A DNA stretch of 64,000 nucleotides, from IMG/VR virus record IMGVR_UViG_3300025000_000056; one strand, 5' to 3'. This stretch comes from a virus. Taxonomy: Duplodnaviria; Heunggongvirae; Uroviricota; Caudoviricetes. A program made the position numbers and the translations under genes. Below are positions 1-64,000 of the stretch, in pieces (positions within the stretch are counted from its first letter, which is position 1; the number at the start of each line of letters is the position of its first letter). Below the pieces are notes generated by a model. The model saw only the letters and a program-made list of their open reading frames with translations, searched no databases and was not told the DNA's origin.

Positions 1-1
1 C

Positions 2-163
2 TTTTATTCCGGTAAGACTCGAAACGCCGTTAAGGCTGAGATCGTGAGACTTGGTGGTGCTTTATTTAAGACCTTTGTTATCTATGATGGTTCAGTAACT
101 CAGGATCCAGACGTTGAAAGCTTATATCGATATCATAAGGAGGAGTCAATATTAAAACCTTAG
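2..163 (+). CDS. 3' end of an upstream gene (partial, hypothetical)
   Basis: Open frame from window start to TAG at 161-163; no start inside the window. Confidence 0.3.
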   Translation, partial: FYSGKTRNAVKAEIVRLGGALFKTFVIYDGSVTQDPDVESLYRYHKEESILKP

Positions 164-264
164 AGCAAATCAAAAGTGATTCACTCATTCAGGTCGTAAC
201 CGCATCACAATTAGGAGAGGGAGGAATTGCTAATATAATTCTCCCAGAATCTAAAGAAGAGGCT

Positions 265-504
265 TTGGTAGTATTTAGCTGGGGCATGGGCTGGGATCAT
301 GTTTCTGTTAGTTTATCTAATCGTTGCTTAACTTGGGAAGAGATGTGTTATATCAAAGGCCTATTCTTCTTAGAAGATGAGTGCGTTGTTCAGTATCATC
401 CGGCTAAATCCGATTATGTTAATATGCATCCTTATTGTCTTCACTTGTGGAAAGTTCAAGATCAAGAAATGCCTAAACCGCCTAAGATTATGATTGGCTG
501 GTGA
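265..504 (+). CDS. hypothetical protein, start uncertain (TTG 265, ATG 286, or in-frame ATT 226 after a strong RBS)
   Basis: ORF track. Strong RBS GGAGAGGGAGGA at 214-225 lies directly before in-frame ATT 226. Confidence 0.3.
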   Translation: MVVFSWGMGWDHVSVSLSNRCLTWEEMCYIKGLFFLEDECVVQYHPAKSDYVNMHPYCLHLWKVQDQEMPKPPKIMIGW

Positions 505-965
505 TAATCATGGATGAAGTAAGGCTAATATGTCCTGGTTGTAAGTCTAAGTTTTATGAAGTTAATCTAGAAAGTATGCCGCCTAAACGTGAAGCTCATT
601 GTCCTAATCGTTGTGTTGAGCTTGATTGGTTTAAGAGGACAGATCCTACGATTCATGTGACTCAGCAAGAAATTAATAACCTGTTTTATAATCGATCGGG
701 TTCTATTGCAACGTCGCCAGTTGTTTTAAGTACTGGTAATATTGTTCGTGCTGTTCCACAAGTTGATGAGATCTGGGTTGATCATGATGGTAAAGACTGG
801 CAGATTAGAGCCATTGCTGATTGCAATAATGAAAACTTAGTTGTTATCATACCAGTGAATCAAGAGTGGCGTTGTAAAGCCATACCAGCACCTGAATTCA
901 TGGGTACGATCTGGGTTCCACATTTACGAGGTTATGTCTTTAGATTCATGCATAATGTTATTTAA
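501..965 (+). CDS. hypothetical protein with N-terminal CxxC...CxxxC zinc-ribbon
   Basis: ORF track; ATG overlaps the upstream stop (ATGA). Confidence 0.5.
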   Translation: MIIMDEVRLICPGCKSKFYEVNLESMPPKREAHCPNRCVELDWFKRTDPTIHVTQQEINNLFYNRSGSIATSPVVLSTGNIVRAVPQVDEIWVDHDGKDWQIRAIADCNNENLVVIIPVNQEWRCKAIPAPEFMGTIWVPHLRGYVFRFMHNVI

Positions 966-977
966 GGAGGACTAATC

Positions 978-1196
978 TTGGATGATATTTTAAAACAAGT
1001 TGCTGATATTTCTACTAAGATGGACGAAATTCAAGTTCAACGCGATCTGCTTGAAAAAGAGCTCAAGCAGATCGTTAAGGATCATGCTGATGATGATCTA
1101 TCAGTTTTAGAAGAAATATTCAATAGCATGACAGACTGTTATGTGAAATATTCTTTATTCAATATTATGCTCAAGAAGAGGGAGGATAAGTTATGA
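978..1196 (+). CDS. small acidic helical protein
   Basis: TTG start 9 nt after AAGGAGG; lies in the operon with the Cys-rich peptide and radical SAM gene. Confidence 0.45.
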   Translation: MDDILKQVADISTKMDEIQVQRDLLEKELKQIVKDHADDDLSVLEEIFNSMTDCYVKYSLFNIMLKKREDKL

Positions 1197-1414
1197 ATCA
1201 AAATCAAGTAAACTATCATCAGTGTGCTGATGACGATGGTGATTGCGCTTCGAATAAATGCATGTGTCAGGCCATTTGTTCAATGGATGCCGTTAGAGCA
1301 TGCGGTGGCTGCTGGATGTATTGTAGTAAGAACCCTGAAGTCTCTGACGAGAAGCGTGAAGACTATGATTTACTTAAAGAACCAGACGATCGTGAAGCCA
1401 AGACATTTGAGTAA
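1193..1414 (+). CDS. Cys-rich 73-aa peptide (8 Cys within 34 residues, acidic C-terminal half); candidate radical-SAM substrate or metal-binding peptide
   Basis: Sequence CADDDGDCASNKCMCQAICSMDAVRACGGCWMYC; ATGA overlap with the upstream gene; sits immediately 5' of the radical SAM gene. Confidence 0.5.
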   Translation: MNQNQVNYHQCADDDGDCASNKCMCQAICSMDAVRACGGCWMYCSKNPEVSDEKREDYDLLKEPDDREAKTFE

Positions 1415-1426
1415 GGAGTTGATGCT

Positions 1427-2158
1427 GTGTTAGTAAGAATCACAAATCAATGTCATATGGGATGTTCGCATTGTTTTATTAATGCTGGGCCAGAAGAAGA
1501 CCATATGACGGCTGATACACTTAAAGAGCTTGTTAAGTTCTTGAGTATTAGTACTCCGCTCGTCTTACTGGTTTCAGGCGGAGAACCAACCGAACACCCG
1601 GACTTTATTGACATCATGGAAACATTCCAGGAGATGATTCCATCAACCAGATTACTTATCTTAAGTAATGGTATGTTTCTACGTGATCCAGAGTTAACTG
1701 CTAAGGTTCTTAATCTAGGCATTGACCTACAAATAACCAATGATCCGCAATACTATCCACTAAAGATTCCGATTATAAAGCACAAGCTTCTGACTTATGA
1801 ACACAAGATCCGTAGTATTTATCCATTAGGTCGTGCCGTTGTTAATAACATTCCTACGGGTAATCAATTGGGACCTAAGTGCTTTAATCTTAGGTCTTTA
1901 GTTCGAAGTAATGCGGTATCAACCATGCCTGAGCTTATAGCTTATCTTGAGAGAAAGCTGTTAAAGTTCTGTAATCCTTCGATTGACTACAATGGTTATA
2001 TCCATGCCGGTGAAGCCGATCAGTGCTTTATTATAGGCCACATCACAGACGATCCCGTAACGATTATTAATCATATTCGTGATATGAAGTATGGTGATTG
2101 TAATCGCTGTGGTCTTGAATCCAAATTACGAGACAAATACCGTAAGGTATTATTATAA
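1427..2158 (+). CDS. radical SAM enzyme (compact, AnSME/PqqE-like N-terminus; C-terminal Cys cluster)
   Basis: GTG start 8 nt after AAGGAG; NQCHMGCSHC is a CxxxCxxC motif; VSGGEP SAM-binding motif; C-terminal cysteines C(FNL), C(NPS), C(FIIG), CNRC. Confidence 0.75.
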   Translation: MLVRITNQCHMGCSHCFINAGPEEDHMTADTLKELVKFLSISTPLVLLVSGGEPTEHPDFIDIMETFQEMIPSTRLLILSNGMFLRDPELTAKVLNLGIDLQITNDPQYYPLKIPIIKHKLLTYEHKIRSIYPLGRAVVNNIPTGNQLGPKCFNLRSLVRSNAVSTMPELIAYLERKLLKFCNPSIDYNGYIHAGEADQCFIIGHITDDPVTIINHIRDMKYGDCNRCGLESKLRDKYRKVLL

Positions 2159-2172
2159 GGAGGAAGATTATC

Positions 2173-3909
2173 TTGTTTAAAACAGATTCAGTAGAAGACA
2201 TATTACTCAAAACGACTGATTGTACAGAGCAAATATTAGCTCTATCTCATGATTTATTTTCAATGTCACTTGAGGATAATGAGCTTATGTTTGAGGTCAG
2301 AAACGAAATTTCCAGGCGTTTATATAATGCCGATATCATAACGAGAACAGGGACCGTTAAAATCTCTTCTATGGATATTCTCTTGTCAATTCATACGTCG
2401 GATTCCTTTAGCTGGGTTGAGTACCGCGCTGAAAGATTAAAATCAGCTACAATCGATGACAAATTTGATGAAAGTGACGACGGCAATCAAATGTTAGTCA
2501 TGTGTTATATTTGTTATTGTTACTTTAAGTCAAAGTTTAAAGACATTAACAAATTAGCAGACATCACGCGTCCGGTACCTATTCCGCTCTTTATCAACAT
2601 AGCCAATAAGGACAAAAACCTTGAAATATTATTTAAGGATGAAGAAGGATGTGAGTATTCCGGTACATTAGACGAGATCATGCTTCGTAGAAACATATTC
2701 TCTATGAGATTAATATTGTCAATCAATATTATCTCAAAGGGTAAAGACGGCTACGTTAAGAATCTGGCTGAATTTGATTTACCCTTTAAAGATCATGCCA
2801 GCAAGCTCGAAGATATCGGACTAACACCCATTACTCTAGAAATCAAGGCTAGATTAACAGAACGTGGAAGAACTTATGTTAAGTATACTAAAGAACCGTC
2901 GTATTGTAGCTATAATGACTTTGCATTTAGGCCTGGTTCATGGTTTGGCGACATCCGAACTAAGGTCGATGGTCGAGTCATGGTTGATATTAATGCCATG
3001 AGAGTTCTTAACTCTAGTCTTGATGACGAGTGGTACACTGGAGACCCATTCGATGATGACGATGGTGTAATACAATCTATTCCTGAAACTGATCTATGGA
3101 TGGCATCACCGATTGTCTTCGGATTCTCCTTTACGACCAAAGACTGGTTACGAATGAAAATCGATAGCATCAAGGATATTGTGTTTTCAGATACAGCGTT
3201 CGATGAATTGATTGTTCCAGCCACATACAAGAGTATCTTCTTATCTAGTCTAACAAATAACATGCCTTCTCTTGATAGTATCGAAGGAAAAGGTAACGGT
3301 AAGATCTTCTTGCTTTATGGCCCTCCGGGCTGCGGCAAAACAATGACGGCTGAATCCGTTGCAGAGTTCTTACGGATGCCGATCTATTATGTTTCTGTAG
3401 GAGATCTTGGCGTATCACCAGAATCCATGGAATCGAGTTTGTCTAATATCATGGATATCGCCATTAGCTGGAATGCTATAGTATTACTCGATGAAGTCGA
3501 TGTCTTCGCCGTTAAGCGACTCGGTGCTGACATTCAAAGAAATGCTATGACGGCTATATTACTCCGTCTGCTTGAGAGATTCAATGGGATATTGTTTATG
3601 ACAACAAATCTGATTGACAATCTCGACGAAGCCTTCAAGAGCAGAGCCACGGCTACTATTGAATATGCTGAACTCTCTAGTATAGAGAGAGCGACTATTT
3701 GGAGAAGTCTGCTTTATAAAGCAGACGCTCTTGATATCGTAATTCATGATGAGGTCTTCTCTCGTGTTAGTACGCTTGCTGATTATAAACTCAATGGACG
3801 GGATATTAAGAACTGTATCAGACTTGCTTATTCCGTAGCGATGTCTAAACCTGATAAGATTCTTGATAACGAGATTCTTGATTCTGTCTTAGCATTAAGA
3901 TCAGCGTAG
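2173..3909 (+). CDS. AAA+ ATPase with a roughly 320-aa N-terminal domain of unknown function
   Basis: TTG start after AAGGAGGAAG; Walker A GPPGCGKT; Walker B ILLDEVD. Confidence 0.75.
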   Translation: MFKTDSVEDILLKTTDCTEQILALSHDLFSMSLEDNELMFEVRNEISRRLYNADIITRTGTVKISSMDILLSIHTSDSFSWVEYRAERLKSATIDDKFDESDDGNQMLVMCYICYCYFKSKFKDINKLADITRPVPIPLFINIANKDKNLEILFKDEEGCEYSGTLDEIMLRRNIFSMRLILSINIISKGKDGYVKNLAEFDLPFKDHASKLEDIGLTPITLEIKARLTERGRTYVKYTKEPSYCSYNDFAFRPGSWFGDIRTKVDGRVMVDINAMRVLNSSLDDEWYTGDPFDDDDGVIQSIPETDLWMASPIVFGFSFTTKDWLRMKIDSIKDIVFSDTAFDELIVPATYKSIFLSSLTNNMPSLDSIEGKGNGKIFLLYGPPGCGKTMTAESVAEFLRMPIYYVSVGDLGVSPESMESSLSNIMDIAISWNAIVLLDEVDVFAVKRLGADIQRNAMTAILLRLLERFNGILFMTTNLIDNLDEAFKSRATATIEYAELSSIERATIWRSLLYKADALDIVIHDEVFSRVSTLADYKLNGRDIKNCIRLAYSVAMSKPDKILDNEILDSVLALRSA

Positions 3910-3910
3910 G

Positions 3911-4297
3911 CTATCGTTCTGAATTGAGCTTGTCTATGTAAATTAGTACAAGCTCAATTTGTTCTTCGTTCATCTTAGACATCTTTTGAGATATTATAGC
4001 ACTATATGATCTATTGAAACCACGTTTGTTCTTTCGATCATTATGAATTACAGAATGACATTTATTACAGTAGAAGGTTAAATCCGATAGTTTTTCTTTA
4101 CCTAATCTCTTATAAGTGTTGTGATGTATATGAAAATAGTTCTTAAAGATTCCATTACATCGTTGACAGGTATACTTATCACGTTCAGCTACCTGAATCC
4201 TTAGTGCTTTCCAATGAGCTGTGTTTAAATAGTCTTGATATGTTAGTGCAATTTCACCTGTACTACATTTAATATTATTCATTGGATTGTGACCCAT
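3911..4297 (-). CDS. HNH homing-type endonuclease (only clear minus-strand gene)
   Basis: HNH core CQRCNG...HIHHN...CNKCH..IHN; start taken at the internal ATG 8 nt after AAGGAG. Confidence 0.75.
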   Translation of the reverse strand: MGHNPMNNIKCSTGEIALTYQDYLNTAHWKALRIQVAERDKYTCQRCNGIFKNYFHIHHNTYKRLGKEKLSDLTFYCNKCHSVIHNDRKNKRGFNRSYSAIISQKMSKMNEEQIELVLIYIDKLNSER

Positions 4298-4347
4298 TAT
4301 CAACACTCCTTAACTATTACTTCTTTGGTGAATGGGTATAGTTATCT

Positions 4348-4394
4348 CCTGACGCCCGCATAAATAAGTAATATGCGGGCGTCAGGAGATTGCC
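4348..4394. repeat. perfect 19-bp inverted repeat hairpin (ATCTCCTGACGCCCGCATA / TATGCGGGCGTCAGGAGAT)
   Basis: Read directly from sequence; lies upstream of the minus-strand HNH start. Confidence 0.6.
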
Positions 4395-4761
4395 TTATTA
4401 CTTCTTCGGAGCCTATGTAATATCCTTTACTCAGCTACGGTATTACTACCAAGCACACTACCATCGCCATTTCTGCCCAGCGGGTTTAATGCGTGTACTC
4501 CTCTGATCTTCATCCAGAAACCTCCAGCCCATTTGAGACGGTTATTCGGCCGTCCATCCAGCACGTAGGTCCAGGCGAGAGTAAAGGTACTCGCTATTAC
4601 ATGCTACTGCATCTCGATTCTGAGGGTTGCAATGTTACCCAGGGTTTTTATAGTGTGTTTGATTCCCCTTAAAACCACTAACATTGACGTGGATGTCGCA
4701 CCATAAGGTTCAGTCTTGTCAGGACTGGGACATCTAACTTATTCAATTATTGCATAGTAAA

Positions 4762-4792
4762 AGCCGGTAGCTTATGCAACTACCGGCTTTAA
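4762..4792. terminator. 11-bp stem hairpin AAAGCCGGTAG-CTTATGCAA-CTACCGGCTTT
   Basis: Inverted repeat read from sequence; strand of action unclear. Confidence 0.4.
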
Positions 4793-4844
4793 GATTTGTT
4801 ATATAAATTTACCTAGTATCACAAAGCCTCTTGTAGACTTGTTC

Positions 4845-4875
4845 ACTCTATGGTATAATTTATGTAACAAATCTC
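4845..4875 (+). promoter_or_regulatory. promoter-like element (TGGTATAAT extended -10 plus GTAACAA motif) followed by structured leader hairpins
   Basis: tggtataatttatgtaacaaat, then hairpins aatgcatggcgttgcatt and cccttcgaa...ttcgagggg. Confidence 0.35.
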
Positions 4876-5005
4876 AATGCATGGCGTTGCATTCTGAGAG
4901 AGAGCCCTTCGAATTGCAAGTTCGAGGGGTTCTTGTTGTTTATGTATTGTCAATCCTGATAATGTTTTAAGTATAGCACCTAGAATACTATAATACAAGT
5001 CATGA

Positions 5006-5290
5006 TTGGAGGAGATGTTAATGGCATTATCAGATAAGGATTTAACCGACTATATTAAGAGAATGGTTGAAACTAATTTGGACGATCAGTCTCCAGAACT
5101 TCAAGCTAAGGTTGAGACTTATATCAAAGCATTGGTTGAACTTCACGAACATAACGGCTGGAGTAATTGGGATTTAATTAAGTGTGTTGATCGTATAGCC
5201 ATTGTAGTGGATTCTAAAGTAGCTCAATGGAATGGCTATACATTAACAGTTGCTGATTTACTTCCTAAGATTAATTTTCCTATGTTCTAA
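5006..5290 (+). CDS. hypothetical protein
   Basis: ORF track; GGAGGAG RBS; upstream -10 tactataat. Confidence 0.5.
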   Translation: MEEMLMALSDKDLTDYIKRMVETNLDDQSPELQAKVETYIKALVELHEHNGWSNWDLIKCVDRIAIVVDSKVAQWNGYTLTVADLLPKINFPMF

Positions 5291-5302
5291 GTCATTTCAT
5301 AA

Positions 5303-5332
5303 TCCCTTCCTTGCTTTGCAGGAAGGGATTAT
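5303..5332 (+). terminator. GC-rich hairpin AATCCCTTCC...GGAAGGGATT after stop codon
   Basis: Inverted repeat read from sequence. Confidence 0.45.
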
Positions 5333-5357
5333 TACATTAAATAAGGAGGAATGACTC

Positions 5358-5618
5358 ATGGAACGCGATCGTAATACCGATCAAGACGGTGATAAAGAAC
5401 CACAACCGATACCACAGACGATCACAATGACCCAGGAACAACTTCAAGCCATAATCACATCCGCAGTACAAACGGCATTAGCCACGGCCAATTTGACACA
5501 TACTGATCCTAACAATATTGTGAATCAAGTTGTTAACGTCCCTGTTCAATTACTCAGTTCTGCTGTAAACTTTGTTGGCGATGTTTTAAGCATTCTCACC
5601 CTTAATAAGAAAGCTTAA
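5358..5618 (+). CDS. hypothetical protein
   Basis: ORF track; AAGGAGG RBS. Confidence 0.5.
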   Translation: MERDRNTDQDGDKEPQPIPQTITMTQEQLQAIITSAVQTALATANLTHTDPNNIVNQVVNVPVQLLSSAVNFVGDVLSILTLNKKA

Positions 5619-5622
5619 TGTT

Positions 5623-5660
5623 TATTTCCCTTCTCTCCTCCCTTCGGGAGAAGGGAAATA
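5623..5660 (+). terminator. pyrimidine-arm/purine-arm hairpin (TTTCCCTTCTCTCCTCCC-TTCG-GGAGAAGGGAAA), family member
   Basis: Inverted repeat; belongs to the recurring CCC-TTCG-GGG hairpin family. Confidence 0.5.
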
Positions 5661-5686
5661 AAACACACTTAAAGGAGTTGATCAAC

Positions 5687-5818
5687 ATGACAATCCTTGG
5701 TGTATCAATTCTACTCGGTGTCTTTTGTATGTTAACTAAAACCCTTAGCCGTCCATGGACTGAGCAGGATATTAAATCCGCTATTGAACAGTATCGTTCT
5801 TGGAATAACATGAGATGA
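5687..5818 (+). CDS. small membrane protein (43 aa)
   Basis: ATG after AAAGGAG RBS. The longer tracked ORF (5618..) is only an in-frame translation of the upstream hairpin. Confidence 0.4.
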   Translation: MTILGVSILLGVFCMLTKTLSRPWTEQDIKSAIEQYRSWNNMR

Positions 5819-5825
5819 GGTGTTC

Positions 5826-6044
5826 ATGATTCAACCTATGCCCAAGGAAGTTGAAGAGGCATTGGCGCAACGTGATGTAGCGTTCAATGCCTTTGACAAC
5901 GCTGAGCCTAGTCATATTGACTTAGCCATTGAACAACTGAATATTGCCCTTGCCCGTGTTGATTTCATGTATCGAAAGTATAAACTTAGTTCACCTTTCC
6001 CTTCTTCCCTTCCCGAAAGGGAAGAAGGGAAAGGATTCACTTAA
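5826..6044 (+). CDS. hypothetical protein (start 5820 GTG or 5826 ATG)
   Basis: ORF track; 3' end overlaps the hairpin at 5991-6037. Confidence 0.4.
   Translation: MIQPMPKEVEEALAQRDVAFNAFDNAEPSHIDLAIEQLNIALARVDFMYRKYKLSSPFPSSLPEREEGKGFT
5991..6037 (+). terminator. pyrimidine/purine hairpin CCTTTCCCTTCTTCCCTTCCC-GAAA-GGGAAGAAGGGAAAGG, family member
   Basis: Inverted repeat read from sequence. Confidence 0.5.
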
Positions 6045-6072
6045 CCTAAACTAAATTAAAGGAGGAATCAAC

Positions 6073-6696
6073 ATGTTTCAAGTTAACACACTCGTAGGTA
6101 AAACGACTAACTTGGTTTTGTTTTCAAGTAAAGATCCATCTAAAGGGAATACACTTCGCGGTAGTCTCTATATGCCATATGGCATGCCTCAAGACAAGGT
6201 AGTTAATGGGGAGGCTCGTAAGATTCGCGATAACATGTTTGTTCCGATTGTCGCATTTGGTGCTAATGCTGATAAACTCCATGAAGTCTTTGGCCCAGTC
6301 GATAAAGTAGCATCACCACGTCGCGTTGCCTTAATCGGCGAATGGCAGCCTACTATTCTTCAGCCTAGCCCAACTAAACCTAAGATTATTAAGGCTAAAG
6401 TTAATATCGATGGTAAATCCGTCGATATTAATCTTGACGCTGCAGAACTTGCTAAGACGTTAGCTAAAGACTTTTATTATACTGGCTGGGAGTTCCGAGT
6501 TATTTATTGGCGCTATGCTGACGATATGCCCGAAGGTACTCAAATTAGTTCAGGTAGCGGACTTGTAGCTACAATTTCTACAGGAGGCAGTTCAGTAACT
6601 GAAGGTGGAGTTGAAGTAGACGGAGCCGTCGGAACAACTGAAACACTAGCAGGCGACACCTTCAGCGCCGGAGCCCTGGACGATGTTCCATTTTAA
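6073..6696 (+). CDS. putative ssDNA-binding/annealing protein with SSB-like acidic C-terminal tip (..ALDDVPF)
   Basis: AAAGGAGG RBS; C-terminal DDVPF resembles the SSB tail DDDIPF; Gly/Ser-rich linker precedes the tip. Confidence 0.45.
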   Translation: MFQVNTLVGKTTNLVLFSSKDPSKGNTLRGSLYMPYGMPQDKVVNGEARKIRDNMFVPIVAFGANADKLHEVFGPVDKVASPRRVALIGEWQPTILQPSPTKPKIIKAKVNIDGKSVDINLDAAELAKTLAKDFYYTGWEFRVIYWRYADDMPEGTQISSGSGLVATISTGGSSVTEGGVEVDGAVGTTETLAGDTFSAGALDDVPF

Positions 6697-6699
6697 ACT

Positions 6700-6790
6700 G
6701 TAAACCATTACAATTTGTAATACTAATTGACATAAAGTGCCTCTAATGGTATAATCAAATTAATATTTGTACTGAATTAGGAGGCTTAAA
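6700..6790 (+). promoter_or_regulatory. two tandem promoter-like elements (attacaatttgtaatact ; aatggtataat)
   Basis: Matches the recurring TTGTTACAA...TGnTATAAT motif family. Confidence 0.4.
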
Positions 6791-6793
6791 CTT

Positions 6794-7126
6794 ATGCCAG
6801 AAGTATCAGAAGAAGATGGACTAGCAGTTCAATTATCGAAGGCAGTTGATCAATTTCTTGAGGGTAACGAAAGCGTTACATCACAGGAATTAGTCACTGC
6901 CTTTTCAGAGCTTATCATTGATGTTATTATGCAGTCAACACCTAAAGAGCTTACCGTAGAAGGCGTTATTGACCAGGCAACTAAGCAAGCTGAGTACATT
7001 TTGAAATGCCTTGAACTCTACAATAAGAAAGTCTCTGTATCTATGGGTGTTCAGTCTGTCGCTCTAAACATGGTGAATATGTATCTTATTGATTCGTTGA
7101 GAAAGGAAGAGACACCGATTGAGTAG
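6794..7126 (+). CDS. hypothetical protein
   Basis: ORF track; AGGAGG RBS. Confidence 0.5.
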   Translation: MPEVSEEDGLAVQLSKAVDQFLEGNESVTSQELVTAFSELIIDVIMQSTPKELTVEGVIDQATKQAEYILKCLELYNKKVSVSMGVQSVALNMVNMYLIDSLRKEETPIE

Positions 7127-7526
7127 AGAAGATTATTTACCCGCTGACCATATTGAAAGTCGTGATGTAGTACTAGACACCGTTATGAAAGCAATTTATG
7201 ATCTAGTTACTACTTCGCCTAAGAAATTTGATATCTCAGCCATTATTGCTGGAATGTCCGGTGCTATCTCTCAGAGTATGTATGATATTATGAGAGATGA
7301 ACACGGAGCAGAAGAAGCCACTAAGATCATTGAAAGTTTTAGTGATGCTGGTTTTGATATGCTACTTGCCATTAAAGAGATAGCTAAGAAGAATCAGTTT
7401 CCAGGCGAAGTCATTGTACTTAGTATCGCTACATCGCTTGAAAGTCTTATCAGCGCATCGATCGTAGAATCAATTTCTAACCAAAATAAAGAGGAGAGTG
7501 CTACTAATGCAACAATTACCGAGTGA
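7119..7526 (+). CDS. hypothetical protein
   Basis: ORF track; overlaps the upstream stop. Confidence 0.45.
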   Translation: MSREDYLPADHIESRDVVLDTVMKAIYDLVTTSPKKFDISAIIAGMSGAISQSMYDIMRDEHGAEEATKIIESFSDAGFDMLLAIKEIAKKNQFPGEVIVLSIATSLESLISASIVESISNQNKEESATNATITE

Positions 7527-8172
7527 TTTAAGTGAAAAACTACGCGAGATTATTTCAGGAATCATGAATCAAGCAAAACCGGAATTAACGCCTCACCAGG
7601 CTAATCTTGTAGCAACCGTAAACGGCTTAACAGAATTTACTAATAAGTTCCACGAAGCCAATCCTAATATTGAGGGTTATGAAGTCCTCGAATCACTTCA
7701 GGTTTTCTCCTTACATCAGATAATGGCTTCTTATCCTAATGAAGGAGCATACAATGAAGCTGAAAAAGCAGCAAACGAAATGCGAAATAAGATCCATGCC
7801 TTTATTAAGGAGCTTATGAATGCCGATCTAGCATCGGGTCAGAGTGATCCGCGGATCATGGTTATGGCGATTCTTCAATTGGCTGGTTCTGCTATGCATA
7901 GCTTTGAAGTCGTCAAGAGTGTAGATAATTCTATCAAGGACTTTCTATCGAAACTAACAATGCCCAAGGCAGCGACTGATCCTACTCCGAGTAGCTCATC
8001 GCCCGCTTCGGAAGCGCCACCATGTAGTTGTGGTCATTGTCAATCAAGTCAAACTCCAGCTCAACCTAGTAATCTGCCTCCGAACCTTGCAGAGATGCTT
8101 AAGAATTGCGTTGTCGTTGATATTTCCGAGCTCATGAATGAGAATCGTAAAAATCCATTTAAACTGCATTAA
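7507..8172 (+). CDS. hypothetical protein (CSCGHC motif, Ser/Pro-rich C-terminal region)
   Basis: ATG 10 nt after GAGGAG. Confidence 0.45.
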   Translation: MQQLPSDLSEKLREIISGIMNQAKPELTPHQANLVATVNGLTEFTNKFHEANPNIEGYEVLESLQVFSLHQIMASYPNEGAYNEAEKAANEMRNKIHAFIKELMNADLASGQSDPRIMVMAILQLAGSAMHSFEVVKSVDNSIKDFLSKLTMPKAATDPTPSSSSPASEAPPCSCGHCQSSQTPAQPSNLPPNLAEMLKNCVVVDISELMNENRKNPFKLH

Positions 8173-8395
8173 ATACGAAAGCATGCTTAAGTAACTTAGG
8201 GAAATGCTCATTATAAGTAACCTAGTAGTCGAAACAATTGAAGACTCCCAAGTAAGTCGAATCTGCACGAGCAACGCGGAGGGGATGACATGCGAAGACG
8301 CGAACGGATTATATATAAAAACACCGACGATGAATCGGCTAGACGAGTACCTAGTTATTTTAAGTCTTTGTATTGCAAGTACTATTTAATAATAT

Positions 8396-8464
8396 TAGCC
8401 ATTAGCTCAGTGAATAGAGTCCCGTTAATAACGGTGATGCGTGAGTTTGATCCTCACATGGCTA
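8396..8464 (+). ncRNA. 69-nt tRNA-like element: perfect 7-bp acceptor, D-arm and T-arm, but anticodon arm replaced by a 5-bp stem with 3-nt loop (TLE family)
   Basis: Acceptor tagccat/atggcta; D-arm gctc-agtgaata-gagt; anticodon arm ccgtt-aat-aacgg; T-arm gtgag-tttgatc-ctcac. Lies in the ORF-poor stretch 8173-8567, inside two weak tracked ORFs. Confidence 0.5.
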
Positions 8465-8474
8465 TAATTTACAA

Positions 8475-8503
8475 TGTCCCCTCCCTCCTTTTGGGAGGGG
8501 ACA
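8475..8503 (+). terminator. hairpin ATGTCCCCTCCCTCC-TTTTG-GGAGGGGACAT, family member
   Basis: Inverted repeat read from sequence. Confidence 0.5.
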
Positions 8504-8567
8504 TTAGTATATTTTAATCACAATTGGTAACACTAAATGTAATACGATAGAGGAGTGTGTAATTAAC

Positions 8568-17952: not shown

Positions 17953-17977
17953 CTTAAATAACTTAGGAGGTGGATTT

Positions 17978-18379
17978 GTGTTAATCGAACGTATTGTTGA
18001 TAACAAACGTTTCAAAGTTGAAATTGACTTTAAAGAAATTAAGAGTCATATTGCTGAGGCTGCTGAAGAGTACAGCGATCATCCTGGAGGTGATATAGAA
18101 TTACCATTAGCTAATTATCACCCTCAGTGTGCAGAAGCTCTAGCTATTATCAACGCTATCGAAGAGAATAATGATTTAGCCATCGAGCTGATTATAAACA
18201 CTGCCAAGAAAAAGAACGGCTGGTTCCGTAAGGGCGCTGTCTATTATCATCGAACATATGGTGATTTATCGTATGAATCACAGGATGAATACGGTTCTCG
18301 TACGTATGCCTTTCGTTGTAAGGCTCATGATGATGATCTCATAGAACTTACATTCGAGACTTATGTTGAAAAATGGTAA
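17978..18379 (+). CDS. hypothetical protein (133 aa)
   Basis: GTG start 7 nt after AGGAGG. The tracked ORF from 17909 only translates the preceding hairpin. Confidence 0.5.
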   Translation: MLIERIVDNKRFKVEIDFKEIKSHIAEAAEEYSDHPGGDIELPLANYHPQCAEALAIINAIEENNDLAIELIINTAKKKNGWFRKGAVYYHRTYGDLSYESQDEYGSRTYAFRCKAHDDDLIELTFETYVEKW

Positions 18380-18591
18380 ATGAGAAATGTCCAAATGAAT
18401 GCTCTTCTTTTACCCAAGCGACACTAAATAACATCACGATCCTTATCGATAGTAAAGTATTTCATCCAACGGGATGGAGTTGCTTACGATGTGGTCATTT
18501 TATAGCAACTTCTCCTAGAGAGGTCTATCCAGTGCCAATTATTAAACCTAAGAGGTTATCATGGTTTGCTAGATTGTTTAGACGATCTTAG
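18373..18591 (+). CDS. hypothetical small protein (CPNEC..CLRCGH)
   Basis: ORF track; weak RBS. Confidence 0.3.
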   Translation: MVNEKCPNECSSFTQATLNNITILIDSKVFHPTGWSCLRCGHFIATSPREVYPVPIIKPKRLSWFARLFRRS

Positions 18592-18704
18592 TGATGATAT
18601 CCTCACTAAATAGAATATCAGAGCCATTACCCTTTATGGTTTAAGGAGTCATTACCCCACTCCTTATCTGGTATTCTCCTTAGTGAGGAAACTCACTGAA
18701 TTAT

Positions 18705-19161
18705 GGGCCCGAGTTAGTTTCGACAGGGTGAATAGAGTATGTCCTCTGAGATGACAGTCGGAAAGACGACATTAAAGCAAATGCTACACCTATGAAAAAC
18801 GCTGCCTAATTTTAATTAATTAGGAACTACAGCCCTAAAACGGAGAGTACCCAACGACTCCTGAAGGTCGAAGACTGGGTAGTTAATAGTGGCGAAGTTG
18901 GCATACGCACGCTTGAAATAAAGCGAGGTCAAAGAATTAACTATGGCTGCATGCAAATGTGGAAGACGAAAGTCCCGTGCGGGTTCGAGTCCCGTCTATT
19001 AACGCATGTTTCCTGCATCGTATAATGCAGGTGGTGGAGGCGAGGGTTTAATAAGCGCTGGTTGCAATTCCAGTAGGTTAGACACTCAGATTTCTCAGTA
19101 GTAACAGGGACAAAGGGTAGACATTCTGGACACGGGGGGCGGCTCCCCGTCGGGTCCGCCA
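18705..19161 (+). ncRNA. ssrA: tmRNA-like gene (ssrA-like)
   Basis: 5' end gggcccgagttagtTTCGACAGGG matches the tmRNA tRNA-like domain consensus. Internal tag frame gca aat gct aca cct atg aaa aac GCT GCC TAA (ANATPMKNAA-stop) matches the Bacillus-type GCTGCCTAA tag end. 3' end cgggtcc-g-CCA is complementary to 5' gggcccg over 7 bp. Confidence 0.55.
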
Positions 19162-19170
19162 GCTAATTTT

Positions 19171-19363
19171 GCGGATATAGCTCAATGGTAGAGCGGCTAT
19201 CGAGAGATAGCGGTTAATTACGGAGTTATATAAACCATGTTGATCACATGAATAAAGTAATTCTTTGGAGATTAACTGTATAAGTGAGGAGTATGTGATT
19301 AGTCCGGACGAAAGCATATAAGTAGCTTATATACGGTTGGGGGTTCGAGCCCTTCTATCCGCT
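19171..19363 (+). ncRNA. tRNA-like element (TLE family, GAGA tetraloop arm) interrupted by a 123-nt insertion flanked by a 5-bp direct repeat CGGTT
   Basis: 5' part gcggata-ta-gctc-aatggta-gagc-g-gctatc-gaga-gatagc-ggtt (19171-19215). 3' part ggggg-ttcgagc-ccttc-tatccgc (19339-19362), with a perfect 7-bp acceptor. Joined pieces give 69 nt. CGGTT occurs at 19211-15 and 19334-38. Confidence 0.5.
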
Positions 19364-19379
19364 ACAATATTATTCTCAT

Positions 19380-19460
19380 GCGGGGTATAGTTTAGTGGTT
19401 TAAAACGAGCGAAGGAAGTTTATGATCGCTATCAGGGGTTCGAATCCCTTTGCCCTGCCC
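19380..19460 (+). tRNA. tRNA-like gene with encoded CCA and an expanded 13-nt anticodon loop AGGAAGTTTATGA
   Basis: Acceptor gcggggt/gccctgc (with G-U pairs); D-arm gttt-agtggttt-aaac; stem agcga/tcgct closed by a 13-nt loop; T-arm agggg-ttcgaat-ccctt; CCA at 19458-60. Confidence 0.45.
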
Positions 19461-19667
19461 AATCATCTGGAAGGTCTTGGTGACAGAGAAATATGTTAGA
19501 TGCGTCAGACATCAGTATTAAACTCTTGCAGTTCAATTCTGCACTTCCGCGATCATTTGTTAGTTTTGATTATATAGGTACTCTGTAGCCTGTAGTAATT
19601 GCAGGACAATGAGCTAAGTTGAGCTTAAATAACTCAAGCCTATATGATCTTAATTTGCTTACATAGC

Positions 19668-19695
19668 GTCTCTTCGAGGCGTTTTGTATATAGCC
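19668..19695 (+). terminator. imperfect hairpin GCGTCTC-TTCG-AGGCG followed by TTTTG
   Basis: Shares the TTACATAGCGTCTCT sequence with the hairpin at 20782. Confidence 0.4.
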
Positions 19696-19747
19696 TGATG
19701 GCTTATTAAATATTATCTAGTTGTAAAGAATATGAGGAGGAAAAGAA

Positions 19748-20767
19748 ATGAAAATCGTAACCGAAAACAACACGAAGAAGGAAATCTTATCTGCTTATTC
19801 CGAGGCCTTGGAATTGTTAAAAGCTAGTGAAGGTATCATAGTTGATCCAGCCAAAGAAATGTCCATGAAAAAAGCCGGAGAGACTTTGACTAAAGCCACT
19901 GAAACTGTTGGTCTTAATGTTGAAGACCAAATTGCAAAATTGCAGAAGAGTGTCGCCAGCATACTTGGTAATTTAGCGAATAGTTTTACGGAAGAAATTA
20001 AAACATTCAATGATTTACAAGAAGCAATCGCCCTCAAAGAATCCGAACTGAAAGAGCTGTTTGACATTGAAAAAGAAGCGTTCGCCTTAACTGCGTTGGT
20101 CAATGCAAATAGGGAAACCAAAGATAAGTTTAAGGCTGCTTTCGATGAAGACAAAGCAAGAATGCAGGCTGAACTTGATCAATTAAAAGCTGATTTGAAG
20201 GCTGAAAAAGCTGCTCATTTGAATGAAACCTATCTGCAAGACGAAGAAGTTAAACGGAAACGTGCCAGGGATCAAGAAGAATACACGTACGACTTCGCAA
20301 GGAAGAAGCAACTTGACGATAACGATTGGGAAGATGAGAAAAAGGTACGTGAAAAACAGTTATCGGAACTTGAAAGTGAAGTCAAAACAAGACTTGAACT
20401 GGTAACAACAAGGGAAGAAACGATTGACGACCTTAAGGCTAAAGTGGAAGAAATTCCGCAATTAGTTGACGCTGCCAGAAAAGCTGGAGAAGCTGAAGGC
20501 GAAAAGAAAGCTGGAACAAGTTTCGGATTTGAAAAGAGAGCAATCGAATCCAAGACAACTTCTGAAAAGACGATACTTGAAAATAAGGTTGCCATGCTAG
20601 AGGCTCAGCTCAATAAAGCGAATGACGAATTAACGAGACTAAATGAAGATTTGAAAACTGCATATAGCAAAATTCAGGAAACCGCTACGGCAGCTATCGA
20701 ATCTCAAGCCAATTCGCGAATGGTTAATAGTCTTGAGGCCTTAGTGAAAGATAAAACTCAGAAGTAA
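19748..20767 (+). CDS. coiled-coil protein (339 aa), embedded in the RNA-gene cluster
   Basis: GAGGAGG RBS; Lys/Glu-rich heptad-like composition throughout. Confidence 0.55.
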   Translation: MKIVTENNTKKEILSAYSEALELLKASEGIIVDPAKEMSMKKAGETLTKATETVGLNVEDQIAKLQKSVASILGNLANSFTEEIKTFNDLQEAIALKESELKELFDIEKEAFALTALVNANRETKDKFKAAFDEDKARMQAELDQLKADLKAEKAAHLNETYLQDEEVKRKRARDQEEYTYDFARKKQLDDNDWEDEKKVREKQLSELESEVKTRLELVTTREETIDDLKAKVEEIPQLVDAARKAGEAEGEKKAGTSFGFEKRAIESKTTSEKTILENKVAMLEAQLNKANDELTRLNEDLKTAYSKIQETATAAIESQANSRMVNSLEALVKDKTQK

Positions 20768-20781
20768 AGATTTAATCGTTA

Positions 20782-20815
20782 CATAGCGTCTCTCAAGAGA
20801 GACGCTATGTAAATT
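20782..20815 (+). terminator. perfect hairpin ACATAGCGTCTCT-CAAGA-GAGACGCTATGT
   Basis: 13-bp inverted repeat immediately after the stop codon. Confidence 0.5.
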
Positions 20816-20833
20816 ATTTCAACGTATTACATG

Positions 20834-20907
20834 ATTCTATTGGTGTACGGACGCACGCCCTGCTACCAGGCAGTGAAGGGCGAGTTCGATTCTCGCAACA
20901 GAATCCA
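20834..20907 (+). tRNA. tRNA-like gene with encoded CCA; anticodon arm not canonical by eye
   Basis: Acceptor ttctatt/aacagaa (6 of 7 bp); D-stem gtgt/gcac; T-arm gcgag-ttcgatt-ctcgc; CCA at 20905-07. Confidence 0.4.
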
Positions 20908-20911
20908 TCAT

Positions 20912-20985
20912 GGCCGGATAGTGTAAGGAAGCACGCGCTACTCTTCATAGCGAAGGGAGAGTTCAATTCTCTCAGACGGCTGCCA
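20912..20985 (+). tRNA. tRNA-Lys(CUU)-like with encoded CCA
   Basis: D-arm gtgt-aaggaa-gcac; anticodon arm cgcta-CTCTTCA-tagcg; T-arm gagag-ttcaatt-ctctc; acceptor only partly paired (ggccgga / agacggc). Confidence 0.5.
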
Positions 20986-21113
20986 TTGTTATCTTTAGTT
21001 AAGATTTATCTTAACTATTAATTTTAGATGGAAAGCCCCTAAAATAGACGTAGAGATAAGTGGCGAAGGGGACGGGAGCGATATGATATGGTGAGTCGTT
21101 CCAAGCAATTATC

Positions 21114-21233
21114 ACCGAGGTACCCAAGTGGTTAGGGAGCGTATCCGGCGCGCCTCTCCGCTGTAAAGAGATGTAATCTTCTATGGGGAGCGGTAAACGT
21201 AATAGGCGGGTTCAAATCCCGTCCTCGGTGCCA
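21114..21233 (+). tRNA. 120-nt tRNA-like gene (type-II-like 3-bp D-stem) with about 40-50 extra nucleotides; encoded CCA
   Basis: Acceptor accgagg/cctcggt (perfect 7 bp); D-arm ccc-aagtggtta-ggg; T-arm gcggg-ttcaaat-cccgt; CCA at 21231-33; internal palindrome GGCGCGCC. Confidence 0.45.
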
Positions 21234-21258
21234 TATTAATTAAGAGGAGGAAGGATTT

Positions 21259-21501
21259 ATGAGAAACACGTCGGGTGCTAATTGTATTGAAGAAGCAGAG
21301 GTTCAGTTTGTCGAAGTCAATGTTCCAGTTCTTGCTCAGGTGATCTACTCTGGTAATAGAACCGTCGTCATTTTGCCAGACGGCTCTAAGGGGATTGCCA
21401 AATGTTGTTTTGAAGATGTCTTCAATAAAAAGATAGGTCACGAGTTAGCTCTTGGAAGAGCTATTGCAACTAGGGACGGCAAAAGGTATCATAAAGCTTA
21501 A
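21259..21501 (+). CDS. hypothetical protein (80 aa) between tRNA-like genes
   Basis: ORF track; GAGGAGG RBS. Confidence 0.45.
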   Translation: MRNTSGANCIEEAEVQFVEVNVPVLAQVIYSGNRTVVILPDGSKGIAKCCFEDVFNKKIGHELALGRAIATRDGKRYHKA

Positions 21502-21516
21502 ACTTATTATTCTCAT

Positions 21517-21677
21517 GGCGAGGTGGCCGAGCGGTTGAAGGCGCTAGTCAAGGGATACGATAGTTAAAGGTCTAGACGGAGGAAGTTTATGATCGTCAAA
21601 ACTATTTCCCAGCAACCGGTACTGAGCTCTAAACTATCTACGAGTGATGTTCGAAAGTTCGAATCTTTCCCTTGCCG
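21517..21677 (+). tRNA. 161-nt tRNA-like gene: Ser/Leu/Tyr-type 5' half and canonical T-arm/acceptor separated by about 75 extra nucleotides
   Basis: Acceptor ggcgagg/ccttgcc (7 bp with one G-U); D-arm gcc-gagcggttgaa-ggc; T-arm gaaag-ttcgaat-ctttc; internal hairpin gacgg-AGGAAGTTTATGA-tcgtc. Confidence 0.45.
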
Positions 21678-21701
21678 ACGTAATTAAAGGAGATGATTTT
21701 A

Positions 21702-21866
21702 TTGATCGTTAAATGCGATATCGTTAAGTGTGATTTTAATTACAGTGGCTTCTGTCGTGCTAACGTTCTTGAAATTGTACCTAATCATATACTTATGCCT
21801 GGTGACCCAGGTTATTTTGAGTACATTACGTGTTCAACGTATGTAAAGTTGGAACATCATGATTAA
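21702..21866 (+). CDS. small Cys-containing protein (54 aa)
   Basis: TTG start 10 nt after AAGGAG; below the ORF-track size cutoff. Confidence 0.35.
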   Translation: MIVKCDIVKCDFNYSGFCRANVLEIVPNHILMPGDPGYFEYITCSTYVKLEHHD

Positions 21867-22008
21867 AGACGAGCAAGCTGAAGCCGAAATATTTCCTGAA
21901 TTTGTGAGAGAACTCATAGGCGATTATCCTAGTGTCTATGATATGAAGAAGGGTCGCTTTCTTAGTAAAGAGGAAGTAATCCGAAAAATGAATAGAGAGG
22001 AGGAATAA
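21859..22008 (+). CDS. small hypothetical protein (49 aa)
   Basis: ATG overlaps the upstream stop; below the ORF-track size cutoff. Confidence 0.3.
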   Translation: MIKDEQAEAEIFPEFVRELIGDYPSVYDMKKGRFLSKEEVIRKMNREEE

Positions 22009-22010
22009 AC

Positions 22011-22265
22011 ATGGATCGTAATCTAATGGCTGAACTTGATGATATTATCAATAAGGGAGTAGCAATTGCCGAAGTAAACCGGCAAACTATGAGTACTATT
22101 AAAGAGTTTCAAAATGCGCTCATGGAATTCTCTAAGGAAAACGACATTCCTAAATTAGTTGCTGAAATTATGGAAAAACATCCAGAAAAACGCCCGGAAC
22201 TACAAAAGATTGTTCTGGCGTTTCATTGCGAAGGAAAACGCGTTGAAGATTCACTAATTCGTTAA
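22011..22265 (+). CDS. hypothetical protein
   Basis: ORF track; GAGGAGG RBS. Confidence 0.5.
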   Translation: MDRNLMAELDDIINKGVAIAEVNRQTMSTIKEFQNALMEFSKENDIPKLVAEIMEKHPEKRPELQKIVLAFHCEGKRVEDSLIR

Positions 22266-22273
22266 TTAACATG

Positions 22274-22440
22274 GTGATCGTATTTCAATCGGTAGAAGCT
22301 GTCTTGCAGAAAGCTGATAGTCAGGAGGAACGTGATAGGATCGCTACCTAACATGGCTTGACATGACGGTTGTGAAAGCAATACGTACTTTAAGAAGACC
22401 TGTGGCAGAGTTGCGAGTTCAATTCTCGTCGATCACCCCA
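22274..22440 (+). tRNA. 167-nt tRNA-like gene with encoded CCA and about 90 extra internal nucleotides
   Basis: Acceptor gtgatcg/cgatcac (perfect 7 bp); D-arm tttc-aatcggta-gaag; T-arm gcgag-ttcaatt-ctcgt; CCA at 22438-40; insert contains aggaggaacgtgataggatcgcta, related to the 13-nt loop motif. Confidence 0.45.
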
Positions 22441-22462
22441 ATTAAATCCAAGGAGGTTATCA

Positions 22463-22762
22463 ATGATTACAGCCGGTATAATTATTAACATCATACTACT
22501 GATCATAACTATTGTTGCAGGCATTTGGATGATGGTGGAAGATGCTTTAAATCCTGATAACATTCTTGATTTATTCAAGAATGTTATTAAGGTCAAGCAT
22601 CTTCTATTCTTATTAGTTCCAGGTGTCTTAATCGGTATTTTCTTACTCAAAGCTGGTATTACATTCGTCTTAAGCTTTGAACAAGATGACGATGATGATG
22701 AGCCAGATTCAGTTTGGAATAAACCTATATCACTTCGTAAGAGATACGTAGACGAGGAGTGA
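22463..22762 (+). CDS. membrane protein with acidic tail
   Basis: ORF track; AAGGAGG RBS; hydrophobic N-terminal two-thirds. Confidence 0.5.
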   Translation: MITAGIIINIILLIITIVAGIWMMVEDALNPDNILDLFKNVIKVKHLLFLLVPGVLIGIFLLKAGITFVLSFEQDDDDDEPDSVWNKPISLRKRYVDEE

Positions 22763-22986
22763 TTTGTATGATGCGAAATCTACTTAAGATCTTTGCTAAA
22801 AATACACTTAAGGCAACGATACTTTATTGTCCTTTTTGTGCGAGTCCTAAAACAAAATATCACGGACTAGTACAAAAAGACGGTAAGAATAGTAAAACTG
22901 ATAATTATTCAATTACTTGTCTTGCCTGTGGAGCCTCTGGTAATGTTCAAGAAGTTTGGCTTAAAGCGCCAGAAAAAGCTCTATAA
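22759..22986 (+). CDS. zinc-ribbon protein (CPFC...CLAC)
   Basis: ORF track. Confidence 0.45.
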   Translation: MICMMRNLLKIFAKNTLKATILYCPFCASPKTKYHGLVQKDGKNSKTDNYSITCLACGASGNVQEVWLKAPEKAL

Positions 22987-23127
22987 TAACTACATGAGGG
23001 TTGGCAGGTGCCAGGATACGTTAGGTCTACGCAGTTCAAGTCTGCCGAGAGCGGGGAAGTTTATGCCGTTTGGTTAACCTTGATGGTTCGATACCATCAA
23101 ACCCTCACTATATTCAAGGAGGCTGTT

Positions 23128-23430
23128 ATGGCAAAGATATTAGTCATCGAAGACTCTAAAGCTTATCGACGTCGTTGTTATAAACAGCCAGAGATATCTC
23201 ATGAGCCTAATTTAGATCATCAACATCGTATTGCTGAGATTAATAGGAGCCTTAAGTTTATTCGGTGGACTCGGTGGAGTGTATTATTATTCTTATTTCT
23301 CGGCAGTTTATTAGGTTGTACTATTAACTATGGCGATATTAAGATGATTCCATATATCGCTATGCTCCTTATTGCTGGAATTGCATGTTACTTTTTTAAC
23401 GAAGAGGAGAAAAAGAATGAACCTAATTAA
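23128..23430 (+). CDS. small membrane protein
   Basis: ATG after AAGGAGG; tracked ORF start 23008 is unlikely. Confidence 0.4.
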   Translation: MAKILVIEDSKAYRRRCYKQPEISHEPNLDHQHRIAEINRSLKFIRWTRWSVLLFLFLGSLLGCTINYGDIKMIPYIAMLLIAGIACYFFNEEEKKNEPN

Positions 23431-24178
23431 ATCAGAACAATTTGGTGCTATAAGTTGTGATTTATATCAAGATAGTAAAGGGGAATATTTCATAACTCGT
23501 AAGCAAATCGGTGAAGCCTTAGAGTATGCCAATCCACAAAAGGCTATCGATAAAATTCATAGCCGTAATAAGACTCGACTTGATGCTTTTTCAGCTACCG
23601 TCATATTGACGGCAACTGATGGGAAGACTTATAAGACGAATCTTTATTCGGCAAAAGGTGTTTATGAAATTTGTCGTTTCAGTCATCAGCCAAAAGCTAA
23701 TGAGTTTTATGACTGGGTTTATGACTTGCTAGAAAACTTAAGAACAGGCAAGGCTCAGATTAGCTTCACGATGCCTCAAACGAAGATCGAATTGATCGAA
23801 GCCTGGTTAGCTTCTGAAAAGAAGAACGTCGTACTAGAGCAAGAAAAACTAGCTTTAGAGCAAACTAATTTAGTATTGCTTCCAAAGGCTAAATCGTTTG
23901 ATACCTTTATGAACGCCGAAGGCAATCAATCAATGAAGAAAGTTGCCAAAAGCTTAGGTATTGGTCGTAATAAACTCTTTGAATTCTTACGTGAAGAAAA
24001 GATTCTTATGAGTGATAATACGCCTTATCAGGAGTATATGGATCGAGATTACTTTGTTGTTGAACAGCGACCATGCGGCCCTGAAGACAAACAGTTCTTC
24101 AAAGCCGTAACGTATGTATCCAATAAGGGTATTATTTTTATCGAGAGATTGCTTAAGAAAAAGGGGATGATAGCCTGA
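23417..24178 (+). CDS. phage antirepressor (BRO-N / KilA-C type)
   Basis: ATG after GAGGAG. N-terminal Bro-N-like region (..FITRKQIGEALEY..) and C-terminal antirepressor-like region. Confidence 0.6.
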   Translation: MNLIKSEQFGAISCDLYQDSKGEYFITRKQIGEALEYANPQKAIDKIHSRNKTRLDAFSATVILTATDGKTYKTNLYSAKGVYEICRFSHQPKANEFYDWVYDLLENLRTGKAQISFTMPQTKIELIEAWLASEKKNVVLEQEKLALEQTNLVLLPKAKSFDTFMNAEGNQSMKKVAKSLGIGRNKLFEFLREEKILMSDNTPYQEYMDRDYFVVEQRPCGPEDKQFFKAVTYVSNKGIIFIERLLKKKGMIA

Positions 24179-24525
24179 TGCGATGGAAAGGTTATAATCT
24201 AAATTCTTATGGTGATTTAATGAGCAATGGTATTGACCGGTGTGATACACGAGAAGAAGCCCAAGAGTTTATGAAACTTTATCTTACTATGAATCCTAAT
24301 GCTTATGCTAATATTGGTTATATGTCAGGCTATTATGGCCATGATGACGCGAAGCGTATCCGTGATTGGTTTGGCGTTGTTCATCCTATCTTTGGTGATA
24401 CTAATCCTACACCGGATGAAGCATATAGAGCAGGCTTAGAATGGGGAAAGAATGGATCAATTGACAATGCTCTACAAGAAACAGGGGCCGCTCAAATTCG
24501 TTCTATTGTTATACCGGAGGTATAA
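24178..24525 (+). CDS. hypothetical protein ending in the IVIPE-type tail (..IRSIVIPEV)
   Basis: TGATG overlap with the upstream gene; C-terminal motif family. Confidence 0.45.
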   Translation: MRWKGYNLNSYGDLMSNGIDRCDTREEAQEFMKLYLTMNPNAYANIGYMSGYYGHDDAKRIRDWFGVVHPIFGDTNPTPDEAYRAGLEWGKNGSIDNALQETGAAQIRSIVIPEV

Positions 24526-24527
24526 GT

Positions 24528-24722
24528 ATGTTTATTTGCAATCAGTGTTTAACAAATAATTATACCAATCAATCAAATGGCATTGTAAGCTATGGATCAT
24601 GCGAATTATGTAATAAAACCAAGCATTGTTTTGATATCCCTAGTAGGTATCTAACTTCACGATTGAAATCTCGTGAAGAAATAGGTCGTGATAAAATCCG
24701 TGAAATTATAATACCGGATTAG
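24528..24722 (+). CDS. small zinc-ribbon protein, IVIPD-tail family (..EEIGRDKIREIIIPD)
   Basis: CNQC...CELC plus the conserved C-terminal motif. Confidence 0.5.
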   Translation: MFICNQCLTNNYTNQSNGIVSYGSCELCNKTKHCFDIPSRYLTSRLKSREEIGRDKIREIIIPD

Positions 24723-24734
24723 TATTGACATTTC

Positions 24735-24800
24735 TGACAATATCACGAACTAGCTTAATTTGTTACAATATGTTATACTTAATGTAATAAAATGAATTGG
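24735..24800 (+). promoter_or_regulatory. consensus promoter-leader motif (tttgttacaatatgttatacttaatgtaat)
   Basis: Member of the recurring promoter family. Confidence 0.45.
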
Positions 24801-24810
24801 AGGAATTCAA

Positions 24811-25197
24811 ATGACATCCTTAGAAAAACTTAAACGTAAATTCATAGGTGCTATGGTCTGTGTTTTCGACAATGATAATCAATCACATGAATTTAATGTG
24901 GTTGCCGTAGTTGAGAGCAACGACAATACGTATTTAGGCCTACTTCCTAAAGAAGATTCGGACGAAGGCGCGTTAATTATGCGTTATGTAATTGATGAAG
25001 AAGTTATCAAACAAGGTATTGCTGAACATCCGGAACTTGCTGCTAGTGGCGCTATTCCATTCACTGCTGAAGTTATAACGGACGATGAATTAATTGCTGT
25101 TCAACCGCTCTTTCAAAACTATGATTTTGAAGCGGATCATGAGTTCCTTACAGCACAATTTAAACTCGAACAGGCTCAACTCGATGACGTTGGATAA
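24811..25197 (+). CDS. hypothetical acidic protein
   Basis: ORF track; GGAGG RBS. Confidence 0.5.
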   Translation: MTSLEKLKRKFIGAMVCVFDNDNQSHEFNVVAVVESNDNTYLGLLPKEDSDEGALIMRYVIDEEVIKQGIAEHPELAASGAIPFTAEVITDDELIAVQPLFQNYDFEADHEFLTAQFKLEQAQLDDVG

Positions 25198-25477
25198 AAT
25201 TACATGTCCTTATTGTGGGAGGGAATTTTATGACTTAAATCCTTCCCACTTAAAGACTCACGGAAAGACCATTGCAATGTGTCGTGCAGAATTTCCAGAC
25301 ATTCCAAATAGACAATATTCTAGACCTTTAATTTCTAAAAGTAAACCATATAATCCAAGTGAATCAGATATCTATGCTTATTTTCAGAATAAAGGCACAG
25401 AGCGATTACGAGCATCTGCTAATGGAGCTAAGTGTAGTAGTCAGTCTAAAATTCGTATTCTTGCAAGCCCTAAGTAA
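25184..25477 (+). CDS. zinc-finger protein (CPYC...H...H)
   Basis: Internal ATG overlapping the upstream stop; tracked start 25094 is unlikely. Confidence 0.35.
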   Translation: MTLDKITCPYCGREFYDLNPSHLKTHGKTIAMCRAEFPDIPNRQYSRPLISKSKPYNPSESDIYAYFQNKGTERLRASANGAKCSSQSKIRILASPK

Positions 25478-25488
25478 CTACATATCTA

Positions 25489-25553
25489 CTCCGTAGTCAT
25501 ACGGAGTATATCAAAGGGTTCAGGTTAAATTATCTGAACCCTTTGATATACTT
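25489..25553 (+). terminator. two adjacent hairpins, the second with a 17-bp stem (TATATCAAAGGGTTCAG...CTGAACCCTTTGATATA)
   Basis: Inverted repeats read from sequence. Confidence 0.5.
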
Positions 25554-25572
25554 GAAGCAAGGAGGAATTAAT

Positions 25573-25725
25573 ATGGCAAATCCCATAAGTAAGATACGAC
25601 AGGATCTTTATAAGATGGTTGGCATGTTAGGTGATATTCAAGCTATAATTGAAGGACCCGAAGCCATGTTTAAACGCATGATGCGTAAAGCTAAGTATAA
25701 AGCCATTAGGAAGGTGATCAAATGA
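25573..25725 (+). CDS. small basic protein (50 aa)
   Basis: ATG after AAGGAGG. Confidence 0.4.
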   Translation: MANPISKIRQDLYKMVGMLGDIQAIIEGPEAMFKRMMRKAKYKAIRKVIK

Positions 25726-26168
25726 TTGACTGGGACGGAATTAAAAGCTTTCTTTACTTTCCACTTTCAATACGTCATATTGTAACGCGACAGTTTTGGA
25801 TTGATATGATTACGAGTGAAACAACAACACCATGGGGTAAAACATCCGAGATCACAGGGATTACGATCTTAGCATCACCTATTCGCCTTGCTGGTACGGT
25901 ATTCTTTTGGTTTATAGCAAGTGTTGTTTCGATCGTATTATTACCCTTTGCATTTATTGCTAATATTAAAATCTCTTATGAAAGTGAACCTAGTGAACTA
26001 GGTAATATGTGGGCTAAACACATGGACGATCTAAGAGCTGAAAAACCTGTTGTAAAGTCTAATTTGTTTGATCCTGATGGTAGGAAAACAACGATTTTCG
26101 ATCGTAAACCTGAGGAGTGTGATAATATTGGAGAAACGATGGAGCATAGGCGCTCAATGCCTTTCTAA
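25722..26168 (+). CDS. membrane protein with C-terminal ..RRSMPF tip
   Basis: ORF track; two predicted TM segments; PF C-terminus. Confidence 0.45.
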   Translation: MIDWDGIKSFLYFPLSIRHIVTRQFWIDMITSETTTPWGKTSEITGITILASPIRLAGTVFFWFIASVVSIVLLPFAFIANIKISYESEPSELGNMWAKHMDDLRAEKPVVKSNLFDPDGRKTTIFDRKPEECDNIGETMEHRRSMPF

Positions 26169-27768
26169 TGATAATCTCATCGAGCTTATCTTGGATAAAA
26201 AAGGTGTTACTGATAAAGATAAGTTCTTAAATAGTACACTTCGAGATCTTCATGATCCTAGCTTACTTCCCAATGTGGATAAGGCTGTGGATACTGTGGA
26301 TAAGTATAAAGGCAAGAAGTTAACTGTTTATGGAGATTACGATGTTGACGGTGTCACTAGTACGGCTTTACTTGTCTTAACCTTCCGCGAACTTGGCTAT
26401 GATGTGGATTATTATATTCCCGACCGCTCAGAAGGTTACGGTCTAAATTGTGATGCTATTGCTATACTTCATGCCAATGGAACAAAGTTGATTATTACAT
26501 GTGACTGCGGAATCTCTGGAATTAAGGAGGTCGAGTATGCTAAAACCTTGGGAATCGAAGTCATTATTACGGATCATCATGAGCCTCAGGCAGAATTACC
26601 TAAGGCTGCTGCCATTATTGATCCTAAGTGTAGTAATCACAAATATCCTTTTGATAGTTTGGCTGGTGTTGGGGTGGCCTGGAAGTTCGCTGCTGTATTA
26701 TATCGCCGTTATGGATTTGATCCTCTTGTTGTTAATAAGTATTTGGATCTCGTTACATTAGGGACGATAGCGGATGTTGTTGACTTAGTCGATGAGAACC
26801 GAATTATCGTTAAATACGGCCTTGACGCTATTAAGCATACGAAGCGTATTGGTCTTGAATGGCTATTAGGCGTTAAAGAACTGAAAGATAAAGAAATTAC
26901 ACCTTATAACGTTGGCTTTGTTTTGGCACCTTGTATCAACGCCACTGGTCGCCTAGAGACAGCGCATAAGGCTGTTGAGTTATTAATTACTAAATCACCA
27001 CTTAAGGCCTTACGAATTGCTAAGGAATTAGTTCAGCATAATAAGGATCGTCAGGAATTACAAGCCCAGGTCTATGAACGCTTATTAGAAAAACTTCGAG
27101 ATACTGAGGATCTAATCTGTGTTCACTATGAAGTCGGTCTTCCTGAAGGATTACTCGGTTTGATTGCTGGTAAGATTCGAGAAGAACTTAATCGTCCAGT
27201 GATTTTACTTACGAATGTCGAACACACGGAGTTTATTAAGGGCTCAGGGCGCTCAATTGATGGCTATGACATGTTTGATGCAATAGGTAAACATAAGTCT
27301 ATGCTCACGGCATTCGGCGGTCATAAGGTAGCCTGTGGCCTTACGATACATCAGGATAATCTAGAGCTATTTAAACAAGCCGTACTAGATAACTGTATCT
27401 TAACCGAAGAAAGTTTGATTCGTCGAATCCGTGCTGACTTTGAAGTAGAGCCAAGTCAAATGACAATGGAGTTTACTGAGAGTCTTCAACAACTTGCACC
27501 CTTCGGTAAGGGGAATTCCAGACCTAATTTCATGATGCGTGATCTTAGAATTGAAACGGCAAATTATATGGGTGCTAATAAACAGCACTTGAAATTAATA
27601 TGCCGAAGTGATAAGAAAACCTATGAATTTGTCGGTTGGAATATGGCAGAACAATTTGAAGAAATGGGTACTCCAGTTTTTGTTGATATTGTCTTCTCTC
27701 CGGATATTAACGTTTGGAATAACAAACGAAGTCTTCAACTTAAGATCGAAGACTTTAAGGAGTCTTAA
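26128..27768 (+). CDS. recJ: RecJ-like ssDNA exonuclease (DHH/DHHA1)
   Basis: TTG start 9 nt after GAGGAG. Motifs DYDVDG, CDCG and TDHH; N-terminus matches the RecJ pattern ..W..FL..S...LHDP. Confidence 0.75.
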   Translation: MEKRWSIGAQCLSNDNLIELILDKKGVTDKDKFLNSTLRDLHDPSLLPNVDKAVDTVDKYKGKKLTVYGDYDVDGVTSTALLVLTFRELGYDVDYYIPDRSEGYGLNCDAIAILHANGTKLIITCDCGISGIKEVEYAKTLGIEVIITDHHEPQAELPKAAAIIDPKCSNHKYPFDSLAGVGVAWKFAAVLYRRYGFDPLVVNKYLDLVTLGTIADVVDLVDENRIIVKYGLDAIKHTKRIGLEWLLGVKELKDKEITPYNVGFVLAPCINATGRLETAHKAVELLITKSPLKALRIAKELVQHNKDRQELQAQVYERLLEKLRDTEDLICVHYEVGLPEGLLGLIAGKIREELNRPVILLTNVEHTEFIKGSGRSIDGYDMFDAIGKHKSMLTAFGGHKVACGLTIHQDNLELFKQAVLDNCILTEESLIRRIRADFEVEPSQMTMEFTESLQQLAPFGKGNSRPNFMMRDLRIETANYMGANKQHLKLICRSDKKTYEFVGWNMAEQFEEMGTPVFVDIVFSPDINVWNNKRSLQLKIEDFKES

Positions 27769-27770
27769 TT

Positions 27771-28007
27771 ATGGAAGAAGAATGGAGTAAAGTGACCGGT
27801 GTTAATGGAAATGTTACTCGTCTCGATCGAGGTGGGTTATATGCCTTATTGGCCACAAGTCGTTTTGATGGAGGCTTTCGTATTCGTATCTATAATGGTA
27901 TTGAACGTATAGCTGAGCGAGAATTCGGTATCGATATGTATGATTACCGACATGAAGTTGGCGTTACGATGCTTGATACAGCACTATGTTCTTTGAAGTC
28001 AATATGA
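27771..28007 (+). CDS. hypothetical protein
   Basis: ORF track. Confidence 0.4.
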   Translation: MEEEWSKVTGVNGNVTRLDRGGLYALLATSRFDGGFRIRIYNGIERIAEREFGIDMYDYRHEVGVTMLDTALCSLKSI

Positions 28008-28036
28008 GTTTAATTAAGTAATAAGGAGGAGTTAGT

Positions 28037-28324
28037 ATGCCAGTTACTGCAGATGAATGTATTAAGGCTATTGAATCTGCAATTAAAGAATTCGGATCAT
28101 ATACTTATCACGATAAGGGTCCAAAAGAAGTTATGGATCTTTATTCCTTGGTTACTAGATTTAAAACAATGTCAATGTCAGAACTTGCTGGTCTTCTTAA
28201 TGAAGTGTTAAAGCATGAAGATGGCGAGACTTTTGTTAGTTCAGTTCTATTAGAACTTCAAACTATTCCCGATAAACAATGGGAAGAACTTACTAGTTAT
28301 CATGATCTAATTAAGTATTATTAA
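28037..28324 (+). CDS. hypothetical protein
   Basis: ORF track; AAGGAGG RBS. Confidence 0.5.
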   Translation: MPVTADECIKAIESAIKEFGSYTYHDKGPKEVMDLYSLVTRFKTMSMSELAGLLNEVLKHEDGETFVSSVLLELQTIPDKQWEELTSYHDLIKYY

Positions 28325-28356
28325 TTTCCGCTCCTCCCTTCCAGGGAGCGGAAATT
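28323..28356 (+). terminator. hairpin AATTTCCGCTCCTCCC-TTCCA-GGGAGCGGAAATT, family member
   Basis: Inverted repeat read from sequence. Confidence 0.5.
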
Positions 28357-28381
28357 ATATATTAGAAAGGTGGTGAAATAA

Positions 28382-28759
28382 ATGTTAACCCAGGAAGAAC
28401 GACAAGCTAATGTTAATAAGCTTTCTGAAGCTATGGCAAATACCGGTATTGGATTAGATTATGCAGTACTTGCTTTAGCTTTTGCAGACTTTACATCGGC
28501 TTTGTTTCATGAAATGATCAATACTAAAGAAGATGTAAATCAAACTCTAAAGTATCAAGATTGTATTCAAGAAAAGTATGAGAAAATAGTTGATGTTCTC
28601 AATGCAGAGCCAAGAACAAAGCCAGCCCATGACTTTATTACTATTTCTAGACTGATTCAGTCGATCGCTATGACGATCATGCACATGGACGAAAATGTTA
28701 TTAGCGAAGAGGAACAACGAGGTCGCGACTTGATTGCTGATATTCAAATTCCCGAGTAA
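28382..28759 (+). CDS. hypothetical protein
   Basis: ORF track; AGGTGGTG RBS. Confidence 0.5.
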   Translation: MLTQEERQANVNKLSEAMANTGIGLDYAVLALAFADFTSALFHEMINTKEDVNQTLKYQDCIQEKYEKIVDVLNAEPRTKPAHDFITISRLIQSIAMTIMHMDENVISEEEQRGRDLIADIQIPE

Positions 28760-28779
28760 AGACAAGGAGGCCAAACTAA

Positions 28780-29037
28780 ATGTTACCAGAACTTGATGAT
28801 GACTATAATTGGCCCTATGTCTTTGCTTATGCCGATGGTACAGAATCAAAACCTACAGCATTTATTCCAGGTGTTCTTACGGTTGATTGTTCGCCATTTA
28901 CAATTGAAGATGTTGTAGAAGTTATTGCTAAAGCTGATGGTGAAAACGACGGTGCCAATTGGGTCATCGTCGTTAAACTCAAAGACGGTCGTTATGGTGC
29001 TATTCGAGCTGGATGCGATTATACCGGCTGGGGCTGA
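28780..29037 (+). CDS. hypothetical protein; TGA stop is in frame with a downstream segment ending ..LYERGRYSILDIKIPD
   Basis: ORF track; the open frame continues from 29038 to the TAG at 29206-08. Confidence 0.5.
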   Translation: MLPELDDDYNWPYVFAYADGTESKPTAFIPGVLTVDCSPFTIEDVVEVIAKADGENDGANWVIVVKLKDGRYGAIRAGCDYTGWG

Positions 29038-29208
29038 CAAGAATCTGGTGATTCGCAGGTTGCGAATACGAGAGATGACATTATCCGATTTGGTTTAACA
29101 ATTGACGAACGCGAACGTCTAGGTTTATTGCTTGAAGAAGAAATGCCAATGACAGAACTCTATGAACGCGGTCGATACTCAATCTTAGATATTAAGATCC
29201 CTGATTAG
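29038..29208 (+). other. in-frame open extension after TGA that encodes an IVIPD-family C-terminal tail (readthrough product, or small gene starting TTG 29128 / ATG 29143)
   Basis: No stop between 29038 and 29206; the encoded tail matches the family motif. Confidence 0.3.
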
Positions 29209-29214
29209 AGTATA

Positions 29215-29250
29215 ATTTGTTACAAATTGTGATACAATAGTAATGAGGTG
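29215..29250 (+). promoter_or_regulatory. consensus promoter-leader motif (tttgttacaaattgtgatacaatagtaatgaggtgat)
   Basis: Best example of the recurring family; directly precedes the ligase gene. Confidence 0.5.
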
Positions 29251-29257
29251 ATAAACA

Positions 29258-30754
29258 TTGAGTACTGAAATTCAGGGTTATGGTCGTGGTAGAAATGGCG
29301 TTCAATTTACAGGAGATGAAATTGAACGCACAGATTTATATAATCAGCAAGGCGGATCAGATAAGGTCTATATTGCTATTATGAGCCATGACCCTGCAAC
29401 GAATTATTATTACGCTACGGGTTTTTACGGCAAGCGCGGCGGAACAATGAGTGTCGCCGGTAAATATGCCGGTGTCAGTGAAGTTAAAGCTCGTAATGAA
29501 TACGAAAAGCTGATTAAATCTAAATTAGCTAAATTTTATCAGGAAAATCAAGGAGATGTTTCAGGGCCTCAGCATACATCTCCAGCTCGCTATACGCCAC
29601 CTACTAGTGCTTATAAGACCATCGATACGGATGATTATAAACCACGTATCTTATGGCCTCAGAACGCTCAAACCTTTAATGATAAGTGTGAGCGATTAGA
29701 AGGCGAAGACATTATTGAGTATACGATCCGTAAGCATCGAGCGTTGATTGATGATCCAAACTATGTCTTAGAACAAAAGTATGATGGGATTCGGATTACA
29801 GCTCATGGAACACCAGATAAGACTAGAACTTTTGGGCGTAATGCCAGCGTAACAGATGGTACTAAGCCTATTGAGAAAACGGATAACTTGCCACACATCG
29901 AAACCATTCAATGGCCTAAGGAGTTATGGGGTACAATCTTGGATTGTGAGTTATTACCTCGTAATGGAATTGATGATCCAAGTTTGACGAAAGAAACCCT
30001 AGAAGAAGCCGGTATGATCGATTGCGCTACGGTATCAGGCAACTTAAACTCTAAGGATGGTCGAGACAATACGGATTTAGTTCTTGTAGTCTTTGACATC
30101 TTACAAGAAGGTAAAGTTGATCTGACAAAACTGGAATGGAAATACCGTCGTATGAAACTTACAGCCTTATTCAACGATGTGATTCCTAACTTACCTGGTT
30201 ATGATCCCGAAACATTCCCGCTGATTTTGAGTCGTTATACGATTAAAGACAAAGAACAGTATTTACGTGACATACTCGCCAAGGGATTCGAAGGCGGCAT
30301 GTTTAAACACATTGACGCAAAGTACATGGAAGGTGGCCGCCCTACTAAGAATTGGTATAAGGTTAAGAAAATGTTGACGGCCGATTGTATCGTAACTGGC
30401 TGGGAGGGTGCTAACGAAGGTAAATATGTCGGTATGCTGGGCGCTATTAAATTCGGTCAGTGGATTACTGAGGCTAAAGCTTTTGAACTTAATGTAAAAG
30501 TTAAGGATTTTATTGATCCTGATGTTCTTGGTATTCCTCGTCTTCCACATTATTTATTACTTGATTGTGGTAAGGCCTCAGGGATGACCGATGCTATCCG
30601 TAAAGACATGACCGATCACTTTGATCGTGATTATCTCGGTAAAGTTATTGAACTTGAAGCCATGGAACGATTAGCCTCAGGAAAGTTCAGACACCCGCGT
30701 TTTGTGAGAATTCGCGATGATCGCGATACGAATTCAGCTATTTGGGAGGATTAA
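29258..30754 (+). CDS. ATP-dependent DNA ligase
   Basis: TTG start after GAGGTG; adenylation motif EQKYDGIRI (KxDG). Confidence 0.7.
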   Translation: MSTEIQGYGRGRNGVQFTGDEIERTDLYNQQGGSDKVYIAIMSHDPATNYYYATGFYGKRGGTMSVAGKYAGVSEVKARNEYEKLIKSKLAKFYQENQGDVSGPQHTSPARYTPPTSAYKTIDTDDYKPRILWPQNAQTFNDKCERLEGEDIIEYTIRKHRALIDDPNYVLEQKYDGIRITAHGTPDKTRTFGRNASVTDGTKPIEKTDNLPHIETIQWPKELWGTILDCELLPRNGIDDPSLTKETLEEAGMIDCATVSGNLNSKDGRDNTDLVLVVFDILQEGKVDLTKLEWKYRRMKLTALFNDVIPNLPGYDPETFPLILSRYTIKDKEQYLRDILAKGFEGGMFKHIDAKYMEGGRPTKNWYKVKKMLTADCIVTGWEGANEGKYVGMLGAIKFGQWITEAKAFELNVKVKDFIDPDVLGIPRLPHYLLLDCGKASGMTDAIRKDMTDHFDRDYLGKVIELEAMERLASGKFRHPRFVRIRDDRDTNSAIWED

Positions 30755-31071
30755 TCATGAGTTTAGATATCCGGTTAACTCAAATGGAAGAAGTAACTGT
30801 CGTAGATAAAAACATTACTCATAATCTTGGCAAAATGTGGTCAGCAGCCGGAGTTTATAATGCTTTATATAATTCCGCAGGACAAACGGCAAAATCCGTA
30901 TTACCTGCCTTGTGGGATGGTTTAAGTCTTATGATGTCTGACCCTGAACGGTTTAAAGTCTACGATGCACCTAACGGATGGGGCACGTATGAATTTGCCA
31001 TTCCATGGCTTGGTCAACTTATCGCCGAGTTCGAACAATATCCTGATGGAATAATTGGAGTATCAAAATGA
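30742..31071 (+). CDS. hypothetical protein
   Basis: ORF track. Confidence 0.45.
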   Translation: MGGLIMSLDIRLTQMEEVTVVDKNITHNLGKMWSAAGVYNALYNSAGQTAKSVLPALWDGLSLMMSDPERFKVYDAPNGWGTYEFAIPWLGQLIAEFEQYPDGIIGVSK

Positions 31072-31379
31072 GTCGAACTATTGGTAGCAACTATGCTGCT
31101 GTTAAAAATCTGATTCACAACGAAATGGGTATCTCTAAAGATGATTTGAAAGATCTAATCAGACAAATCTTTTCCGAAGAGATACTTCGTCTTCTCAAAT
31201 CTGACAAAGATGCGATTGATCATACGATTAAACTTCATATCAATAAGCTAGTTGAAAATGCTTTAAGTGATGGTTATCGTAACAACTTTAAAGATAAAGT
31301 TGCTAATCAGCTAACGGCTGAGATAAGCAAGTTTGTTTATACTTTGTTAGAGGTGTCAGTAAGGCTAAAGGAGGATTAA
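31068..31379 (+). CDS. hypothetical protein
   Basis: ORF track. Confidence 0.45.
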   Translation: MSRTIGSNYAAVKNLIHNEMGISKDDLKDLIRQIFSEEILRLLKSDKDAIDHTIKLHINKLVENALSDGYRNNFKDKVANQLTAEISKFVYTLLEVSVRLKED

Positions 31380-31408
31380 CGTGATTCGTTGGAAAGGAGG
31401 TTAGTTAA

Positions 31409-31588
31409 ATGTTTCTACGTGCATTGATGTTTTTAATCATGATCATTGTCCTAATCTGGTTTTTTGCGCGTCCGGCCTTAACTTGGATCGGAGATCGCAT
31501 AACCAAGAATGTAGGACTCGATAAGAGAGAGGAAGAGAAAAGAGATGAGTTACAAAGACTTCGAAAACGAACAGATGAGCCCAAGTGA
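31409..31588 (+). CDS. small membrane protein (NfeD-like partner of the SPFH gene)
   Basis: ATG after GGAAAGGAGG; single TM helix then a charged tail; overlaps the SPFH gene start. Confidence 0.4.
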   Translation: MFLRALMFLIMIIVLIWFFARPALTWIGDRITKNVGLDKREEEKRDELQRLRKRTDEPK

Positions 31589-32489
31589 GCGTCGTCGCAG
31601 AGACATGATTAAAGCACGTAATACAATGATTGGTGGTGCTGCCCTAGTCATTATATTTATGTTTATCGCAGGGTTCCTTTTTGTATCCTTTGATCGGGTT
31701 AAACCTGGTTACGTTGGTATTATTCAAAACAAGATTAACGGTGAAATTACCGTTAAGGATACACTTGGTTACAAGTTTGTCAATCCTTTCACAAGTCAAT
31801 TTGTTGAGTATCCCGTTTCTACAGAGTATTTGATCCTCACAGCCGGAGCAGACGAAGGATCGCCAAGCAATGACTCCCTTGATACGCCGAGCAAAGAAGG
31901 TCCTAATGTCAATGTTGACGTCTCTGTTGCTTATCATGTTGGTGATGTTGAAAAACTCTATAAGAAGTATCGTGGAGCTAGTATCGAAACGATTGCTCAC
32001 AACGTTCTTCGTAACACACTTAATAGTGATTTAATGGCCACGACCGGTACCTATTCTATTTTAGACATGAACGATAAACGCGATGAAATTGCCGGTAAAG
32101 TATTAACCCGTATGAGAACCGAACTTGCTGAAGTTGGCCTTGTTATCGAAGGTTTTAACTTTAGACGGATTACATTGCCGGATTCCGTTAAGGGGAGCTT
32201 TGAAGCCAAGATCGCCGCTGAAAATGCTACAAAGCAAGCGACATCGGCTGCAGCTAAAACTTTAATCGAAGCCCAAATGAATCTTGATAATGCCAAGATT
32301 AATGCTCAAGCTAAACAAGTAGCTGCCGAAGCTGAAGCCAAAGCGAATGAAACCATTAGTGCCAGCTTAACAGATAAGATGCTTCAACTAAAATCTATTG
32401 AGAAATTTAATGATAAAGTTGAAGTAATCTATACACCGGCTGGTGCGAATCTATTACTGGGTGGCGCGTCCGCTACACCGGCGAAGTAA
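31545..32489 (+). CDS. SPFH/band-7 (stomatin/prohibitin-like) membrane protein
   Basis: N-terminal TM segment, SPFH-like core, Ala/Gln/Glu-rich coiled-coil C-terminus. Confidence 0.65.
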   Translation: MSYKDFENEQMSPSERRRRDMIKARNTMIGGAALVIIFMFIAGFLFVSFDRVKPGYVGIIQNKINGEITVKDTLGYKFVNPFTSQFVEYPVSTEYLILTAGADEGSPSNDSLDTPSKEGPNVNVDVSVAYHVGDVEKLYKKYRGASIETIAHNVLRNTLNSDLMATTGTYSILDMNDKRDEIAGKVLTRMRTELAEVGLVIEGFNFRRITLPDSVKGSFEAKIAAENATKQATSAAAKTLIEAQMNLDNAKINAQAKQVAAEAEAKANETISASLTDKMLQLKSIEKFNDKVEVIYTPAGANLLLGGASATPAK

Positions 32490-32493
32490 TTTA

Positions 32494-32513
32494 TAGGGAG
32501 GGAAACCTCCCTA
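32494..32513 (+). terminator. hairpin TAGGGAGG-GAAA-CCTCCCTA
   Basis: Inverted repeat read from sequence. Confidence 0.45.
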
Positions 32514-32538
32514 GACTTAACAACAGGAGGTTTACAAC

Positions 32539-32787
32539 ATGGACATTAACGAACAATTTAGTGTATATGACCAAATTACTATTGCTGATAAGGCCTTTGA
32601 ATACTACTTTGGAAGAGGCACTAGATCTCATGGTGGTGGACAGGCCGAAGGAATATTGGCTTGCAGTCACGGTGGACGTGTTGGTGCTCCGTGTTGTAAG
32701 CCTTGTGCTGTAAAGTTTATTAGACAGACTATAGCACGATTAAATATGACTTACGCAATATTTAAAGAAAAGAGTAAGGAGGATTAA
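32539..32787 (+). CDS. hypothetical protein (Gly/Cys-rich: HGGGQAEGILACSHGGRVGAPCCKPC)
   Basis: ORF track; AGGAGG RBS. Confidence 0.45.
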   Translation: MDINEQFSVYDQITIADKAFEYYFGRGTRSHGGGQAEGILACSHGGRVGAPCCKPCAVKFIRQTIARLNMTYAIFKEKSKED

Positions 32788-32789
32788 TA

Positions 32790-33092
32790 TTGATTTATCG
32801 AAACTTAGAAATATCTATTGCAGATTTTGATGGCAGTGGTGATATCGATATGGTCACTGGCTATAATGCCGAACAAGGGACTGTTGCTATGATATTTAGT
32901 CCTGGAATCCCTGGGCGTGAAATAGGAACTGATGTTTCATCACCATGTAAAGGTACTTGTATTGATTTTTCTAATACTAACTCAATTATCTTGGCATTTT
33001 CTCAAACTAAAACAATTGAGTTAATGATCAATCAACTCAAAGAACTTAAGAAACTTTACGAGGAGGAAATAGAATGTCAACTCAAGCCATAG
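32790..33092 (+). CDS. hypothetical protein
   Basis: TTG start after AAGGAGG. Confidence 0.45.
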   Translation: MIYRNLEISIADFDGSGDIDMVTGYNAEQGTVAMIFSPGIPGREIGTDVSSPCKGTCIDFSNTNSIILAFSQTKTIELMINQLKELKKLYEEEIECQLKP

Positions 33093-33892
33093 CTAACGGA
33101 ATTGATGATGGAAGTATTCCATTTTTAGAGCTTACTGATGAATTTGATTTTAACTGTCATCAATGCGGTACCTGCTGCCATGATATCGATGTATTACTTA
33201 ATCCATGGGACGTTATCAAGCTTCATAGAGAGCTTAAGATTCCAACTCAAGAAATCATGAACTATATTCATATTCAACCGGGCGGCAGAAGTAAGTGGCC
33301 CATGGTACTTTTAAATATGGTTGAACCAAGAATTAAAATTCCAGGACGCACACGATCTGCTTGCAGTTTTCTTAAAGGCGGTAAGTGTTCAGTCTACAAG
33401 GAGCGACCCACCGTTTGTCGTAGTTATCCAATTGGACGCGTTAGTGGTCGTAACCAAGAAACAAACGAAGCCTTACCGGAGCGTTATATTTTAGTACCAG
33501 AACAATGTGCTGCTTATAACGCAGGCGTTAAACATACGGTAAGTGATTGGATTAAAGAAGCCGATCTTGAGGATCGATGGGCTAAGTCTCGTGAGTATGA
33601 TAAGGTTCTTATGGATCTCCTGGGCATAAAGAAAATCGACATGAAGGAACTTCTTGCCGATCAATTAGCCTACAGTATTTTAGTTAATCTTCTCTTTAAT
33701 GTCGATGACCAAGAACGAAGTTATGTCTCAATCATAGGTGAAGAACCGACGGATGAAGAACTTTATTCTTTTATGTTGGCGACGTCGAGTGTATGGGCTT
33801 CAGGCCTTTGGAAGGATACTAGAGACATGGCCGAAGCCGGTGATCCGGATGAAACGTCGAATACCCTTAACAGTCAAGTGGTATCTCAATGA
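33074..33892 (+). CDS. YkgJ/UPF0153-family Fe-S/zinc-chelating protein (CxxCxxCC)
   Basis: Motif CHQCGTCCHD near the N-terminus; further Cys residues follow. Confidence 0.6.
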   Translation: MSTQAIANGIDDGSIPFLELTDEFDFNCHQCGTCCHDIDVLLNPWDVIKLHRELKIPTQEIMNYIHIQPGGRSKWPMVLLNMVEPRIKIPGRTRSACSFLKGGKCSVYKERPTVCRSYPIGRVSGRNQETNEALPERYILVPEQCAAYNAGVKHTVSDWIKEADLEDRWAKSREYDKVLMDLLGIKKIDMKELLADQLAYSILVNLLFNVDDQERSYVSIIGEEPTDEELYSFMLATSSVWASGLWKDTRDMAEAGDPDETSNTLNSQVVSQ

Positions 33893-34151
33893 AGCCGTCT
33901 GGACAACAGAAGATGGTAAAGAACTTTACTCTAAGGATTTTGAAGATGAACATCTAATGAATACAATTTGTTACTTAGCAAATCGTGCTGAAGAATTAAT
34001 AGAGTATGAAGATAATGAAGATTTAATCATTGATGATTATCAGTATTGGCTTGCTCAAAAACCAATCTTTAAAGCTCTTGTTGATGAGGCCTTAGAACGT
34101 GGCCTCATCGAGCTTGAGCTTGCAAGGGCAGCTCACTGGACATTAAAATAA
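33738..34151 (+). CDS. hypothetical protein, start uncertain (33738 overlapping start, or about 33955 ATG)
   Basis: ORF track; overlaps the upstream gene by about 155 nt if the tracked start is used. Confidence 0.3.
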   Translation: MKNRRMKNFILLCWRRRVYGLQAFGRILETWPKPVIRMKRRIPLTVKWYLNEAVWTTEDGKELYSKDFEDEHLMNTICYLANRAEELIEYEDNEDLIIDDYQYWLAQKPIFKALVDEALERGLIELELARAAHWTLK

Positions 34152-34163
34152 GGAGGGATGCTA

Positions 34164-35903
34164 TTGCTACAAGTCGAACTGCAAGATAATGGTTTGATCT
34201 TAGATGTAACTTGTAACTATCATCGAGACTATATTGATCGATTAAAGCAAGTTGCTGGTGCACGGTATCATCCTGAAGACAAAAAGTGGACGACGCCCGT
34301 AGGTAGCTTCGATGATTTTGAGGAACTTTTCAAGGGTGAGATTGTTTATATCACACCACGCCATAAAATCCTAGGTGAAACCCCACCTCCGCCGCCTCAA
34401 TGGTATTATGCTATACCCAAGGACTCAATACCTGATATTAAACTAGTCTTGTACAAATTTCAAGAATTCGGTGCTAACTTTTTAGCATACCGAGTCAAAG
34501 AAAAAGGCTTTGCCTTACTCTGTGATGATGTTGGCTTAGGTAAGACACCGAGTTCACTCGGTGCTGCTCAAAAGATGATCGCTGATGGTAATATTAAGAA
34601 TGTCTTAATTGTCTGTCTAAATTCTCTAAAAGGCCAATGGATTCGAGAAGGCATTAACAAGTTCACTTATGAGTCCTCCGTGATGATTGATGGGACACCT
34701 AAGAAACGAGCTAAGATTATTAAAGACGCTCAAAGTCAGGGTATTAGATATACTGTAATTAACTATGATTTACTTCGCGGTCCAGATCTTGACGCTTTAA
34801 TTGGAAAATATGATTTGATCATTTGTGACGAAATCCATTACGCCAAGAATTATAAAGGCGTTACGAATTTAGCCATGTGTAAACTTAAGCCTAAATACTG
34901 GATGTTTTTAACAGGCACACCAATGATGAACCGGCCGGATGAACTCTTTGGTATCTTTCAAATTGCCGATCCTAAGGTCTTTGGTAAGTTTAGCAAGTTC
35001 AGTAAGCGCTTTATTAAGTATGCTTATACTGGACGCTTTAACGAATTTATCGGCTATAGACACTTAGATGAACTTCACGATGAAGTTGGCGAATATATCC
35101 TCAGGCGTACTGCTGAAGAAGTTGAAGTTGACTTACCAGACGTTATTACGTCAGAGTTTTATGTAGATCCAACACCGGTTCAAATAGCTTTAATTAAAGC
35201 TATTGATGAACAGATGTCTGAGCTTCAGGTTAAAGTTGACGCACTGAGACAACGCGGCAAACTCGATGAAGCGGATGCTATGAGTAAAGGTATGCAGGGG
35301 ATGTTAAATCTCAAGATCGGAGCCTCTAGCAGTCCAGAACTATTCACGATGAGTAAATCAGAATCCGTAACTAAAACATACTCCTCAATTGTGAAACGAG
35401 ATATGTCGAGTCCAAAGCTAGATTTACTTAAAGAATTAGTTAGTGAGATTGTGACACAAGGCGATAAGATCGTAATCTTTACGAAGTTCGAACGTATGAC
35501 TCAGATCTTAAGACGTGAACTTAGTAAAATCACGAAGTGCTTAACTTATACTGGTAAATACGGTATTAAGGAGAAAGATATTATCCAAGAGGCCTTCAGG
35601 AACGATACAACAGTTAAAATTCTAATTGGCACCGAAGCCATGGCAACAGGATTAAACTTAGAAAAAGGTAAGTATGTGATTAATTACGATTTACCTTGGG
35701 GTCCGGCTACGTATACTCAACGCAATGGGAGAATCCGGCGTATTAATTCTAAGTTTAAGAAAGTCTTTGTCTATAACTTGATGACTCGTGAGACATTAGA
35801 TGAAGCCGTCTATGCTGCTATTAAGAAAAAGCAGAATCTGGCTAATGCCTTATATGGAAATTCTGAAAGTCAATCTAAAGCCTTAAAGGAGCTGATGAAT
35901 TAG
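34164..35903 (+). CDS. SNF2-family (DEAD/DEAH-like) helicase
   Basis: TTG start 7 nt after AGGAGG; motif I LGKT, motif II DEIH, helicase C-terminal motifs. Confidence 0.75.
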   Translation: MLQVELQDNGLILDVTCNYHRDYIDRLKQVAGARYHPEDKKWTTPVGSFDDFEELFKGEIVYITPRHKILGETPPPPPQWYYAIPKDSIPDIKLVLYKFQEFGANFLAYRVKEKGFALLCDDVGLGKTPSSLGAAQKMIADGNIKNVLIVCLNSLKGQWIREGINKFTYESSVMIDGTPKKRAKIIKDAQSQGIRYTVINYDLLRGPDLDALIGKYDLIICDEIHYAKNYKGVTNLAMCKLKPKYWMFLTGTPMMNRPDELFGIFQIADPKVFGKFSKFSKRFIKYAYTGRFNEFIGYRHLDELHDEVGEYILRRTAEEVEVDLPDVITSEFYVDPTPVQIALIKAIDEQMSELQVKVDALRQRGKLDEADAMSKGMQGMLNLKIGASSSPELFTMSKSESVTKTYSSIVKRDMSSPKLDLLKELVSEIVTQGDKIVIFTKFERMTQILRRELSKITKCLTYTGKYGIKEKDIIQEAFRNDTTVKILIGTEAMATGLNLEKGKYVINYDLPWGPATYTQRNGRIRRINSKFKKVFVYNLMTRETLDEAVYAAIKKKQNLANALYGNSESQSKALKELMN

Positions 35904-36088
35904 TGTCAGAAGTTAGAGGACAGAGCACAAATATTACTTATTTAGACGATGCTTGGGAGCGAGATAACAGCTATCCTTGTGATCATTGCGGTGCTATGAT
36001 TGGCCCTGAGAATTGTCAGTGTCCTGGATGTAACATTAGTCTTTGTAGCTCTTGTGAACTACGACATGAATGCGATGAAATAAACTAA
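35903..36088 (+). CDS. small zinc-binding protein (CDHCG..CQCPGC..CSSC..HEC)
   Basis: ORF track; start overlaps the helicase stop. Confidence 0.45.
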   Translation: MSEVRGQSTNITYLDDAWERDNSYPCDHCGAMIGPENCQCPGCNISLCSSCELRHECDEIN

Positions 36089-36100
36089 GGAGATGAACCA

Positions 36101-36865
36101 ATGCTTGAAATAAAAGAGTTAGATCCAACAATTCTTACGTTGAGCGACGATCAAAAGATCGTCGCTCTAAAGGGCATTAAAGACATGCATCATGGTCTTA
36201 GCTATGTCCATGAGATGATTGAAAGTGACACACTTTCGATTGGTATGCGTGATAATATGTGCAGTTTACTAGATCATTACCTCAAAGAACTCGCAGAACC
36301 TATTGGCTACGCATCCCAAGCGGCTGCTCGAATTGAAGAACAACACGCTAAAGTTCGTAAGCTTAACGGCCGAATTCATGAATTAGAACGTCAGTTAGGC
36401 GAAGCTATGCCAATCGATATGATTCCTAATACATTGAGAAACCTTAGAGATGGCATTGCATCCTGGTGGGGAAATCAAATGTCTGGTAGTCATATCTTTG
36501 ATTTTGATTATGGGCCTTATGGTACGGTTGATATCAAATTCAGCTTTTCCTTTGATCGAATTTCTTCATGGTCGAAGTCTCCGACAACCGATAAGACTAA
36601 GAAAGTTCAAGCTCGGGAAGACCTAGAGAATCAAGGTTATATCTTCGTTCAAGATGAAAGTGAACACAGGCTACTTGATTGCGATAAGAATCGAGAACTC
36701 TTATTTGCTTTATTAAAAGAAACCTTCCCATCGATTACTATTCGTTATTGGGAAAATCGCAGTGTTCATAGAAAGGATCACTTATTTACACTATGGGGAA
36801 TTCACGCAACGATTCGAGAAATTAGTGACTTGGTGGTGACTAAGGATGTTGCCGCGGCAGATTAA
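36101..36865 (+). CDS. hypothetical protein
   Basis: ORF track; AAGGAG RBS. Confidence 0.5.
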   Translation: MLEIKELDPTILTLSDDQKIVALKGIKDMHHGLSYVHEMIESDTLSIGMRDNMCSLLDHYLKELAEPIGYASQAAARIEEQHAKVRKLNGRIHELERQLGEAMPIDMIPNTLRNLRDGIASWWGNQMSGSHIFDFDYGPYGTVDIKFSFSFDRISSWSKSPTTDKTKKVQAREDLENQGYIFVQDESEHRLLDCDKNRELLFALLKETFPSITIRYWENRSVHRKDHLFTLWGIHATIREISDLVVTKDVAAAD

Positions 36866-37364
36866 GTTCGGAAAGCTTTATGATCCTAAATTATTCAAAC
36901 CCATTGAGAATTACTCATATGTCTGCAAGCCTAATGGTGGTCTTTGGTGTTCGACTTACACTCCAGATCAAAAGTTCTTATCTCAATGGCATGAATGGTG
37001 TACGCATGAACAATTTAGAAATTATACAGAAGCTTCTATCTTAACGATCGATCCACTAGCTCGTGTTTATACGATTGATACTCAAATGGATTTGATCCGG
37101 TTTGTAAATCTCGTTGGAATTCACGAACCGGAAAATACAACCTTTAAGCATCATCATATTCCAGATTTTGAACAAGCTGCTAAGATCTTTGATGTAATTC
37201 ATTTGACAAGTATGGGTCAAATAGCTACTCGTTTTCCTCAACATGCTCGTGATTTTAATCTTTATGGATGGGATGTCGAATGCTGTCTAGTCTTAAGGTC
37301 TGAAACTATTACTAGTTGGGAGGAGTTGAATTTACTTGGTCATGCGGTATGCAAAAACACTTGA
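36846..37364 (+). CDS. hypothetical protein
   Basis: ORF track. Confidence 0.45.
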   Translation: MLPRQIKFGKLYDPKLFKPIENYSYVCKPNGGLWCSTYTPDQKFLSQWHEWCTHEQFRNYTEASILTIDPLARVYTIDTQMDLIRFVNLVGIHEPENTTFKHHHIPDFEQAAKIFDVIHLTSMGQIATRFPQHARDFNLYGWDVECCLVLRSETITSWEELNLLGHAVCKNT

Positions 37365-37542
37365 AGAGATCATGAATGAGTATTATCTAATTCCAAAGGA
37401 TCAAGCTCGTGAACTTTTCAAAGAGGCTGCAGAACAAGTTTCTGAAGAAATGAATATCGGTATCTATGATGAAGAACTCACTGCGGATTCCAATATTCGT
37501 ACCGTCGAGATTATTCAAGAGAAAGTTAGAAAAAGCTTCTAG
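37336..37542 (+). CDS. hypothetical protein
   Basis: ORF track. Confidence 0.4.
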   Translation: MVMRYAKTLEEIMNEYYLIPKDQARELFKEAAEQVSEEMNIGIYDEELTADSNIRTVEIIQEKVRKSF

Positions 37543-37544
37543 TT

Positions 37545-37580
37545 CATCCTCCACCTCTCCCTCTCGGGAGGTGGAGGATT
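37545..37580 (+). terminator. hairpin ATCCTCCACCTCTCCC-TCTC-GGGAGGTGGAGGAT, family member
   Basis: Inverted repeat read from sequence. Confidence 0.5.
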
Positions 37581-37609
37581 TCACTCTTTGTCACATCTCG
37601 TTAGATGTG

Positions 37610-37700
37610 TGGATTGAAACACTTAATTTATGTAACAAAATGTGATATAATAGGAGAAAGGAGAGTATAATTCGCGTTACAATTTGTAATACTAAGAAGA
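37610..37700 (+). promoter_or_regulatory. two tandem consensus promoter motifs (tatgtaacaaaatgtgatataat ; cgttacaatttgtaatact)
   Basis: Members of the recurring promoter family, upstream of the MoxR-VWA pair. Confidence 0.45.
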
Positions 37701-37725
37701 AGAATTTAAGGAGGAATTGTTAATT

Positions 37726-39021
37726 ATGGCAATGGCATTAATGGACAGTGCTGATGAGGATGTATTGGTCGTAAGCGCACCGAAACAAACAGTTGACGTA
37801 AAGATTTTGGCTGCACAGGGTATCGCTAATTTGAAGGCAATTGCTGATGAACTCAACGATCAATTCGTGGAAAGAATTGAAATAGTACAAGATATAATCC
37901 GAGCGGTCGTTACTAAGAATCATCTGTTTATCATGGGGCCTCCGGGAACAGCAAAATCTGAATTAACTCGTGCTTTCACGGGACATATCGATCAAGCAAA
38001 TTACTTTGAATGGTTGTTAAACAAAACGTCAGATCCAGCGGATATACTGGGTCCTTATAGTTTAAAAGGTATGGAGAAGGACAAGTTCGAACGTAAATCT
38101 AAAGGCCGCTTGCCTGAGGCTCATATCGTGTTCTTGGATGAAATCTGGAAATCGAATGAACCAACTCTGAACATCTTACTTCCGATCATCAATGAACGTA
38201 TCTTTTATAATGACGGTGTGCCTAATGATGTTCCGCTATACTCTATGTTTTGTGCCTCGAATGAAACACCAGAAGATGAAAGCTTAGCAGCGCTTTACGA
38301 TAGACTCATGTTTAGGCATAATGCTCAGTACGTTAAAGAACCGGCAAACAAAGTTAAGATGGCTAAACAATCGGTTGAGCGCCGTAATCCCGCCATTAAG
38401 ACTCATTTTAAACACACTTTAGTGACACTCGAAGAACTCGAAGCCATTCACGAAATACTGGAAGAAGTTCTTATTCCGGACGATATCTATAAGACCTTCG
38501 AGAAGCTTGGTCGTGAACTTAACAAAGAAGGCATTTACTTCTCTGATAGACGGTATGTTGCCTGCTTTAAGGTTCTTCAGGGGAACGCCTTAATCAATGG
38601 CCGAACAAGTGTTGATTTTGATGATTTTGTGTCTCTGATTCATGTCTTGTGGGAAAAAGAAGAACACATTAAGATCATTGAAAGCTATGTTATGAAGCTA
38701 ATCAATCCTTATGATGACAAAGTTAAAGAGCTTTATGATACGGCTATAGAAATCAAGAACCGTACGGAACGTATCGATAATAAGACAGAGAAAGCCGGAG
38801 CGGCTGTAGAGGCTCGTGTTAAGTATGAACAAATCGTCAAGAAGATTGAACGAGTCATTAAAGATGCTCAAACTGCCGGACGTGACGTGACGAATCTAGA
38901 GAAGAAACGTGACGATATCATCAAAATGAATGAAGAGATGATTCAGGAAGTTTTACAAATTCCCAAAGCAGCCGCTCGTAAAAGAACCACAACCGATGAC
39001 GAAGAGGCTATGCCGTTCTGA
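37726..39021 (+). CDS. MoxR-like AAA+ ATPase with C-terminal ..EEAMPF tip
   Basis: Walker A GPPGTAKS; Walker B FLDEIWK; AAA_3-like architecture; PF C-terminus. Confidence 0.7.
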   Translation: MAMALMDSADEDVLVVSAPKQTVDVKILAAQGIANLKAIADELNDQFVERIEIVQDIIRAVVTKNHLFIMGPPGTAKSELTRAFTGHIDQANYFEWLLNKTSDPADILGPYSLKGMEKDKFERKSKGRLPEAHIVFLDEIWKSNEPTLNILLPIINERIFYNDGVPNDVPLYSMFCASNETPEDESLAALYDRLMFRHNAQYVKEPANKVKMAKQSVERRNPAIKTHFKHTLVTLEELEAIHEILEEVLIPDDIYKTFEKLGRELNKEGIYFSDRRYVACFKVLQGNALINGRTSVDFDDFVSLIHVLWEKEEHIKIIESYVMKLINPYDDKVKELYDTAIEIKNRTERIDNKTEKAGAAVEARVKYEQIVKKIERVIKDAQTAGRDVTNLEKKRDDIIKMNEEMIQEVLQIPKAAARKRTTTDDEEAMPF

Positions 39022-39067
39022 GATAATGATTGGTTAGAACAATATGAAGACGAGGAGATGATGTAAC

Positions 39068-40870
39068 TTGACTATAAAAATAGCAGAACCGACGGTCGCA
39101 GGGCCGTCAGTTGCTTCTATCTTCGGAGTTAGTGAAACCGCTCAGGAATTCAAACCCATTGTCAAGACAGATCATGCCGTTAATGTAGATTGGGCTGATA
39201 TTGATATATATCAAGATCTTATCAGTCAATCTCCTGCCATGGCAGATAACTTACGAGCTGGTCATGAACACTTAAAAACTTTCGATACACTAAGTCAAGA
39301 CTTATTCGGAGCGTTGTTTAAGTATACGCCTAAAGTCGCCGAACAAGGCGAAATGAAAGCCAGTCATAAGTTAAACCACAAGCTTATAACAGAGCTTATG
39401 GACACGCCTGAGTATGCTAATTTAAGACAAAATACCAGACTTGATATCCTAGGTTCAGCAATCGCCACTGAAGTTATGCAACAAGAAGCTTCTCGCCGTG
39501 TCATCGCTATTAAAGAAGATTATAATCGTAAGCGAGAAGAAAGTGAAGGAGAAGGCGGCGAAGGTGAAGACGGAGAACCTGGCGGTAGCGGAGGAGGTTC
39601 TGGTTCTGGAGGCGGAGGAGGCCAAAGCAAGCCGCCAATGGATCCGGATATTTTAAAGGCCATTAACGGACTTATCGAACAAGAAAAGAAGAAACAAGAT
39701 CTTCAAAAGAAACTTGACGATATGAAAAAGAAGCAATCCGGCAATGGTCAAGGAGATCCCGGTGGTCAAGGTGGTAACCCTGGTGCTGGTGGTGGTAGTA
39801 ACGGTCAAGGCGTTACCGATGAAGAAGCCGAAGCTATGGCTAAATTACAACAACAAATGCAAGAGATTCAAGATGACATCGATGCCAAGGAACAGCAAAT
39901 TGATGAACAACTTGACAATGGTGCCGCAACAGAACTTCAACAAGTCATGGCTAAGGCCGCCGATAAGGCTGATAAAGACATTGATGAGGTTCGCGATTTC
40001 TTAAATGCATGGGGGATGGAAAAGGGTGATATAGCGCAGCGCATACCCATTGAAGAGAAGAAAGCCGCACTCGAACGCATCCGTGGATCGTCAAAACTTA
40101 AAGAGTTCTCGAAACTGATTGGTCGTTTCCGTGAGCTTGCTATGGATGATCAAAAGAAGAAAACCAAGGATGGCGCTACGAATATTAAGTCCGTCACGAC
40201 AGGTAATAAACTTGAATCTATATTACCTAGTGAAAAACTTAGACTTGCAGCGGGTCCAGTTGTTAAACGTGATTTCTATCGCAAATATAATCAAAAGGAA
40301 CTTCTTCAATACGAGCTTGAAAATACTCAGAAAAAGGGCAAGGGTCCGATTATCTGTTGTGTTGATGTCTCAGGCTCAATGAGTGGTCAAGCGGAAAAAT
40401 GGTCTAAAGCGGTAGCATTAGCATTGCTTGAAATCGCACAAAAACAACGACGTGATTACGCTTGTATTCTATTTGAAAGTTATGTAGATCCTAAGTGGGT
40501 CTATATTGTTCCTAAGGACAGCTTAAAACCTAATATTGTCTTAGATATCGCTGAGACATTTCCAGGCGGCGGCACTAGTTTTGAACCACCATTAAAAGAA
40601 GCCTTAAAGATCTTGAAGATGAATAAGTTTAAATTAGCGGACATTGTCTTTATCACAGATGGTGATTCTCACTTAGAAAAAGGTTTTCTTGAAGAGTTTT
40701 TAAAGATCAAAAAAGAGAAAGAGTTCAGAGTGAAATCTGTCTTGATCGGTTCTGGTGGCTATGGAGCAAGTGACCGTACATTAAAACTCTTTAGTGATGA
40801 TATCGTTACGGTTTCTAAATTAGCTGATGTCGAAGACGAAGTAGCGAGTTCAATCTTTAGTCAGGTGTAA
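39068..40870 (+). CDS. VWA-domain protein (MoxR partner) with Gly-rich low-complexity linker
   Basis: TTG start 9 nt after GAGGAG; MIDAS motif DVSGSMSG; GEGGEGEDGEPGGSGGG low-complexity segment. Confidence 0.65.
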   Translation: MTIKIAEPTVAGPSVASIFGVSETAQEFKPIVKTDHAVNVDWADIDIYQDLISQSPAMADNLRAGHEHLKTFDTLSQDLFGALFKYTPKVAEQGEMKASHKLNHKLITELMDTPEYANLRQNTRLDILGSAIATEVMQQEASRRVIAIKEDYNRKREESEGEGGEGEDGEPGGSGGGSGSGGGGGQSKPPMDPDILKAINGLIEQEKKKQDLQKKLDDMKKKQSGNGQGDPGGQGGNPGAGGGSNGQGVTDEEAEAMAKLQQQMQEIQDDIDAKEQQIDEQLDNGAATELQQVMAKAADKADKDIDEVRDFLNAWGMEKGDIAQRIPIEEKKAALERIRGSSKLKEFSKLIGRFRELAMDDQKKKTKDGATNIKSVTTGNKLESILPSEKLRLAAGPVVKRDFYRKYNQKELLQYELENTQKKGKGPIICCVDVSGSMSGQAEKWSKAVALALLEIAQKQRRDYACILFESYVDPKWVYIVPKDSLKPNIVLDIAETFPGGGTSFEPPLKEALKILKMNKFKLADIVFITDGDSHLEKGFLEEFLKIKKEKEFRVKSVLIGSGGYGASDRTLKLFSDDIVTVSKLADVEDEVASSIFSQV

Positions 40871-40871
40871 T

Positions 40872-41264
40872 ATGAATAGAGTTACAATAGGCTTTGAACT
40901 TCAAGACGCCCTGAAAGATAAGTTATTTCGATTTAGAGCGTTTCGTAAACGCTCTAATCGATCTGGAAAGTGGTTGCCAAAAGTAGAATATCCTATCTAT
41001 ATCTTGACGATGCCCGATTACAGGGTTATCGTCAAGTTTTTGTACTCAGACCGAATTGATATAGTTATTACCGAAACTTATTCTAATAGAGTACTTTGTG
41101 CGGATACACTCATGATAACTACACCTAATTTAACACCAGCCAGTACAGTTCTTGATGGTATTCGTAGTATCTATATTGATGTTATCTATCATGGGTTTAG
41201 ACGTCATAAATTCGACGGATTTCAAAAATGTGAAGATACATCTTTAGGACGGGTTATTGCATAA
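40872..41264 (+). CDS. hypothetical protein
   Basis: ORF track. Confidence 0.45.
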   Translation: MNRVTIGFELQDALKDKLFRFRAFRKRSNRSGKWLPKVEYPIYILTMPDYRVIVKFLYSDRIDIVITETYSNRVLCADTLMITTPNLTPASTVLDGIRSIYIDVIYHGFRRHKFDGFQKCEDTSLGRVIA

Positions 41265-41300
41265 TTGTGTTACAAAAGGTTATACTATAAGTAATGGAGG
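41265..41300 (+). promoter_or_regulatory. consensus promoter-leader motif (gtgttacaaaaggttatactataagtaatggagg)
   Basis: Member of the recurring promoter family. Confidence 0.45.
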
Positions 41301-41309
41301 TTAACTAAC

Positions 41310-41747
41310 TTGGAATTCTTAAATAAGGTTGTTGAACCGTGTGCTAACGTCTATTTGATTCATGATCGTAAGGTCTTATTAATCAAACACCCAAAGAGTC
41401 ATAATTATGTAGGCGTTGGCGGCCATAAAGAAGTCTATGAATCCCTTTATGAGTGTGCTGTACGAGAAACTTTCGAAGAATCTAGGATTATGATTAATAC
41501 TGTTGATTGTTCCGAATTTGATATTCAAGAAAATCCAAGACCATTATGTTCTTACTTATTTGAACTCGGAAATCACTTACACGATGTTTCCGTCTTTGTT
41601 TTTAAGACGGATCAATCTGAACTTAAATTCGAAACACCAGATCAAATCGGTGGCTGGTATTCGTTCGAAGAATCAACTTATTTTACAATGAGTGAGTTTA
41701 CATCTCGTATTTTGAAATATCTAAAGGCCAGAAACATTATTGATTAA
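41310..41747 (+). CDS. NUDIX hydrolase
   Basis: TTG start; Nudix box GVGGHKEVYESLYECAVRETFEESRI (Gx5Ex7REUxEExGU). Confidence 0.7.
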   Translation: MEFLNKVVEPCANVYLIHDRKVLLIKHPKSHNYVGVGGHKEVYESLYECAVRETFEESRIMINTVDCSEFDIQENPRPLCSYLFELGNHLHDVSVFVFKTDQSELKFETPDQIGGWYSFEESTYFTMSEFTSRILKYLKARNIID

Positions 41748-41760
41748 GGAGGTCAAATTA

Positions 41761-42021
41761 ATGCTCTGTGCAACTTGTGGTACACGTTATGAATTAAAAG
41801 AAATTGGCGTTGCCTTGGTTCGAGTTCAGCCAGCTATGGGTATTACGTCAGAACGTGTCTTAGGTTTATCTTCCGGAGATCTATGGAAATGTATTAAATG
41901 TGGTCATGGAATTCTTCGAGACATCGGTGAGGAATACGCTCATGGAGAATTGGCTCAGCGTTATGTCAATGATTTAACAGAACGCGGTGTCCCAATGGTT
42001 AAGCAGATGGTTCCCTGGTGA
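41761..42021 (+). CDS. zinc-ribbon protein (CATCG...CIKCGH)
   Basis: ATG 8 nt after AAGGAGG. Confidence 0.45.
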   Translation: MLCATCGTRYELKEIGVALVRVQPAMGITSERVLGLSSGDLWKCIKCGHGILRDIGEEYAHGELAQRYVNDLTERGVPMVKQMVPW

Positions 42022-42626
42022 TGAAGCATTTATTACTTAGTAGTGGATTTACAGAGTCGACTTGTAAGGTTCCAGTGATTATTAATTATAATGGAACAAG
42101 AGCAGTAACTTGGGATGATGCTCCTATTTACTTTAAAGAAACAACTAGACATAAGATCTTATTTAAAGAATATGCTGGTAAAGTTGAAATATTGATCTTA
42201 AAGTTAACGAATACCAGTCAAAAGTTGCTTTATAAGACTGAGTTATCGTTAACTGCTTGGGAGCCCGAAGACATTTTAGATATGGCTCGGGACTATTATA
42301 ATCGAGCAATTCGTAAGGAACTAGTGACTAATACTCAGAAACAACCAAAAGGGAAACTTATGCGTATGCATTATACATCACATTCTGAGGATGGCAAGGG
42401 GATCTTTCAAGCTTATAAACCTGCTTATTATCAGGAGAAATTTAAGGATCAAAAGAAACCTTATTATAATGAGATTATACCCAGGGATCAACTCTTATGG
42501 TCGGCATCAGAACCAGAAGCTCTATATCGACGAGCTGGTTGGCCTGACTCACGTAAAGAATGTGAAATACTTGTAGCTAAAGCTGGTTTTGACCCTGTAG
42601 ATTACGTATGGCTAGGAGGAAATTAA
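42018..42626 (+). CDS. hypothetical protein
   Basis: ORF track. Confidence 0.45.
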   Translation: MMKHLLLSSGFTESTCKVPVIINYNGTRAVTWDDAPIYFKETTRHKILFKEYAGKVEILILKLTNTSQKLLYKTELSLTAWEPEDILDMARDYYNRAIRKELVTNTQKQPKGKLMRMHYTSHSEDGKGIFQAYKPAYYQEKFKDQKKPYYNEIIPRDQLLWSASEPEALYRRAGWPDSRKECEILVAKAGFDPVDYVWLGGN

Positions 42627-43592
42627 ATGACAACGACTGTTGTAAAGACTAATGATCAACTTGATCCGAGTATTTTACTTGGTCACTTGGAATTTCATTA
42701 TATTCCAGATCTCAAAATTCATAAAGATGATCTGACCAAGTTATTTACCAAGAATAATCTGCCGCTAAGTTATATGCCTAATGAGATCAAACCTCATGAT
42801 GCGTATAGACGAGCAACGGCAACGGCTGCCCAAACTTTAGAAATCCAATACGATGGCAACACAAAGACTGCTAAGTTACTTGTTCGTGAAGTAGCTTGTG
42901 ATAACAAGCGAGTCATGCGCCACCTGGTCCGCGAAGTAATTGACCAGGCTCAGGAAAAGCCTATGTACATCACCGTTGGTAAAATGGAATACGATCGCGA
43001 CAATGAGCTCATGCGTGTTAGCTGGGACTCTAGTTTCTTAGTCGAGTATGATTATAAGGGAATTGTCCAATCCATCGAAGCCTTATTTACCGAATGGACT
43101 CAGTATCATACTAAAGATACCGTTCGTACGATTGTAACCCGAATGATTAAAGAAACCAATCCTGTAAGTATCATGAGTCGTGGTAAGGCGGTCTTTATTC
43201 CTAAGTCGTCAACCGATCGACTCAAAGATATTAAAGCTCTAGTCGAAGATTTACATCCTTGGGCTATAGAACCAACGGCAATGGATCTGCTACCTATGAT
43301 CGATACAGTCGATCAACGTAATTTTATCGGTAATCGACTTCAAGGGGATGTTGTTCATGAAGCCAATGAACTAATGGCTGATTTCGCTGAATTACTCAGT
43401 AAACGCGGAGCCCTAAGATTAAAGACGGTTCAGAACTATACTAAACAGATCATGGATCTTCGTAATAAGGTCGATGACTATGAAGTATTACTTGGTGCCA
43501 CAATGACGACACTTAATCAGCAACTACAACTAGCGCTAACAAATATTCAAATTGCGCCACTGGAGAGTGATGGTAATGGCGAGACAGTGTGA
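42627..43592 (+). CDS. hypothetical protein
   Basis: ORF track; GGAGGA RBS. Confidence 0.5.
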   Translation: MTTTVVKTNDQLDPSILLGHLEFHYIPDLKIHKDDLTKLFTKNNLPLSYMPNEIKPHDAYRRATATAAQTLEIQYDGNTKTAKLLVREVACDNKRVMRHLVREVIDQAQEKPMYITVGKMEYDRDNELMRVSWDSSFLVEYDYKGIVQSIEALFTEWTQYHTKDTVRTIVTRMIKETNPVSIMSRGKAVFIPKSSTDRLKDIKALVEDLHPWAIEPTAMDLLPMIDTVDQRNFIGNRLQGDVVHEANELMADFAELLSKRGALRLKTVQNYTKQIMDLRNKVDDYEVLLGATMTTLNQQLQLALTNIQIAPLESDGNGETV

Positions 43593-43833
43593 ACAGTGTA
43601 AGCAACTTGACAAACTAGAAGCTGCTGTTAATAAGTTGTCAGATCAAGAAGTTCATTTACTTCATATTGCAGCTCAAAGTCTTTATTTTGCCGATAGTTC
43701 AGATTATAAGGCCGCATTGCAAAGTATTGTAGCTACGATTCTTGTTGATGGTACAATTGCTTTCTCTGAGATTACCAGCGATATGATGAAAATCATTAAT
43801 CCTAAATGGCCTGCTGATCACGAAGATAGTTAG
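43552..43833 (+). CDS. hypothetical protein (CEQC)
   Basis: ORF track. Confidence 0.4.
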   Translation: MRHWRVMVMARQCEQCKQLDKLEAAVNKLSDQEVHLLHIAAQSLYFADSSDYKAALQSIVATILVDGTIAFSEITSDMMKIINPKWPADHEDS

Positions 43834-43875
43834 GGGAGTAATCCTAATAGGACGTTGCTGTGAGGTGATTTATGA

Positions 43876-44046
43876 GTGCTGACAATCTTAATTACAGCGA
43901 TATCCGGCTTACTTGCAGGAGCGGCCGGATATCGCTACTGGAACAGGCCACGGTACAATGAAGAACCAATTGTAGATCCTTACTGGGATAATGAAGAGTA
44001 TGTTTCAGCATGGAAAAACCGAAAGACAAGCCACGCTATGAGTTAA
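43876..44046 (+). CDS. small membrane protein (about 56 aa)
   Basis: GTG 8 nt after GAGGTG; contains an internal 9-bp-stem hairpin. Confidence 0.3.
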   Translation: MLTILITAISGLLAGAAGYRYWNRPRYNEEPIVDPYWDNEEYVSAWKNRKTSHAMS

Positions 44047-44076
44047 TGCCGTAGAGGAAACGGTAATTTTAGGAGG

Positions 44077-44457
44077 GTGATTAATATGCCAAAATTATGT
44101 CCACATTGTAAAACCAGTACTAGTTTTAAGGGATATATCCAGAAACAAGCCGTTATTTCTATGGCTGATGAAGCTCCAAATATCACTAAGGAAAACAAGG
44201 ATTCATCACTTGTCATTACCCAATGTGCTGATTGCGATGTCGCAGTTAAAGCCTCTGAACTACTTGATGCAAATTATTGTTCGGAATGTAATGAACTTAT
44301 TCCAGTTAGTGATCTGGAGGACAATGCCGAGGGAAAGCCTGTATGCGTTGCCTGTCTAGTAGCCGGGGAACGCTCGGATCTGATGGACTTGAGTCAGGCA
44401 CAACTGATCCGGAAATTATTAGAACTCGAGAAACAAGTCAAGGGAGCAAGCCAGTGA
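44077..44457 (+). CDS. zinc-finger protein (CPHC..CADC..CSEC..CVAC)
   Basis: ORF track; GGAGGG RBS. Confidence 0.5.
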   Translation: MINMPKLCPHCKTSTSFKGYIQKQAVISMADEAPNITKENKDSSLVITQCADCDVAVKASELLDANYCSECNELIPVSDLEDNAEGKPVCVACLVAGERSDLMDLSQAQLIRKLLELEKQVKGASQ

Positions 44458-45170
44458 GTAAATACATCGACAAAGTAAATTCTGAATTAAGTCGAGTCGA
44501 AGCTCGTTTAGTTGATAAGGGATTTAAAGATTCTGATGTTATCCAAGCGATGGGTCAAGTCTTCGATAACTTTGATGATCAGAATAAGCTTAGTCTTGAT
44601 GTTTATCGCTGTAAAATTTGCAGCTTGCGAGTATCAGAGAATCGCGGGCCAGTACCCGGATCAGGCCCAATTAATTCGCCTTTGATGATTATCGGAGAAG
44701 CACCTTCGACCGTGGAAGATCTTATGGGTCTTCCATTGGTTGGAGAGTCTGGTATGTTCTTTACAATTACCTTAATTAAAGCCGGTGTTGACCGTAAACT
44801 TGTTCGACTTACAAATATTATTAAGTGTCGTTTACCCGAGGGCCGATCGCCTATTTCAGATGATCTTGCAGCATGTGGAATCCATTTACTTAATGAAATC
44901 GCTATTATTAAGCCTAAAGTAATCTTAACACTAGGTAATGAATCATTGCGATATCTAAGCGACGATCCGAATTTAAAGATTACTCAAGAACGAGGTAATT
45001 GGCGAGAAATTGATGGAATTCAAGTGATGCCGACCTTTCATCCTCAGTATGTCTTAAGACAGCAAACCAAAGAAGCTAAACTTTTAGCCAAAAAGCAATT
45101 CTGGAATGATCTTACTGCGGCTGTTACTATGGCTAAAACATTAGCACCAAATTACCAGTTTACTAACTAA
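44454..45170 (+). CDS. uracil-DNA glycosylase, family 4 (Fe-S type)
   Basis: GTGA start-stop overlap; motif A GEAPS; Cys cluster CKICSL..C; HPQ motif near the C-terminus. Confidence 0.65.
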   Translation: MSKYIDKVNSELSRVEARLVDKGFKDSDVIQAMGQVFDNFDDQNKLSLDVYRCKICSLRVSENRGPVPGSGPINSPLMIIGEAPSTVEDLMGLPLVGESGMFFTITLIKAGVDRKLVRLTNIIKCRLPEGRSPISDDLAACGIHLLNEIAIIKPKVILTLGNESLRYLSDDPNLKITQERGNWREIDGIQVMPTFHPQYVLRQQTKEAKLLAKKQFWNDLTAAVTMAKTLAPNYQFTN

Positions 45171-45203
45171 TCTCACCGAATCTTGTTGAAAGGAGGTGAG
45201 AAA

Positions 45204-46232
45204 ATGAACTTAAATATGCAGCAACACCAAACGCTTCAAGACAGTGCTGATATCTTTCGGCTTATGCAGATATCAGCACTAGAAGATGCGCGTCTTTCGA
45301 ATCAACGTAGCGTTTACTTTGAGAAAATTGAGAAATTCATGGATATTGAAAATCTACTGAGATCCTTTAAACCTGAAACAATCTGTAATAAACCGTCTAT
45401 TCCAATAGAAGAGTCTATCGAAGAAATCTCTAATATTGGTCGATTTGAACGTAAATTAACGGGCGGCTCACTAGTTATCGATGGTAATTCTATTTTTATC
45501 CCCGAGAGTATTACTACTGCAATTCATGCTGAAAATGGTGATTTAATTAAAGCAGAACGTGCAGGTATGCTTTCTGATGGATTTACAATTCGCTATGTCT
45601 TTACGATCGTAGAGAAAAATGCCCTGCCGTGTACCCGTGTTGAAGCATTAGGTATTATTGAACAAAACAATGTAGGCTATACGGCAATCGTTGATGGAGA
45701 TGAAGTACTTTTAAGTAAACATGACGTAGAGAAATTTAGTGTCAATGTCGGATCTGTTGTCAGTGTGGCTTATTATACTGACAATAAGAATACTCCAGGT
45801 AAGATTATTAAAGTTTATCCAAACGATGGACTATTAAGTAATCAGATCAAAGTAAGCAAAAGGAAAACCTCGCAAACAAAACTACCTCATATTACGACAA
45901 GCCAATTAAAAGGGTACACCGTTGGCATCGTGGGAGGTTACGGAGAAGAAGCCAATTACAGGGATGTCTTAACGGATTTAGGAGCGGAGTTTGAGTATAT
46001 CGACCCTAAAGCTGATAAAGATGAAATCATCAATGTTTTGCGCCGAGTTAACGGATTAGTTCACGTTTGGACATCAATTAGTCATCATACATCTAACTTG
46101 GTTAAGGAGCTTGTTAAGATCCATAAAATTCCTATGGTTTACGCTCCAAATACCGGTATTTCCGGAATTAAGCGAATAGCCATTGATGAGCTACTTCCCA
46201 TGATGATTGAGAAACTAAATAACATTGCATAA
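45204..46232 (+). CDS. hypothetical protein
   Basis: ATG 7 nt after AGGAGG. Confidence 0.5.
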   Translation: MNLNMQQHQTLQDSADIFRLMQISALEDARLSNQRSVYFEKIEKFMDIENLLRSFKPETICNKPSIPIEESIEEISNIGRFERKLTGGSLVIDGNSIFIPESITTAIHAENGDLIKAERAGMLSDGFTIRYVFTIVEKNALPCTRVEALGIIEQNNVGYTAIVDGDEVLLSKHDVEKFSVNVGSVVSVAYYTDNKNTPGKIIKVYPNDGLLSNQIKVSKRKTSQTKLPHITTSQLKGYTVGIVGGYGEEANYRDVLTDLGAEFEYIDPKADKDEIINVLRRVNGLVHVWTSISHHTSNLVKELVKIHKIPMVYAPNTGISGIKRIAIDELLPMMIEKLNNIA

Positions 46233-46246
46233 TGGAGGCATACTTA

Positions 46247-46528
46247 ATGAAATTATTAGGTGCTCGACTTGCTGTTAAGGTCGATTCAGAAGAAACAACA
46301 GAATCTGGGATTATCTTAGTTGGAGTCGACCATAAAGACGATCCACACCGTATAGGCGTTGTAACGGCTATCGGTAATGGTACTCGTACTGAAGAAGGTG
46401 CATTAATTCCAATGGATGTTCAAATTGGAGATCGAGTGGTCTTCGCTAAATTTACGGGCGTTCCTATCGAAGCTTATGAAAAAGACTGTTGGATAATTAA
46501 CGAACGAGATATCCTGGCTATTCTCTAA
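46247..46528 (+). CDS. groES: GroES-like co-chaperonin
   Basis: About 93 aa; mobile-loop and beta-barrel pattern ..ESGIIL..G.V.A.G.G.....G.....V..GD.V.F......Y. Confidence 0.6.
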   Translation: MKLLGARLAVKVDSEETTESGIILVGVDHKDDPHRIGVVTAIGNGTRTEEGALIPMDVQIGDRVVFAKFTGVPIEAYEKDCWIINERDILAIL

Positions 46529-46694
46529 TGTGTTGCGATAAGCCTACTATTAGGCAAAGTGTTGAAATTAAGAAACTAAAATGTACTTCGCGGAATATTG
46601 ATTTTAGCGGTATTGTACGATTTAGCCTATATGAAATAGCTCCAGAGCTTCTTAGTGCTTTATTAAAACAATTACTTAAATCAATATTACCGTA

Positions 46695-46728
46695 ACGGCA
46701 ATACACCGACCTCTTTGTGGGTCGGTGT
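46695..46728 (+). terminator. rho-independent terminator (CACCGACC-TCTTTGTG-GGTCGGTG plus TATTTTTG)
   Basis: Hairpin followed by a U-run; the clearest canonical terminator in the window. Confidence 0.65.
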
Positions 46729-46732
46729 ATTT

Positions 46733-46775
46733 TTGTTACAAATTGTGATATAATATGTAATGAGGAGTGATTTAA
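46733..46775 (+). promoter_or_regulatory. consensus promoter-leader motif (ttgttacaaattgtgatataatatgtaatgagg)
   Basis: Member of the recurring promoter family. Confidence 0.5.
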
Positions 46776-47111
46776 ATGGTCAAAAGTGTCAATGTAGTGA
46801 TCGATGAAGAAGAAAATGACACAGACACAGAATGCATGAATTGTAAGACCGGCTATAATTGGGAAGACATCAAGGTTATTGGAACGTCTTTAGATCCTAT
46901 GGCTCTTCGTGGGTTTTTGCAAAGTAAATTAGGTGATGCTTTTGATGACTGGAATATTAACGAAGTTTACACTATTGATTGTTCTTGTGGTCATCGTTTT
47001 GTTATAGCTGAAGTACCGGAAGCTTGTGAACCCGATGAAAATGGTATTTGTCACCCTGGTTATTTAACCTTAGGAGCCGCTGGTAAAAGAAACGAGGATA
47101 CTGATGTTTAA
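46776..47111 (+). CDS. zinc-finger protein
   Basis: ORF track. Confidence 0.5.
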   Translation: MVKSVNVVIDEEENDTDTECMNCKTGYNWEDIKVIGTSLDPMALRGFLQSKLGDAFDDWNINEVYTIDCSCGHRFVIAEVPEACEPDENGICHPGYLTLGAAGKRNEDTDV

Positions 47112-47351
47112 CTTAGATGGGCCCAGTATTGAAAATGATGGATGGCGATTTCCACTCGTTTGCCTTTGGTGGGCTGGGCTCTTTCTTGTTTGCTGGATAT
47201 GGGTAGTTCCTAGCCGTGCAATTTATGAATGGTGGCATAAGAGGCGATCTAAGTAAATCGCCTTAAAGGGCCTAAAAATCCACATATATATCCAGGCCGA
47301 TTTCAGGATTTTAGCAAATATTAGGATTTTGTGCAAATGGAGGTCTAAAAT

Positions 47352-47567
47352 TTGGCAAACAACTATAAAATTACCTGCCCAAGATGTGGAGACACTCATA
47401 CCTTCACAACTCATGTTTTAGTGTATCATGATCTATCTATAGGATGTACTAACTGTGGTCATTTCTGGACTGAGAAAAATATTGAAGGACTTCCTGATAA
47501 TCAAACAGATAAGGCATTGTATGAGCGAGGTAAAAAGTGTTTCGACGATATTGTTATACCAGACTAG
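47352..47567 (+). CDS. zinc-ribbon protein, IVIPD-tail family (..YERGKKCFDDIVIPD)
   Basis: TTG after GGAGG; CPRC..CTNC. Confidence 0.55.
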   Translation: MANNYKITCPRCGDTHTFTTHVLVYHDLSIGCTNCGHFWTEKNIEGLPDNQTDKALYERGKKCFDDIVIPD

Positions 47568-47579
47568 GAGGTCTGATTA

Positions 47580-47801
47580 GTGTATACATTCAAAACCTTA
47601 TGTCCAGTGTGTAAGGCAGGAGTTAGATTTGAATCAAAACATAATTGGTATCGTGGTGCTACTCTAAAGTGTCCCGCATGCGCTTATACATGGATCGAGA
47701 AAGAATTAATCGGTAAAGCAGAACCTGGTTCTGAAACCGAGAAGCGAGATTTATATGAACGTGGTCGCCGAATGCTTGACGATATTGTAATACCAGACTA
47801 G
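47580..47801 (+). CDS. zinc-ribbon protein, IVIPD-tail family (..YERGRRMLDDIVIPD)
   Basis: GTG after GGAGG; CPVC..CPAC. Confidence 0.55.
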   Translation: MYTFKTLCPVCKAGVRFESKHNWYRGATLKCPACAYTWIEKELIGKAEPGSETEKRDLYERGRRMLDDIVIPD

Positions 47802-47813
47802 GAGGTTTGGTGA

Positions 47814-48053
47814 GTGAACCTATTTAAAATTCGTTGTCCTGAGTGTAATCATCGATGTCATTTTAATGTTGTTCTTGTTGCCTTTACAAATCTTAAATTA
47901 CATTGTTCTTCATGCGATCATTGTTGGACTGAGCGTATTTATTATACAGATCAATCTGAACGATCTCAATACATTCAAGGTCGAAAATATATTCAAGAAA
48001 TTAAAATACCAGTATTTGAAGGAGAAGATGATGTTTACGTCGCATTGTCCTGA
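47814..48053 (+). CDS. zinc-ribbon protein, IVIPD-tail family variant (..QGRKYIQEIKIPV..)
   Basis: GTG after GGAGG; CPEC..CSSC. Confidence 0.5.
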   Translation: MNLFKIRCPECNHRCHFNVVLVAFTNLKLHCSSCDHCWTERIYYTDQSERSQYIQGRKYIQEIKIPVFEGEDDVYVALS

Positions 48054-48213
48054 GTGTAATTTATTACACTATGTATCTATGGGATCATTAAAACGTGGAG
48101 GTAATATCAGGTGCTTCCATTGTAATACTAGATGGCTTGTAAGTAAGGCTTATGAAGATTTCTTACATGACCGTGGTAGAAAATTACTTGAAGATATTAT
48201 TAAGGAGGATTAA
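48028..48213 (+). CDS. zinc-ribbon protein, IVIPD-tail family variant (..DRGRKLLEDIIKED)
   Basis: ATG after AAGGAG; CPEC..CFHC. The tracked start 47866 is unlikely. Confidence 0.5.
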   Translation: MMFTSHCPECNLLHYVSMGSLKRGGNIRCFHCNTRWLVSKAYEDFLHDRGRKLLEDIIKED

Positions 48214-48215
48214 TT

Positions 48216-48794
48216 ATGCATAAGTGTAGCCGCTGTAAATATCGTGGATTTGGAAAGAGTTTTGGTAAAACAGTTTTTGCATGTAAACTAAACAAACAAG
48301 ACCTATCACAGGTTGAAGACGATGAATTCGAAGTCGAATGTGACGGCTTTAAATCACGATATATCGAGTATCCATTAACTATAAGCGCCATTGAACAGCC
48401 TAAAGAAGCTGCTATTGTTCCAGGTCTTTATTCTCGTAAAGTAGGATGCTTAGTCGGTGTACGACCTTGTGGTGAAGAATATGGTGGTAAAACTTACTTG
48501 GGAATCTTACTCGGCGAAGTAGATATAGGGCTTATAATTTCTCATCATCCTGAGACATTAGTCTTAAGTATTAACCGAATGCATAATCCTGCGATGTTTG
48601 TGCCAGAACTCAAAGAAGTTATTTATGGTCAGAGTTCCTGGTGGAGCGTCATTGAATCCGAAGATGAACTCAAAGCTATTACAGACGATGTGATTGCTAA
48701 TCAGTGGTACGTTAAGCTCTTTAAGGATATGACAAAGGAGGAAGATCCAGATGAGCAAGAAGACTCCGCAGGTACCGAGCACATCAGTTCTTGA
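48216..48794 (+). CDS. hypothetical protein (N-terminal CxxC)
   Basis: ORF track; AAGGAGG RBS. Confidence 0.5.
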   Translation: MHKCSRCKYRGFGKSFGKTVFACKLNKQDLSQVEDDEFEVECDGFKSRYIEYPLTISAIEQPKEAAIVPGLYSRKVGCLVGVRPCGEEYGGKTYLGILLGEVDIGLIISHHPETLVLSINRMHNPAMFVPELKEVIYGQSSWWSVIESEDELKAITDDVIANQWYVKLFKDMTKEEDPDEQEDSAGTEHISS

Positions 48795-49422
48795 GATTAT
48801 CGATGCTGCTAATGTTGTTGCTAAGAAACACGGTATGGCTCAAGTAACGCCTGAAGAAGCGCTCGCCAAAGAAAAGGAGATTAGGAAGTCCTTAAAAAAG
48901 GATTTAGTAAGACCAAGACTTCCCACGGACATATCAAGACCAACAAGCATAATAGAACGAAACACAAGTCGAGACATTGATCCGAGCAAATCCCTTAAAG
49001 GATGGGACGGTGTCGGTGGTCAGGAAAGTGTTGTACTTTACAAAGATATTATGTTTGTTAGTTGTCAACGATATGTTGAAGACATCCATGTCATTCCTAT
49101 GGTAGTATTAGTTACTGCTTATCGCGTGTCTCACCATGGTTACGATGTTGTTACTCGCATCACTGAAGAACAATTCTTAGAACTACAACTCAATAAAGAG
49201 TTAGGTCTTCAAGATCGTGACGTTTCATATAGTTTTGTTGACTTATCAAAGCCTCGTAAGGATTCTTATGTTTGGCGTCGTAATGAATTAATTGATACGT
49301 ATCCTACAGCAGAAATGATTGCTAAGTTTGACGCCGAACAAGAAGTAATTGCCATTAAGCTTGCCGGTAAATACTATGACAAGTCAAAGTCTAAAGAAGC
49401 TGAGATTGGTGAAGCGATTTAA
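48751..49422 (+). CDS. hypothetical protein
   Basis: ORF track. Confidence 0.45.
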   Translation: MSKKTPQVPSTSVLEIIDAANVVAKKHGMAQVTPEEALAKEKEIRKSLKKDLVRPRLPTDISRPTSIIERNTSRDIDPSKSLKGWDGVGGQESVVLYKDIMFVSCQRYVEDIHVIPMVVLVTAYRVSHHGYDVVTRITEEQFLELQLNKELGLQDRDVSYSFVDLSKPRKDSYVWRRNELIDTYPTAEMIAKFDAEQEVIAIKLAGKYYDKSKSKEAEIGEAI

Positions 49423-49612
49423 TGTAGAAGTTGAGTGCCCTAATTGTCAATGGAGGTATGTTGTTTATTATCATTATACAATCGATCATTATGGTGATCT
49501 ATGGCTAATTTGCCCAGGATGTAGTTATGAAACTATAAGTTATACTGATCAAGAATTACTTCATGAGAAGGGTAGACAACGTATTCTTAACATCTCTATT
49601 CCGGAGGACTAA
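49409..49612 (+). CDS. zinc-ribbon protein, IVIPD-tail family (..HEKGRQRILNISIPED)
   Basis: In-frame GTG; CPNC..CPGC. Confidence 0.45.
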   Translation: MKRFNVEVECPNCQWRYVVYYHYTIDHYGDLWLICPGCSYETISYTDQELLHEKGRQRILNISIPED

Positions 49613-49614
49613 AC

Positions 49615-50013
49615 ATGAAAGAAGCAGCAATAATTGATGTGTATCATCCCACAGGCAAACTTCTGAAACCCTGTCGGAAGATGATCGCTAATCAATTAGT
49701 TCGCCGTCAAGGTGCTGAGTGGATTAATAGCAATGCTATCAGACTTCTCGTTACTAAAGAAGACAAGAAGCGTATGAGACAAGAGGCATTGATTCGTGAT
49801 AATTATACTTGTTATATTTGTCATGCTCGCTTAGACCCTAATGATCCAGAAGTTACAGTCGATCATATTGTTTGCCGAGCAGACTATTCTGGACGAGGGC
49901 GCGATTCCTTAGATAATTATGCCTGTTGTTGTAAGCGGTGTAATAATGATAAGGGAACTATGGACCTGCGAACCTATCTGGCTAAAAGAAAGGCGGCATG
50001 CAATGGGATATAA
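49615..50013 (+). CDS. HNH endonuclease
   Basis: HNH core DHIVCRADYSGRG...CCCKRCNNDKG. Confidence 0.65.
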   Translation: MKEAAIIDVYHPTGKLLKPCRKMIANQLVRRQGAEWINSNAIRLLVTKEDKKRMRQEALIRDNYTCYICHARLDPNDPEVTVDHIVCRADYSGRGRDSLDNYACCCKRCNNDKGTMDLRTYLAKRKAACNGI

Positions 50014-50263
50014 ATTATCAAACTCTGAAGGTCATGGACCACCACTAAGTGGAAGTTATCCCAATAAGAATGGTAGTATTTATCCTGCATCTACTTTACT
50101 TACGTTTACTGCTGATAAGGGACCTGCCTTAGAGCCAATAGAACTTGGTTCTGATGAAATCCTACAATGGTTTGCTGATCAAACTAAGACTGTTTTACTT
50201 AGTGAAGAACAACTTTACGAAATGGGCAAAAGTAAAATTGCCGAGATCGTAATACCAGATTAA
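50003..50263 (+). CDS. IVIPD-tail family protein without zinc ribbon (..YEMGKSKIAEIVIPD)
   Basis: Internal ATG; conserved C-terminal motif. Confidence 0.45.
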   Translation: MGYKLSNSEGHGPPLSGSYPNKNGSIYPASTLLTFTADKGPALEPIELGSDEILQWFADQTKTVLLSEEQLYEMGKSKIAEIVIPD

Positions 50264-50277
50264 GGAGGTGATTAATT

Positions 50278-53200
50278 ATTAGAGATTTCGTACATCTCCA
50301 TGTTCATACAGAATTTTCCATTTTGGATGGAGCAGCTAAGATTAAAGAACTCATTAAGAGAGCATGTGAGATGGGCCAGAATGCTGTAGCTATCACAGAC
50401 CATCGAAATCTTTGCGGCTATATTGAAATTCATAACGAAGCTAAGAAATGGAAGAAGTGTCCGTTTTGTGGCGTATGGCTTGAGGAACCTAAGGGAGGTA
50501 AGCCTTTAAGCTGTTGCGGTGGAGATTTTAATACTGCTAAAGCCCAAGGTTTCCAGGATTTCAAAGTTATTTATGGTTGTGAATTAGAAGAGACTGAGGA
50601 TCGTCGAATTCATTCTCGTAATGATATGGCAGATCTTGGTTATGATAACTACCACTTAATTGTCTGGATTAAAGACGAGACAGGATTTAAGAACCTAATG
50701 AAGATCATATCCGATGCTAGTACGACAGGTTACTTTGACCGTAAAGAACGTACGGACTTAGATTTTATCGAAGCCCACGGTCTAGGCAAGGGATTAATTT
50801 GTTCAACAGCATGTATTGGTGGTCGGGTACCGCAGCATGTACTTAAAGGTGAAATCAACGAAGCCAATGAATTTATTGAACGACTACAATCGATCTTCGA
50901 TGAAGTTTACATGGAGCTTCAAAGTAATTCAACCATGGAACAAAAGGTTGTTAACACTTGGCTTATTGAGATGCACAAAACGAATGGCGTACCACTCGTA
51001 GCGACCAAGGACGTTCACTATATCTATGATACGGATGCTGATGTTCACGATACATTACTCTGTATTCAGATCAATAAGCTTAAAGACGATCCAACTCGTT
51101 GGCGTTTCCCTGGCGGGCCGGACTATTACCTTTGCGATGGCGATGAGATGGACGCGTGGGCTCAGGACTCTACGTATGAATCGTATTATAGTTATGCTAT
51201 TGACAATACGGTACGTATTACTGCTAAGTGTAATTTTAAACCTAAGTTAGGTCAACGACTTATGCCAGAGTTTCCGGTGCCTGAGGGCTATAGTCCTGAG
51301 ACATGGCTTAAGCGTCAATCATATGAAGGACTCATAGATATCATGGAACGTGAGAAATGCTATGATAGTCCCGAGACTTATATTAAGAGACTTGACATGG
51401 AACTAGGTGTTATTAATCCTAAGGGGTATGCAAGTTACTTTTTAATCTTAGAGGACATGTGTGCCGAAGCAACACGACGTAAGATTCGCTATGGCCCAGG
51501 CCGTGGATCGGCTGCAGGTAGCTTACTATCGAACTGTTTGAAGATCACCAAGATGGATCCCATTAGACATGGTTTTATGTTTGAACGGTTCTTAAATCCA
51601 GAACGTGAATCCATGCCAGACATTGATATGGACTGGGATTATGAGCGCCGCGGTGAAATGATTGACTATCTCATGCAAAAATATGGCAGAGATCATGTTG
51701 CTCAGATTGCAACCTTCGGTAGAATCGGTGTGAAGTCAGCCATTCGTGACGTTATGCGAGTTCGTGATTACGGTTTCGCTGACACGGATGCTTTAGCAAA
51801 GCTTATACCAGATAAGATGCCAGACCAATCAGACGTTACATTAGATAAACTCTTTGGTATTGCAGATGACACAACCGATAAGTCTAAAGAACGTTATGGT
51901 GAGAACTTTGTTAAAGATGTCAAGGCCTTTGTGACTAAGCTTAATAACTATCCCGAAGTTATGCATGATGCGAAACGTTTAGAGGGTGTCATTCGACAGC
52001 GTGGTATTCATGCTGCCGGAGTTGTGATTACGCCAGGCCCTGTGACGGATTACATTCCACTCATGAGCGCATCAGACACTGCAGTTCTTCCGGTTGCTGC
52101 ATGGGATATGTCCGCTCTGGATTATGTTGGCGCACTAAAGCTTGATGTGTTAGGCCTTAAGACACTAACAACAATCGATAAAACATTGATTAGTATTAAA
52201 GCGATTCATGGTGTCGATATTGACATTGATGAAATTGAACTTGATGATCCAGCAACTTATAAGACTCTTCAAGATGGTCATACTCACTCAATCTTTCAGT
52301 TAGAATCCGGCGGTATGACACGGCTTGTTAAGGATGTTAAACCTGATACCTTTGATATTATCATTGACTTATTAGCTCTATATAGGCCAGGGCCTATTGA
52401 TGCTAAGTTAGATAATGGACTAACCATGGTTGAACAATATGTTGAGAATCGACATGGTGCTAAGCTTACCTTTGAACATCCTGACTTAGAACCTATTTTA
52501 ATGCAGGGTAGCGGCGTGTTTATTTATCAAGAGCAAATCATTCAAGCAGTTCGACAATTCGCAGGCTATACATTAGGTGGTGCCGATAGTATTCGTCGAG
52601 TCATGGGTAAGAAAAAGGTCGATGAAGTTGAAGCATTACGACCTGAATTCTTACATGGCAATACCAGTAAGAACCTAGTCGGAGGATTAAGCTTAAACTA
52701 TACTGAAGAGTTCTTGAATCATTTATTCGATCAGATTAAGGTCTTTGCCGGTTATGGTTTTAACAGACCACACGCTGGATGTTATGCAGAAATTACATAC
52801 CAGACGGCATGGTTAAAGACTCATTACGCTACGGAATTTATGACATCTCAGCTTTCTATGGAGGCTGGTAATAAGGATAGTACCGTTGCGAATGTTCAGG
52901 AATGTCGACGTATTGGTATTGATATGCTTCCGCCGGATATTAATCTATCGGACGTAGGGTTTACTATCGAAGGGCCCAACATTCGGTTTGGCTTAGTGAC
53001 AATTGGTGGAGTTGGAGAAGCCATTGTTAATGTCATTAAAGACACGAGACCTTACACGGACTTCACGGACTTCTTTAGTCGCGTTAATAAGAAAACGGTG
53101 AACAAGAAGGTTATGACGAATTTAATTAAGGTTGGAGCCTTTGATTGCTTTGAACCGAATCGTCATATTGTCTGGAATCACTACTGTGATCTCCGTGGTG

Positions 53201-53859
53201 AACTAGATGCTTATGGTAAGCCTAAGATCCGGACAACTAAGGGTGTTAAGAATCCTATGTGTGAATTATTAGAACCAAAGGATTTTACAGAGAAACTTCA
53301 ATTGGCTTACGAGAAAGAGCACATTGGACTTTATGTTTCAGGCCACCCATTAGGTGGTTTACCCTACGTTGCTTGGGCCAGTGTTGGTGATGGTGAGCTT
53401 GTAGAAATAGGCGGCATCGTTAAGGATGTTAAGATAGGTCCTACGAAAAATGGTAATGAATACGCTCGTGTTTGTCTTGAAACTCAGGGTTCTGATGTCT
53501 GGTTCAATGCCTTTGGCAAGGTTCACGTTGATCATAAAGCTAAGTTTGTTAAAGGCAATACCTTAATTGTTACGGGGGAGAAGTCTGCTAAGTGGAATAA
53601 CTTAACGGCTAAGAAAATTATCACCCGCAAGAAGAAAACTGATCCAAATGTTAAACTTAAACCCGTAGATGAATACGCTGAGAGTCCTGTCGTTAAGCCG
53701 AGTCCCTATGGTGATGCTGAGCAAGCGATTGCTACTGTGATGGCTACGAAAGAATTTATCAAGACCATTCTTTCAGAGGAAACCGCTAAGCCTGTTGTTG
53801 ATAAGATCCAGGAGATCTTAGATTCTGATGATCCGTTAATGGCAATCTTTGGTTGTTAG
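50278..53859 (+). CDS. dnaE: DNA polymerase III alpha subunit (DnaE-type), probable non-ATG (ATT) start
   Basis: PHP motif RDFVHLHVHTEFSILDGAAK lies in frame upstream of the first ATG/GTG/TTG (TTG 50323). The frame opens at 50272 after a TGA. RBS AAGGAGGTG sits 7 nt before ATT 50278. Pol III alpha catalytic and OB-fold regions follow. Confidence 0.7.
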   Translation: MRDFVHLHVHTEFSILDGAAKIKELIKRACEMGQNAVAITDHRNLCGYIEIHNEAKKWKKCPFCGVWLEEPKGGKPLSCCGGDFNTAKAQGFQDFKVIYGCELEETEDRRIHSRNDMADLGYDNYHLIVWIKDETGFKNLMKIISDASTTGYFDRKERTDLDFIEAHGLGKGLICSTACIGGRVPQHVLKGEINEANEFIERLQSIFDEVYMELQSNSTMEQKVVNTWLIEMHKTNGVPLVATKDVHYIYDTDADVHDTLLCIQINKLKDDPTRWRFPGGPDYYLCDGDEMDAWAQDSTYESYYSYAIDNTVRITAKCNFKPKLGQRLMPEFPVPEGYSPETWLKRQSYEGLIDIMEREKCYDSPETYIKRLDMELGVINPKGYASYFLILEDMCAEATRRKIRYGPGRGSAAGSLLSNCLKITKMDPIRHGFMFERFLNPERESMPDIDMDWDYERRGEMIDYLMQKYGRDHVAQIATFGRIGVKSAIRDVMRVRDYGFADTDALAKLIPDKMPDQSDVTLDKLFGIADDTTDKSKERYGENFVKDVKAFVTKLNNYPEVMHDAKRLEGVIRQRGIHAAGVVITPGPVTDYIPLMSASDTAVLPVAAWDMSALDYVGALKLDVLGLKTLTTIDKTLISIKAIHGVDIDIDEIELDDPATYKTLQDGHTHSIFQLESGGMTRLVKDVKPDTFDIIIDLLALYRPGPIDAKLDNGLTMVEQYVENRHGAKLTFEHPDLEPILMQGSGVFIYQEQIIQAVRQFAGYTLGGADSIRRVMGKKKVDEVEALRPEFLHGNTSKNLVGGLSLNYTEEFLNHLFDQIKVFAGYGFNRPHAGCYAEITYQTAWLKTHYATEFMTSQLSMEAGNKDSTVANVQECRRIGIDMLPPDINLSDVGFTIEGPNIRFGLVTIGGVGEAIVNVIKDTRPYTDFTDFFSRVNKKTVNKKVMTNLIKVGAFDCFEPNRHIVWNHYCDLRGELDAYGKPKIRTTKGVKNPMCELLEPKDFTEKLQLAYEKEHIGLYVSGHPLGGLPYVAWASVGDGELVEIGGIVKDVKIGPTKNGNEYARVCLETQGSDVWFNAFGKVHVDHKAKFVKGNTLIVTGEKSAKWNNLTAKKIITRKKKTDPNVKLKPVDEYAESPVVKPSPYGDAEQAIATVMATKEFIKTILSEETAKPVVDKIQEILDSDDPLMAIFGC

Positions 53860-53868
53860 GTTTAGTCG

Positions 53869-53906
53869 GGCCTCCTGCTCCTCCCCTTTGGGGAGCAGGA
53901 GGATCC
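53869..53906 (+). terminator. hairpin CCTCCTGCTCCTCCCC-TTTG-GGGAGCAGGAGG, family member
   Basis: Inverted repeat read from sequence. Confidence 0.5.
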
Positions 53907-53909
53907 TCC

Positions 53910-53960
53910 TATAAATTGTAGTGTATAATTTACATTACAAAATGGAATACTATTAGTATT
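53910..53960 (+). promoter_or_regulatory. promoter-like elements (tgtagtgtataat ; acattacaaaatggaatact)
   Basis: Member of the recurring promoter family. Confidence 0.4.
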
Positions 53961-53988
53961 AAATTAAGTTGAGAAGGAGCGATTTGTA

Positions 53989-54465
53989 ATGAATATTTGT
54001 ATCTTTGAGGGACGTATTGGCAAGCTGAAAATGAATGGCAAGGGGGATAAGAAGTATTTAACCTTTACACTCTCCGTTCGTAAAGACTATATCAGTGAGA
54101 AAGATAAGGAAGCTAACAAAATCAACAACTTCTTATTCATGAAAGCCTTCGGCAAGACCGCTGAGTTTATCGAACAATACTTCGAAGACGGCAAACACAT
54201 CGGCGTAACCTGCTCTTATGAGACATGGGAAGGTAAAGATGATGACGGCGATACCACATATAACCATAACTTTAATATTATCAAAGCCAATTTTGTCGGT
54301 GGCAAAGATGATGGCGACGATTCCGGTAGTAAATCCTCTAAGTCCGATGACGATGATGCTAAGGCTAAAGCTAAAGCTAAGAAAGCTAAGGCTGCCGCTA
54401 AAGCTGCCGCCGAAGCAGAAGACGATGGTGAAGATCTAGACGACGACGGAAGTCTGCCATTCTAA
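53989..54465 (+). CDS. ssb: single-stranded DNA-binding protein (SSB) with acidic tail ..DDDGSLPF
   Basis: OB-fold-like N-terminal domain; Asp/Ala/Lys-rich linker; canonical SSB-type C-terminal tip. Confidence 0.65.
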   Translation: MNICIFEGRIGKLKMNGKGDKKYLTFTLSVRKDYISEKDKEANKINNFLFMKAFGKTAEFIEQYFEDGKHIGVTCSYETWEGKDDDGDTTYNHNFNIIKANFVGGKDDGDDSGSKSSKSDDDDAKAKAKAKKAKAAAKAAAEAEDDGEDLDDDGSLPF

Positions 54466-54779
54466 TGGATCAAGCAACTAAAGAGGGCGCTATCGAAGGA
54501 TTGATTAACATGGTGATGTATATCTATCAATCACATCTCGAAGAAGGTCAATCTATTGATAGCGCTAAGGATAATACATTAAAGATCATTAATGATCTTG
54601 GAATGCGGTACGCCAGTGAAGCAGGATTAGAATTTAAAGGTTATGCTAATCCCGCTACGCTTCTCGATGATTCTATCATGATGATTCGAACAGAGCGTAG
54701 GAAAAACCCGGCTCTTTCTTATCCTCTAAGTAATTTAATTACCTTGCGTAGTATGTTAAAGAAGAAAGGAGATAAGTGA
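54465..54779 (+). CDS. hypothetical protein
   Basis: ORF track. Confidence 0.45.
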   Translation: MDQATKEGAIEGLINMVMYIYQSHLEEGQSIDSAKDNTLKIINDLGMRYASEAGLEFKGYANPATLLDDSIMMIRTERRKNPALSYPLSNLITLRSMLKKKGDK

Positions 54780-54780
54780 T

Positions 54781-54963
54781 TTGAAAAACATCAAAGTTGA
54801 AGTTCAAGGTGACAAACTCTTGATCGAAGTAGATCTTGCTCAGTCCTATGGGCTAAGTAGCTCTGGTAAAAGCATAATCATTGCTTCGAGTGAAGGAAAT
54901 ATAGCAATCCCTGGCCGTGAAGAAGTCAAGATGGGATTGAATATCTATAAGTCTGCAAAATAA
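54781..54963 (+). CDS. hypothetical small protein
   Basis: TTG start. Confidence 0.35.
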   Translation: MKNIKVEVQGDKLLIEVDLAQSYGLSSSGKSIIIASSEGNIAIPGREEVKMGLNIYKSAK

Positions 54964-54976
54964 GGAGGTAATTAAG

Positions 54977-55273
54977 TTGAATCGACCAACTCCCGAAGAG
55001 GCTAAGCGCATTCTAGATCAAATTAAGGAATACTCTGATGCACCAAGACTTAAAGTTCAAACTTCTGTTGGCGAATTAACCGCAATGCCTACTACTGATG
55101 GTGGAAATCTTGGTATATGGGTGTCATTGAATGATGATACTGTAGTCCTAGTTGATGTTGATGACGATGGTAAACTTACCGTACGTATTTGGGATTCTGA
55201 ATGCGATAATGATCCTTTAATTATACATTCACCCAAGCTATGTAAGTGTTGTGAACACAAGAAGGAGGATTAA
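54977..55273 (+). CDS. hypothetical protein
   Basis: TTG start after AAGGAGG. Confidence 0.45.
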   Translation: MNRPTPEEAKRILDQIKEYSDAPRLKVQTSVGELTAMPTTDGGNLGIWVSLNDDTVVLVDVDDDGKLTVRIWDSECDNDPLIIHSPKLCKCCEHKKED

Positions 55274-55274
55274 C

Positions 55275-56498
55275 ATGGCAGTAGCCAAAGGAGTTCTTGA
55301 TAAAATCATTGACGGGATCAATAAGAAAGCTGGCAAGGTTGTTGTTGATCGAGCGGTTAACATGATGGAACAGCTAAAGATTGAATTCATTCCTACACCG
55401 AGCTTAGAACTCAATATGGCGATGGGCGGCGGTTGTGCTGTCGGTCGTGTCATTGAGTTTGCAGGAGAACAAAGTTCAGGTAAGACGAGCATGGCTCTAG
55501 AGATTATCTCTGATGATCAGAAAGTACACCCAGAAGGAGTCTGGGGTTGGTTTGAAACAGAGGCCAGTTATGATCCAGACTATGCTAAAGACGTCCATGG
55601 GGTTGATCTTAACCGTATTATCTATTGGGACATGGATGACTTGGGTGCTGAAAACGGATTAGATGTTCTTGAGGCCTTAATTCGATCGAATGATCTTCGA
55701 GGTGTTGTAGTTAACTCAGTAGCAGGCCTATCAACCATCCGAGAGATGAACTCGCAAATGGCCGAGGTAGGTGTGGCCGAGACCGCACGTATGATGAGCA
55801 AGTTAATGCGTAAGATCGTAGCGATCGCCAACAAGACTAAAACAACGTGCATCTTTATCAATCAGTTTCGCGCCACCATGGATAAGTATAAACCCACGGT
55901 AACTACCGGTGGTAAGGCGCTTGGATTCTTTGCTAGTCAGCGAGTTGATTTTAATAAGATCAAACTAGAGGCCAAGGATGGTTATGACGAAGAAGAAGCC
56001 ATGAAAGTTCAATGTCGTGTTCGTAAAAACCGATGTACGTATACTAATCCTTATAAGAAATGCCAGTACATCGTTAAGTATGGCGAAGGTATTGATTTAA
56101 TCGGAGAGATCACAAACGCAGCCTGTGAGCAGGGAATCCTTCGTAAGTCTGGAGCGTGGATCTTTTACGAAAAGGATGATGGAGATTGTGTCGTCCGTGA
56201 TGGTGTTATGGTTGTTCAAAAGGATGAATCCGTCATTCAGCAAGATGGTGTTCTTATGAAATGGAATGGCGCTGCCAAACTATTAGCGTTCTTCCAGAAC
56301 AATCCTGATTTCTATACGGAGATTCGTACATTAATGATGGCTCGGTTACTTGCTGGAGAAGTAAAGACTATGGGCCTAGATGTCGAAGAAGTTGATCAAA
56401 TCGTTGCCGAAGATGCAGAACTTGCTGAAGTCTTTATCGAAGTCATTGCTGATGAAACTACAGTAGGTTCCGATGAAGAGGAAGGTGAACCCGTATGA
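55275..56498 (+). CDS. recA: RecA/UvsX-family recombinase
   Basis: ATG after AAGGAGG; Walker A GEQSSGKTS; RecA-like core; acidic C-terminus. Confidence 0.7.
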   Translation: MAVAKGVLDKIIDGINKKAGKVVVDRAVNMMEQLKIEFIPTPSLELNMAMGGGCAVGRVIEFAGEQSSGKTSMALEIISDDQKVHPEGVWGWFETEASYDPDYAKDVHGVDLNRIIYWDMDDLGAENGLDVLEALIRSNDLRGVVVNSVAGLSTIREMNSQMAEVGVAETARMMSKLMRKIVAIANKTKTTCIFINQFRATMDKYKPTVTTGGKALGFFASQRVDFNKIKLEAKDGYDEEEAMKVQCRVRKNRCTYTNPYKKCQYIVKYGEGIDLIGEITNAACEQGILRKSGAWIFYEKDDGDCVVRDGVMVVQKDESVIQQDGVLMKWNGAAKLLAFFQNNPDFYTEIRTLMMARLLAGEVKTMGLDVEEVDQIVAEDAELAEVFIEVIADETTVGSDEEEGEPV

Positions 56499-56950
56499 TT
56501 GTTTTAAGCGAACAACGCTTGTTAAATACCTTGCGTTTACTAACAAATTCAAGTAAACAGCTAGTCGACTCGGGTATTCACTTGGATAATACTATCTATA
56601 GGGCTAAGTTATTAACTAACTTAGCCACTATTGAAGCATTACTTGATGTTGTTCAAGTGAATGACGAAGAAGTTTCTCCAATAAATAATGATGAATTCCA
56701 AGCTTGGTTAACTAATGAAGAAGAAGTTCTTCGTGGATTTCCGGGAGAAGCTGGAAATGATGAAGAGTATCTTGAACAACAAGACAGTGAAGACTTTATT
56801 AATGACGAGGAACTTATGGCAGCAACATGTCCATCAACAGATGTTATCTTTACAGGAGAATATACTGATCTAGGCGAACCTCTTGTAAGTGTCAAAGGTG
56901 AAGAACCTATTCCAATTAATAAGGTTCCTGGAGAATATCTACCATTTTAA
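56495..56950 (+). CDS. acidic protein with ..EYLPF tip (possible recombination mediator)
   Basis: Follows the RecA gene with overlap; PF C-terminus. Confidence 0.4.
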   Translation: MIVLSEQRLLNTLRLLTNSSKQLVDSGIHLDNTIYRAKLLTNLATIEALLDVVQVNDEEVSPINNDEFQAWLTNEEEVLRGFPGEAGNDEEYLEQQDSEDFINDEELMAATCPSTDVIFTGEYTDLGEPLVSVKGEEPIPINKVPGEYLPF

Positions 56951-56962
56951 GGAGTGAGATTT

Positions 56963-57301
56963 ATGCCATGGACTAAACAAGATATTCATATGGCAACTCA
57001 CTACGGCAAGTCCTTAGCAGAGCATACTTTAAAGATGCTTCAAGACTATAACACTGATCGTGATAGTCATAGACGTCATAAGGTTCAACTCTGCCGGACA
57101 TGTCATTATTTACGTAGTGGTATGATTGCTGGTCAAGCATTCACGGATTATACATGTCGAGTATGTGATAATGTCTTTGGCTATCACAATACAAATACAC
57201 CTAAAATTTGTACGACATGTGCTAATAAGCTAAATCTCTGTGTTAAATGCGGTGGTGATATAAATACCTGGCTCAAGAAGGAGAACAGTGATGTTACTTG
57301 A
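56963..57301 (+). CDS. zinc-finger protein (CRTCH..C..C..CTTC..CVKCGG)
   Basis: ATG 8 nt after AAGGAG. Confidence 0.5.
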   Translation: MPWTKQDIHMATHYGKSLAEHTLKMLQDYNTDRDSHRRHKVQLCRTCHYLRSGMIAGQAFTDYTCRVCDNVFGYHNTNTPKICTTCANKLNLCVKCGGDINTWLKKENSDVT

Positions 57302-59213
57302 TGGACTTAATGATGCTCAACTCGAAGCAATTACCGAGACATTTGATGAGTCCTGTCTTGTTATTGCGGGGCCTGGCGCGGGTAAAACGGCAGTTCTTAC
57401 CCGCCGCATCGCTTATATGATCGAAGAAGGTATTAAGGCTCGTAACATTTTGACTGTAACCTTTACGAACAAAGCAGCTACTGAGATGAAAGAACGTATC
57501 AAGGGATACATTGGTGATGTTTTAGCATCGGATATATGGATGGGAACCTATCATAGTATTTGCGTTAAGATATTACGCAGGTATGCAAATGAAATTGGTC
57601 TTAGTCCTAAGTTTACAATCATTGATGCCGATGAACAAAAGAAGATCATCAAAGAAGTTCTTAAGAAGGTCGCTCCAAACAATAATTATGTTAATGAGGG
57701 CAGGATTCTTAGTCGCATTAGCACTCAGAAGAATAAACTTCTAACACCTAGTGATTATTTGAATACGAGTAAAGATTATGACCGAGCTTTGGTGGGCGAT
57801 TGTTATCTTGACTATCAGAAAAGACTTACTAAGATTAAATGCCTAGATTTCGATGACTTGATCATGAAGACGTGTCAATTACTTAAACAATCTAGTATAG
57901 CTCGTGAATACTACCAAAATAAATTCAAGTATATACTCCTTGATGAAACACAGGACAGTAACTATGCTCAGTATCAACTCGTTAAGTTATTAGCGGGCAA
58001 TACAAATAACATCTTTGCTGTAACTGATGATGCCCAGGCTATTTATTCCTGGAGAGGGGCAGACATTCAAAATCTGCACAACTTTATTGAAGAGTATAAC
58101 CCGAAAATCATTAAGCTTGAACAAAACTATCGATCAACTCAAACCGTAGTTTATGCCGGTAATGCTATTATCAAAAACAATCTTAAGCAATTAGACAAGA
58201 CCATCTTTTCAAAGCGTAAGGTTGGTAATCAGATTAAGCTTTATGAGGCACCTACGGGCGACGACGAAGCACGTTTTGTAGCGGATGAAATTCAAAACTT
58301 AGTACGCCATGGCGGCTATAACTATGATGATATCATGGTCTTGTATCGTACGAACTATCAATCACGAGCCTTCGAAGATAAGTTTATGAACTTTCAAATT
58401 CCTTATGATATGACGGGTGTCTTCAGTTTTTATGGGCGTAAAGAAGTCAAAGATATCTTAGCTTGGCTCAAAATCGTTTCTAACAATGACGATGATCTAG
58501 CTATGGAGCGAATACTCAATACGCTTGACGCCCTAGGATCTACATCAATTAAGAACATCCTATCTCAAGCAGAGAATTTTAATCTTAGCGCTTATGACTC
58601 GGCTAATACCTTTACGTGTAAGCAATCTAAATCTCAAGCCTCGTTAGAGTCAGCAATGAGTACACTCAGTAAATTAAGCAGTGCTTATTCTGTAGGGAGT
58701 AGCTATAGCAACACACCCGTAACAGATATGCTGGATCTCATCTGGAAAAATACGAGTTACTATGATAATTTGGTTAATGAAAATACACCAGAGTCATTAG
58801 ACCGTAAGGCTAATCTAGATGAGTTAATCAGTATTGCTAAGAGCTATGAGTTGTTATCAGATGCTCCCGACCTAACAGAGTTTTTAGAGAATATTGCCCT
58901 AGCTTCTACGAAGGATAGCGAAAACAAACCGAAGTCTATTAAGATGATGAGTGTTCATGCCAGCAAGGGAATGGAAAGCCCTATTGTCTTTCTCGTAGGT
59001 ATGGAAGAGAACCTATTTCCACATGCCAATTCAATCAATACACCGGAAGCCTTGGAGGAAGAACGACGTCTTTGCTATGTCGGGGTGACTCGTGCTAAGG
59101 ATGAACTTTATATCACATATGCTAACGCTCGCCGTGGATTTAAGGGGATTGAAAACAATTCACCAAGCCGATTTATCGGGGAGATACCTAGTAAAGTTCT
59201 ACTAAAGCTCTAG
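57291..59213 (+). CDS. UvrD/PcrA-family superfamily-1 DNA helicase
   Basis: Walker A AGPGAGKT; UvrD-like motifs (TFTNKAA, DExQD-like LDETQD). Confidence 0.75.
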   Translation: MLLDGLNDAQLEAITETFDESCLVIAGPGAGKTAVLTRRIAYMIEEGIKARNILTVTFTNKAATEMKERIKGYIGDVLASDIWMGTYHSICVKILRRYANEIGLSPKFTIIDADEQKKIIKEVLKKVAPNNNYVNEGRILSRISTQKNKLLTPSDYLNTSKDYDRALVGDCYLDYQKRLTKIKCLDFDDLIMKTCQLLKQSSIAREYYQNKFKYILLDETQDSNYAQYQLVKLLAGNTNNIFAVTDDAQAIYSWRGADIQNLHNFIEEYNPKIIKLEQNYRSTQTVVYAGNAIIKNNLKQLDKTIFSKRKVGNQIKLYEAPTGDDEARFVADEIQNLVRHGGYNYDDIMVLYRTNYQSRAFEDKFMNFQIPYDMTGVFSFYGRKEVKDILAWLKIVSNNDDDLAMERILNTLDALGSTSIKNILSQAENFNLSAYDSANTFTCKQSKSQASLESAMSTLSKLSSAYSVGSSYSNTPVTDMLDLIWKNTSYYDNLVNENTPESLDRKANLDELISIAKSYELLSDAPDLTEFLENIALASTKDSENKPKSIKMMSVHASKGMESPIVFLVGMEENLFPHANSINTPEALEEERRLCYVGVTRAKDELYITYANARRGFKGIENNSPSRFIGEIPSKVLLKL

Positions 59214-59224
59214 GTTTAGACAAG

Positions 59225-59265
59225 TGTGTTACATTATGTTATAATATAGGTAATGCAAGGAGGAA
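59225..59265 (+). promoter_or_regulatory. consensus promoter-leader motif (gtgttacattatgttataatataggtaatg)
   Basis: Member of the recurring promoter family. Confidence 0.45.
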
Positions 59266-59270
59266 TTAAT

Positions 59271-59855
59271 ATGAGTGACGTTCAGGCTCCAGCTAAGAAG
59301 CGCGAGTTATCCGATGAATTCAAAGCGGAATTTGTCAAGAACATCCAAGGTAAAGACTATATCATCTATGGAGGACTTATCACATTAGCTCATGCAGAAG
59401 GCTTTAAAGGCTTTAAACAACCTCTAGTCGTAGAGACTCCAGGCAAAGATAACGGCGGGCTAATTATTGTTGTTGCTACAGCCGTTGATAAAAACGGCAA
59501 TGAATGGTCAGCTCTAGGAGATGCTGATAGCGTTAATGTCGGCGCTAAAGTAGCTAAGCATAAGTGTCGAGTAGCAGAGACACGAGCTAAGGGGAGAGCC
59601 TTACGTGACATGTTAGGTATTGATATGCTCCTGATTGACGAGGTCGAAGATCCGTATGCTAAAAATGAAGACTTAATTACGGATGCACAAGTCAATAAGA
59701 TTGCTGTCTTAATGAAGCAAAAGAAAGTATCTAAAGATTGGATGAGAGAACAGATGACTGCGCTAACCGGCAAAGTTAAGAGTGCCGAGTTAACAAAGTC
59801 AGAAGCAAGTCTCATGATCAAGACATTGGATGCTTACACAGAAGATAACGAGTAG
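59271..59855 (+). CDS. hypothetical protein (possibly DNA recombination/annealing-related)
   Basis: ATG after AAGGAGG; no diagnostic motif recognised. Confidence 0.4.
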   Translation: MSDVQAPAKKRELSDEFKAEFVKNIQGKDYIIYGGLITLAHAEGFKGFKQPLVVETPGKDNGGLIIVVATAVDKNGNEWSALGDADSVNVGAKVAKHKCRVAETRAKGRALRDMLGIDMLLIDEVEDPYAKNEDLITDAQVNKIAVLMKQKKVSKDWMREQMTALTGKVKSAELTKSEASLMIKTLDAYTEDNE

Positions 59856-60428
59856 GTGAACATTATTAAACGATCTAGCAGAAAACCAATAGCAGTGGCG
59901 CTGGGAGGATTTATGATCCTAGCGTCCATCGCTATTCCGGCCTATGACTATGTCGGAAATACAAATAAACTTATAAGTGAACAACAAACTACGATCCAAT
60001 CATTAAATAAGAGTCTTAAGGATTCTACGGACACATTAGATTTGGTTACGACTGAAATGACCAAGCAAGAAAAGATTATAGCTGAGCAGCGATCGGACAT
60101 CGCAGAGCTAAAAAAGCATCAAGCGACACCATCTCGCAGTGAACCCAAAGGACGTCAGTATAAGATAACATTAGATACCGTAGCCTATTCTTGGACTGGC
60201 GGTAGAACATGTACCGGAGTGTGGCCTAAGGTTGGAACAATTGCTGTAGATCCTAAGATAATACCTTTAGGATCTAAGATTTATGTTCCAGGCTATGGTT
60301 ATGGAATTGCAGAAGATACCGGAGGTGCAATTCATGGTCACATTATTGATTTGTTTATGGGAAGTTACGATGATAGTGTTCGATGGGGTCGCAAGAAACT
60401 AACTGTAACGGTCTTCGATAAGGAATAA
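59856..60428 (+). CDS. 3D-domain (MltA/YuiC-like) cell-wall hydrolase with N-terminal TM segment and coiled coil
   Basis: GTG start; C-terminal 3D-domain pattern YSWTGG..G..VAVDP..IPLGS.IYVPGYG.G.A.DTGGAI.G..ID.F. Confidence 0.6.
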   Translation: MNIIKRSSRKPIAVALGGFMILASIAIPAYDYVGNTNKLISEQQTTIQSLNKSLKDSTDTLDLVTTEMTKQEKIIAEQRSDIAELKKHQATPSRSEPKGRQYKITLDTVAYSWTGGRTCTGVWPKVGTIAVDPKIIPLGSKIYVPGYGYGIAEDTGGAIHGHIIDLFMGSYDDSVRWGRKKLTVTVFDKE

Positions 60429-60453
60429 GTTATGTCACGTAAGCTTCCCAAGT

Positions 60454-60789
60454 TTGTACTTTAAGGAGGTGTTTAAAATAGTTAAGAACAATGTTAATGT
60501 CGGAGACTTAAGAGAACTTGCTCAGACCATTCTAGAAGGACGTATTAAAACCTTTCATTTAGAATTACGCAAGGGTAATAAGAAAACTAAACTCTATGCC
60601 GAATACACTACGTTTTCTGAAAGTCAATTAACCGAAGACAGTAGAGAAGTTCGCTTAAGTACTTCTGAGACCCTTGAAGAAATTGCTGACGGCATCGAGG
60701 CGGGCGATAAATTTAATACCATTGAGATCACTAAATCATTAACCACTGATTGGAAAATCTTAATTGATAGGGTTGGTTCAAATGCATAA
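60454..60789 (+). CDS. hypothetical protein, start uncertain (TTG 60454 without RBS, or in-frame ATA 60478 about 7 nt after AAGGAGGTG)
   Basis: ORF track; the RBS lies inside the tracked ORF; no in-frame ATG follows it. Confidence 0.4.
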   Translation: MYFKEVFKIVKNNVNVGDLRELAQTILEGRIKTFHLELRKGNKKTKLYAEYTTFSESQLTEDSREVRLSTSETLEEIADGIEAGDKFNTIEITKSLTTDWKILIDRVGSNA

Positions 60790-61216
60790 ACTAACAGTAC
60801 CTATAGTGCTTCCTGATACAACAATCAGTGAGCCACGCTGTAAACATCCTGGACATGATGCCGGTTATGATTTGTGCTCAACTAAGGATATAATCCTATG
60901 GCCCTTTAAGGTTGTAAAGATACCCGTCAACGCTCAGATTAGTATACCTCAAGGATTCTTTGCACGTATTACGGGACGTAGTGGATTAAGTGTTAATGGA
61001 ATCTTAACGATTCCAGGAACCGTAGACTCGGGTTATATTGGAGTGATCCATGCCATTACGATGAACCTTAGTTTCTGGCCTAAGAAAATTCGTCGAGGCG
61101 ATCGTATAGCGCAAATGATTGTCATGCCTTGTGCCTCTTTGGATTTTCGATTGGTTAATCGTCACGAAGAAACTGACCGTGGTTCTCATGGCTTCATGTC
61201 AACAGGACTTACTTAA
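60782..61216 (+). CDS. dut: dUTP pyrophosphatase (dUTPase)
   Basis: Motifs AGYDL, RSGLS, GTVDSGYIG, and a C-terminal motif-5-like FMSTG. Confidence 0.7.
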   Translation: MHKLTVPIVLPDTTISEPRCKHPGHDAGYDLCSTKDIILWPFKVVKIPVNAQISIPQGFFARITGRSGLSVNGILTIPGTVDSGYIGVIHAITMNLSFWPKKIRRGDRIAQMIVMPCASLDFRLVNRHEETDRGSHGFMSTGLT

Positions 61217-61221
61217 TACAG

Positions 61222-61258
61222 ATAACCCGTGCTTAATTAAGCACGGGTTATCTGTATA
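61222..61258. terminator. perfect 16-bp palindrome hairpin CAGATAACCCGTGCTT-AATT-AAGCACGGGTTATCTG
   Basis: Inverted repeat directly after the dUTPase stop. Confidence 0.55.
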
Positions 61259-61300
61259 ATTGCGTTACAATATGGTATACTATAGGTAATGGAGGTGATA
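61258..61300 (+). promoter_or_regulatory. consensus promoter-leader motif (tgtataattgcgttacaatatggtatactataggtaatggagg)
   Basis: Member of the recurring promoter family. Confidence 0.45.
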
Positions 61301-61302
61301 CC

Positions 61303-62043
61303 GTGCGAGTATTAACAGCAAGTGATTTACATGGATACTTTAAACCGCTAGAACGAGCCTTAGCTAAGGCTAATTATGACCCTAAGGTAGATCAACTTAT
61401 CTTACTCGGTGATTACATCGATCGTGGACCCAACTCTGCTAAAACTGTAGATTATGTTATGAAACTTTGTTCCGAAGGAGCAATTGCCCTAATGGGTAAC
61501 CATGAGGCTATGTTAATTGGCTATTTAGCTGGTCAATATGATTATGCTTCTTATTGTTATAACGGCGGTAATACAACGCTAGAATCCTATGCTCGTTGGA
61601 GTGCTGAATTTCCAGAAGAACATCTTGAATTCTTAGGTAGACTTAGTCCTTATGCTCGAACTGATAATCATATCTTTGTTCATGCTGGTGTTATTCCGGA
61701 TGTTTTAATTAACGAGCAAAAGAATGATGATCTCTTATGGACTCGCTATATTAATCCTGCTCAAACGATGGGCTGGTGGGAAGTATCTCATGGTTTTGAT
61801 CAAACGATTATCGTTGGCCATACACCAACAAATTATGTTGGTAAGAAAAAGGGTGAAGTTTATATCGGTGACAAGTTAATCATGATTGATACCGGTTGTT
61901 GTGCTCGCGACGGTTGGCAAACACTTTATGATGTAACAAATAATATTGCCTATCAATCAAATAAAGAAAAACAAGTACGGGTGGTGGATTATTCCTGTGA
62001 AGCAGATGGACGTGTGTTTAGATCGAGTTTTTCTGGAACTTAA
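61303..62043 (+). CDS. PPP-family Ser/Thr phosphatase-like metallophosphoesterase
   Basis: GTG after GGAGGTG; motifs GDYIDRG and GNHE. Confidence 0.65.
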   Translation: MRVLTASDLHGYFKPLERALAKANYDPKVDQLILLGDYIDRGPNSAKTVDYVMKLCSEGAIALMGNHEAMLIGYLAGQYDYASYCYNGGNTTLESYARWSAEFPEEHLEFLGRLSPYARTDNHIFVHAGVIPDVLINEQKNDDLLWTRYINPAQTMGWWEVSHGFDQTIIVGHTPTNYVGKKKGEVYIGDKLIMIDTGCCARDGWQTLYDVTNNIAYQSNKEKQVRVVDYSCEADGRVFRSSFSGT

Positions 62044-62071
62044 ACCACTACCTAATAGCAAGTGGAAAGCT

Positions 62072-62236
62072 ATGATTGTTTTGGATCACTTGCTATTAGT
62101 TTATCATTATACTCATTATGTTTTAGGTTACGATATTAAAACTCACACTGTTTTCCACGAGTGGTGGGAGCGGCCCGCAGATAAACGTGGCCTCGAAGCT
62201 GCTAAAGAGTATTTAAAAGAGAGGTTTAAGACATGA
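62072..62236 (+). CDS. small hypothetical protein
   Basis: Internal ATG of the tracked ORF 61946..62236; weak RBS. Confidence 0.25.
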   Translation: MIVLDHLLLVYHYTHYVLGYDIKTHTVFHEWWERPADKRGLEAAKEYLKERFKT

Positions 62237-62388
62237 AATGGCTTGAATGGTTAATATATGCCATATGGATAGCGATCCTTGGATGTATCATGTGGCATGG
62301 TATTACGATTAAAGTGGGAAATATCATGGAGGTTCATTCTAACCCATTAAGCAGACTCTTTAATAAGAAGAAAGGAGATGAACTATGA
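62233..62388 (+). CDS. small membrane protein (51 aa)
   Basis: ATG after GAGAGG; ATGA overlap with the next gene. Confidence 0.35.
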   Translation: MKWLEWLIYAIWIAILGCIMWHGITIKVGNIMEVHSNPLSRLFNKKKGDEL

Positions 62389-64000
62389 AATTTATCTATG
62401 CAACAGACGCTCAGTTAAAAGCATCAAATCCTGGTTGTCGACTTGATAACTTCCCTACTGCTATGAAAGCAAAGTTCTTTGAACTTGGTGAAGTTGCCCG
62501 TGCTGAAAATGCTGAGGCTATCTTTATTGGTGGAGACTTATTCGATGGACCTAAGACCAGTAATAAATTCTTAGGTGAGATCGGCGAGATCTTTAAGAAA
62601 TATCATTGTCCAGTCTATGTTGTACCGGGTAATCATGATCTCTTTGGATATAGTTTAAGTACCGTTGACCAGACTTCACTGGGCGTGCTGGCTAAACATG
62701 GTGTTATTAAGCTATTAACCAGGGCCAGTGGCCCTGAGTTCTTTATGGATAAGAACGGCTGTGAAGTATCCTTTGAAGGTCAAGAGTTTCATAAAGACAT
62801 TGATCAGGGAAAACCGGAAGATGATTATTACGTTACGTCTAAAGCTCAAGTACGTGTTTTAATACCTCACGGGATGTTAATACCAAAACCGTTCTTTGGA
62901 GCCTTTACATTGATCGGAGACTTACCGCTGCATGGCGGGCCGGATCTTATCTTAGGCGCTCACTATCATCCAGGGTTTGCGACTATACAGCACGGCGATA
63001 CTATGGTTGCGAATCCTAAAGCAATGGCACGAGATGAGGCCAGTGATGGAAACTATCACCTAGATGCTCCTAGATATCTAGTACTAGATGTTGATCCTTC
63101 CCAACATAAGTTCAGCCTTGACATACGTGAATTCGTAACGGCTAAGCCTGGAACCGAGGTTATTAATCGACAGGCATTGCTTGATAAGAAAGCTAAGGAT
63201 GCATCACTCACAAACTTTAAAACTAGCATTGATACGACAACGACTGTAGCTTGTGACATTCAAGGTATTCTACGAAACATTGCAACACAAGCCGGTATTG
63301 ATTCGCTAATTCAACTTAAGGCATTAGATGCTATGGCTCAAGCCGAATCAGCAGAAGTCTCTGTTAGTTCTGTATCGGGATATGTTGAAAAGACTGGGAC
63401 ATTATCGATCACAAGAGTGATCTTAAATAACTTTCAATCTCATGCTCATACTGAGGTTGATCTAGGAAGTGGCCTCAATGCCTTCACTGGATCGAGCGAC
63501 TGTGGAAAGACAGCCATCTTCAGAGCAATTCGATGGGTACTTTATAACGACCCGAAAGGATCCGACTTCATTAGGACAGGAACAAAGAAATGCTCAGTTA
63601 CCCTGGAGTTTTCAGATGGAACTAAGATCACGAGAGAAAGAACTTCATCAGGAGCAGGGAGCTATTCAATTTATGATCCCGTCCAAGGAGCCGTTACAGA
63701 CTACAAAGGATTTGCAAACAACGTACCTGTCGAAGTTTTCAATGCTCATCAAATGCCTAAGACCCGACTTACCAAAGACCTTGAGATCAGTCTCAATCTC
63801 GCAACCCAACTCGAAGGCCCTTTCCTGTTATCAGAAACAGCAGGAGTACGGGCGACAGCCATTGGACGGCTTACAGGTGTTCATATAGTTGATGCAGCGA
63901 TTCGTGACATTGGACGTGAGATTATCAATGGTAACAGTTATGTTAAGAGTCAAGAGAAGCAATTAGAATCTGTTGAGGAAAAGCTCAAGGGATTTGAAGA
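62384..64000 (+). CDS. sbcD: SbcD (Mre11-like nuclease) continuing in frame into an SbcC/Rad50-like ATPase N-terminus; partial, runs off the window
   Basis: ATG 7 nt after AAGGAG; phosphoesterase motifs GGDLFD and GNHD. From about 63400 an SbcC-like N-terminus appears (NNFQSH...GSSDCGKTAIF, Walker A) with no intervening stop. Absent from the ORF track because no stop lies inside the window. Confidence 0.6.

What the first reader, a model, noticed from the sequence alone, without database searches (positions are those of the whole stretch)
8396..8464. Isolated tRNA-like element in an intergenic region far from the RNA cluster, consistent with tRNA-type punctuation of an mRNA
The 69-nt element has a perfect acceptor tagccat/atggcta, D-arm, T-arm, and a 5-bp anticodon stem with only a 3-nt loop. 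It lies in the ORF-poor 8173-8567 interval, immediately before the GC-rich hairpin 8475-8503 and the RBS of gene 8568. The two tracked ORFs covering it (8204-8389, 8290-8517) have no RBS and look spurious. Its position suggests an RNase P/Z processing signal separating two transcription units.
Basis: partly seen in the sequence, partly recalled or inferred. Interest (0 to 1): 0.6.

Follow-up and report, generated by a model that had tools for sequence, protein, structure and literature searches.

The report
Phage tRNA look-alike lacking a proper anticodon arm
A large uncultivated phage carries, between two groups of genes, a 70-base RNA gene that folds like a tRNA but has a shortened anticodon arm. 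It very probably cannot read codons, and similar shortened tRNA look-alikes occur in many other phage genomes, with no known function.

Summary
Window 8396-8465 (+) is a tRNA-shaped element scoring 36.6 bits on Rfam tRNA (threshold 29; whole-window E = 4.9e-4). It has a perfect 7-bp acceptor stem, D and T arms and the usual tertiary-contact bases. Its anticodon arm is only 13 nt instead of 17, read either as 5 bp plus a 3-nt loop or as 3 bp plus a 7-nt loop UUAAUAA.

The two ORFs over it have non-coding codon usage. The hairpin after it (8473-8505) belongs to a family of 10 hairpins that normally sit 5-11 nt after stop codons. Here it sits 7 nt after the element, so the element is positioned like a gene.

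No orthologue was found. A pattern scan found at least 120 viral contigs with tRNA-shaped genes of 61-69 nt and similarly shortened anticodon arms. Some lie in tRNA arrays and many are isolated. In one family, variation is confined to loops.

Best reading: an expressed, non-decoding tRNA-like RNA, cut out by RNase P and RNase Z. Excision would also sever the surrounding transcript. The "punctuation" idea is only partly supported, because it may be a consequence rather than the purpose. A decaying tRNA gene is not excluded. Interest is moderate.

The parts
8396..8465 (+). tRNA-like element including the discriminator U8465. Acceptor stem 8396-8402 with 8458-8464; U8/A9 at 8403-8404.
   Evidence: Rfam RF00005 at 36.6 bits, model positions 1-71. 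Cloverleaf is the minimum-energy fold. Relaxed ARAGORN calls tRNA-Ile(aat).
8405..8420 (+). D arm: GCUC / AGUGAAUA / GAGU. It has G18 but A19 in place of G19.
   Evidence: Sequence. The same D loop together with the same T loop occurs in a canonical phage tRNA-Arg(ACG) with an encoded CCA end, at L008:10165-10237.
8422..8434 (+). Shortened anticodon arm CCGUU-AAU-AACGG, 13 nt instead of 17. The alternative reading is CCG-UUAAUAA-CGG.
   Evidence: Pair probabilities are 0.67-0.998. The three conformers lie within 2.1 kcal/mol of each other.
8435..8440 (+). Variable region UGAUGC (6 nt). C8440 can form the 15-48 pair with G8410.
   Evidence: Sequence, interpreted with standard tRNA numbering.
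8441..8457 (+). T arm GUGAG-UUUGAUC-CUCAC. U56 can pair with A19, a compensated version of the usual G19-C56 pair.
   Evidence: T-arm scan. The same loop pair occurs in L008 tRNA-Arg.
8473..8505 (+). Gene-end hairpin with a pyrimidine-rich 5' arm (13 bp, 7-nt loop). It is one of a family of 10 in the window.
   Evidence: The other members lie 5-11 nt after stop codons; this one lies 7 nt after the element's last base.
8173..8395 (+). Non-coding spacer of 223 nt between the stop codon of gene 7498-8172 and the element. No convincing promoter.
   Evidence: Codon scores of ORFs 8204-8386 and 8290-8514 are non-coding. Only a 9/12 promoter match at 8285-8312, which is not above chance.
6727..6755 (+). 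Perfect sigma-70 consensus promoter TTGACA-17-TATAAT. It is the nearest strong promoter upstream and the likely source of the transcript that carries the element.
   Evidence: The link to the element is an inference.
8516..8529 (+). Imperfect copy of a palindromic motif (TTACAA-N-TTGTAA) that lies next to promoters elsewhere in the window. Here it lies between the hairpin and the ribosome-binding site of gene 8568.
8550..9311 (+). Ribosome-binding site GAGGAG (8550-8555) and the downstream gene 8568-9311 (247 aa, no known domain).

Best explanation
The element is a gene for a small, non-decoding tRNA-like RNA.

Proposed mechanism:
- It is transcribed on the + strand, most likely as the tail of the three-gene unit driven by the consensus promoter at 6727-6755, with read-through into gene 8568 possible.
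- It folds into a normal L-shaped tRNA body. Host RNase P releases it by cutting between U8395 and U8396. RNase Z cuts after U8465, because no CCA is encoded, and CCA can then be added.
- Its anticodon arm is 4 nt (2 bp) too short, so it should not be able to span the distance from the decoding site to the peptidyl-transferase centre. It therefore acts through its acceptor/T-arm/elbow surface, not through an anticodon.
- Excision unavoidably cuts the surrounding transcript. The upstream mRNA is detached from the gene-end hairpin, and the downstream RNA is left starting 7 nt before that hairpin.

Shown here: the fold, the short arm, the non-coding context, the gene-like placement before a gene-end hairpin, and the existence of many analogous short-armed tRNA-like genes in other phages.

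Inferred: transcription, processing, stability, and any cellular role. Possible roles include a mimic or sponge for a tRNA-binding enzyme or defence factor, or a processing module.
For: - tRNA model score above the Rfam threshold and a cloverleaf minimum-energy fold.
- All tertiary-contact positions are present: U8-A14, G15-C48, G18-U55, U54-A58 and A21. A19-U56 replaces G19-C56, and the same D-loop/T-loop pair occurs in a canonical phage tRNA-Arg with a CCA end.
- The anticodon arm is 13 nt in every conformer.
- The overlapping ORFs are non-coding.
- A hairpin from the 10-member gene-end family lies 7 nt after the element, as it does after stop codons.
- Identical sequence was recovered on 18-23 independently assembled contigs, so this is not an assembly error.
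- Two further short tRNA-likes with 3-4-nt loops in the anticodon position lie in the same genome, at 16830-16896 and 16905-16973. A relative has one with a 7-bp stem and a 3-nt loop, at L002:5328-5401.
- A viral-contig scan for D arm and T arm spaced 3-12 nt too closely returned at least 120 contigs. Of 119 elements with both acceptor strands inside the fetched DNA, 97 have intact acceptor and T stems (66 unique sequences, 61-69 nt). Seventy percent have a hairpin of at least 4 bp in the shortened region, against 39 +/- 5% in shuffles.
- Rfam scores seven such elements (one from each of seven loci) at 43-58 bits.
- 39 of 120 lie within 1 kb of canonical tRNAs; the others are isolated and intergenic.
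- In one 16-haplotype family all 6 variable columns fall in loops and none in the 40 stem positions.
- In another family the acceptor and T stems differ by compensatory changes while the short arm stays identical (sequences).
Against: - There is no orthologue of this particular element in viral, metagenome or genome collections, so selection on it cannot be measured.
- There are no expression data.
- No convincing promoter of its own.
- A single 4-nt deletion in the loop of a once-normal tRNA would give the same sequence.
- The analogous elements in other phages are analogues by architecture only. They are not homologues and are heterogeneous.
- My hairpin statistics for alignment A3 are circular, because those sequences were chosen for having a hairpin. 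One search is the unbiased figure.
- The L009 family's element is no better conserved than its downstream flank.
Confidence: 0.45

Rival explanations
1. mRNA punctuation. The element exists mainly as a cis-acting RNase P/RNase Z cleavage signal that splits a polycistronic transcript between gene 7498-8172 and gene 8568. The released tRNA-like piece is a by-product. This is how plant mitochondrial t-elements and the MALAT1/mascRNA 3'-end signal work.
For: - The fold has all RNase P/Z determinants.
- It lies in an intergenic region of a one-strand gene array.
- Gene-end hairpins are followed by the next gene within 24-40 nt with no promoter, so read-through is likely.
- After RNase Z cleavage the downstream RNA would begin 7 nt before a strong hairpin, which is a classic 5' stabiliser arrangement (inference).
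- In the L009 phage family a short-armed tRNA-like sits 6-10 nt after the stop codon of the putative major tail gene and before the tail chaperone and tape-measure genes. Differential mRNA stability would make sense there.
- t-elements are documented processing signals (PMC1920247).
Against: - Only one junction in 64 kb uses it, while 10 junctions use the hairpin family alone.
- RNase P cleavage would strip the upstream mRNA of its 3' hairpin.
- The element keeps a full D arm and tertiary pairs, which processing does not require.
- A third of the analogous elements in other phages sit inside tRNA arrays.
- A palindromic promoter-associated motif between the hairpin and gene 8568 hints that the downstream gene has its own control.
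Confidence: 0.2
2. Decaying tRNA gene. A former phage tRNA lost 4 nt of its anticodon loop or arm in one deletion and is now a functionless relic that has not yet eroded.
For: - One deletion explains the whole anomaly, since everything else is canonical.
- No orthologue and no population variation are available to show constraint.
- The genome's other tRNA-like genes are also irregular.
- tRNA-like remnants are common in prokaryotic genomes (PMC9897764).
Against: - All stems are perfect and the elbow pair is compensated.
- The element sits in gene-like register before a gene-end hairpin.
- Three elements in this genome and many in unrelated phages show the same kind of shortening. At least two families have loop-only variation or compensatory stem changes, which argues that this architecture can be maintained by selection.
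Confidence: 0.25
3. Working decoder. The element is a real tRNA-Ile(AAU) with a canonical 7-nt loop UUAAUAA (U33, A37) on an unusually short 3-bp anticodon stem. Alternatively it has a 5-'bp' stem including U-G and C-U pairs at the expense of a 3-bp D stem.
For: - Relaxed ARAGORN calls Ile(aat).
- Rfam aligns a 7-nt loop.
- The 7-nt-loop conformer is only about 2 kcal/mol above the minimum-energy fold.
- The loop has the Y32-U33...R37 pattern.
- L113 in IMG/VR shows the same duality, with CUG-CUUGCAG-CAG.
Against: - The arm is 4 nt short in the natural register, and positions 26/27 are missing in the Rfam alignment.
- From general knowledge, A34 in bacterial systems is essentially confined to tRNA-Arg(ACG).
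- There is no CCA and no recognisable identity set.
- Default ARAGORN rejects it.
Confidence: 0.06
4. Integration-site remnant. The element is a piece of tRNA gene carried as a phage attachment site or left by a mobile element.
For: - tRNA genes are common integration targets (PMC9897764).
- One analogous element (L121) lies about 750 nt from an integrase gene.
Against: - The element holds both halves of the cloverleaf with a perfect acceptor stem, not a 3' or 5' fragment.
- No integrase was found among the neighbouring genes that were scanned.
- In L121 the actual boundary tRNA is a different, full-length one at the contig end.
Confidence: 0.03

Closest known systems
Canonical bacterial or phage elongator tRNA (Rfam RF00005)
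   Same: 7-bp acceptor stem, 4-bp D stem with an 8-nt loop, 5-bp T stem with a 7-nt T loop, and the tertiary-contact bases. It scores above the family threshold.
   Different: The anticodon arm is 13 nt rather than 17, the variable region is 6 nt, there is no encoded CCA, and A19-U56 replaces G19-C56. Default ARAGORN rejects it.
Plant mitochondrial t-elements (tRNA-like processing signals; Forner et al. 2007, PMC1920247)
   Same: A non-canonical cloverleaf with a conserved T arm, located between protein genes. It is expected to be cut by RNase P and RNase Z and so to create mRNA ends.
   Different: t-elements are defined by mapped transcript ends, and none are available here. They are usually far more degenerate in the D and anticodon regions. 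This element is in a phage, and only one junction in the window uses it.
mascRNA at the 3' end of MALAT1, and the tRNA-like units of murine gammaherpesvirus 68
   Same: tRNA-shaped, non-aminoacylated RNAs with abnormal anticodon regions that RNase P/Z excise from a longer transcript. In the herpesvirus the tRNA-like unit is followed by hairpins.
   Different: These are eukaryotic or viral RNA polymerase II/III systems with no sequence relationship. Here the following hairpin is a generic gene-end element of the phage.
Phage tRNAs with altered anticodon loops proposed to escape host anticodon nucleases (van den Berg et al. 2023, PMC10264068)
   Same: Phage-encoded, with a normal tRNA body and a change concentrated in the anticodon loop.
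   Different: Those tRNAs keep a 7-nt loop and still decode. This one has lost arm length and almost certainly cannot.
tRNA gene fragments and pseudogenes in prokaryotic genomes (PMC9897764)
   Same: Low-scoring, non-canonical tRNA-like sequence that annotation tools treat inconsistently.
   Different: Those are mostly half-genes left by integration events. This element is a complete cloverleaf with an internal shortening.
Short-anticodon-arm tRNA-like genes in IMG/VR contigs and in (pro)phage-bearing bacterial genomes (found here)
   Same: 61-69 nt, intact acceptor, D and T arms. The region between the D stem and T stem holds N26, a 12-13-nt mini hairpin and a variable loop. Many are isolated in intergenic regions.
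   Different: The relationship is architectural only. There is no sequence homology to the window element, whose D and T loops differ from the search pattern. The set is heterogeneous and its function is unknown.

Membership tests
tRNA (Rfam RF00005) | Covariance-model score at or above the curated gathering score (29 bits) | tested here: met
   36.6 bits over model positions 1-71.
tRNA (Rfam RF00005) | Cloverleaf with a 7-bp acceptor stem, D arm, T arm and the conserved tertiary-contact nucleotides | tested here: met
   U8, A14, G15/C48, G18/U55, U54/A58 and A21 are present. A19/U56 is a compensated pair that also occurs in a canonical tRNA-Arg.
tRNA (functional decoder) | Anticodon arm of a 5-bp stem plus a 7-nt loop (17 nt) | tested here: not met
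   The arm is 13 nt in all conformers. Default ARAGORN makes no call.
tRNA (functional decoder) | Aminoacylation and codon reading | not testable with these tools
   This needs biochemistry. No recognisable identity set: U1-A72, G3-C70, U73.
t-element / tRNA-like mRNA processing signal | tRNA-like fold with a T arm that RNase P/Z can recognise | tested here: met
t-element / tRNA-like mRNA processing signal | Ends of the element coincide with mapped mRNA 5' or 3' ends | not testable with these tools
   No transcript data exist for this uncultivated phage.
t-element / tRNA-like mRNA processing signal | Co-transcription with the flanking protein genes | tested here: inconclusive
   There is no strong promoter in 8173-8395, and hairpins of this family are followed closely by promoter-less genes. 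However, a promoter-associated palindrome lies before gene 8568.
Short-anticodon-arm tRNA-like genes of phages (class delimited here) | Complete acceptor, D and T arms with the D-stem-to-T-stem region at least 3 nt shorter than canonical and holding a mini hairpin | tested here: met
   Positions 26-48 span 20 nt against the canonical 23, with a 13-nt hairpin. The class is described.
Short-anticodon-arm tRNA-like genes of phages (class delimited here) | Sequence homology to a member family | tested here: not met
   No orthologue was found. The resemblance of the mini hairpin to L121 is not recurrent. Model R1 does not separate short-armed elements from canonical tRNAs.
tRNA gene fragment at a phage attachment site | Only one half of a tRNA, next to an integrase and matching a host tRNA | tested here: not met
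   The cloverleaf is complete, and no integrase was found among the neighbours that were scanned.
Ribozyme-assisted tRNA processing (HDV-like theta ribozymes next to phage tRNAs, PMC10879173) | HDV-like ribozyme fold flanking the tRNA | tested here: not met
   No ribozyme family matched at E <= 10 in 8150-8600.

The most novel reading that the evidence does not exclude
The element is one member of a widespread and, as far as my literature searches show, undescribed class of phage-encoded tRNA mimics without a usable anticodon. These would be 61-70-nt RNAs that keep the acceptor/T-arm/elbow surface but replace the anticodon arm with a 12-13-nt mini hairpin, and that selection maintains. They would have a dedicated role. 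One possibility is occupying or titrating a tRNA-recognising host factor, such as a defence nuclease, a tRNA-modifying toxin, the CCA-adding enzyme or an elongation factor. Another is serving as portable RNase P/Z processing modules.
Probability: 0.3. Interest if true: 0.75.

Novelty: new variant of a known kind. Interest (0 to 1): 0.45.

Why it matters
Why phages carry tRNA genes is still debated, with codon supply and escape from tRNA-cleaving defences as the main proposals. A tRNA-shaped RNA that cannot decode fits neither idea directly.

If such RNAs are functional, they point to a use of the tRNA shape in phage infection that does not depend on an anticodon: mimicry, decoy or transcript processing. 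They would also give a defined, easily synthesised substrate to test.

In practice, annotation pipelines treat these elements inconsistently. Rfam calls them tRNA, ARAGORN mostly does not, and gene callers place ORFs over them. Phage tRNA counts and small-ORF sets are therefore contaminated.

If the element is only a decaying tRNA gene, the finding is ordinary.

Tried and rejected
- **Orthologue search through the downstream protein.** Only three distant homologues exist (34-39% identity). Two of their loci have no tRNA-like upstream. L002 has only a T arm with the same stem (GTGAG/CTCAC) at the end of an ~830-nt GC-rich non-coding stretch, with no cloverleaf. Homology is undecidable.
- **Protein-based locus scans.** Scans of viral and metagenome contigs found nothing.
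- **DNA-pattern scans for the element's D and T loops.** The only hit was an unrelated canonical tRNA-Arg.
- **Population variation.** The ORF-derived protein cluster has a single member, so there is no microdiversity to analyse.
- **BLAST against phage records.** No related tRNA was found, and no related phage genome.
- **Own promoter.** Matches are at chance level, and there is no copy of the phage's TGTTACA..TGNTATAAT-type promoters in the spacer.
- **The hairpin as an intrinsic terminator.** The tool flags it, but the count equals the shuffle expectation, and family members lack U tails. I treat it as a gene-end or stability hairpin.
- **A shared CGTTAAT(N)AACG mini hairpin with L121.** A dedicated scan found no recurrent tRNA-like family, so the resemblance is probably chance.
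- **Covariance model of short-armed elements (R1).** It scores canonical tRNAs as well or better, so it is useless as a class test.
- **L009-family conservation against its flanks.** An ungapped comparison was misleading. After alignment the element is no more conserved than the downstream DNA. Only the loop-versus-stem distribution of changes is informative.
- **Ribozyme or other Rfam family in 8150-8600.** None.
- **Literature.** Seven full-text searches found no description of phage tRNA-likes with shortened anticodon arms.

Full report
**Where the window comes from**

The protein of gene 8568-9311 is found with identical sequence on 18-23 contigs of about 220-230 kb. The one shown comes from a groundwater metagenome (ENA ERZ909597 / SRR1658469, PRJNA268031).

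Almost all genes lie on the + strand. They include ThyX, RecJ, an ATP-dependent DNA ligase, an SNF2 helicase, a MoxR/VWA pair, UDG, a Pol III alpha-type polymerase, RecA and a Bro-N/antirepressor protein. No phage record is close at the DNA level. The only protein-level phage matches are weak ones, to Bacillus phage G. The window is therefore part of an uncultivated jumbo phage.

**The observation**

Positions 8396-8465 read: UAGCCAU UA GCUC AGUGAAUA GAGU C CCGUU AAU AACGG UGAUGC GUGAG UUUGAUC CUCAC AUGGCUA U.

- The Rfam tRNA model aligns end to end at 36.6 bits (threshold 29). E = 3.4e-6 locally and 4.9e-4 for the whole window. It is the second-best tRNA hit in 64 kb.
- Rfam's fast filters miss it in the default run.
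- Default ARAGORN does not call it. Relaxed ARAGORN calls tRNA-Ile(aat).
- The cloverleaf is the minimum-energy fold, both alone (-19.6 kcal/mol, z = -2.1) and within the full intergenic interval.

Reading the sequence against standard tRNA numbering, U8, A14, G15/C48, G18/U55, U54/A58 and A21 are all present. G19-C56 is replaced by A19-U56. A pattern scan for this D-loop/T-loop pair found it in a canonical tRNA-Arg(ACG) with an encoded CCA end on an unrelated viral contig (L008). That elbow variant is therefore compatible with a normal tRNA.

The single anomaly is the anticodon arm, which is 13 nt instead of 17. The three readings lie within 2.1 kcal/mol of each other:

| Reading | Energy (kcal/mol) |
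|---|---|
| 5 bp + AAU loop | -20.2 |
| 4 bp + 5-nt loop | -19.7 |
| 3 bp + UUAAUAA loop | -18.1 |

A strict T-arm motif occurs 14 times on the + strand and never on the - strand, against 0.67 expected. Thirteen copies lie between 16.7 and 23.1 kb. The copy at 8441 is the only outlier, so "isolated" is correct.

**The surroundings**

The two ORFs over the element have codon-usage scores of -0.03 (8290-8514) and 0.09 (8204-8386). Real 75-codon windows of this genome average 0.49 (sd 0.13, minimum 0.15). Both ORFs are therefore spurious. Neither ORF has any relative.

The hairpin at 8473-8505 is not specific to this locus. It belongs to a family of ten + strand hairpins at 5301, 5624, 5995, 8473, 11052, 14657, 17913, 28324, 37549 and 53871.

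- They share a pyrimidine-rich 5' arm (...CUCCUCCC), a short loop and a GGGAG... 3' arm, and their outer stems covary.
- Where a gene end is defined, they start 5-11 nt after the stop codon, except one that directly abuts it, and most lie 24-40 nt before the next start codon. They have no U tail.
- Here the hairpin starts 7 nt after the last base of the tRNA-like element and 300 nt after the nearest stop codon.

The element therefore occupies the position a gene normally occupies. Because promoter-less genes follow these hairpins so closely, the hairpins are unlikely to be efficient terminators. Read-through across the element is plausible, but this is an inference.

The 223-nt spacer upstream has no promoter better than chance. 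The nearest strong promoter is a perfect TTGACA-17-TATAAT at 6727-6755. Between the hairpin and the ribosome-binding site of gene 8568 lies an imperfect copy of a palindrome (TTACAA-N-TTGTAA) that accompanies promoters elsewhere in the window.

**Relatives**

The downstream protein has only three distant homologues.

- Two of their loci have nothing tRNA-like upstream.
- L002 has, just before the homologous gene, a T arm with the same stem (GTGAG/CTCAC). It closes an ~830-nt, 55% GC non-coding stretch, but there is no cloverleaf.
- Scans for orthologues of the element in viral, metagenome and genome collections found none.
- The population shows no variation.

Selection on this element therefore cannot be measured directly.

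**The same architecture elsewhere**

Within the genome, 16830-16896 (CCC-GUAA-GGG) and 16905-16973 (GACGU-UGAC-GCGUU) are also tRNA-like elements of 67-69 nt with 4-nt loops in the anticodon position. In addition, 19171-19363 has a 6-bp stem with a GAGA loop there. L002 has a tRNA-like element with a 7-bp stem and a 3-nt loop.

- Of 119 elements with both acceptor strands inside the fetched DNA, 97 have at least 6 of 7 acceptor pairs and at least 4 of 5 T-stem pairs. They make up 66 unique sequences of 61-69 nt.
- The commonest layout is N26, then a 4-bp stem with a 3-5-nt loop, then a 5-nt variable loop.
- A hairpin of at least 4 bp is present in 70% of them, against 39 +/- 5% after shuffling (maximum 54.5% in 300 shuffles).
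- Rfam scores seven such elements (one from each of seven loci) at 43-58 bits, against about 63-74 for most canonical tRNAs in the same loci. Default ARAGORN calls only 30 of 120.
- 39 of 120 lie within 1 kb of canonical tRNAs. The rest are isolated and intergenic, with median gaps of about 130 nt on each side.

Two families give evidence of constraint.

- One family has 16 haplotypes and lies right after the putative major tail gene of a siphovirus that also occurs in a Phocaeicola genome. All six of its variable columns fall in loops and none in the 40 stem positions. If changes fell at random, the chance of this is about 0.005 by my arithmetic. After proper alignment, however, the element is no more conserved than its downstream flank.
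- In another family (L026/L031/L093/L115), the acceptor and T stems differ by compensatory changes while the short arm is identical (sequences).

The same pattern also hit at least 120 bacterial genome contigs. Some carry the same phage families. Many from Bacteroidota have the D and T modules without acceptor pairing and are something else.

These elements are analogues of the window element by architecture, not homologues. A covariance model built from them does not separate short-armed elements from canonical tRNAs. A resemblance between the window's mini hairpin and that of L121 is not recurrent.

**Interpretation**

Most likely (0.45) the element is an expressed, non-decoding tRNA-like RNA. 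It has every determinant that RNase P needs, including U at -1. It has no encoded CCA, so RNase Z should cut after U8465. Its arm is too short for it to decode. If it lies on a read-through transcript, its excision necessarily cuts that transcript.

As the purpose of the element it is weakened on several counts:

- This is the only junction among roughly 80 in the window that uses a tRNA-like element.
- The phage has its own hairpin at junctions.
- Cleavage would strip the upstream mRNA of that hairpin.
- Analogous elements in other phages sit inside tRNA arrays.

A recently damaged tRNA gene (0.25) cannot be excluded, because one deletion would suffice and no comparative data exist for this locus. 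A working tRNA-Ile(AAU) on a 3-bp stem (0.06) and an attachment-site remnant (0.03) are unlikely.

**Comparison with known systems**

- It passes the sequence/structure test for the Rfam tRNA family but fails the defining anticodon-arm geometry of a decoder.
- It resembles plant mitochondrial t-elements (PMC1920247). From general knowledge it also resembles mascRNA and the gammaherpesvirus tRNA-like units, in being a tRNA-shaped, probably uncharged RNA excised from a longer transcript. The defining evidence for those systems, mapped RNA ends, is unavailable here.
- It differs from the phage tRNAs with mutated but full-length anticodon loops described in PMC10264068.
- It differs from the half-gene fragments described in PMC9897764.
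- Seven full-text searches found no description of phage tRNA-likes with shortened anticodon arms. That library is incomplete, so this is not proof of novelty.

**Verdict**

Its functional reading is plausible only as a side effect. I rate it a new variant of a known kind, with moderate interest (0.45). The interest would rise if the short-armed tRNA-likes prove to be a maintained, functional class.

Noticed in passing
window 15900-23110 (+): An RNA-rich region holds 13 T-arm motifs. Several units have perfect 7-bp acceptor stems but are 116-193 nt long: 18883-19003, 19171-19363, 21114-21233 (+GCCA), 21517-21680 and 22274-22440 (+CCCA). The last looks like tRNA-Cys(GCA) with a 93-nt insertion after position 37, which is too short for a group I intron. 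Only one unit (20912-20985, Lys CUU) is called as a normal tRNA by ARAGORN, and Rfam does not report it.
   Followed up: partly
window 16548-16572, 19408-19431, 21575-21599, 23049-23072 (+): Four hairpins share an identical 11-nt loop, GGAAGUUUAUG, flanked by different, mutually complementary stems (CACAAGA/UCUUGUG, AGCGA/UCGCU, GACG/CGUC, GCGG/CCGU). All four lie in the RNA cluster, and one replaces the anticodon loop of the 19381-19458 tRNA-like. The loop looks like a Shine-Dalgarno sequence plus AUG, or a protein-binding site.
   Followed up: partly
window 5301, 5624, 5995, 8473, 11052, 14657, 17913, 28324, 37549, 53871 (+): A family of ten gene-end hairpins has a pyrimidine-only 5' arm containing CCUCC (the anti-Shine-Dalgarno sequence) and a GGGAGG 3' arm. 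They lie 5-11 nt after stop codons, have no U tail, and the next gene starts 24-40 nt later. They are probably stability or processing elements rather than terminators.
   Followed up: partly
window 6710, 8516, 17062, 29218, 37679, 46734: A palindromic motif, TTACAA-N-TTGTAA, lies next to or inside promoter-like sequences (TGTTACAAAWTGTGATATAAT; a perfect TTGACA-17-TATAAT at 6727). It is a possible operator of a phage regulator.
   Followed up: no
window 8278-8285 and 8494-8501: The 8-mer GGAGGGGA occurs 190 nt upstream of the hairpin and again as its 3' arm. Both copies can pair with UCCCCUCC at 8477-8484. The upstream copy also serves as the apparent ribosome-binding site of the spurious ORF 8290. 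An alternative pairing that encloses the tRNA-like element is possible but untested.
   Followed up: no
window 18551-19096 and 18980-18994: There are weak tmRNA-like signals: Rfam permuted tmRNA at 21.8 bits (18667-18809), a tmRNA 3'-end fragment, and a relaxed ARAGORN call of a permuted tmRNA with tag ATPMKNAA*. L002 has a similar 3'-end fragment at 5376-5392.
   Followed up: no
L002 1260-2095 and 5320-5500: In the closest relative, an ~830-nt non-coding stretch of 55% GC ends in a T arm just before the homologue of gene 8568, and it has no Rfam match. Three T-arm modules lie in tandem about 48 nt apart (5376, 5427, 5474). One acceptor stem (5406-5498) encloses two T arms.
   Followed up: partly
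L138-L226 (GTDB genome contigs): Many Bacteroidota genomes (Chitinophagaceae, Flavobacterium, Spirosoma, Pedobacter) carry a unit with a tRNA D arm, then AACAGAC-type linker of 11-14 nt, then a tRNA T arm, without acceptor-stem pairing. This is an unidentified RNA built from tRNA modules and is distinct from the phage class.
   Followed up: no
L012 2647-2714 and the 16 related loci (L009 family): A 68-nt short-armed tRNA-like sits 6-10 nt after the stop codon of the putative major tail protein gene and before the tail chaperone and tape-measure genes of a gut siphovirus that also occurs in a Phocaeicola genome (L171). The C-terminal end of the upstream gene is hypervariable, while the element varies only in its loops.
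   Followed up: partly
window 8568-10243; L002, L003, L007: A two-gene cassette (about 240 aa plus about 300 aa, no known domains) is conserved in four distant phage lineages. In three of the four it lies among nucleotide- or RNA-metabolism genes (ThyX or ThyA/DHFR, RNase T, RNA ligase, RecJ). Its function is unknown.
   Followed up: no

What the first reader, a model, noticed from the sequence alone, without database searches (positions are those of the whole stretch)
18705..19161. Phage-encoded tmRNA-like gene with an unusual tag (ANATPMKNAA)
The 5' end gggcccgagttagTTTCGACAGGG has the same length and conserved TTCGACAGGG core as the bacterial tmRNA tRNA-like domain. An internal frame ends ...AAA AAC GCT GCC TAA, matching the Bacillus-type GCUGCCUAA tag terminus. 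The 3' end cgggtcc-G-CCA pairs with the 5' gggcccg over 7 bp (one G-U). No ORF covers the region. The predicted tag ends NAA rather than LAA, which would be a weaker ClpXP degron, and the RNA would be about 457 nt, longer than typical. tmRNA genes are rare in phages and are reported mostly in very large phages.
Basis: partly seen in the sequence, partly recalled or inferred. Interest (0 to 1): 0.6.

Follow-up and report, generated by a model that had tools for sequence, protein, structure and literature searches.

The report
Divergent phage tmRNA with embedded tRNA-like module
This large groundwater phage carries a real but unusual ribosome-rescue RNA (tmRNA) gene that standard detectors miss, because it uses a rare version of the tRNA-like elbow and has a 122-base tRNA-shaped module inserted in a dispensable region.

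Summary
ARAGORN and the Rfam tmRNA model (RF00023) do not call it.

It is nevertheless a tmRNA homologue. A profile of 9 standard tmRNAs gives its two best window hits at the candidate's 5' and 3' ends. Rfam's permuted-tmRNA model matches both halves (27.6 and 23.8 bits). Every helix shared with the tmRNAs of Bacillus phage G and three uncultured phages is present, collinear and fully paired, with compensatory changes.

The odd T loop (GGCGGCU) is not decay. In 45 tmRNAs fetched here, D-loop GG goes with T loop xUC. D-loop AG goes with xGC, the type in Rfam's alphaproteobacterial consensus. This RNA has AG plus GGC.

The extra length is a 122-nt tRNA-like module (18882-19003) inserted at the PK2/PK3 junction. 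Without it the RNA is about 336 nt, against 309-434 in the family.

Other deviations are discriminator G73, an extra T-arm pair and the tag ANATPMKNAA.

The most likely function is alanine-charged ribosome rescue. That is inferred, because no close relative, expression data or SmpB gene was found.

It is a new variant of a known kind.

The parts
18705..19161 (+). Whole tmRNA (ssrA-like) gene, 457 nt including the encoded CCA
   Evidence: Sequence read. nhmmer hits at both ends. RF04321 hits on both halves. Collinear helices shared with the phage-G-like tmRNAs.
18705..18711 (+). Acceptor stem, 5' strand GGGCCCG (G3 of the G3:U70 pair at 18707)
   Evidence: Pairs with 19151-19157 over 7 bp with one G-U at position 3. 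The MFE fold keeps it.
18712..18724 (+). D-loop analogue AGUUAG-UUUCGAC. It has AG (18716-18717) where most tmRNAs have GG.
   Evidence: D-loop AG co-varies with T loops of type xGC in 13 of 13 AG cases, and GG with xUC in 31 of 31.
18724..18730 (+). Helix 2a, 5' strand CAGGGUG
   Evidence: Pairs with CAUUCUG at 19122-19128. The same helix is present in phage G, L002, L083 and L084 and in the MFE fold.
18777..18809 (+). Tag reading frame: GCA resume codon through UAA, encoding ANATPMKNAA* (ARAGORN's alternative start gives ATPMKNAA*)
   Evidence: The RF04321 alignment places GCAAAUGCU on the consensus GCaAACGAu and GCUGCCUAA on GCuGCcUAA.
18805..18824 (+). Helix 5: hairpin CCUAAUU/AAUUAGG that contains the stop codon
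   Evidence: 7 of 7 pairs. The equivalent stop-codon hairpin is present in all four relatives with different sequences.
18842..18880 (+). Pseudoknot PK2: S1 GGAG/CUCC (18842-18845 with 18858-18861), S2 ACCCA/UGGGU (18849-18853 with 18876-18880)
   Evidence: The strands cross in the order S1-S2-S1'-S2', as in phage G, L002 and L083. Both stems are kept through compensatory changes.
18882..19003 (+). Embedded tRNA-like module in the PK3 position. It has an 8-bp terminal stem GUUAAUAG/CUAUUAAC, U8, a D-arm-like GCG-AAGUUGGCAUA-CGC, a hairpin with a 6-nt loop, about 50 extra nt, and a canonical T arm GCGGG-UUCGAGU-CCCGU (18979-18995).
   Evidence: Sequence read. RF00023 local hit on the T arm. ARAGORN cloverleaf only at a lowered threshold with an intron allowed. 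Terminal stem kept in the full-length MFE fold. Removing 18883-19003 gives a 336-nt RNA inside the family range. The distance from UUCGACAGGG to GUGGUGGA is 302 nt, against 171 and 193 in phage G and L002.
19008..19039 (+). Conserved 3' element: GUUU + hairpin CCUGCAU/AUGCAGG + UGGUGGAG
   Evidence: The same arrangement occurs in phage G, L083 and L084, and in L002 with UGGUGGAU. The hairpin stems co-vary.
19122..19131 (+). Helix 2a 3' strand CAUUCUG, followed by the conserved GAC (the UCUGGAC motif spans the junction)
19132..19150 (+). T arm: stem ACGGG/CCCGU with loop G-GGCGGCU-C. Read either as a 6-bp stem with a 7-nt loop or a 5-bp stem with a 9-nt loop.
   Evidence: Aligned by Rfam to the alpha_tmRNA consensus CCGGG-GGCgGUA-CCCGG. 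Belongs to the T-loop class xGC.
19151..19161 (+). Acceptor stem 3' strand CGGGUCC, discriminator G (19158), encoded CCA (19159-19161)
   Evidence: All 45 comparison tmRNAs have discriminator A.

Best explanation
This is a standard-order tmRNA (ssrA) gene of a large (about 220 kb) groundwater phage that is distantly related to Bacillus phage G.

The proposed mechanism has four steps, all inferred.
1. The RNA is transcribed with the tRNA-like genes that follow it. Its 5' end at G18705 is cut by RNase P.
2. Its acceptor stem (G3:U70, CCA) is charged with alanine by the host AlaRS.
3. With SmpB and EF-Tu it enters stalled ribosomes.
4. Translation resumes on GCA at 18777 and adds the tag ANATPMKNAA.

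Its tRNA-like elbow is the rare AG/GGC variant otherwise typical of alphaproteobacterial two-piece tmRNAs. The dispensable PK3 position holds a 122-nt tRNA-shaped module.

Shown here: homology, collinear and fully paired helices, and the matched D-loop/T-loop class. Inferred: charging, SmpB binding, tagging and processing.
For: 1. Homology to tmRNA.
- An nhmmer profile of 9 standard tmRNAs hits 18717-18810 (E = 4.3e-4, best in the window) and 19111-19136 (second best).
- RF04321 hits 18690-18809 (27.6 bits) and 19097-19175 (23.8 bits).

2. Membership of the phage-G-like group. The neighbouring gene 19748-20767 is 37% identical to phage G gp268. Phage G's tmRNA scores 67.6 bits in Rfam.

3. Shared structure. 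P1, P2a, H5, both PK2 stems, the hairpin plus UGGUGGAG and the T stem are all present in the same order. They have 0 mismatches in this RNA and different but complementary sequences in phage G, L002, L083 and L084.

4. The T loop is a known alternative.
- The Rfam alpha_tmRNA consensus loop is GGCgGUA.
- D-loop GG with T loop xUC occurs in 31 of 31 tmRNAs, and AG with xGC in 13 of 13 (Fisher p = 6e-12). This RNA has AG plus GGC.
- The literature reports G at these T-loop positions in Caulobacter and in Reclinomonas mitochondrial tmRNA, and a possible sixth T-stem pair in Dehalococcoides (PMC1168896).

5. Non-detection is explained. ARAGORN calls a tmRNA at its default threshold only when the module is deleted and the T arm and discriminator are also replaced with canonical sequence.

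6. The insertion site is tolerant. PK2-PK4 can be replaced in E. coli (PMC3968760), and L084 also has about 60 extra nt at the same junction.
Against: - Neither ARAGORN at default settings nor RF00023 at its gathering score detects it.
- The discriminator is G, whereas all 45 comparison tmRNAs have A. A73 contributes to AlaRS recognition (PMC3968760).
- The T arm has one extra G-C pair, so the acceptor/T stack is 13 bp instead of 12.
- I could not define a convincing PK1. The stretch before the tag folds as a hairpin.
- No SmpB gene is among the ORFs of 150 aa or more in the window.
- No close relative was found that would test conservation of the unusual features.
- There are no expression data.
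Confidence: 0.62

Rival explanations
1. The gene yields a two-piece tmRNA from a gene in standard order. The embedded tRNA-like module (18882-19003) would be recognised by RNase P and RNase Z and cut out. That would leave a coding piece (about 18705-18881) and an acceptor piece (about 19004-19161), held together by the acceptor stem and helix 2. Known two-piece tmRNAs look like this but arise from circularly permuted genes.
For: - The module has tRNA topology. Its T arm abuts the 3' strand of an 8-bp terminal stem, U8 follows the 5' strand, and the D-arm-like segment carries GG.
- The elbow is the AG/GGC type, which in my sample occurs only in two-piece (permuted) tmRNAs.
- Permuted transcripts are cleaved by tRNA-processing enzymes, and one permuted tmRNA carries an intact tRNA-Ala in its intervening sequence (PMC11915505).
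- A break in the PK2-PK4 region is tolerated in natural two-piece tmRNAs (PMC3968760).
Against: - The module is not a good tRNA. The Rfam tRNA model does not report it, and ARAGORN reports it only at a lowered threshold with a forced intron.
- It has a 6-nt 'anticodon' loop and about 50 extra nt.
- There is no evidence of cleavage.
- It may be only a structural replacement for PK3.
Confidence: 0.2
2. The RNA is a tmRNA-derived mimic that interferes with host trans-translation instead of carrying it out. It would bind SmpB, AlaRS or ribosomes unproductively, because G73 and the 13-bp acceptor/T stack impair charging or EF-Tu delivery.
For: [quoted passage not shown]
- Discriminator G and the extra T-arm pair deviate from all 45 comparison tmRNAs.
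Against: A complete tag frame, the stop-codon hairpin and PK2 are all retained intact. A pure decoy would not need them. The matched D-loop/T-loop pair argues for a working elbow.
Confidence: 0.08
3. It is a recently inactivated tmRNA pseudogene, disrupted by the insertion and by changes in the tRNA-like domain.
For: It fails the standard detectors. It has G73, a non-standard T arm and a 122-nt insertion. Many neighbouring tRNA-like genes are also aberrant.
Against: - There are 0 mismatches in about 40 checked base pairs.
- The D-loop and T-loop changes are the co-varying pair seen in functional lineages, not random hits.
- The insertion lies in the one region known to tolerate replacement.
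- The tag frame is intact and the CCA is kept.
Confidence: 0.08
4. The resemblance is due to chance and there is no RNA gene here.
For: RF00023 and ARAGORN are both negative.
Against: Independent significant matches occur at both ends, in the correct order and orientation. Seven collinear helices are shared with four phage tmRNAs.
Confidence: 0.02

Closest known systems
tmRNA of Bacillus phage G (JN638751 412060-412368, gp553) and the related uncultured-phage tmRNAs L002, L083 and L084 (IMG/VR)
   Same: - Standard gene order and location in a tRNA gene cluster.
- UUCGACAGGG followed by an A-rich AUAG stretch.
- A stop codon inside helix 5.
- PK2 with the same crossing stems.
- GUUU + hairpin + UGGUGGAG, then UCUGGAC before the T arm.
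- Similar core length (336 nt without the insert, against 309-434).
   Different: All four relatives have D-loop GG, a T loop of UUCGAYU or UUCAAUU, and discriminator A, and are called by ARAGORN. Phage G's also passes Rfam. None carries a tRNA-like module. Their tags differ (phage G AKLNITNNELQVA; L002 AKPYRLAA).
Alphaproteobacterial-type two-piece (permuted) tmRNAs (Rfam RF01849 and RF04321), such as Caulobacter crescentus
   Same: D-loop AG paired with a T loop of type xGC (consensus GGCgGUA). The 5' stretch UAGUUUCGACAGGG-AAUAG is very similar. The tag begins with AN and ends with GCUGCCUAA.
   Different: Those genes are circularly permuted and lack most of PK2-PK4. This gene is in standard order and keeps PK2 and the 3' element. 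Their T stem is 5 bp and their discriminator is A.
Permuted tmRNA with an intact tRNA-Ala gene inside its intervening sequence (GCA-2688965 sp002688965.2; PMC11915505)
   Same: A tRNA-shaped element nested inside a tmRNA gene, in a part that is not needed in the mature RNA.
   Different: That element is a high-scoring tRNA, and it lies in a segment already removed by processing. This module is an aberrant tRNA-like fold inside a standard-order gene.
Intron-form tmRNA genes (group I intron in the T-psi-C loop; PMC11915505)
   Same: A tmRNA gene interrupted by extra sequence and therefore missed by standard tools.
   Different: The insertion here is at the PK2/PK3 junction, not in the T loop. 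It is 122 nt long and has no match to a group I intron model.

Membership tests
tmRNA (SsrA), standard form | 5' and 3' ends form a 7-bp acceptor stem carrying the G3:U70 alanine identity pair | tested here: met
   GGGCCCG/CGGGUCC, 7 of 7 pairs, with G-U at position 3.
tmRNA (SsrA), standard form | Discriminator A73 followed by CCA | tested here: not met
   CCA is encoded (19159-19161), but the discriminator is G (19158). All 45 comparison tmRNAs have A.
tmRNA (SsrA), standard form | Stem-less D-loop analogue with UUCGAC, and GAC/GGAC flanking helix 2a | tested here: met
   AGUUAGUUUCGAC at 18712-18724, UCUGGAC at 19125-19131, and helix 2a CAGGGUG/CAUUCUG.
tmRNA (SsrA), standard form | T arm whose loop matches the D loop (elbow interaction needed for SmpB) | tested here: met
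   Met in the alternative form: D-loop AG with T loop GGCGGCU (class xGC). The covariation is 31 of 31 for GG/xUC and 13 of 13 for AG/xGC. One extra G-C pair in the arm is atypical.
tmRNA (SsrA), standard form | Internal tag frame without a start codon or SD, resuming on an Ala codon, ending in AA-stop, with the stop inside helix 5 | tested here: met
   GCA...GCU GCC UAA at 18777-18809. The stop lies within CCUAAUU/AAUUAGG.
tmRNA (SsrA), standard form | Pseudoknot PK1 between helix 2 and the tag | tested here: inconclusive
   Only nested hairpins (GAUG..CAUU, GUC-GGAAA-GAC) were found by eye at 18749-18772. PK1 is clear in L002 and L084 by my own reading of their sequences. A hairpin can substitute for PK1 in E. 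coli (PMC3968760).
tmRNA (SsrA), standard form | Downstream pseudoknots (PK2-PK4) | tested here: met
   PK2 has two crossing stems. The 3' hairpin plus UGGUGGAG is conserved. The PK3 position is occupied by the tRNA-like module.
tmRNA (SsrA), standard form | Passes the curated detectors (Rfam RF00023 at 47 bits or more; ARAGORN at default settings) | tested here: not met
   No RF00023 hit other than an 11-bit local match to the inner T arm. ARAGORN is negative. RF04321 reaches 27.6 and 23.8 bits on the two halves, against a threshold of 47.
tmRNA (SsrA), standard form | Works with SmpB, is charged by AlaRS and tags proteins | not testable with these tools
   No SmpB among the window ORFs of 150 aa or more. 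The rest of the roughly 220-kb genome could not be read.
Permuted (two-piece) tmRNA gene | The acceptor piece (T arm, 3' acceptor strand, CCA) is encoded upstream of the coding piece | tested here: not met
   The order is standard. The RF04321 coding-piece match (18690-18809) lies upstream of the acceptor-piece match (19097-19175).
Intron-form tmRNA gene | Group I intron in the T-psi-C loop | tested here: not met
   The T loop is 7-9 nt. No group I intron match appears in the Rfam searches.
tRNA (for the embedded module 18882-19003) | Cloverleaf with a 7-nt anticodon loop, scoring above the Rfam tRNA threshold | tested here: not met
   The acceptor-like stem, D-arm-like segment and canonical T arm are present. 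However, the 'anticodon' loop is 6 nt, about 50 nt are extra, there is no RF00005 hit, and ARAGORN calls it only at -ps92 with an intron.

The most novel reading that the evidence does not exclude
A fourth tmRNA gene form. This would be a standard-order gene 'punctuated' by an internal tRNA-like module, which tRNA-processing enzymes cut out. The product would be a two-piece tmRNA made without circular permutation of the gene. It would carry the same AG/GGC elbow seen in the permuted two-piece lineages.
Probability: 0.2. Interest if true: 0.7.

Novelty: new variant of a known kind. Interest (0 to 1): 0.5.

Why it matters
- It shows that phage tmRNA genes can escape both ARAGORN and the Rfam standard model. 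Surveys of huge phages that rely on ARAGORN (for example PMC7162821) may therefore undercount them.
- It combines features thought to belong to different tmRNA lineages: standard gene order, phage-G-like pseudoknots and an alphaproteobacterial-type elbow.
- It places a tRNA-shaped module inside a tmRNA. If that module is a processing signal, it would be a new route to two-piece tmRNA.
- The perfect D-loop/T-loop covariation seen here (GG/xUC against AG/xGC) is a simple rule. It could be added to detectors and used to judge whether an odd T loop is functional.

Tried and rejected
1. Degenerate T loop or pseudogene. This was my working reading. I dropped it when the narrow Rfam search aligned the loop to the alpha_tmRNA consensus GGCgGUA and the 45-sequence table showed the matching D-loop change.

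2. Permuted tmRNA. Low-threshold ARAGORN calls and the first RF04321 hit suggested it. I rejected it because the two halves are in standard order.

3. The inner T arm (18979-18995) as the true tmRNA T arm. Rejected because it is followed by CUAUUAAC, which pairs with 18882-18889 and not with the 5' end of the gene.

4. Group I intron. Rfam gives no match.

5. Protein-coding explanation. The overlapping minus-strand ORFs have no family match.

6. Search for close relatives. All of these failed.
   - No similar DNA among GenBank phages.
   - No viral-contig hit for the 5' 19-mer or for the T-arm pattern; the four matches were random coding DNA.
   - The metagenome scan returned ordinary bacterial tmRNAs and one non-tmRNA match.
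   - My genome contigs pattern was too loose. It returned 120 or more matches, none overlapping an ARAGORN tmRNA call. That scan was wasted.
   - The nearest relatives by the neighbouring protein (54% identity, L071 and L072) are not syntenic and carry a Y-RNA-like element instead.

7. MAFFT plus RNAalifold on five family members aligned only the ends, so I checked the helices by hand and by script.

8. Promoter scan: no enrichment over shuffled sequence.

Full report
**Observation.**
- The 5' end is GGGCCCG-AGUUAG-UUUCGAC-AGGG.
- An internal frame, GCA AAU GCU ACA CCU AUG AAA AAC GCU GCC UAA, occupies 18777-18809.
- The 3' end, CGGGUCC-G-CCA, pairs with the 5' end over 7 bp with G3:U70.
- No credible gene overlaps the region. 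All window genes are on the + strand. The two overlapping minus-strand ORFs have no Pfam or PHROG match. The gene caller of the source contig calls nothing between 18380 and 19747.

**Standard detectors fail.** ARAGORN at default settings finds no tmRNA. Rfam at gathering thresholds finds only two weak tRNAs in the window. In E-value mode RF00023 matches only an internal T arm (11 bits), and RF04321 (permuted tmRNA) gives 21.8 bits on the 5' part.

**Context.** The window is phage DNA. It encodes RecJ, an ATP-dependent ligase, a Pol III alpha subunit, RecA, UvrD, an anti-repressor and ThyX. It comes from a groundwater metagenome contig of about 220 kb that was recovered as an identical sequence in many samples. 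The downstream gene 19748-20767 is 37% identical to gp268 of Bacillus phage G. Phage G carries an annotated tmRNA inside a tRNA cluster (PMC12484599), and that tmRNA scores 67.6 bits in Rfam.

**Homology to tmRNA.**
This covers profile positions 13-116, from the 5' tRNA-like half through the tag stop.
- Its second-best hit is at 19111-19136, the UGGAC region, collinear with the first.
- A narrow Rfam search shows RF04321 matching both halves. The coding piece matches at 18690-18809 (27.6 bits, E = 8e-4). The acceptor piece matches at 19097-19175 (23.8 bits, E = 6e-3). The two are in standard order, not permuted order.

**A phage-G-like tmRNA group.** Pattern scans of viral contigs recovered L002, L083 and L084, which with phage G share a characteristic architecture. 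A scripted check shows that this RNA has every shared helix, in the same order and fully paired:

| Element | In this RNA |
|---|---|
| P1 (acceptor) | GGGCCCG/CGGGUCC |
| P2a | CAGGGUG/CAUUCUG |
| Stop-codon hairpin H5 | CCUAAUU/AAUUAGG |
| PK2 stem S1 | GGAG/CUCC |
| PK2 stem S2 | ACCCA/UGGGU |
| 3' element | GUUU + hairpin CCUGCAU/AUGCAGG + UGGUGGAG |
| T stem | ACGGG/CCCGU |

The PK2 strands cross in the order 138/145/154/172. The relatives have different but complementary sequences at the same places, for example PK2 S1 AAUAGA/UCUAUU in phage G and AGCAGA/UCUGCU in L083. This pattern of compensatory change with no mismatches argues against chance and against neutral decay.

**Why it is long.** The distance from UUCGACAGGG to GUGGUGGA is 302 nt here, against 171 in phage G and 193 in L002. 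The excess is a discrete 122-nt segment, 18882-19003, inserted exactly between the end of PK2 and the GUUU-hairpin element.
- Deleting 18883-19003 gives 336 nt, inside the family range of 309-434.
- The segment is tRNA-shaped. It has an 8-bp terminal stem (GUUAAUAG/CUAUUAAC), U8, a D-arm-like GCG-AAGUUGGCAUA-CGC, a hairpin with a 6-nt loop, about 50 extra nt including a GAAA-capped hairpin, and a canonical T arm GCGGG-UUCGAGU-CCCGU that abuts the 3' strand of the terminal stem.
- It is not a good tRNA. There is no RF00005 hit, and ARAGORN calls it only at a lowered threshold with a forced intron.
- L084 also carries about 60 extra nt at the same junction.
- PK2-PK4 are replaceable in E. coli (PMC3968760), so this is a tolerant site.

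**The T loop.** I first read GGCGGCU as degenerate, because ARAGORN needs both the module deleted and the T arm and discriminator replaced before it calls a tmRNA. That reading was wrong.
- Rfam aligns the arm to the alphaproteobacterial consensus CCGGG-GGCgGUA-CCCGG.
- Among 45 distinct tmRNAs fetched here, D-loop GG always goes with T loop xUC (31 of 31) and D-loop AG always with xGC (13 of 13). One further loop with an ambiguous D-loop alignment (GU) is also xGC. Fisher's exact test gives p = 6e-12, although the sequences are not phylogenetically independent.
- This RNA has AG (18716-18717) together with G-G-C, so it carries the matched alternative elbow.
- The literature reports G at these T-loop positions in Caulobacter and in Reclinomonas mitochondrial tmRNA, and a possible sixth T-stem pair in Dehalococcoides (PMC1168896).
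- In my sample this elbow class occurs only in permuted (two-piece) genes, so finding it in a standard-order gene is unusual.

**Remaining deviations.**
- The discriminator is G, whereas it is A in all 45 comparison sequences.
- One extra G-C pair in the T arm gives a 13-bp acceptor/T stack.
- I could not define a clear PK1.
- The tag ends in NAA.
- No SmpB gene is present among ORFs of 150 aa or more in the window.
- No close relative was found in GenBank phages, IMG/VR or the metagenome collection, so conservation of the unusual features could not be tested.

**Mechanism.** The most likely function is that of a working tmRNA. It would be processed at 18705 by RNase P together with the tRNA-like genes that follow 10 nt downstream. 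It would then be charged with alanine through G3:U70, delivered with SmpB, and resume translation at GCA 18777 to add ANATPMKNAA. A terminator-like hairpin at 19665-19683 could end the transcription unit. All functional steps are inferred.

**Rivals.**
- The module is cut out by tRNA-processing enzymes, giving a two-piece tmRNA from a non-permuted gene. This is plausible given the two-piece-type elbow and the reported case of a tRNA-Ala nested in a permuted tmRNA (PMC11915505).
- The RNA is a decoy that interferes with host trans-translation, as reported for the phage DS6A variant (PMC11915505).
- The gene is a recent pseudogene.
- The resemblance is chance, which is effectively excluded.

**Verdict.** This is a genuine tmRNA homologue and a new variant of a known kind. 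It is interesting mainly because it is invisible to standard tools, mixes lineage-specific features and nests a tRNA-like module inside the gene.

Noticed in passing
window 16835-23110 (+): 16841-16909, 16905-16973, 19171-19367, 19381-19458, 20835-20907, 20912-20985, 21114-21233, 21516-21690, 22274-22440, 22998-23106: A string of tRNA-like genes have good acceptor stems, D arms and canonical T arms but aberrant anticodon regions. These include a GUAA tetraloop, 6-nt and 8-nt loops, a 13-nt loop, and insertions of 26-116 nt at or near the anticodon loop. Only two reach the Rfam tRNA threshold (40.4 and 30.4 bits). No group I intron model matches. Relatives L071 and L072 carry normal tRNAs scoring 60-67 bits at the equivalent place.
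   Followed up: partly
window 16555-16565, 19414-19424, 21581-21591, 23055-23065 (+): The 11-mer GGAAGUUUAUG occurs exactly four times (chance expectation 1.2 even when one mismatch is allowed). Each copy is the loop of a hairpin, and each hairpin has a different, complementary stem: CACAAGA/UCUUGUG, AGCGA/UCGCU, GACGG/UCGUC and AGCGG/CCGUU. Three of the four sit in the anticodon-arm position of tRNA-like elements. The loop looks like a Shine-Dalgarno sequence plus AUG presented in a loop. It may be a protein-binding or ribosome-binding operator motif. Its function is unknown.
   Followed up: partly
window 15900-16480 (+): About 600 nt of degenerate G-rich repeats (GGTAAAGTAGGGTA-like units, 9 and 7 copies in two families) show strong GC skew and no ORF, just upstream of the RNA gene cluster.
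   Followed up: no
window 17590-17616, 17631-17658, 17682-17706, 17802-17827 (+): Four hairpins share an internal ...GUUGAAA... motif between complementary, co-varying stems (for example GGCGUU...AACGCC and GGUGUU...ACACC). Rfam gives only a weak CRISPR-DR8 hit on the opposite strand nearby, at 17516-17549. This may be a repeated structured RNA motif.
   Followed up: no
L071:3469-3581, L072:294-418, L069 (phage G):26180-26289: Sub-threshold Y-RNA-like (YrlA, RF02553) matches of 31-36 bits lie immediately upstream of the gp268-like gene in the two nearest relatives. A further 24-bit match lies in phage G's tRNA cluster, and phage G also encodes a TROVE (Ro-like) protein, gp540. The window has no such element at the equivalent place (19455-19750).
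   Followed up: partly
window 19659-19683 and 20779-20812 (+): The 339-aa gene is bracketed by two terminator-like hairpins that share the 15-mer TTACATAGCGTCTCT. The downstream one has a perfect 15-bp stem.
   Followed up: no
window 17906-17956: A near-perfect palindromic hairpin (GGTTTCTCCACCCTTC...GAAGGGTGGAGAAA) produces spurious 31-bit matches to the mir-5681 model on both strands. It lies at the start of ORF 17909-18379.
   Followed up: no
loci L002-L085 (45 distinct tmRNAs): There is a perfect covariation between the tmRNA D-loop dinucleotide and T-loop positions 2-3: GG with UC in 31 of 31, and AG with GC in 13 of 13. All AG/GC cases are permuted genes. This could serve as a general rule for judging unusual T loops.
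   Followed up: yes

What the first reader, a model, noticed from the sequence alone, without database searches (positions are those of the whole stretch)
19171..19363. tRNA-like element split by a 123-nt insertion flanked by a 5-bp direct repeat (CGGTT)
The 5' part (19171-19215) contains the acceptor strand, D-arm, GAGA-tetraloop arm and variable region. The 3' part (19339-19362) contains the T-arm and the perfectly complementary acceptor strand gcggata/tatccgc. Joining them gives exactly 69 nt, like the other family members. The intervening 123 nt is bounded by CGGTT at 19211-15 and 19334-38, which resembles a target-site duplication. The insert carries a perfect 7-bp hairpin (atataag-tag-cttatat) and an SD-like gtgaggag-tatg segment related to the 13-nt loop motif. 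It could be a small mobile insertion or a non-group-I intervening sequence.
Basis: seen in the sequence. Interest (0 to 1): 0.65.

Follow-up and report, generated by a model that had tools for sequence, protein, structure and literature searches.

The report
Phage tRNA-Gly-like gene with inserted arm
A large phage carries a glycine-tRNA-derived RNA gene that has no anticodon and has 118 extra bases in its variable loop; the split is real, but nothing tested shows the extra piece to be an intron or a jumping element, so it is a modest curiosity inside an unusually rich cluster of tRNA-like RNA genes.

Summary
19171-19215 plus 19339-19362 join into a 69-nt cloverleaf with a perfect 7-bp acceptor stem. 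ARAGORN calls the joined sequence a tRNA without a readable anticodon. It aligns end to end with uninterrupted tRNA-Gly(GCC) genes of other phages, and only the anticodon arm differs (a 6-bp stem with a GAGA loop). The 123 nt lie exactly between variable loop and T stem and are bounded by CGGTT twice.

The insert is single-copy in about 72 kb of this phage and absent from every collection searched. It has no terminal inverted repeats, no bulge-helix-bulge motif at the junctions and no Rfam intron or ribozyme match. It is not more structured than shuffles, and its likeness to the 13-nt loop motif is at chance level.

The window is a ~220-kb metagenomic phage. The element starts 10 nt after a tmRNA-like gene that itself encloses a tRNA-like element, within a 7-kb cluster of non-decoding tRNA-like genes. 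Two of these carry extra segments at the same variable-loop site.

Best reading (confidence 0.45): a one-off DNA insertion with a 5-bp duplication at the one site where tRNA architecture tolerates an extra arm, kept in the RNA. The acceptor/T-arm half stays usable by tRNA-processing enzymes. RNA-level removal is not excluded.

The parts
19171..19177 (+). Acceptor stem, 5' strand (GCGGATA). G1, C2 and G3 match the bacterial tRNA-Gly acceptor identity set.
   Evidence: Identity set from established knowledge.
19180..19194 (+). D arm (GCTC-AATGGTA-GAGC) with canonical A14, R15, G18, G19 and A21.
19196..19211 (+). Substitute for the anticodon arm: perfect 6-bp stem closed by a GAGA (GNRA) tetraloop. 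There is no anticodon.
   Evidence: Pair probability 0.98 in the full-length ensemble.
19211..19215 (+). Direct repeat copy 1 (CGGTT): last base of the stem plus the variable-loop bases GGTT.
19216..19333 (+). 118 nt of extra, AT-rich, single-copy DNA. Predicted as two hairpin domains (19212-19277, using the GGTT of copy 1, and 19278-19332). Contains GACGAAAG at 19307-19314.
19334..19338 (+). Direct repeat copy 2 (CGGTT). It supplies the variable-loop bases next to the T stem, including U48 for an A15:U48 Levitt pair.
   Evidence: Structural role is inferred.
19339..19355 (+). T arm (GGGGG-TTCGAGC-CCTTC) with a canonical T loop.
19356..19363 (+). Acceptor stem 3' strand (TATCCGC) plus discriminator T. 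No CCA is encoded.
18705..19161 (+). Context: tmRNA-like gene in standard order. 5' piece with tag frame ANATPMKNAA* at 18777-18809. 3' piece with T-arm-like hairpin 19133-19149, acceptor CGGGTCC 19151-19157 and GCCA. It encloses tRNA-like element E4 (18882-19003). The finding starts 10 nt after its CCA.
   Evidence: Rfam tmRNA_permuted, two pieces of 26.6 and 24.5 bits, each below the gathering score of 47.. ARAGORN does not call it.
19381..19458 (+). Context: next tRNA-like gene, 18 nt downstream, with a 13-nt loop AGGAAGTTTATGA in place of the anticodon loop.

Best explanation
**What it is.** The element is a tRNA-Gly-derived, non-decoding tRNA-like gene of a ~220-kb phage. Its anticodon arm has been replaced by a stable GNRA hairpin.

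**How the split arose.** At some point 118 bp of unrelated DNA entered the variable loop, duplicating CGGTT. That is the only place in the tRNA fold where an extra arm (as in class II tRNAs) can project without breaking the L-shape.

**What happens to the extra DNA (inferred).** It is most likely transcribed and kept as an extra two-hairpin arm, not spliced out. The duplication leaves the native variable-loop bases next to both the anticodon-arm side and the T-stem side.

**How the element works (inferred).** The gene probably still does what the other short-loop tRNA-like genes of the cluster do. It offers an acceptor/T-arm minihelix plus D arm to host tRNA enzymes (RNase P, RNase Z, CCA-adding enzyme). 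This would punctuate and stabilise the ncRNA transcript that starts with the tmRNA-like gene 10 nt upstream.

**Shown:** the tRNA-Gly ancestry, the position of the insert, the repeat, its single-copy state, and the absence of known intron or mobile-element features.

**Inferred:** origin as a DNA insertion, retention in the RNA, and the processing-handle role.
For: - **Ancestry and position.** Full-length collinear match of the joined sequence to uninterrupted tRNA-Gly genes, with the break exactly between variable loop and T stem.
- **Fold of the joined RNA.** Cloverleaf fold and ARAGORN call.
- **Core intact.** All canonical tertiary-contact bases and a 7/7 acceptor stem are present, so the core has not decayed.
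- **Not a mobile element.** Single copy; no relatives of the insert anywhere searched.
- **Not a known intron.** No intron or ribozyme family and no bulge-helix-bulge at the junctions.
- **Same site tolerated elsewhere.** Other members of the cluster carry extra segments at the same site: E4 at 18882-19003 (about 52 nt) and E9 at 21110-21232 (about 55 nt).
- **Anticodon dispensable.** Four genes of the window have 3-4-nt loops instead of an anticodon loop.
- **Placement.** Tandem arrangement tmRNA-like gene, this element, next tRNA-like gene, with 10- and 18-nt spacers.
- **Background knowledge.** RNase P needs only the acceptor/T-arm stack (established from minihelix substrates).
Against: - **Fold competition.** Nearest-neighbour folding of the full 193 nt prefers a competing structure: -59.4 against -53.5 kcal/mol for the forced cloverleaf. 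D- and T-stem pair probabilities are 0.02-0.06.
- **No sign of selection for compatibility.** The real insert is no more compatible with the cloverleaf than shuffled inserts. ddG is 5.9 against 4.4 +/- 1.8, and it keeps fewer cloverleaf pairs than 97% of shuffles. No shuffle gave a full cloverleaf either, so the test is weak.
- **Insert not well structured.** Alone it scores z = -1.24.
- **No direct evidence.** There are no expression data and no related genome to show that the interrupted gene is maintained.
- **Mechanism unidentified.** A 5-bp flanking repeat is what transposition would leave, and the mechanism that made it is not known.
Confidence: 0.45

Rival explanations
1. The insert is a functional second module and the RNA is a bipartite, Y-RNA-like molecule. 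A tRNA-like module would recruit tRNA enzymes, and a stem-loop module would bind a protein such as a Ro60/Rsr-type ring through a GNCGAAN0-1G-like motif.
For: - The two closest relatives of the neighbouring 339-aa gene carry a circularly permuted tRNA-like RNA in the slot just upstream of that gene. It matches Rfam YrlA at 31.1 bits and shows compensatory changes in the T stem and outer stem.
- The YrlA Ro60 motif GNCGAAN0-1G (PMC4201824) occurs as GACGAAAG in this insert (19307) and in the extra segment of neighbour E4 (18965).
Against: - The motif occurs 29 times in the window, so its chance is about 0.04 and 0.016 for the two inserts (own arithmetic).
- It is not near the 5' end, as it is in YrlA.
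- The tRNA-like part is not permuted.
- No Rfam YrlA or Y_RNA match at E<=10.
- No TROVE/Ro60 gene among the ORFs of the window. The VWA protein at 39068-40870 is a MoxR-partner type.
- The inserts of E4 and E5 are not significantly alike.
Confidence: 0.15
2. The gene is dead. A random DNA insertion, or a repair or recombination scar, recently broke a tRNA-like gene, and neither the RNA nor the insert has a function.
For: - The insert looks like random AT-rich DNA: not structured, no recognisable motif above chance, and it competes with the cloverleaf.
- Other tRNA-like genes of the cluster are degenerate, with imperfect acceptor stems.
Against: - The exon parts are intact: 7/7 acceptor pairs, a canonical D and T loop, and 88-92% identity to a working tRNA-Gly outside the anticodon arm.
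- The insertion lies at the one permissive site, about 5 of 69 positions.
- About two dozen metagenomic contigs carry a neighbouring 339-aa gene identical in sequence; the one contig read across the element (L024) has the same interrupted allele.
Confidence: 0.15
3. The 118 nt are a miniature non-autonomous transposable element that inserted with a 5-bp target-site duplication.
For: A 5-bp direct repeat lies exactly at the junctions, with a chance of about 1e-3. Target duplications of 5 bp are typical of several IS and Tn families (established knowledge).
Against: - No terminal inverted repeats (the ends are AATTACGG... and ...CTTATATA).
- No second copy in about 72 kb of this genome or anywhere searched.
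- No transposase nearby.
Confidence: 0.12
4. The 123 nt are removed at the RNA level. Either they are cut out and the halves ligated by protein enzymes, or they are cut out to leave a two-piece tRNA-like RNA held together by the acceptor stem, as in two-piece tmRNAs.
For: - Exact restoration of a 69-nt tRNA-like sequence.
- The full-length RNA is predicted to misfold, so removal would help.
- A distant relative, Bacillus phage G, encodes an RNA ligase, a kinase and a KptA/Tpt1 2'-phosphotransferase next to the homologue of the neighbouring gene.
- The adjacent tmRNA-like gene also appears to be interrupted.
Against: - No bulge-helix-bulge at the junctions, and the exon ends are not complementary.
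- No self-splicing or self-cleaving family matched.
- No RNA ligase or splicing endonuclease among the ORFs of the window. The one ligase found, at 29258-30754, is an ATP-dependent DNA ligase.
- In bacteria only group I and II introns at position 37/38 are known in tRNA genes (PMC4033280).
Confidence: 0.08

Closest known systems
Long variable arm of class II tRNAs (Leu, Ser, bacterial Tyr, Sec)
   Same: [quoted passage not shown] The rest of the cloverleaf is unchanged.
   Different: Class II arms are a single hairpin of roughly 10-25 nt and belong to decoding tRNAs. Here there are 123 nt in two predicted hairpins, in a tRNA-Gly-type (class I) body that has no anticodon.
YrlA / bacterial and phage Y RNAs (Rfam RF02553; Chen et al. 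2014, PMC4201824)
   Same: Both are non-decoding RNAs made of a tRNA-like D/T/acceptor module plus a second module, and both occur in phages. A YrlA-like RNA occupies the corresponding slot in the two nearest relatives. A GNCGAANG word is present in the insert.
   Different: YrlA is circularly permuted: its ends lie in the anticodon-stem position and its acceptor stem is closed by a loop. It lies within 4 kb of a Ro60 gene and has the motif near its 5' end. None of this holds here, and there is no Rfam match.
mascRNA at the MALAT1 3' end and plant-mitochondrial t-elements
   Same: Both are tRNA-like structures without a usable anticodon whose job is to be cut by RNase P/RNase Z, defining the ends of a neighbouring RNA. 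This element sits 10 nt after a tmRNA-like gene.
   Different: Those are eukaryotic nuclear or organellar examples and carry no large insertion. The processing role here is inferred, not shown.
Archaeal tRNA introns at non-canonical positions and split tRNA genes (bulge-helix-bulge dependent)
   Same: Short protein-spliced intervening sequences that can lie outside position 37/38, including near the T arm.
   Different: They require a bulge-helix-bulge motif and an archaeal-type splicing endonuclease. No such motif is present at these junctions, and the genome is a bacterial virus.
Group I introns in bacterial and phage tRNA genes
   Same: An interrupted tRNA-type gene in the bacterial world.
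   Different: Group I introns sit in the anticodon loop and have a conserved catalytic core well above 123 nt. No Rfam intron match was found.
Miniature inverted-repeat transposable elements (MITEs)
   Same: Size of about 100-200 bp, no coding capacity, a short flanking direct repeat.
   Different: MITEs have terminal inverted repeats and occur in several copies. This insert has neither.

Membership tests
Canonical tRNA gene (tRNA-Gly) | Cloverleaf with 7-bp acceptor stem, D and T arms, and conserved tertiary-contact bases | tested here: met
   For the joined sequence. U8, A14, G18, G19, T54-A58 and G53:C61 were read.
Canonical tRNA gene (tRNA-Gly) | 7-nt anticodon loop with an anticodon | tested here: not met
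   6-bp stem plus GAGA tetraloop. ARAGORN reports a 2-nt 'anticodon'.
Canonical tRNA gene (tRNA-Gly) | Contiguous gene reaching the Rfam tRNA gathering score (29 bits) | tested here: not met
   The genomic sequence gives only 13 bits, for 19171-19222. The joined sequence cannot be given to the Rfam tool.
Group I / group II intron in a tRNA gene | Catalytic core recognisable by a covariance model; insertion in the anticodon loop (37/38) | tested here: not met
   No intron family at E<=10. The position is variable loop/T stem. Background: PMC4033280.
Archaeal-type enzymatically spliced tRNA intron | Bulge-helix-bulge motif spanning both splice sites | tested here: not met
   A script scan with relaxed rules found 4 chance-level motifs, none at 19210-19215 / 19333-19338.
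Archaeal-type enzymatically spliced tRNA intron | Splicing endonuclease and RNA ligase available | not testable with these tools
   None among the ORFs of the window. About 150 kb of the phage and the host are not available.
MITE / IS-type insertion | Target-site duplication | tested here: met
   CGGTT at 19211-19215 and 19334-19338.
MITE / IS-type insertion | Terminal inverted repeats | tested here: not met
   The ends AATTACGG... and ...CTTATATA are not complementary. Only a sub-terminal 7-nt AT palindrome is shared.
MITE / IS-type insertion | Several copies in the genome or in relatives | tested here: not met
   Only about 72 kb of the ~220-kb genome could be checked.
Class II tRNA variable arm | Extra arm between positions 45 and 48 | tested here: met
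   Alignment to tRNA-Gly.
Class II tRNA variable arm | Single hairpin of about 10-25 nt in a Leu/Ser/Tyr/Sec body | tested here: not met
   123 nt in two predicted hairpins, in a tRNA-Gly-type body.
YrlA / Y RNA-like (RF02553) | Rfam covariance-model match | tested here: not met
   No YrlA or Y_RNA match at E<=10. Relatives L025/L026 give 31.1 bits against a gathering score of 69.
YrlA / Y RNA-like (RF02553) | Permuted tRNA-like domain (T arm, closed acceptor hairpin, D arm) | tested here: not met
   The order here is the normal tRNA order.
YrlA / Y RNA-like (RF02553) | GNCGAAN0-1G motif near the 5' end | tested here: inconclusive
   GACGAAAG is present at 19307-19314, but inside the insert and at chance-level frequency.
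YrlA / Y RNA-like (RF02553) | Ro60/TROVE gene within about 4 kb on the same strand | tested here: not met
   No TROVE domain in any tested ORF of the window.
RNase P/Z processing handle (mascRNA / t-element type) | Cleavage by RNase P at the 5' end of the tRNA-like structure, releasing the upstream RNA | not testable with these tools
   Only the arrangement is seen: a 7-bp acceptor plus 5-bp T stem, 10 nt after the tmRNA-like CCA.

The most novel reading that the evidence does not exclude
The 123 nt are removed from the transcript. Either they are spliced out by protein enzymes, or they are excised to leave a two-piece tRNA-like RNA. This would be the first intervening sequence in a tRNA-type gene of a bacterial virus that is neither group I/II nor bulge-helix-bulge dependent, and it would lie at the variable loop/T stem junction. 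It might be part of a wider habit of this phage, whose tmRNA-like gene next door also encloses a foreign element.
Probability: 0.08. Interest if true: 0.8.

Novelty: new variant of a known kind. Interest (0 to 1): 0.42.

Why it matters
Bacterial and phage tRNA genes are considered structurally uniform. The only accepted interruptions are group I/II introns beside the anticodon.

A tRNA-Gly-derived gene that has lost its anticodon and carries a 118-nt addition in the variable loop shows how tRNA bodies are re-used in large phages as scaffolds or processing handles. It also shows where such bodies tolerate cargo.

If the extra segment turned out to be removed or to bind a protein, it would define a new RNA-processing route or a new Y-RNA-like architecture.

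The practical value now is as a pointer to a 7-kb region worth RNA-level study. That region holds a tmRNA-like gene, at least ten non-decoding tRNA-like genes and a recurrent GGAAGUUUAUG loop.

Tried and rejected
**Near and distant DNA searches of the region against 50,697 phage records**
- Nothing beyond a weak protein-gene match.
- Nothing for the tmRNA-like stretch.

**Exact-pattern scans**
- The 5' half: 0 hits in the genome, metagenome and viral collections.
- A 22-mer of the insert: 0 hits in the same three collections. Neither an uninterrupted allele nor a second insert copy could be found, and the phage itself is not in those collections.

**Synteny route**
- Homologues of the 339-aa neighbour led to the same phage (L024, identical) and to relatives at <=54% identity. 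These are L025, L026, L027/28 and L029.
- The IMG/VR scan found none.
- RecJ homologues led to a 40%-identity phage fragment (L031-33).
- None of these holds an orthologue of this element.

**Motif scan**
- A scan for the GGAAGTTTATG...GGTTCGA combination in viral contigs gave 22 hits. They looked like ordinary ribosome-binding sites or coding sequence, not relatives.

**Hypotheses dropped**
- Homology between this insert and the extra segments of E4, E9, E10, E11 or the surrounding spacers: none above shuffles.
- Ro60 hypothesis for the VWA protein at 39068-40870. PDB phmmer found no Ro60. PHROG similarity to an 'RNA-binding protein' family is confined to the VWA domain. Homologues carry VWA/CoxE domains only.
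- The minus-strand ORF 19078-19317 has no family match and was not called as a gene in the public contig.
- No promoter or terminator signal inside the insert. Overall counts were not above shuffles.

**Other**
- ARAGORN does not call the tmRNA-like gene, with or without E4.
- Walking upstream of the window failed because no gene with exactly that product is on record.
- Downstream there are only replication and repair genes.

Full report
**What the window is.** All genes lie on the + strand. They include a PolIII alpha subunit, RecA, UvrD, RecJ, ThyX, an ATP-dependent DNA ligase, SNF2 and MoxR/VWA proteins, and an anti-repressor. The same sequence is part of a 220,824-bp contig from a groundwater metagenome (L024, identical over the finding). 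The 339-aa gene at 19748-20767 is 37% identical to gp268 of the jumbo Bacillus phage G. The RecJ is closest, at about 40%, to RecJ of Clostridia. So this is a large phage of a Firmicute-type host with no close sequenced relative.

**The observation.** 19171-19215 contains an acceptor strand, a D arm, a 6-bp stem with a GAGA loop, and GGTT. 19339-19362 contains a T arm with a canonical TTCGAGC loop and the perfectly complementary acceptor strand.
- Joined, the 69/70 nt fold into a cloverleaf: -29.4 kcal/mol, z -3.0, no shuffle as good.
- ARAGORN calls the joined sequence a tRNA with an unreadable 2-nt 'anticodon'. It makes the same kind of call for the intact 69-nt neighbour at 16905-16973.
- The strongest new evidence is that the joined sequence aligns over its whole length with uninterrupted, annotated tRNA-Gly genes of Caulobacter phages. 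Against RB23 tRNA-Gly(GCC) it matches 23/25 nt in the 5' part and 22/25 nt in T arm plus acceptor, including discriminator U. Only the anticodon arm is unrelated, and the break falls exactly between variable loop and T stem.

The two parts therefore belong to one gene, descended from a tRNA-Gly gene. CGGTT is present at both junctions, so the net extra DNA is 118 nt (19216-19333).

**Is the extra DNA an intron or a mobile element?** None of the tests I could run says so.
- It is single-copy in the window, in 8 kb beyond it, and in all fetched loci.
- It is absent from 50,697 phage records.
- A 22-mer from it has no exact match in the genome, metagenome or viral collections.
- It has no terminal inverted repeats and no coding capacity. 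Its GAGGAG sits 1 nt from the ATG, too close for a working ribosome-binding site (read).
- No Rfam family (introns, self-cleaving ribozymes, Y RNA) matches even at E<=10.
- A script scan found no bulge-helix-bulge motif at the junctions.
- On its own the insert is not more structured than shuffles: z -1.24, two predicted hairpins.
- Its similarity to the recurrent 13-nt loop motif, and to the extra segments of neighbouring elements, is at chance level.
- The 5-bp repeat remains the one feature pointing to an insertion event. Its chance at fixed junctions is about 1e-3 (own arithmetic).

**Context changes the picture.** The element is one of at least eleven tRNA-like genes between 8.4 and 23.1 kb.
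- Four have a 3-4-nt loop where the anticodon loop should be: 8396-8465, 16829-16897, 16905-16973, and this one.
- Four hairpins carry a conserved GGAAGTTTATG loop: one free-standing near 16554, and three inside tRNA-like genes (19381-19458, 21517-21680, 22985-23107).
- Two carry roughly 50-nt extra segments at the same variable-loop site as here: 18882-19003 and 21110-21232.
- Immediately upstream lies a tmRNA-like gene. The Rfam tmRNA_permuted model matches two pieces in standard order. One is 18680-18809, which includes a tag frame ANATPMKNAA ending in GCUGCCUAA (26.6 bits). The other is 19097-19170, with a T-arm-like hairpin, CGGGUCC and GCCA (24.5 bits).
- The acceptor strands GGGCCCG and CGGGUCC pair with a G3:U70 wobble.
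- The tRNA-like element 18882-19003 lies between the two pieces.
- The finding starts 10 nt after the tmRNA-like CCA, and the next tRNA-like gene follows after 18 nt.

The anticodon is therefore dispensable for this family. The variable-loop site repeatedly tolerates additions. The genes are packed like a co-transcribed, RNase P-punctuated array.

**Relatives.** The nearest homologues of the 339-aa gene (54% identity, L025 and L026) have a different RNA in the slot just upstream. It is a circularly permuted tRNA-like RNA that matches Rfam YrlA (Y RNA-like) at 31.1 bits, with compensatory changes between the two loci.
- This prompted a test of a Y-RNA reading for the insert.
- The Ro60-associated word GNCGAAN0-1G (PMC4201824) occurs as GACGAAAG in this insert and in the extra segment of 18882-19003.
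- However, the word occurs 29 times in the window. No Ro60/TROVE gene is present among the ORFs of the window. The VWA protein at 39068-40870 is a MoxR-partner type.
- I keep this as a minority hypothesis.

**Can the full-length RNA still be a tRNA mimic?** The 5-bp duplication leaves the native variable-loop bases next to both flanking stems, including U48 opposite A15. All tertiary-contact bases are intact.
- Against this, nearest-neighbour folding of the 193 nt prefers a competing helix between 19175-19183 and 19222-19230. The energies are -59.4 against -53.5 kcal/mol.
- The real insert is not more cloverleaf-compatible than shuffled inserts.
- That test is weak, because no shuffle gave a full cloverleaf and tertiary contacts are not modelled. 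Still, it gives no sign of selection on the insert.
- The lower acceptor pairs (1-4) keep probabilities of 0.99 or more.

**Verdict.** The split is real and the gene's origin is now clear.
- The most likely account (0.45) is a single DNA insertion with a 5-bp duplication into the permissive variable loop of an already non-decoding tRNA-Gly-derived gene. The extra arm is retained in the RNA, and the acceptor/T-arm half remains available to tRNA-processing enzymes.
- The rivals are a protein-binding second module (0.15), a dead gene (0.15), a miniature transposon (0.12), and RNA-level removal (0.08). The last would be the remarkable case.
- No comparative or expression data exist to decide among them. 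RNA mapping across the junction is the decisive experiment.
- As a finding it is a new variant of known kinds (tRNA-like ncRNAs, class II-type arms). It is of moderate interest in itself, and of more interest as part of the cluster.

Noticed in passing
window 18705-19161: A tmRNA-like gene in standard order. The 5' end GGGCCCGAGTTAGTTTCGACAGGG is followed by a tag frame ANATPMKNAA* (18777-18809). The 3' end is TTCTGGACACGGGGGGCGGCTCCCCGTCGGGTCCGCCA, and the acceptor stem has a G3:U70 wobble. Rfam tmRNA_permuted matches it as two separate pieces of 26.6 and 24.5 bits. ARAGORN does not call it. The tRNA-like element 18882-19003 is nested between the pieces, so RNase P/Z cuts there could make a two-piece tmRNA.
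   Followed up: partly
window 16554, 19413, 21580 (exact) and 23054 (1 mismatch): GGAAGTTTATG is always displayed as an 11-13-nt hairpin loop. One copy is in a free hairpin and three are inside tRNA-like genes, at the anticodon-loop position or on inserted arms. It resembles a ribosome-binding site plus start codon, but the SD part is not conserved in all copies and the downstream 'ORFs' are 4-33 codons of unrelated sequence.
   Followed up: partly
window 8396-8465, 16829-16897, 16905-16973: Three intact 69-70-nt tRNA-like genes with 3-4-nt loops (AAU/AATA, GTAA, TGAC) instead of an anticodon loop. 8396-8465 scores 36.6 bits on Rfam tRNA but is missed by the default filters. 16829-16897 has a G3:U70 pair, the alanine identity element.
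   Followed up: partly
window 21110-21232, 21517-21680, 22985-23107, 19528-19542: Larger tRNA-derived RNAs. One has a class II-like body with an encoded CCA and a roughly 55-nt variable region. One has a Leu/Ser-like 5' part with a long arm tipped by the GGAAGTTTATG loop. One has two T-arm-like hairpins. There is also a stray T-arm-like hairpin GCAGTTCAATTCTGC downstream of 19458.
   Followed up: no
window 15900-16500: A 600-nt non-coding stretch that is strongly G-rich and C-poor on the + strand (GC skew 0.51-0.55). It is made of degenerate GGTA/GTAA-rich units, for which TRF reports periods of 16-26 nt.
   Followed up: partly
window 17580-17830: Four similar hairpins whose loops end in GTTGAAA(A), for example GGCGTT-GAGAGTAGTTGAAA-ACGCC. 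They lie in a non-coding stretch with high A content on the + strand (read).
   Followed up: no
L025 3452-3600 and L026 275-423: A circularly permuted tRNA-like RNA (T arm, closed acceptor hairpin, D arm, long outer stem) lies just upstream of the gp268-like gene in two related phage fragments. It matches Rfam YrlA at 31.1 bits against a gathering score of 69, with compensatory changes in the T stem and outer stem. No Ro60 gene is visible on the 14-kb contig.
   Followed up: partly
L025 4736-4820 and L026 1581-1667: 85-87-nt tRNA-like genes with a long variable arm and an encoded CCA. ARAGORN calls one tRNA-SeC(tca), a possible opal suppressor, and the other undetermined. About 400 nt of conserved non-coding sequence follows.
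   Followed up: no
L005 about 2900-2790 and 2056-2010 (minus strand as shown): An unrelated viral contig also carries odd tRNA-like genes. One has a long insertion before the T arm. One seems to lack the anticodon arm altogether (GTCTTCA-TA-CGTGGTGTTTGCG-TGGGTTCGACTCCCA-C-TGAAGAC).
   Followed up: no
window 37717-40870: A MoxR AAA+ ATPase and a 600-aa VWA protein form a pair. The VWA protein has more than 100 homologues, many on ~200-kb contigs, so it may be a useful marker for this group of large phages.
   Followed up: partly
L031 2911-4736: A related phage fragment (RecJ 40% identical) has 1.8 kb of non-coding DNA directly upstream of recJ, with repeated 'ggtttttac' hairpin-like units and one 77-nt tRNA-Ser(gga)-like gene.
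   Followed up: no
L001 (Bacillus phage G, 193353-205595): Around the gp268 homologue, phage G encodes a putative kinase, an RNA ligase and a KptA/Tpt1 RNA 2'-phosphotransferase. Together these would make a complete RNA repair or splicing toolkit. No counterpart was seen in this window.
   Followed up: no

What the first reader, a model, noticed from the sequence alone, without database searches (positions are those of the whole stretch)
19408..19430. Recurrent hairpin with conserved 13-nt loop AGGAAGUUUAUGR on covarying stems
Three copies occur: cacaag-AGGAAGTTTATGT-cttgtg (16543-16568), agcga-AGGAAGTTTATGA-tcgct (19408-19430, sitting as the anticodon loop of a tRNA-like gene), and gacgg-AGGAAGTTTATGA-tcgtc (21576-21598, inside the 161-nt tRNA-like gene). 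The stems differ completely but stay complementary while the loop is conserved, which argues for a selected RNA structural element. The loop also reads as SD (AGGAAG) plus ATG, and two copies open short ORFs beginning MI(A/V) (25 and 33 codons) that run through the downstream T-arm and acceptor. It could be a protein-binding loop, a translation-coupled regulatory element, or an expanded anticodon loop. Degenerate relatives occur at 19283-19300 and 22325-22350.
Basis: seen in the sequence. Interest (0 to 1): 0.6.

Follow-up and report, generated by a model that had tools for sequence, protein, structure and literature searches.

The report
Start-site-like loop on phage tRNA-like RNAs
A groundwater jumbo phage carries four to five RNA hairpins with an identical 11-base loop that looks like a ribosome start site, three of them where the anticodon loop should be in tRNA-shaped RNAs that cannot decode; this arrangement matches no described RNA family, and its function is still a guess.

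Summary
The core GGAAGTTTATG occurs four times (16555, 19414, 21581, 23055). Each copy is the centre of an 11-13 nt loop closed by a different 5-6 bp stem. All five stem pairs covary and every cell is paired. A covariance model built from these four also finds a degenerate fifth copy at 17459-17484 (ATG replaced by ACG) and nothing else in about 82 kb of the phage.

Three copies cap the anticodon-arm position of tRNA-like cloverleafs: 19380-19461, 21517-21677 and 22996-23106. These lie in a cluster of at least 12 tRNA-like genes, almost none with a usable anticodon loop, next to a divergent tmRNA-like gene.

The loop is not a common gene start here.

No copy of the loop next to a tRNA T arm was found in IMG/VR, JGI metagenomes or GTDB genomes, and the phage has no close relatives.

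My best reading (confidence about 0.4) is a selected RNA module. It mimics a translation-initiation region, sits on stable tRNA-like scaffolds, and is recognised in trans by the 30S subunit or a start-site-binding protein. The function is inferred, not shown.

The parts
16548..16572 (+). Hairpin copy 1. Stem CACAAG/CTTGTG, loop AGGAAGTTTATGT; A1-T13 can add a seventh pair.
   Evidence: 32.7 bits; MFE -7.4 kcal/mol.
16506..16580 (+). Three-way junction that holds copy 1. The closing stem is TTAATTAT/ATAATTAA and a second arm spans 16515-16546. It has no T arm, so this context is not tRNA-like.
   Evidence: MFE fold. No Rfam hit.
17459..17484 (+). Degenerate copy 2. GGG/CCC (17462-64/17478-80) closes the loop AGGAAGCTTACGG, with two T-to-C changes including ATG to ACG. 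Outer TATA/TATA pairing needs a 1-nt bulge.
   Evidence: It was not in the seed alignment but is found by model R1 at 16.8 bits, E about 0.04.
17447..17455 (+). Extended -10 promoter-like box TGGTATAAT. It would start a transcript at about 17461-63, placing copy 2 at the 5' end of a roughly 400-nt structured non-coding region.
   Evidence: A 17-mer with 16 of 17 identity precedes the tRNA cluster of relative L044. Inference only.
19408..19430 (+). Hairpin copy 3, the finding itself. Stem AGCGA/TCGCT, loop AGGAAGTTTATGA.
   Evidence: 34.3 bits.
19380..19461 (+). tRNA-like gene t5. It has G-1 opposite C73 and an encoded CCA (a histidine-type acceptor end), normal D and T arms, and a 5-bp anticodon stem capped by the 13-nt loop.
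   Evidence: Rfam tRNA 40.4 bits. Acceptor and T-arm scan. ARAGORN finds it only with the intron option.
21575..21597 (+). Hairpin copy 4. Stem GACGG/TCGTC (one G-U pair), loop AGGAAGTTTATGA.
   Evidence: 34.2 bits.
21517..21677 (+). tRNA-like gene t10. Acceptor GGCGAGG/CCTTGCC, G73, a class-II type D arm and a T arm GAAAG-TTCGAAT-CTTTC. Copy 4 sits at the tip of a long arm (GGGA/TCCC, ATAGTT/AACTAT) in the anticodon position.
23049..23071 (+). Hairpin copy 5 (new). Stem GAGCG/CGTTT (two G-U pairs), loop GGGAAGTTTATGC; G1-C13 can add a pair.
   Evidence: 30.6 bits.
22996..23106 (+). tRNA-like element t12. Acceptor GAGGGTT/AACCCTC, an enlarged 5' arm, copy 5 in the anticodon-arm position, and a T arm GATGG-TTCGATA-CCATC (23082-23098). 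It ends 21 nt before the start of the next gene.

Best explanation
The element is a lineage-specific RNA hairpin module. An invariant 11-nt apical loop core, GGAAGUUUAUG, sits on stems of arbitrary sequence. The core reads as a Shine-Dalgarno-like purine run, a U-rich spacer and AUG, so it mimics a translation-initiation region (TIR).

In three cases the module replaces the anticodon loop of a tRNA-shaped RNA that keeps acceptor and T arms but cannot decode. I propose that the tRNA-like body acts as a carrier. It would give RNase P/RNase Z processing, CCA ends and nuclease resistance, much like the engineered 'tRNA scaffold'.

The loop would be the payload. A trans-acting factor that normally reads start sites would recognise it: either the 30S subunit with initiator tRNA, or a TIR-binding phage or host protein such as a translational repressor or an endoribonuclease. 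The RNAs would then act as decoys, sponges or operators for that factor.

Shown: the hairpins, their covariation, the loop invariance, their placement in tRNA-like scaffolds, and the lack of coding signal.

Inferred: expression, processing, the identity of the binding partner and the decoy role.
For: - Four copies share an identical 11-mer while all five stem pairs covary: 100% paired, 5 of 5 pairs with double changes, 0 of 500 shuffles reaching the score.
- A non-seed fifth copy is recovered in the same 6.6-kb RNA cluster and on the same strand. Nothing else exceeds 12.5 bits in the window, the +-10 kb flanks or a phage G locus.
- The G-U pairs (copies 4 and 5) would be C-A mismatches on the other strand (table), so the + strand RNA is the folding species.
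- Three different scaffolds carry the loop at the anticodon-arm position. Their acceptor and T stems are unrelated (CGGGGTA, GGCGAGG, GAGGGTT), so they are not recent duplicates.
- The stem under the loop is 5 bp in t5 and t12 but a long composite arm in t10. This argues for display on a carrier rather than fixed tRNA geometry.
- The surrounding cluster is systematically non-decoding. Anticodon-position loops have 4, 4, 6, 4, 13, 8, 7, 5, 13 and 13 nt, including GNRA tetraloops. Acceptor and T arms stay perfectly paired. My scan found 8 distinct loci on the + strand within 16.8-23.1 kb (21 raw hits window-wide), 0 on the - strand, and a mean of about 2 hits in shuffles.
- The spacer UUU and the non-optimal GGAAG are invariant, whereas real starts in this phage use AAGGAGG with variable 6-9 nt spacers. 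The whole loop therefore seems to be read, not just a Shine-Dalgarno sequence plus AUG.
- The next RNA downstream of copy 2 contains four more hairpins with a different conserved loop end, GUUGAAA. That is a sponge-like architecture in the same cluster.
- Precedent: tRNA folds placed in cis bind ribosomes and raise translation 2- to 6-fold (PMC9142559).
Against: - There is no cross-species conservation. The phage has no close relatives: its 1179-aa neighbour protein matches only itself in 5.8 billion proteins. The two contigs with a 54%-identical neighbour gene have canonical tRNAs and no R1 hit.
- No candidate binding protein was found among about 90 window proteins scanned against Pfam or PHROGs.
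- Each hairpin alone is only marginally stable (-4.3 to -7.4 kcal/mol) and not better than shuffles. MFE folds of t5 and t10 prefer alternative pairings.
- A closed 13-nt loop cannot span both the Shine-Dalgarno duplex site and the P site without melting the stem. This is a geometric argument from ribosome structure and is my inference.
- Copy 1 is not in a tRNA-like context.
- Expression is unproven.
Confidence: 0.4

Rival explanations
1. The loops are genuine translation starts. Ribosomes initiate at the loop AUG and translate short ORFs through the 3' half of the tRNA-like fold. This would couple translation to RNA processing or to the next gene.
For: - A Shine-Dalgarno-like run and AUG are exposed in a loop in four copies.
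- With the last stem bases, three copies read GAGG or GGAGG 6 nt before the start, close to the spacing at real genes.
- The 32-codon ORF from 21589 stops at 21685-87, 5 nt before the TTG start at 21693. That is a classic coupling distance.
Against: - The ORFs are 5, 25, 32 and 4 codons with unrelated products.
- Only one of them ends near another start.
- The fifth copy has ACG.
- In copies 3 and 5 the Shine-Dalgarno match is weak and about 4 nt too close to the start.
- The spacer is invariant, which a start site does not require.
- The source's gene caller called no gene at any of these sites.
Confidence: 0.17
2. The loop is a cleavage or processing signal for a sequence-specific endoribonuclease, by analogy with T4 RegB, which cuts GGAG in start sites. 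Cleavage would split or mature the tRNA-like RNAs.
For: - An invariant 11-nt single-stranded target is presented in a loop.
- Phage G, the nearest isolate, keeps an RNA ligase, a kinase and a 2'-phosphotransferase within 2-8 kb of the homologue of ORF 19748-20767.
Against: - No nuclease or RNA ligase was detected in the window.
- Removing 6 nt would leave UUUAUGA, with G37 after a UAU anticodon, which is atypical.
- The 'intron' positions ARAGORN proposes across the cluster are inconsistent: 30/31, 32/33, 34/35 and 36/37.
- There are no group I or other ribozyme hits.
Confidence: 0.13
3. The loops are an evolutionary relic without function. Start-site sequence was captured into decaying tRNA genes by recombination or gene conversion, and the whole cluster is pseudogenes.
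For: - The tRNA-like genes score low (at most 40 bits) against 60-67 bits for tRNAs of the relatives.
- GGAGGAAG is a common start-site string in this phage, for example at 2161, 21248 and 48738.
- Copies 3 and 4 share 18 of 19 nt.
Against: - Neutral decay would hit the loops as much as the stems. Copy 1 differs from the others at every stem position yet at none of the 11 core positions, and pairing is kept by double changes.
- Acceptor and T stems of 8 scaffolds are perfectly paired.
- No mechanism is known that would insert the same 11-13 nt into unrelated hairpin tips.
Confidence: 0.12
4. The loop is a decoding element: an expanded anticodon loop, for example a tRNA-His or tRNA-Ile derivative with anticodon AUG or UAU, that reads codons in an unusual way.
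For: - t5 and t11 have G-1:C73 plus CCA.
- The last 7 loop-plus-stem bases, UUAUGAU, differ by one base from the tRNA-His loop UUGUGAU (the tRNA-His loop sequence is from my own knowledge).
- ARAGORN with the intron option calls Ile(TAT).
Against: - A 13-nt loop lacks the U-turn geometry that decoding needs.
- The same loop sits on a class-II body with a very long arm (t10) and in a non-tRNA junction (copy 1).
- Position 13 takes all four bases across the copies.
Confidence: 0.04
5. The motif works at the DNA level, as a protein-binding site or as a hairpin in single-stranded DNA (promoter, primase or recombination signal).
For: The hairpins are inverted repeats and are clustered on one strand.
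Against: - G-T pairs replace Watson-Crick pairs in two copies.
- The stems carry no sequence conservation.
- The copies sit inside RNA genes at a fixed structural position.
- There is no enrichment of promoter or terminator signals at the sites.
Confidence: 0.04

Closest known systems
Non-canonical or pseudo-tRNAs and small stable RNAs in phage tRNA clusters (for example T4 species 1 and 2 RNAs; B. cereus tRNA-Other, PMC3399842)
   Same: They are tRNA-shaped RNAs encoded beside tRNA genes. They keep acceptor and T arms and do not work in decoding.
   Different: Here a specific 11-nt start-site-like sequence recurs in the anticodon position of three unrelated scaffolds and in two non-tRNA hairpins. 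I know of no such shared payload in those RNAs (own knowledge; not found in the literature searches).
tmRNA
   Same: One RNA combines a tRNA-like part and an mRNA-like part. A divergent tmRNA-like gene lies in the same cluster at about 18705-19162.
   Different: tmRNA has no anticodon arm, no Shine-Dalgarno sequence or AUG, a G3:U70 alanine identity and a conserved tag ORF. The hairpin carriers have an anticodon arm, a Shine-Dalgarno sequence plus AUG, and no conserved ORF.
yjdF riboswitch and cis-tRNA leaders (PMC9142559)
   Same: A tRNA-like fold in an mRNA binds ribosomes and boosts translation of the ORF behind it. Here t9-t12 end about 14-25 nt before gene starts, that is 2-12 nt before their strong Shine-Dalgarno sequences.
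   Different: In yjdF the start site lies outside the tRNA-like fold and the loop equivalent to the anticodon loop is variable and dispensable. Here the start-site-like sequence is the anticodon-position loop and is invariant.
CsrB/RsmZ-type sponge RNAs and CsrA sites
   Same: Hairpins display GGA-containing, Shine-Dalgarno-like loops on variable stems and titrate a protein that otherwise binds start sites.
   Different: CsrA loops are short (about 4-8 nt) with an A(N)GGA core and are packed into one RNA. Here a further 8 nt (AGUUUAUG) are invariant, the loop has 11-13 nt, and the hairpins sit in separate tRNA-like carriers.
Operators of phage translational repressors (T4 RegA; MS2 coat protein hairpin) and the STAB-SD stabiliser of Bacillus mRNAs
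   Same: An RNA element containing a start codon or a Shine-Dalgarno sequence is bound in trans, by a protein or by the 30S subunit, without producing a protein.
   Different: Those elements lie at real gene starts or in 5' UTRs. Here most lie inside tRNA-like genes with no gene attached. The resemblance of GUUUAUG to the RegA SELEX consensus is recalled from memory and is only a lead.
Engineered tRNA scaffold for recombinant RNA (Ponchon and Dardel)
   Same: The anticodon arm of a tRNA is replaced by a payload hairpin, while the tRNA body provides processing and stability.
   Different: That system is man-made. A natural counterpart has not been described to my knowledge.

Membership tests
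tRNA (Rfam RF00005) | Cloverleaf with a 7-bp acceptor stem, D arm and T arm, scoring above the gathering threshold | tested here: met
   t5 (19381-19458) scores 40.4 bits against a threshold of 29. t10 and t12 are not reported by Rfam, but they have perfect 7-bp acceptor stems stacked on 5-bp T stems with TTCGAAT or TTCGATA loops.
tRNA (Rfam RF00005) | A 7-nt anticodon loop with U33 and a purine at position 37, able to decode | tested here: not met
   The loop has 13 nt (the Rfam alignment shows *[13]*). ARAGORN's default run misses the gene.
tRNA with an intron (group I, or archaeal bulge-helix-bulge) | A recognisable intron fold or a bulge-helix-bulge motif at a consistent position that restores a canonical anticodon loop | tested here: not met
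   No intron or ribozyme family appears at E<=10. ARAGORN's 'introns' are 6-116 nt at positions 30/31 to 36/37, with mismatched stems.
tmRNA | A tRNA-like domain without an anticodon arm, G3:U70, and an internal tag ORF without Shine-Dalgarno sequence or AUG | tested here: not met
   The hairpin carriers have an anticodon arm and no G3:U70; t5 has G2-U71 instead. Their ORFs start with a Shine-Dalgarno sequence and AUG and are not conserved. A separate tmRNA-like gene does exist at 18705-19162.
Ordinary protein-gene start site | A Shine-Dalgarno sequence at normal spacing, a start codon, and a downstream ORF with coding signal | tested here: not met
   The ORFs are 4, 5, 25 and 32 codons and one copy has ACG. 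None of 87 predicted gene starts has the core. Real starts use AAGGAGG with 6-9 nt spacing.
CsrA-titrating sRNA hairpins | A(N)GGA in short hairpin loops, several per RNA, bound by CsrA | tested here: inconclusive
   GGA is present in all five loops. However, the loops have 11-13 nt with 8 further invariant bases, and there is one hairpin per RNA. The host and its CsrA are unknown.
YrlA / Y RNA | A permuted tRNA-like module whose ends lie in the Ro-binding stem | tested here: not met
   There is no YrlA hit in 16000-23500 at E<=10, and the carriers have their ends at the acceptor stem. Sub-threshold YrlA hits (31-36 bits, threshold 69) occur only in relatives L044 and L045.

The most novel reading that the evidence does not exclude
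This phage uses natural tRNA scaffolds to display a start-site mimic. The resulting stable, RNase P/Z-processed decoy RNAs would capture 30S subunits with initiator tRNA, or a start-site-binding regulator or nuclease. That would be a new class of phage non-coding RNA that manipulates translation initiation. It would work alongside a whole set of anticodon-less tRNA mimics and a phage tmRNA.
Probability: 0.2. Interest if true: 0.8.

Novelty: new variant of a known kind. Interest (0 to 1): 0.62.

Why it matters
Phage tRNA genes are usually read as codon-usage helpers or, more recently, as replacements for tRNAs cut by host defence nucleases. Here almost an entire tRNA cluster has kept the tRNA body and lost the anticodon, and three members carry the same start-site-like loop in its place.

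If the loop is bound by the ribosome or by a start-site-binding protein, tRNA shape would be serving as a delivery and stabilising vehicle for regulatory RNA. That would be a natural version of a tool that RNA engineers invented independently. It would also add a new way for phages to act on translation initiation.

The idea is directly testable with a few in vitro transcripts.

Tried and rejected
Searches for the motif elsewhere:
- Exact 16-mer scan of IMG/VR: 20 hits, all in coding sequence or at ordinary gene starts, none in a hairpin or tRNA context.
- Loop plus T-arm pattern in IMG/VR: 0 hits.
- The same pattern in JGI metagenomes: 1 hit inside a coding region with no tRNA.
- The same pattern in GTDB genomes: 15 hits without flanking stems.

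Searches for relatives:
- Neighbouring proteins in IMG/VR gave nothing useful.
- The 1179-aa neighbour matches only itself.
- blastn of the cluster against phages gave no usable hit.
- The 339-aa ORF has 54%-identical homologues on two short contigs with canonical tRNAs but no R1 hit.
- More distant homologues sit in Ter-type operons without tRNAs.
- Phage G has no R1 hit near gp268.

Other tests:
- An RNA target for the loop: the best duplexes are scattered in coding regions and none is in the RNA cluster.
- A binding or processing protein in the window: none recognisable.
- Intron models from ARAGORN are incoherent.
- Pseudoknot or kissing partners in each local context: nothing consistent by inspection.

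Full report
CONTEXT

The window is part of a 220-230 kb phage contig from a groundwater metagenome (ENA ERZ909597, k127_14936). All genes lie on the + strand and GC content is about 39%. The replication genes include a DNA polymerase III alpha subunit, RecJ, RecA, UvrD and an SNF2 helicase. A few proteins are distantly related to Bacillus phage G. Gene starts use strong AAGGAGG Shine-Dalgarno sequences 6-9 nt upstream, which fits a Firmicutes-type host (inference).

THE OBSERVATION

The 12-mer AGGAAGTTTATG occurs exactly three times, at 16554, 19413 and 21580, always on the + strand.

Checking the 1-2 mismatch matches for flanking stems revealed two more:
- A full fourth copy at 23049-23071: stem GAGCG/CGTTT around GGGAAGTTTATGC.
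- A degenerate one at 17459-17484: GGG/CCC around AGGAAGCTTACGG.

I aligned the four full copies. All 20 stem cells pair, and all five pairs show changes on both sides. None of 500 column shuffles reaches the observed covariation score, and sliding the partner columns collapses pairing to 25-55%.

A covariance model of this alignment (R1) was run without filters on both strands of the window. It returns the four seeds at 30.6-34.3 bits and the non-seed 17459-17484 hairpin at 16.8 bits (E about 0.04). Everything else stays at or below 12.2 bits. Nothing scores above 12.5 bits in the 10 kb on either side of the window or in a phage G locus.

The invariant part is the 11-mer GGAAGTTTATG. The two bases flanking it are variable and can pair in two copies, so the loop has 11-13 nt.

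An 11-mer present four times in 64 kb is not remarkable alone; 18 of 100 Markov simulations contain one. The signal comes from three things together: stems at all sites, clustering within 6.6 kb on one strand, and a common structural position.

Individually the hairpins are the minimum-energy fold of their 29-34 nt segments. They are weak, at -4.3 to -7.4 kcal/mol.

- The coordinates of copies 1 and 3 are slightly off.
- Position 13 is N, not R.
- Copies at 19408 and 21575 share 18 of 19 nt, so only their two outer pairs differ.
- The 'degenerate relatives' at 19283 and 22325 are not found by R1 and lie in stems or internal loops of other folds. However, 22325-22350 shares GATCGCTA with t5, and both genes have the same acceptor-end type, so those two genes look like paralogues.

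WHERE THE HAIRPINS SIT

The hairpin at 19408-19430 is the anticodon arm of an Rfam tRNA hit (19381-19458, 40.4 bits). The alignment shows a 13-nt insert where 7 nt are expected. The gene has an encoded CCA and a G at -1 opposite C73, the hallmark of bacterial tRNA-His acceptor ends (established knowledge; sequence).

The hairpin at 21575-21597 is the tip of a long composite arm in the anticodon position of a 161-nt class-II-like tRNA-like gene (21517-21677).

The new copy at 23049-23071 occupies the anticodon-arm position of a third tRNA-like element (22996-23106). That element has an acceptor stem, an enlarged 5' arm and a T arm with a TTCGATA loop.

The three scaffolds have unrelated acceptor and T stems, so they are not recent duplicates.

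Copy 1 (16548-16572) is one arm of a three-way junction without a T arm.

The degenerate copy follows an extended -10 box (TGGTATAAT, 17447-55). The other five + strand copies of this box type lie at most about 170 nt upstream of a predicted gene start. This hairpin would therefore form the 5' end of a roughly 400-nt structured non-coding RNA (inference).

THE CLUSTER

A simple scan looked for a T-loop, a 5-bp T stem and a perfectly paired 7-bp acceptor stem. It finds eight distinct loci between 16829 and 23106 on the + strand (21 raw hits window-wide), none on the - strand, and about two hits per shuffled window. Four further candidates have imperfect acceptor stems.

Almost none can decode. 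The anticodon-position loops are:
- GUAA, UGAC and GAGA tetraloops
- 5-, 6- and 8-nt loops
- the three 13-nt loops
- one 7-nt loop with a pyrimidine at position 37

ARAGORN's default run reports only three genes, two of them with 'impossible' anticodons. With the intron option it proposes introns of 6-116 nt at inconsistent positions and with mismatched stems. There are no intron or ribozyme families at E<=10. I therefore read these as non-decoding tRNA mimics, not as interrupted tRNAs.

The nearest relatives I could reach are two contigs whose homologue of ORF 19748-20767 is 54% identical. At the same place they carry canonical tRNAs of 60-67 bits, one odd tRNA-like gene, and sub-threshold YrlA-like RNAs. 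They have no R1 hit.

IS IT JUST A GENE START?

The evidence says no:
- None of 87 predicted gene starts carries the core.
- The AUGs open ORFs of 5, 25, 32 and 4 codons with unrelated products.
- The fifth copy has ACG instead of AUG.
- Real starts use AAGGAGG with variable spacers. Here the sub-optimal GGAAG and the UUU spacer are invariant.
- In two copies the best Shine-Dalgarno register is about 4 nt too close to the AUG.

Only the 21589 ORF ends at a coupling distance from the next gene. The sequence does look like this phage's start sites, since GGAGGAAG recurs at real starts. That is why I call it a start-site mimic.

MECHANISM

Shown: this is a hairpin under selection for pairing, with a loop under selection for sequence, placed on tRNA-like carriers.

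Inferred: the carriers provide processing and stability, and the loop is read in trans by something that recognises translation-initiation regions. Candidates are the 30S subunit with initiator tRNA, as for STAB-SD-type stabilisers or decoys, or a protein such as a translational repressor or a RegB-like nuclease.

Points in favour:
- The variable length of the supporting arm speaks for display on a carrier rather than for tRNA geometry.
- The adjacent RNA carries four hairpins with another conserved loop end, GUUGAAA, which suggests that sponge-like RNAs are a theme of this cluster.
- tRNA folds in cis are known to bind ribosomes and stimulate translation (PMC9142559).

Points against:
- I found no partner protein.
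- I found no complementary RNA target.
- I found no conservation outside this genome.
- A closed 13-nt loop cannot be threaded through the mRNA channel without opening the stem (inference).

I put 0.4 on this reading. The rest is spread over real mini-ORF initiation, a cleavage signal, a relic, decoding, and a DNA-level role.

COMPARISON AND NOVELTY

The element passes the tRNA test only for the body of one carrier and fails it for the anticodon loop. It fails the tests for tmRNA, intron-containing tRNA, YrlA and ordinary gene starts. The CsrA-sponge comparison is inconclusive.

It works most like a decoy or operator hairpin, and like the engineered tRNA scaffold. Literature searches did not turn up a described equivalent.

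I rate it a new variant of a known kind: phage tRNA-like non-coding RNAs carrying Shine-Dalgarno-mimic hairpins. It is real and unusual. It is known from a single phage lineage and its function is unproven.

Noticed in passing
window 18705-19162 (+): A divergent tmRNA-like gene.
- The 5' end reads GGGCCCG-AGUUAG-UUUCGACAGGG, the tmRNA 5' motif.
- The 3' end reads GGAC-ACGGGG-GGCGGCU-CCCCGU-CGGGUCC-G-CCA, with G3:U70 and a non-canonical T loop.
- A tag-like ORF ends in ...ATPMKNAA* at 18784-18810.
- A complete tRNA-like element (18882-19003) is embedded in its 3' half.
- The MFE fold pairs the two ends. ARAGORN finds it only at lowered thresholds, and Rfam tmRNA_permuted gives 21.8 bits, below threshold.
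   Followed up: partly
window 16829-23106 (+), plus 8396-8464: A cluster of at least 12 tRNA-like genes that keep paired acceptor and T arms but have anticodon-position loops of 3-13 nt, including GNRA tetraloops. Several also have 50-120 nt insertions. One more lies at 8396-8464, has a 3-nt loop, and sits inside a predicted 75-aa ORF. Only one gene (20912-20985, 'Lys CTT') has a 7-nt loop, and that has C at position 37.
   Followed up: partly
window 17590-17825 (+): A second hairpin family. Four hairpins have different stems (GGCGUU/AACGCC, GGCUAU/AUAGCC, GGUG/CACC, GCGGCG/CGCCGC) and 14-16 nt purine-rich loops that all end in GUUGAAA. They lie in a roughly 400-nt non-coding stretch that starts with hairpin copy 2 and ends at terminator-like hairpins (17837-56, 17909-50). 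The layout resembles a sponge RNA.
   Followed up: partly
window 16000-16480 (+): A C-poor, G-rich stretch of degenerate 21-31 nt repeats (GGTA / GTAG units, 9 copies of one 29-nt family). GC skew is 0.285, and the stretch lies directly upstream of the RNA cluster.
   Followed up: no
window 21114-21233, 21517-21677, 22274-22440, 22996-23106: Each long tRNA-like element ends about 14-25 nt before the start of a small ORF, that is 2-12 nt before its strong Shine-Dalgarno sequence (starts at 21259, 21693, 22463 and 23128). This is the layout in which cis-tRNA leaders were shown to raise translation (PMC9142559).
   Followed up: no
window 16795-16818 (+): An orphan start-stop site: AGGAGGU, 8 nt, then AUG UUU UAA, about 10 nt upstream of the first tRNA-like gene. 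There is no ORF behind it.
   Followed up: no
window 19659-19673 and 20779-20793: The 15-mer TTACATAGCGTCTCT is repeated exactly on both sides of ORF 19748-20767, each time as the 5' half of a terminator-like hairpin.
   Followed up: no
L044 3469-3581 and 4736-5489; L045 294-418 and 1581-2165: Two contigs carry a 54%-identical homologue of ORF 19748-20767.
- Upstream of that gene is a permuted tRNA-like RNA: T arm, 3' acceptor strand, CCA, loop, 5' acceptor strand, D arm. It gives sub-threshold YrlA hits of 31-36 bits.
- Downstream is an odd tRNA-like gene whose stems covary between the two contigs.
- Then comes a conserved non-coding region of about 400 nt.
- Canonical tRNAs follow.
- The box GTTGTTATAATTTATAT in L044 matches window 17445-17461 at 16 of 17 positions.
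   Followed up: partly
window 19748-20767; L039 (phage G 185030-210007); L046-L048: The 339-aa coiled-coil ORF belongs to phrog_29668. In phage G its homologue gp268 lies near an RNA ligase, a kinase, a 2'-phosphotransferase and an aaRS-like gene. In more distant phages it sits in TerD/TerC/vWA operons.
   Followed up: partly
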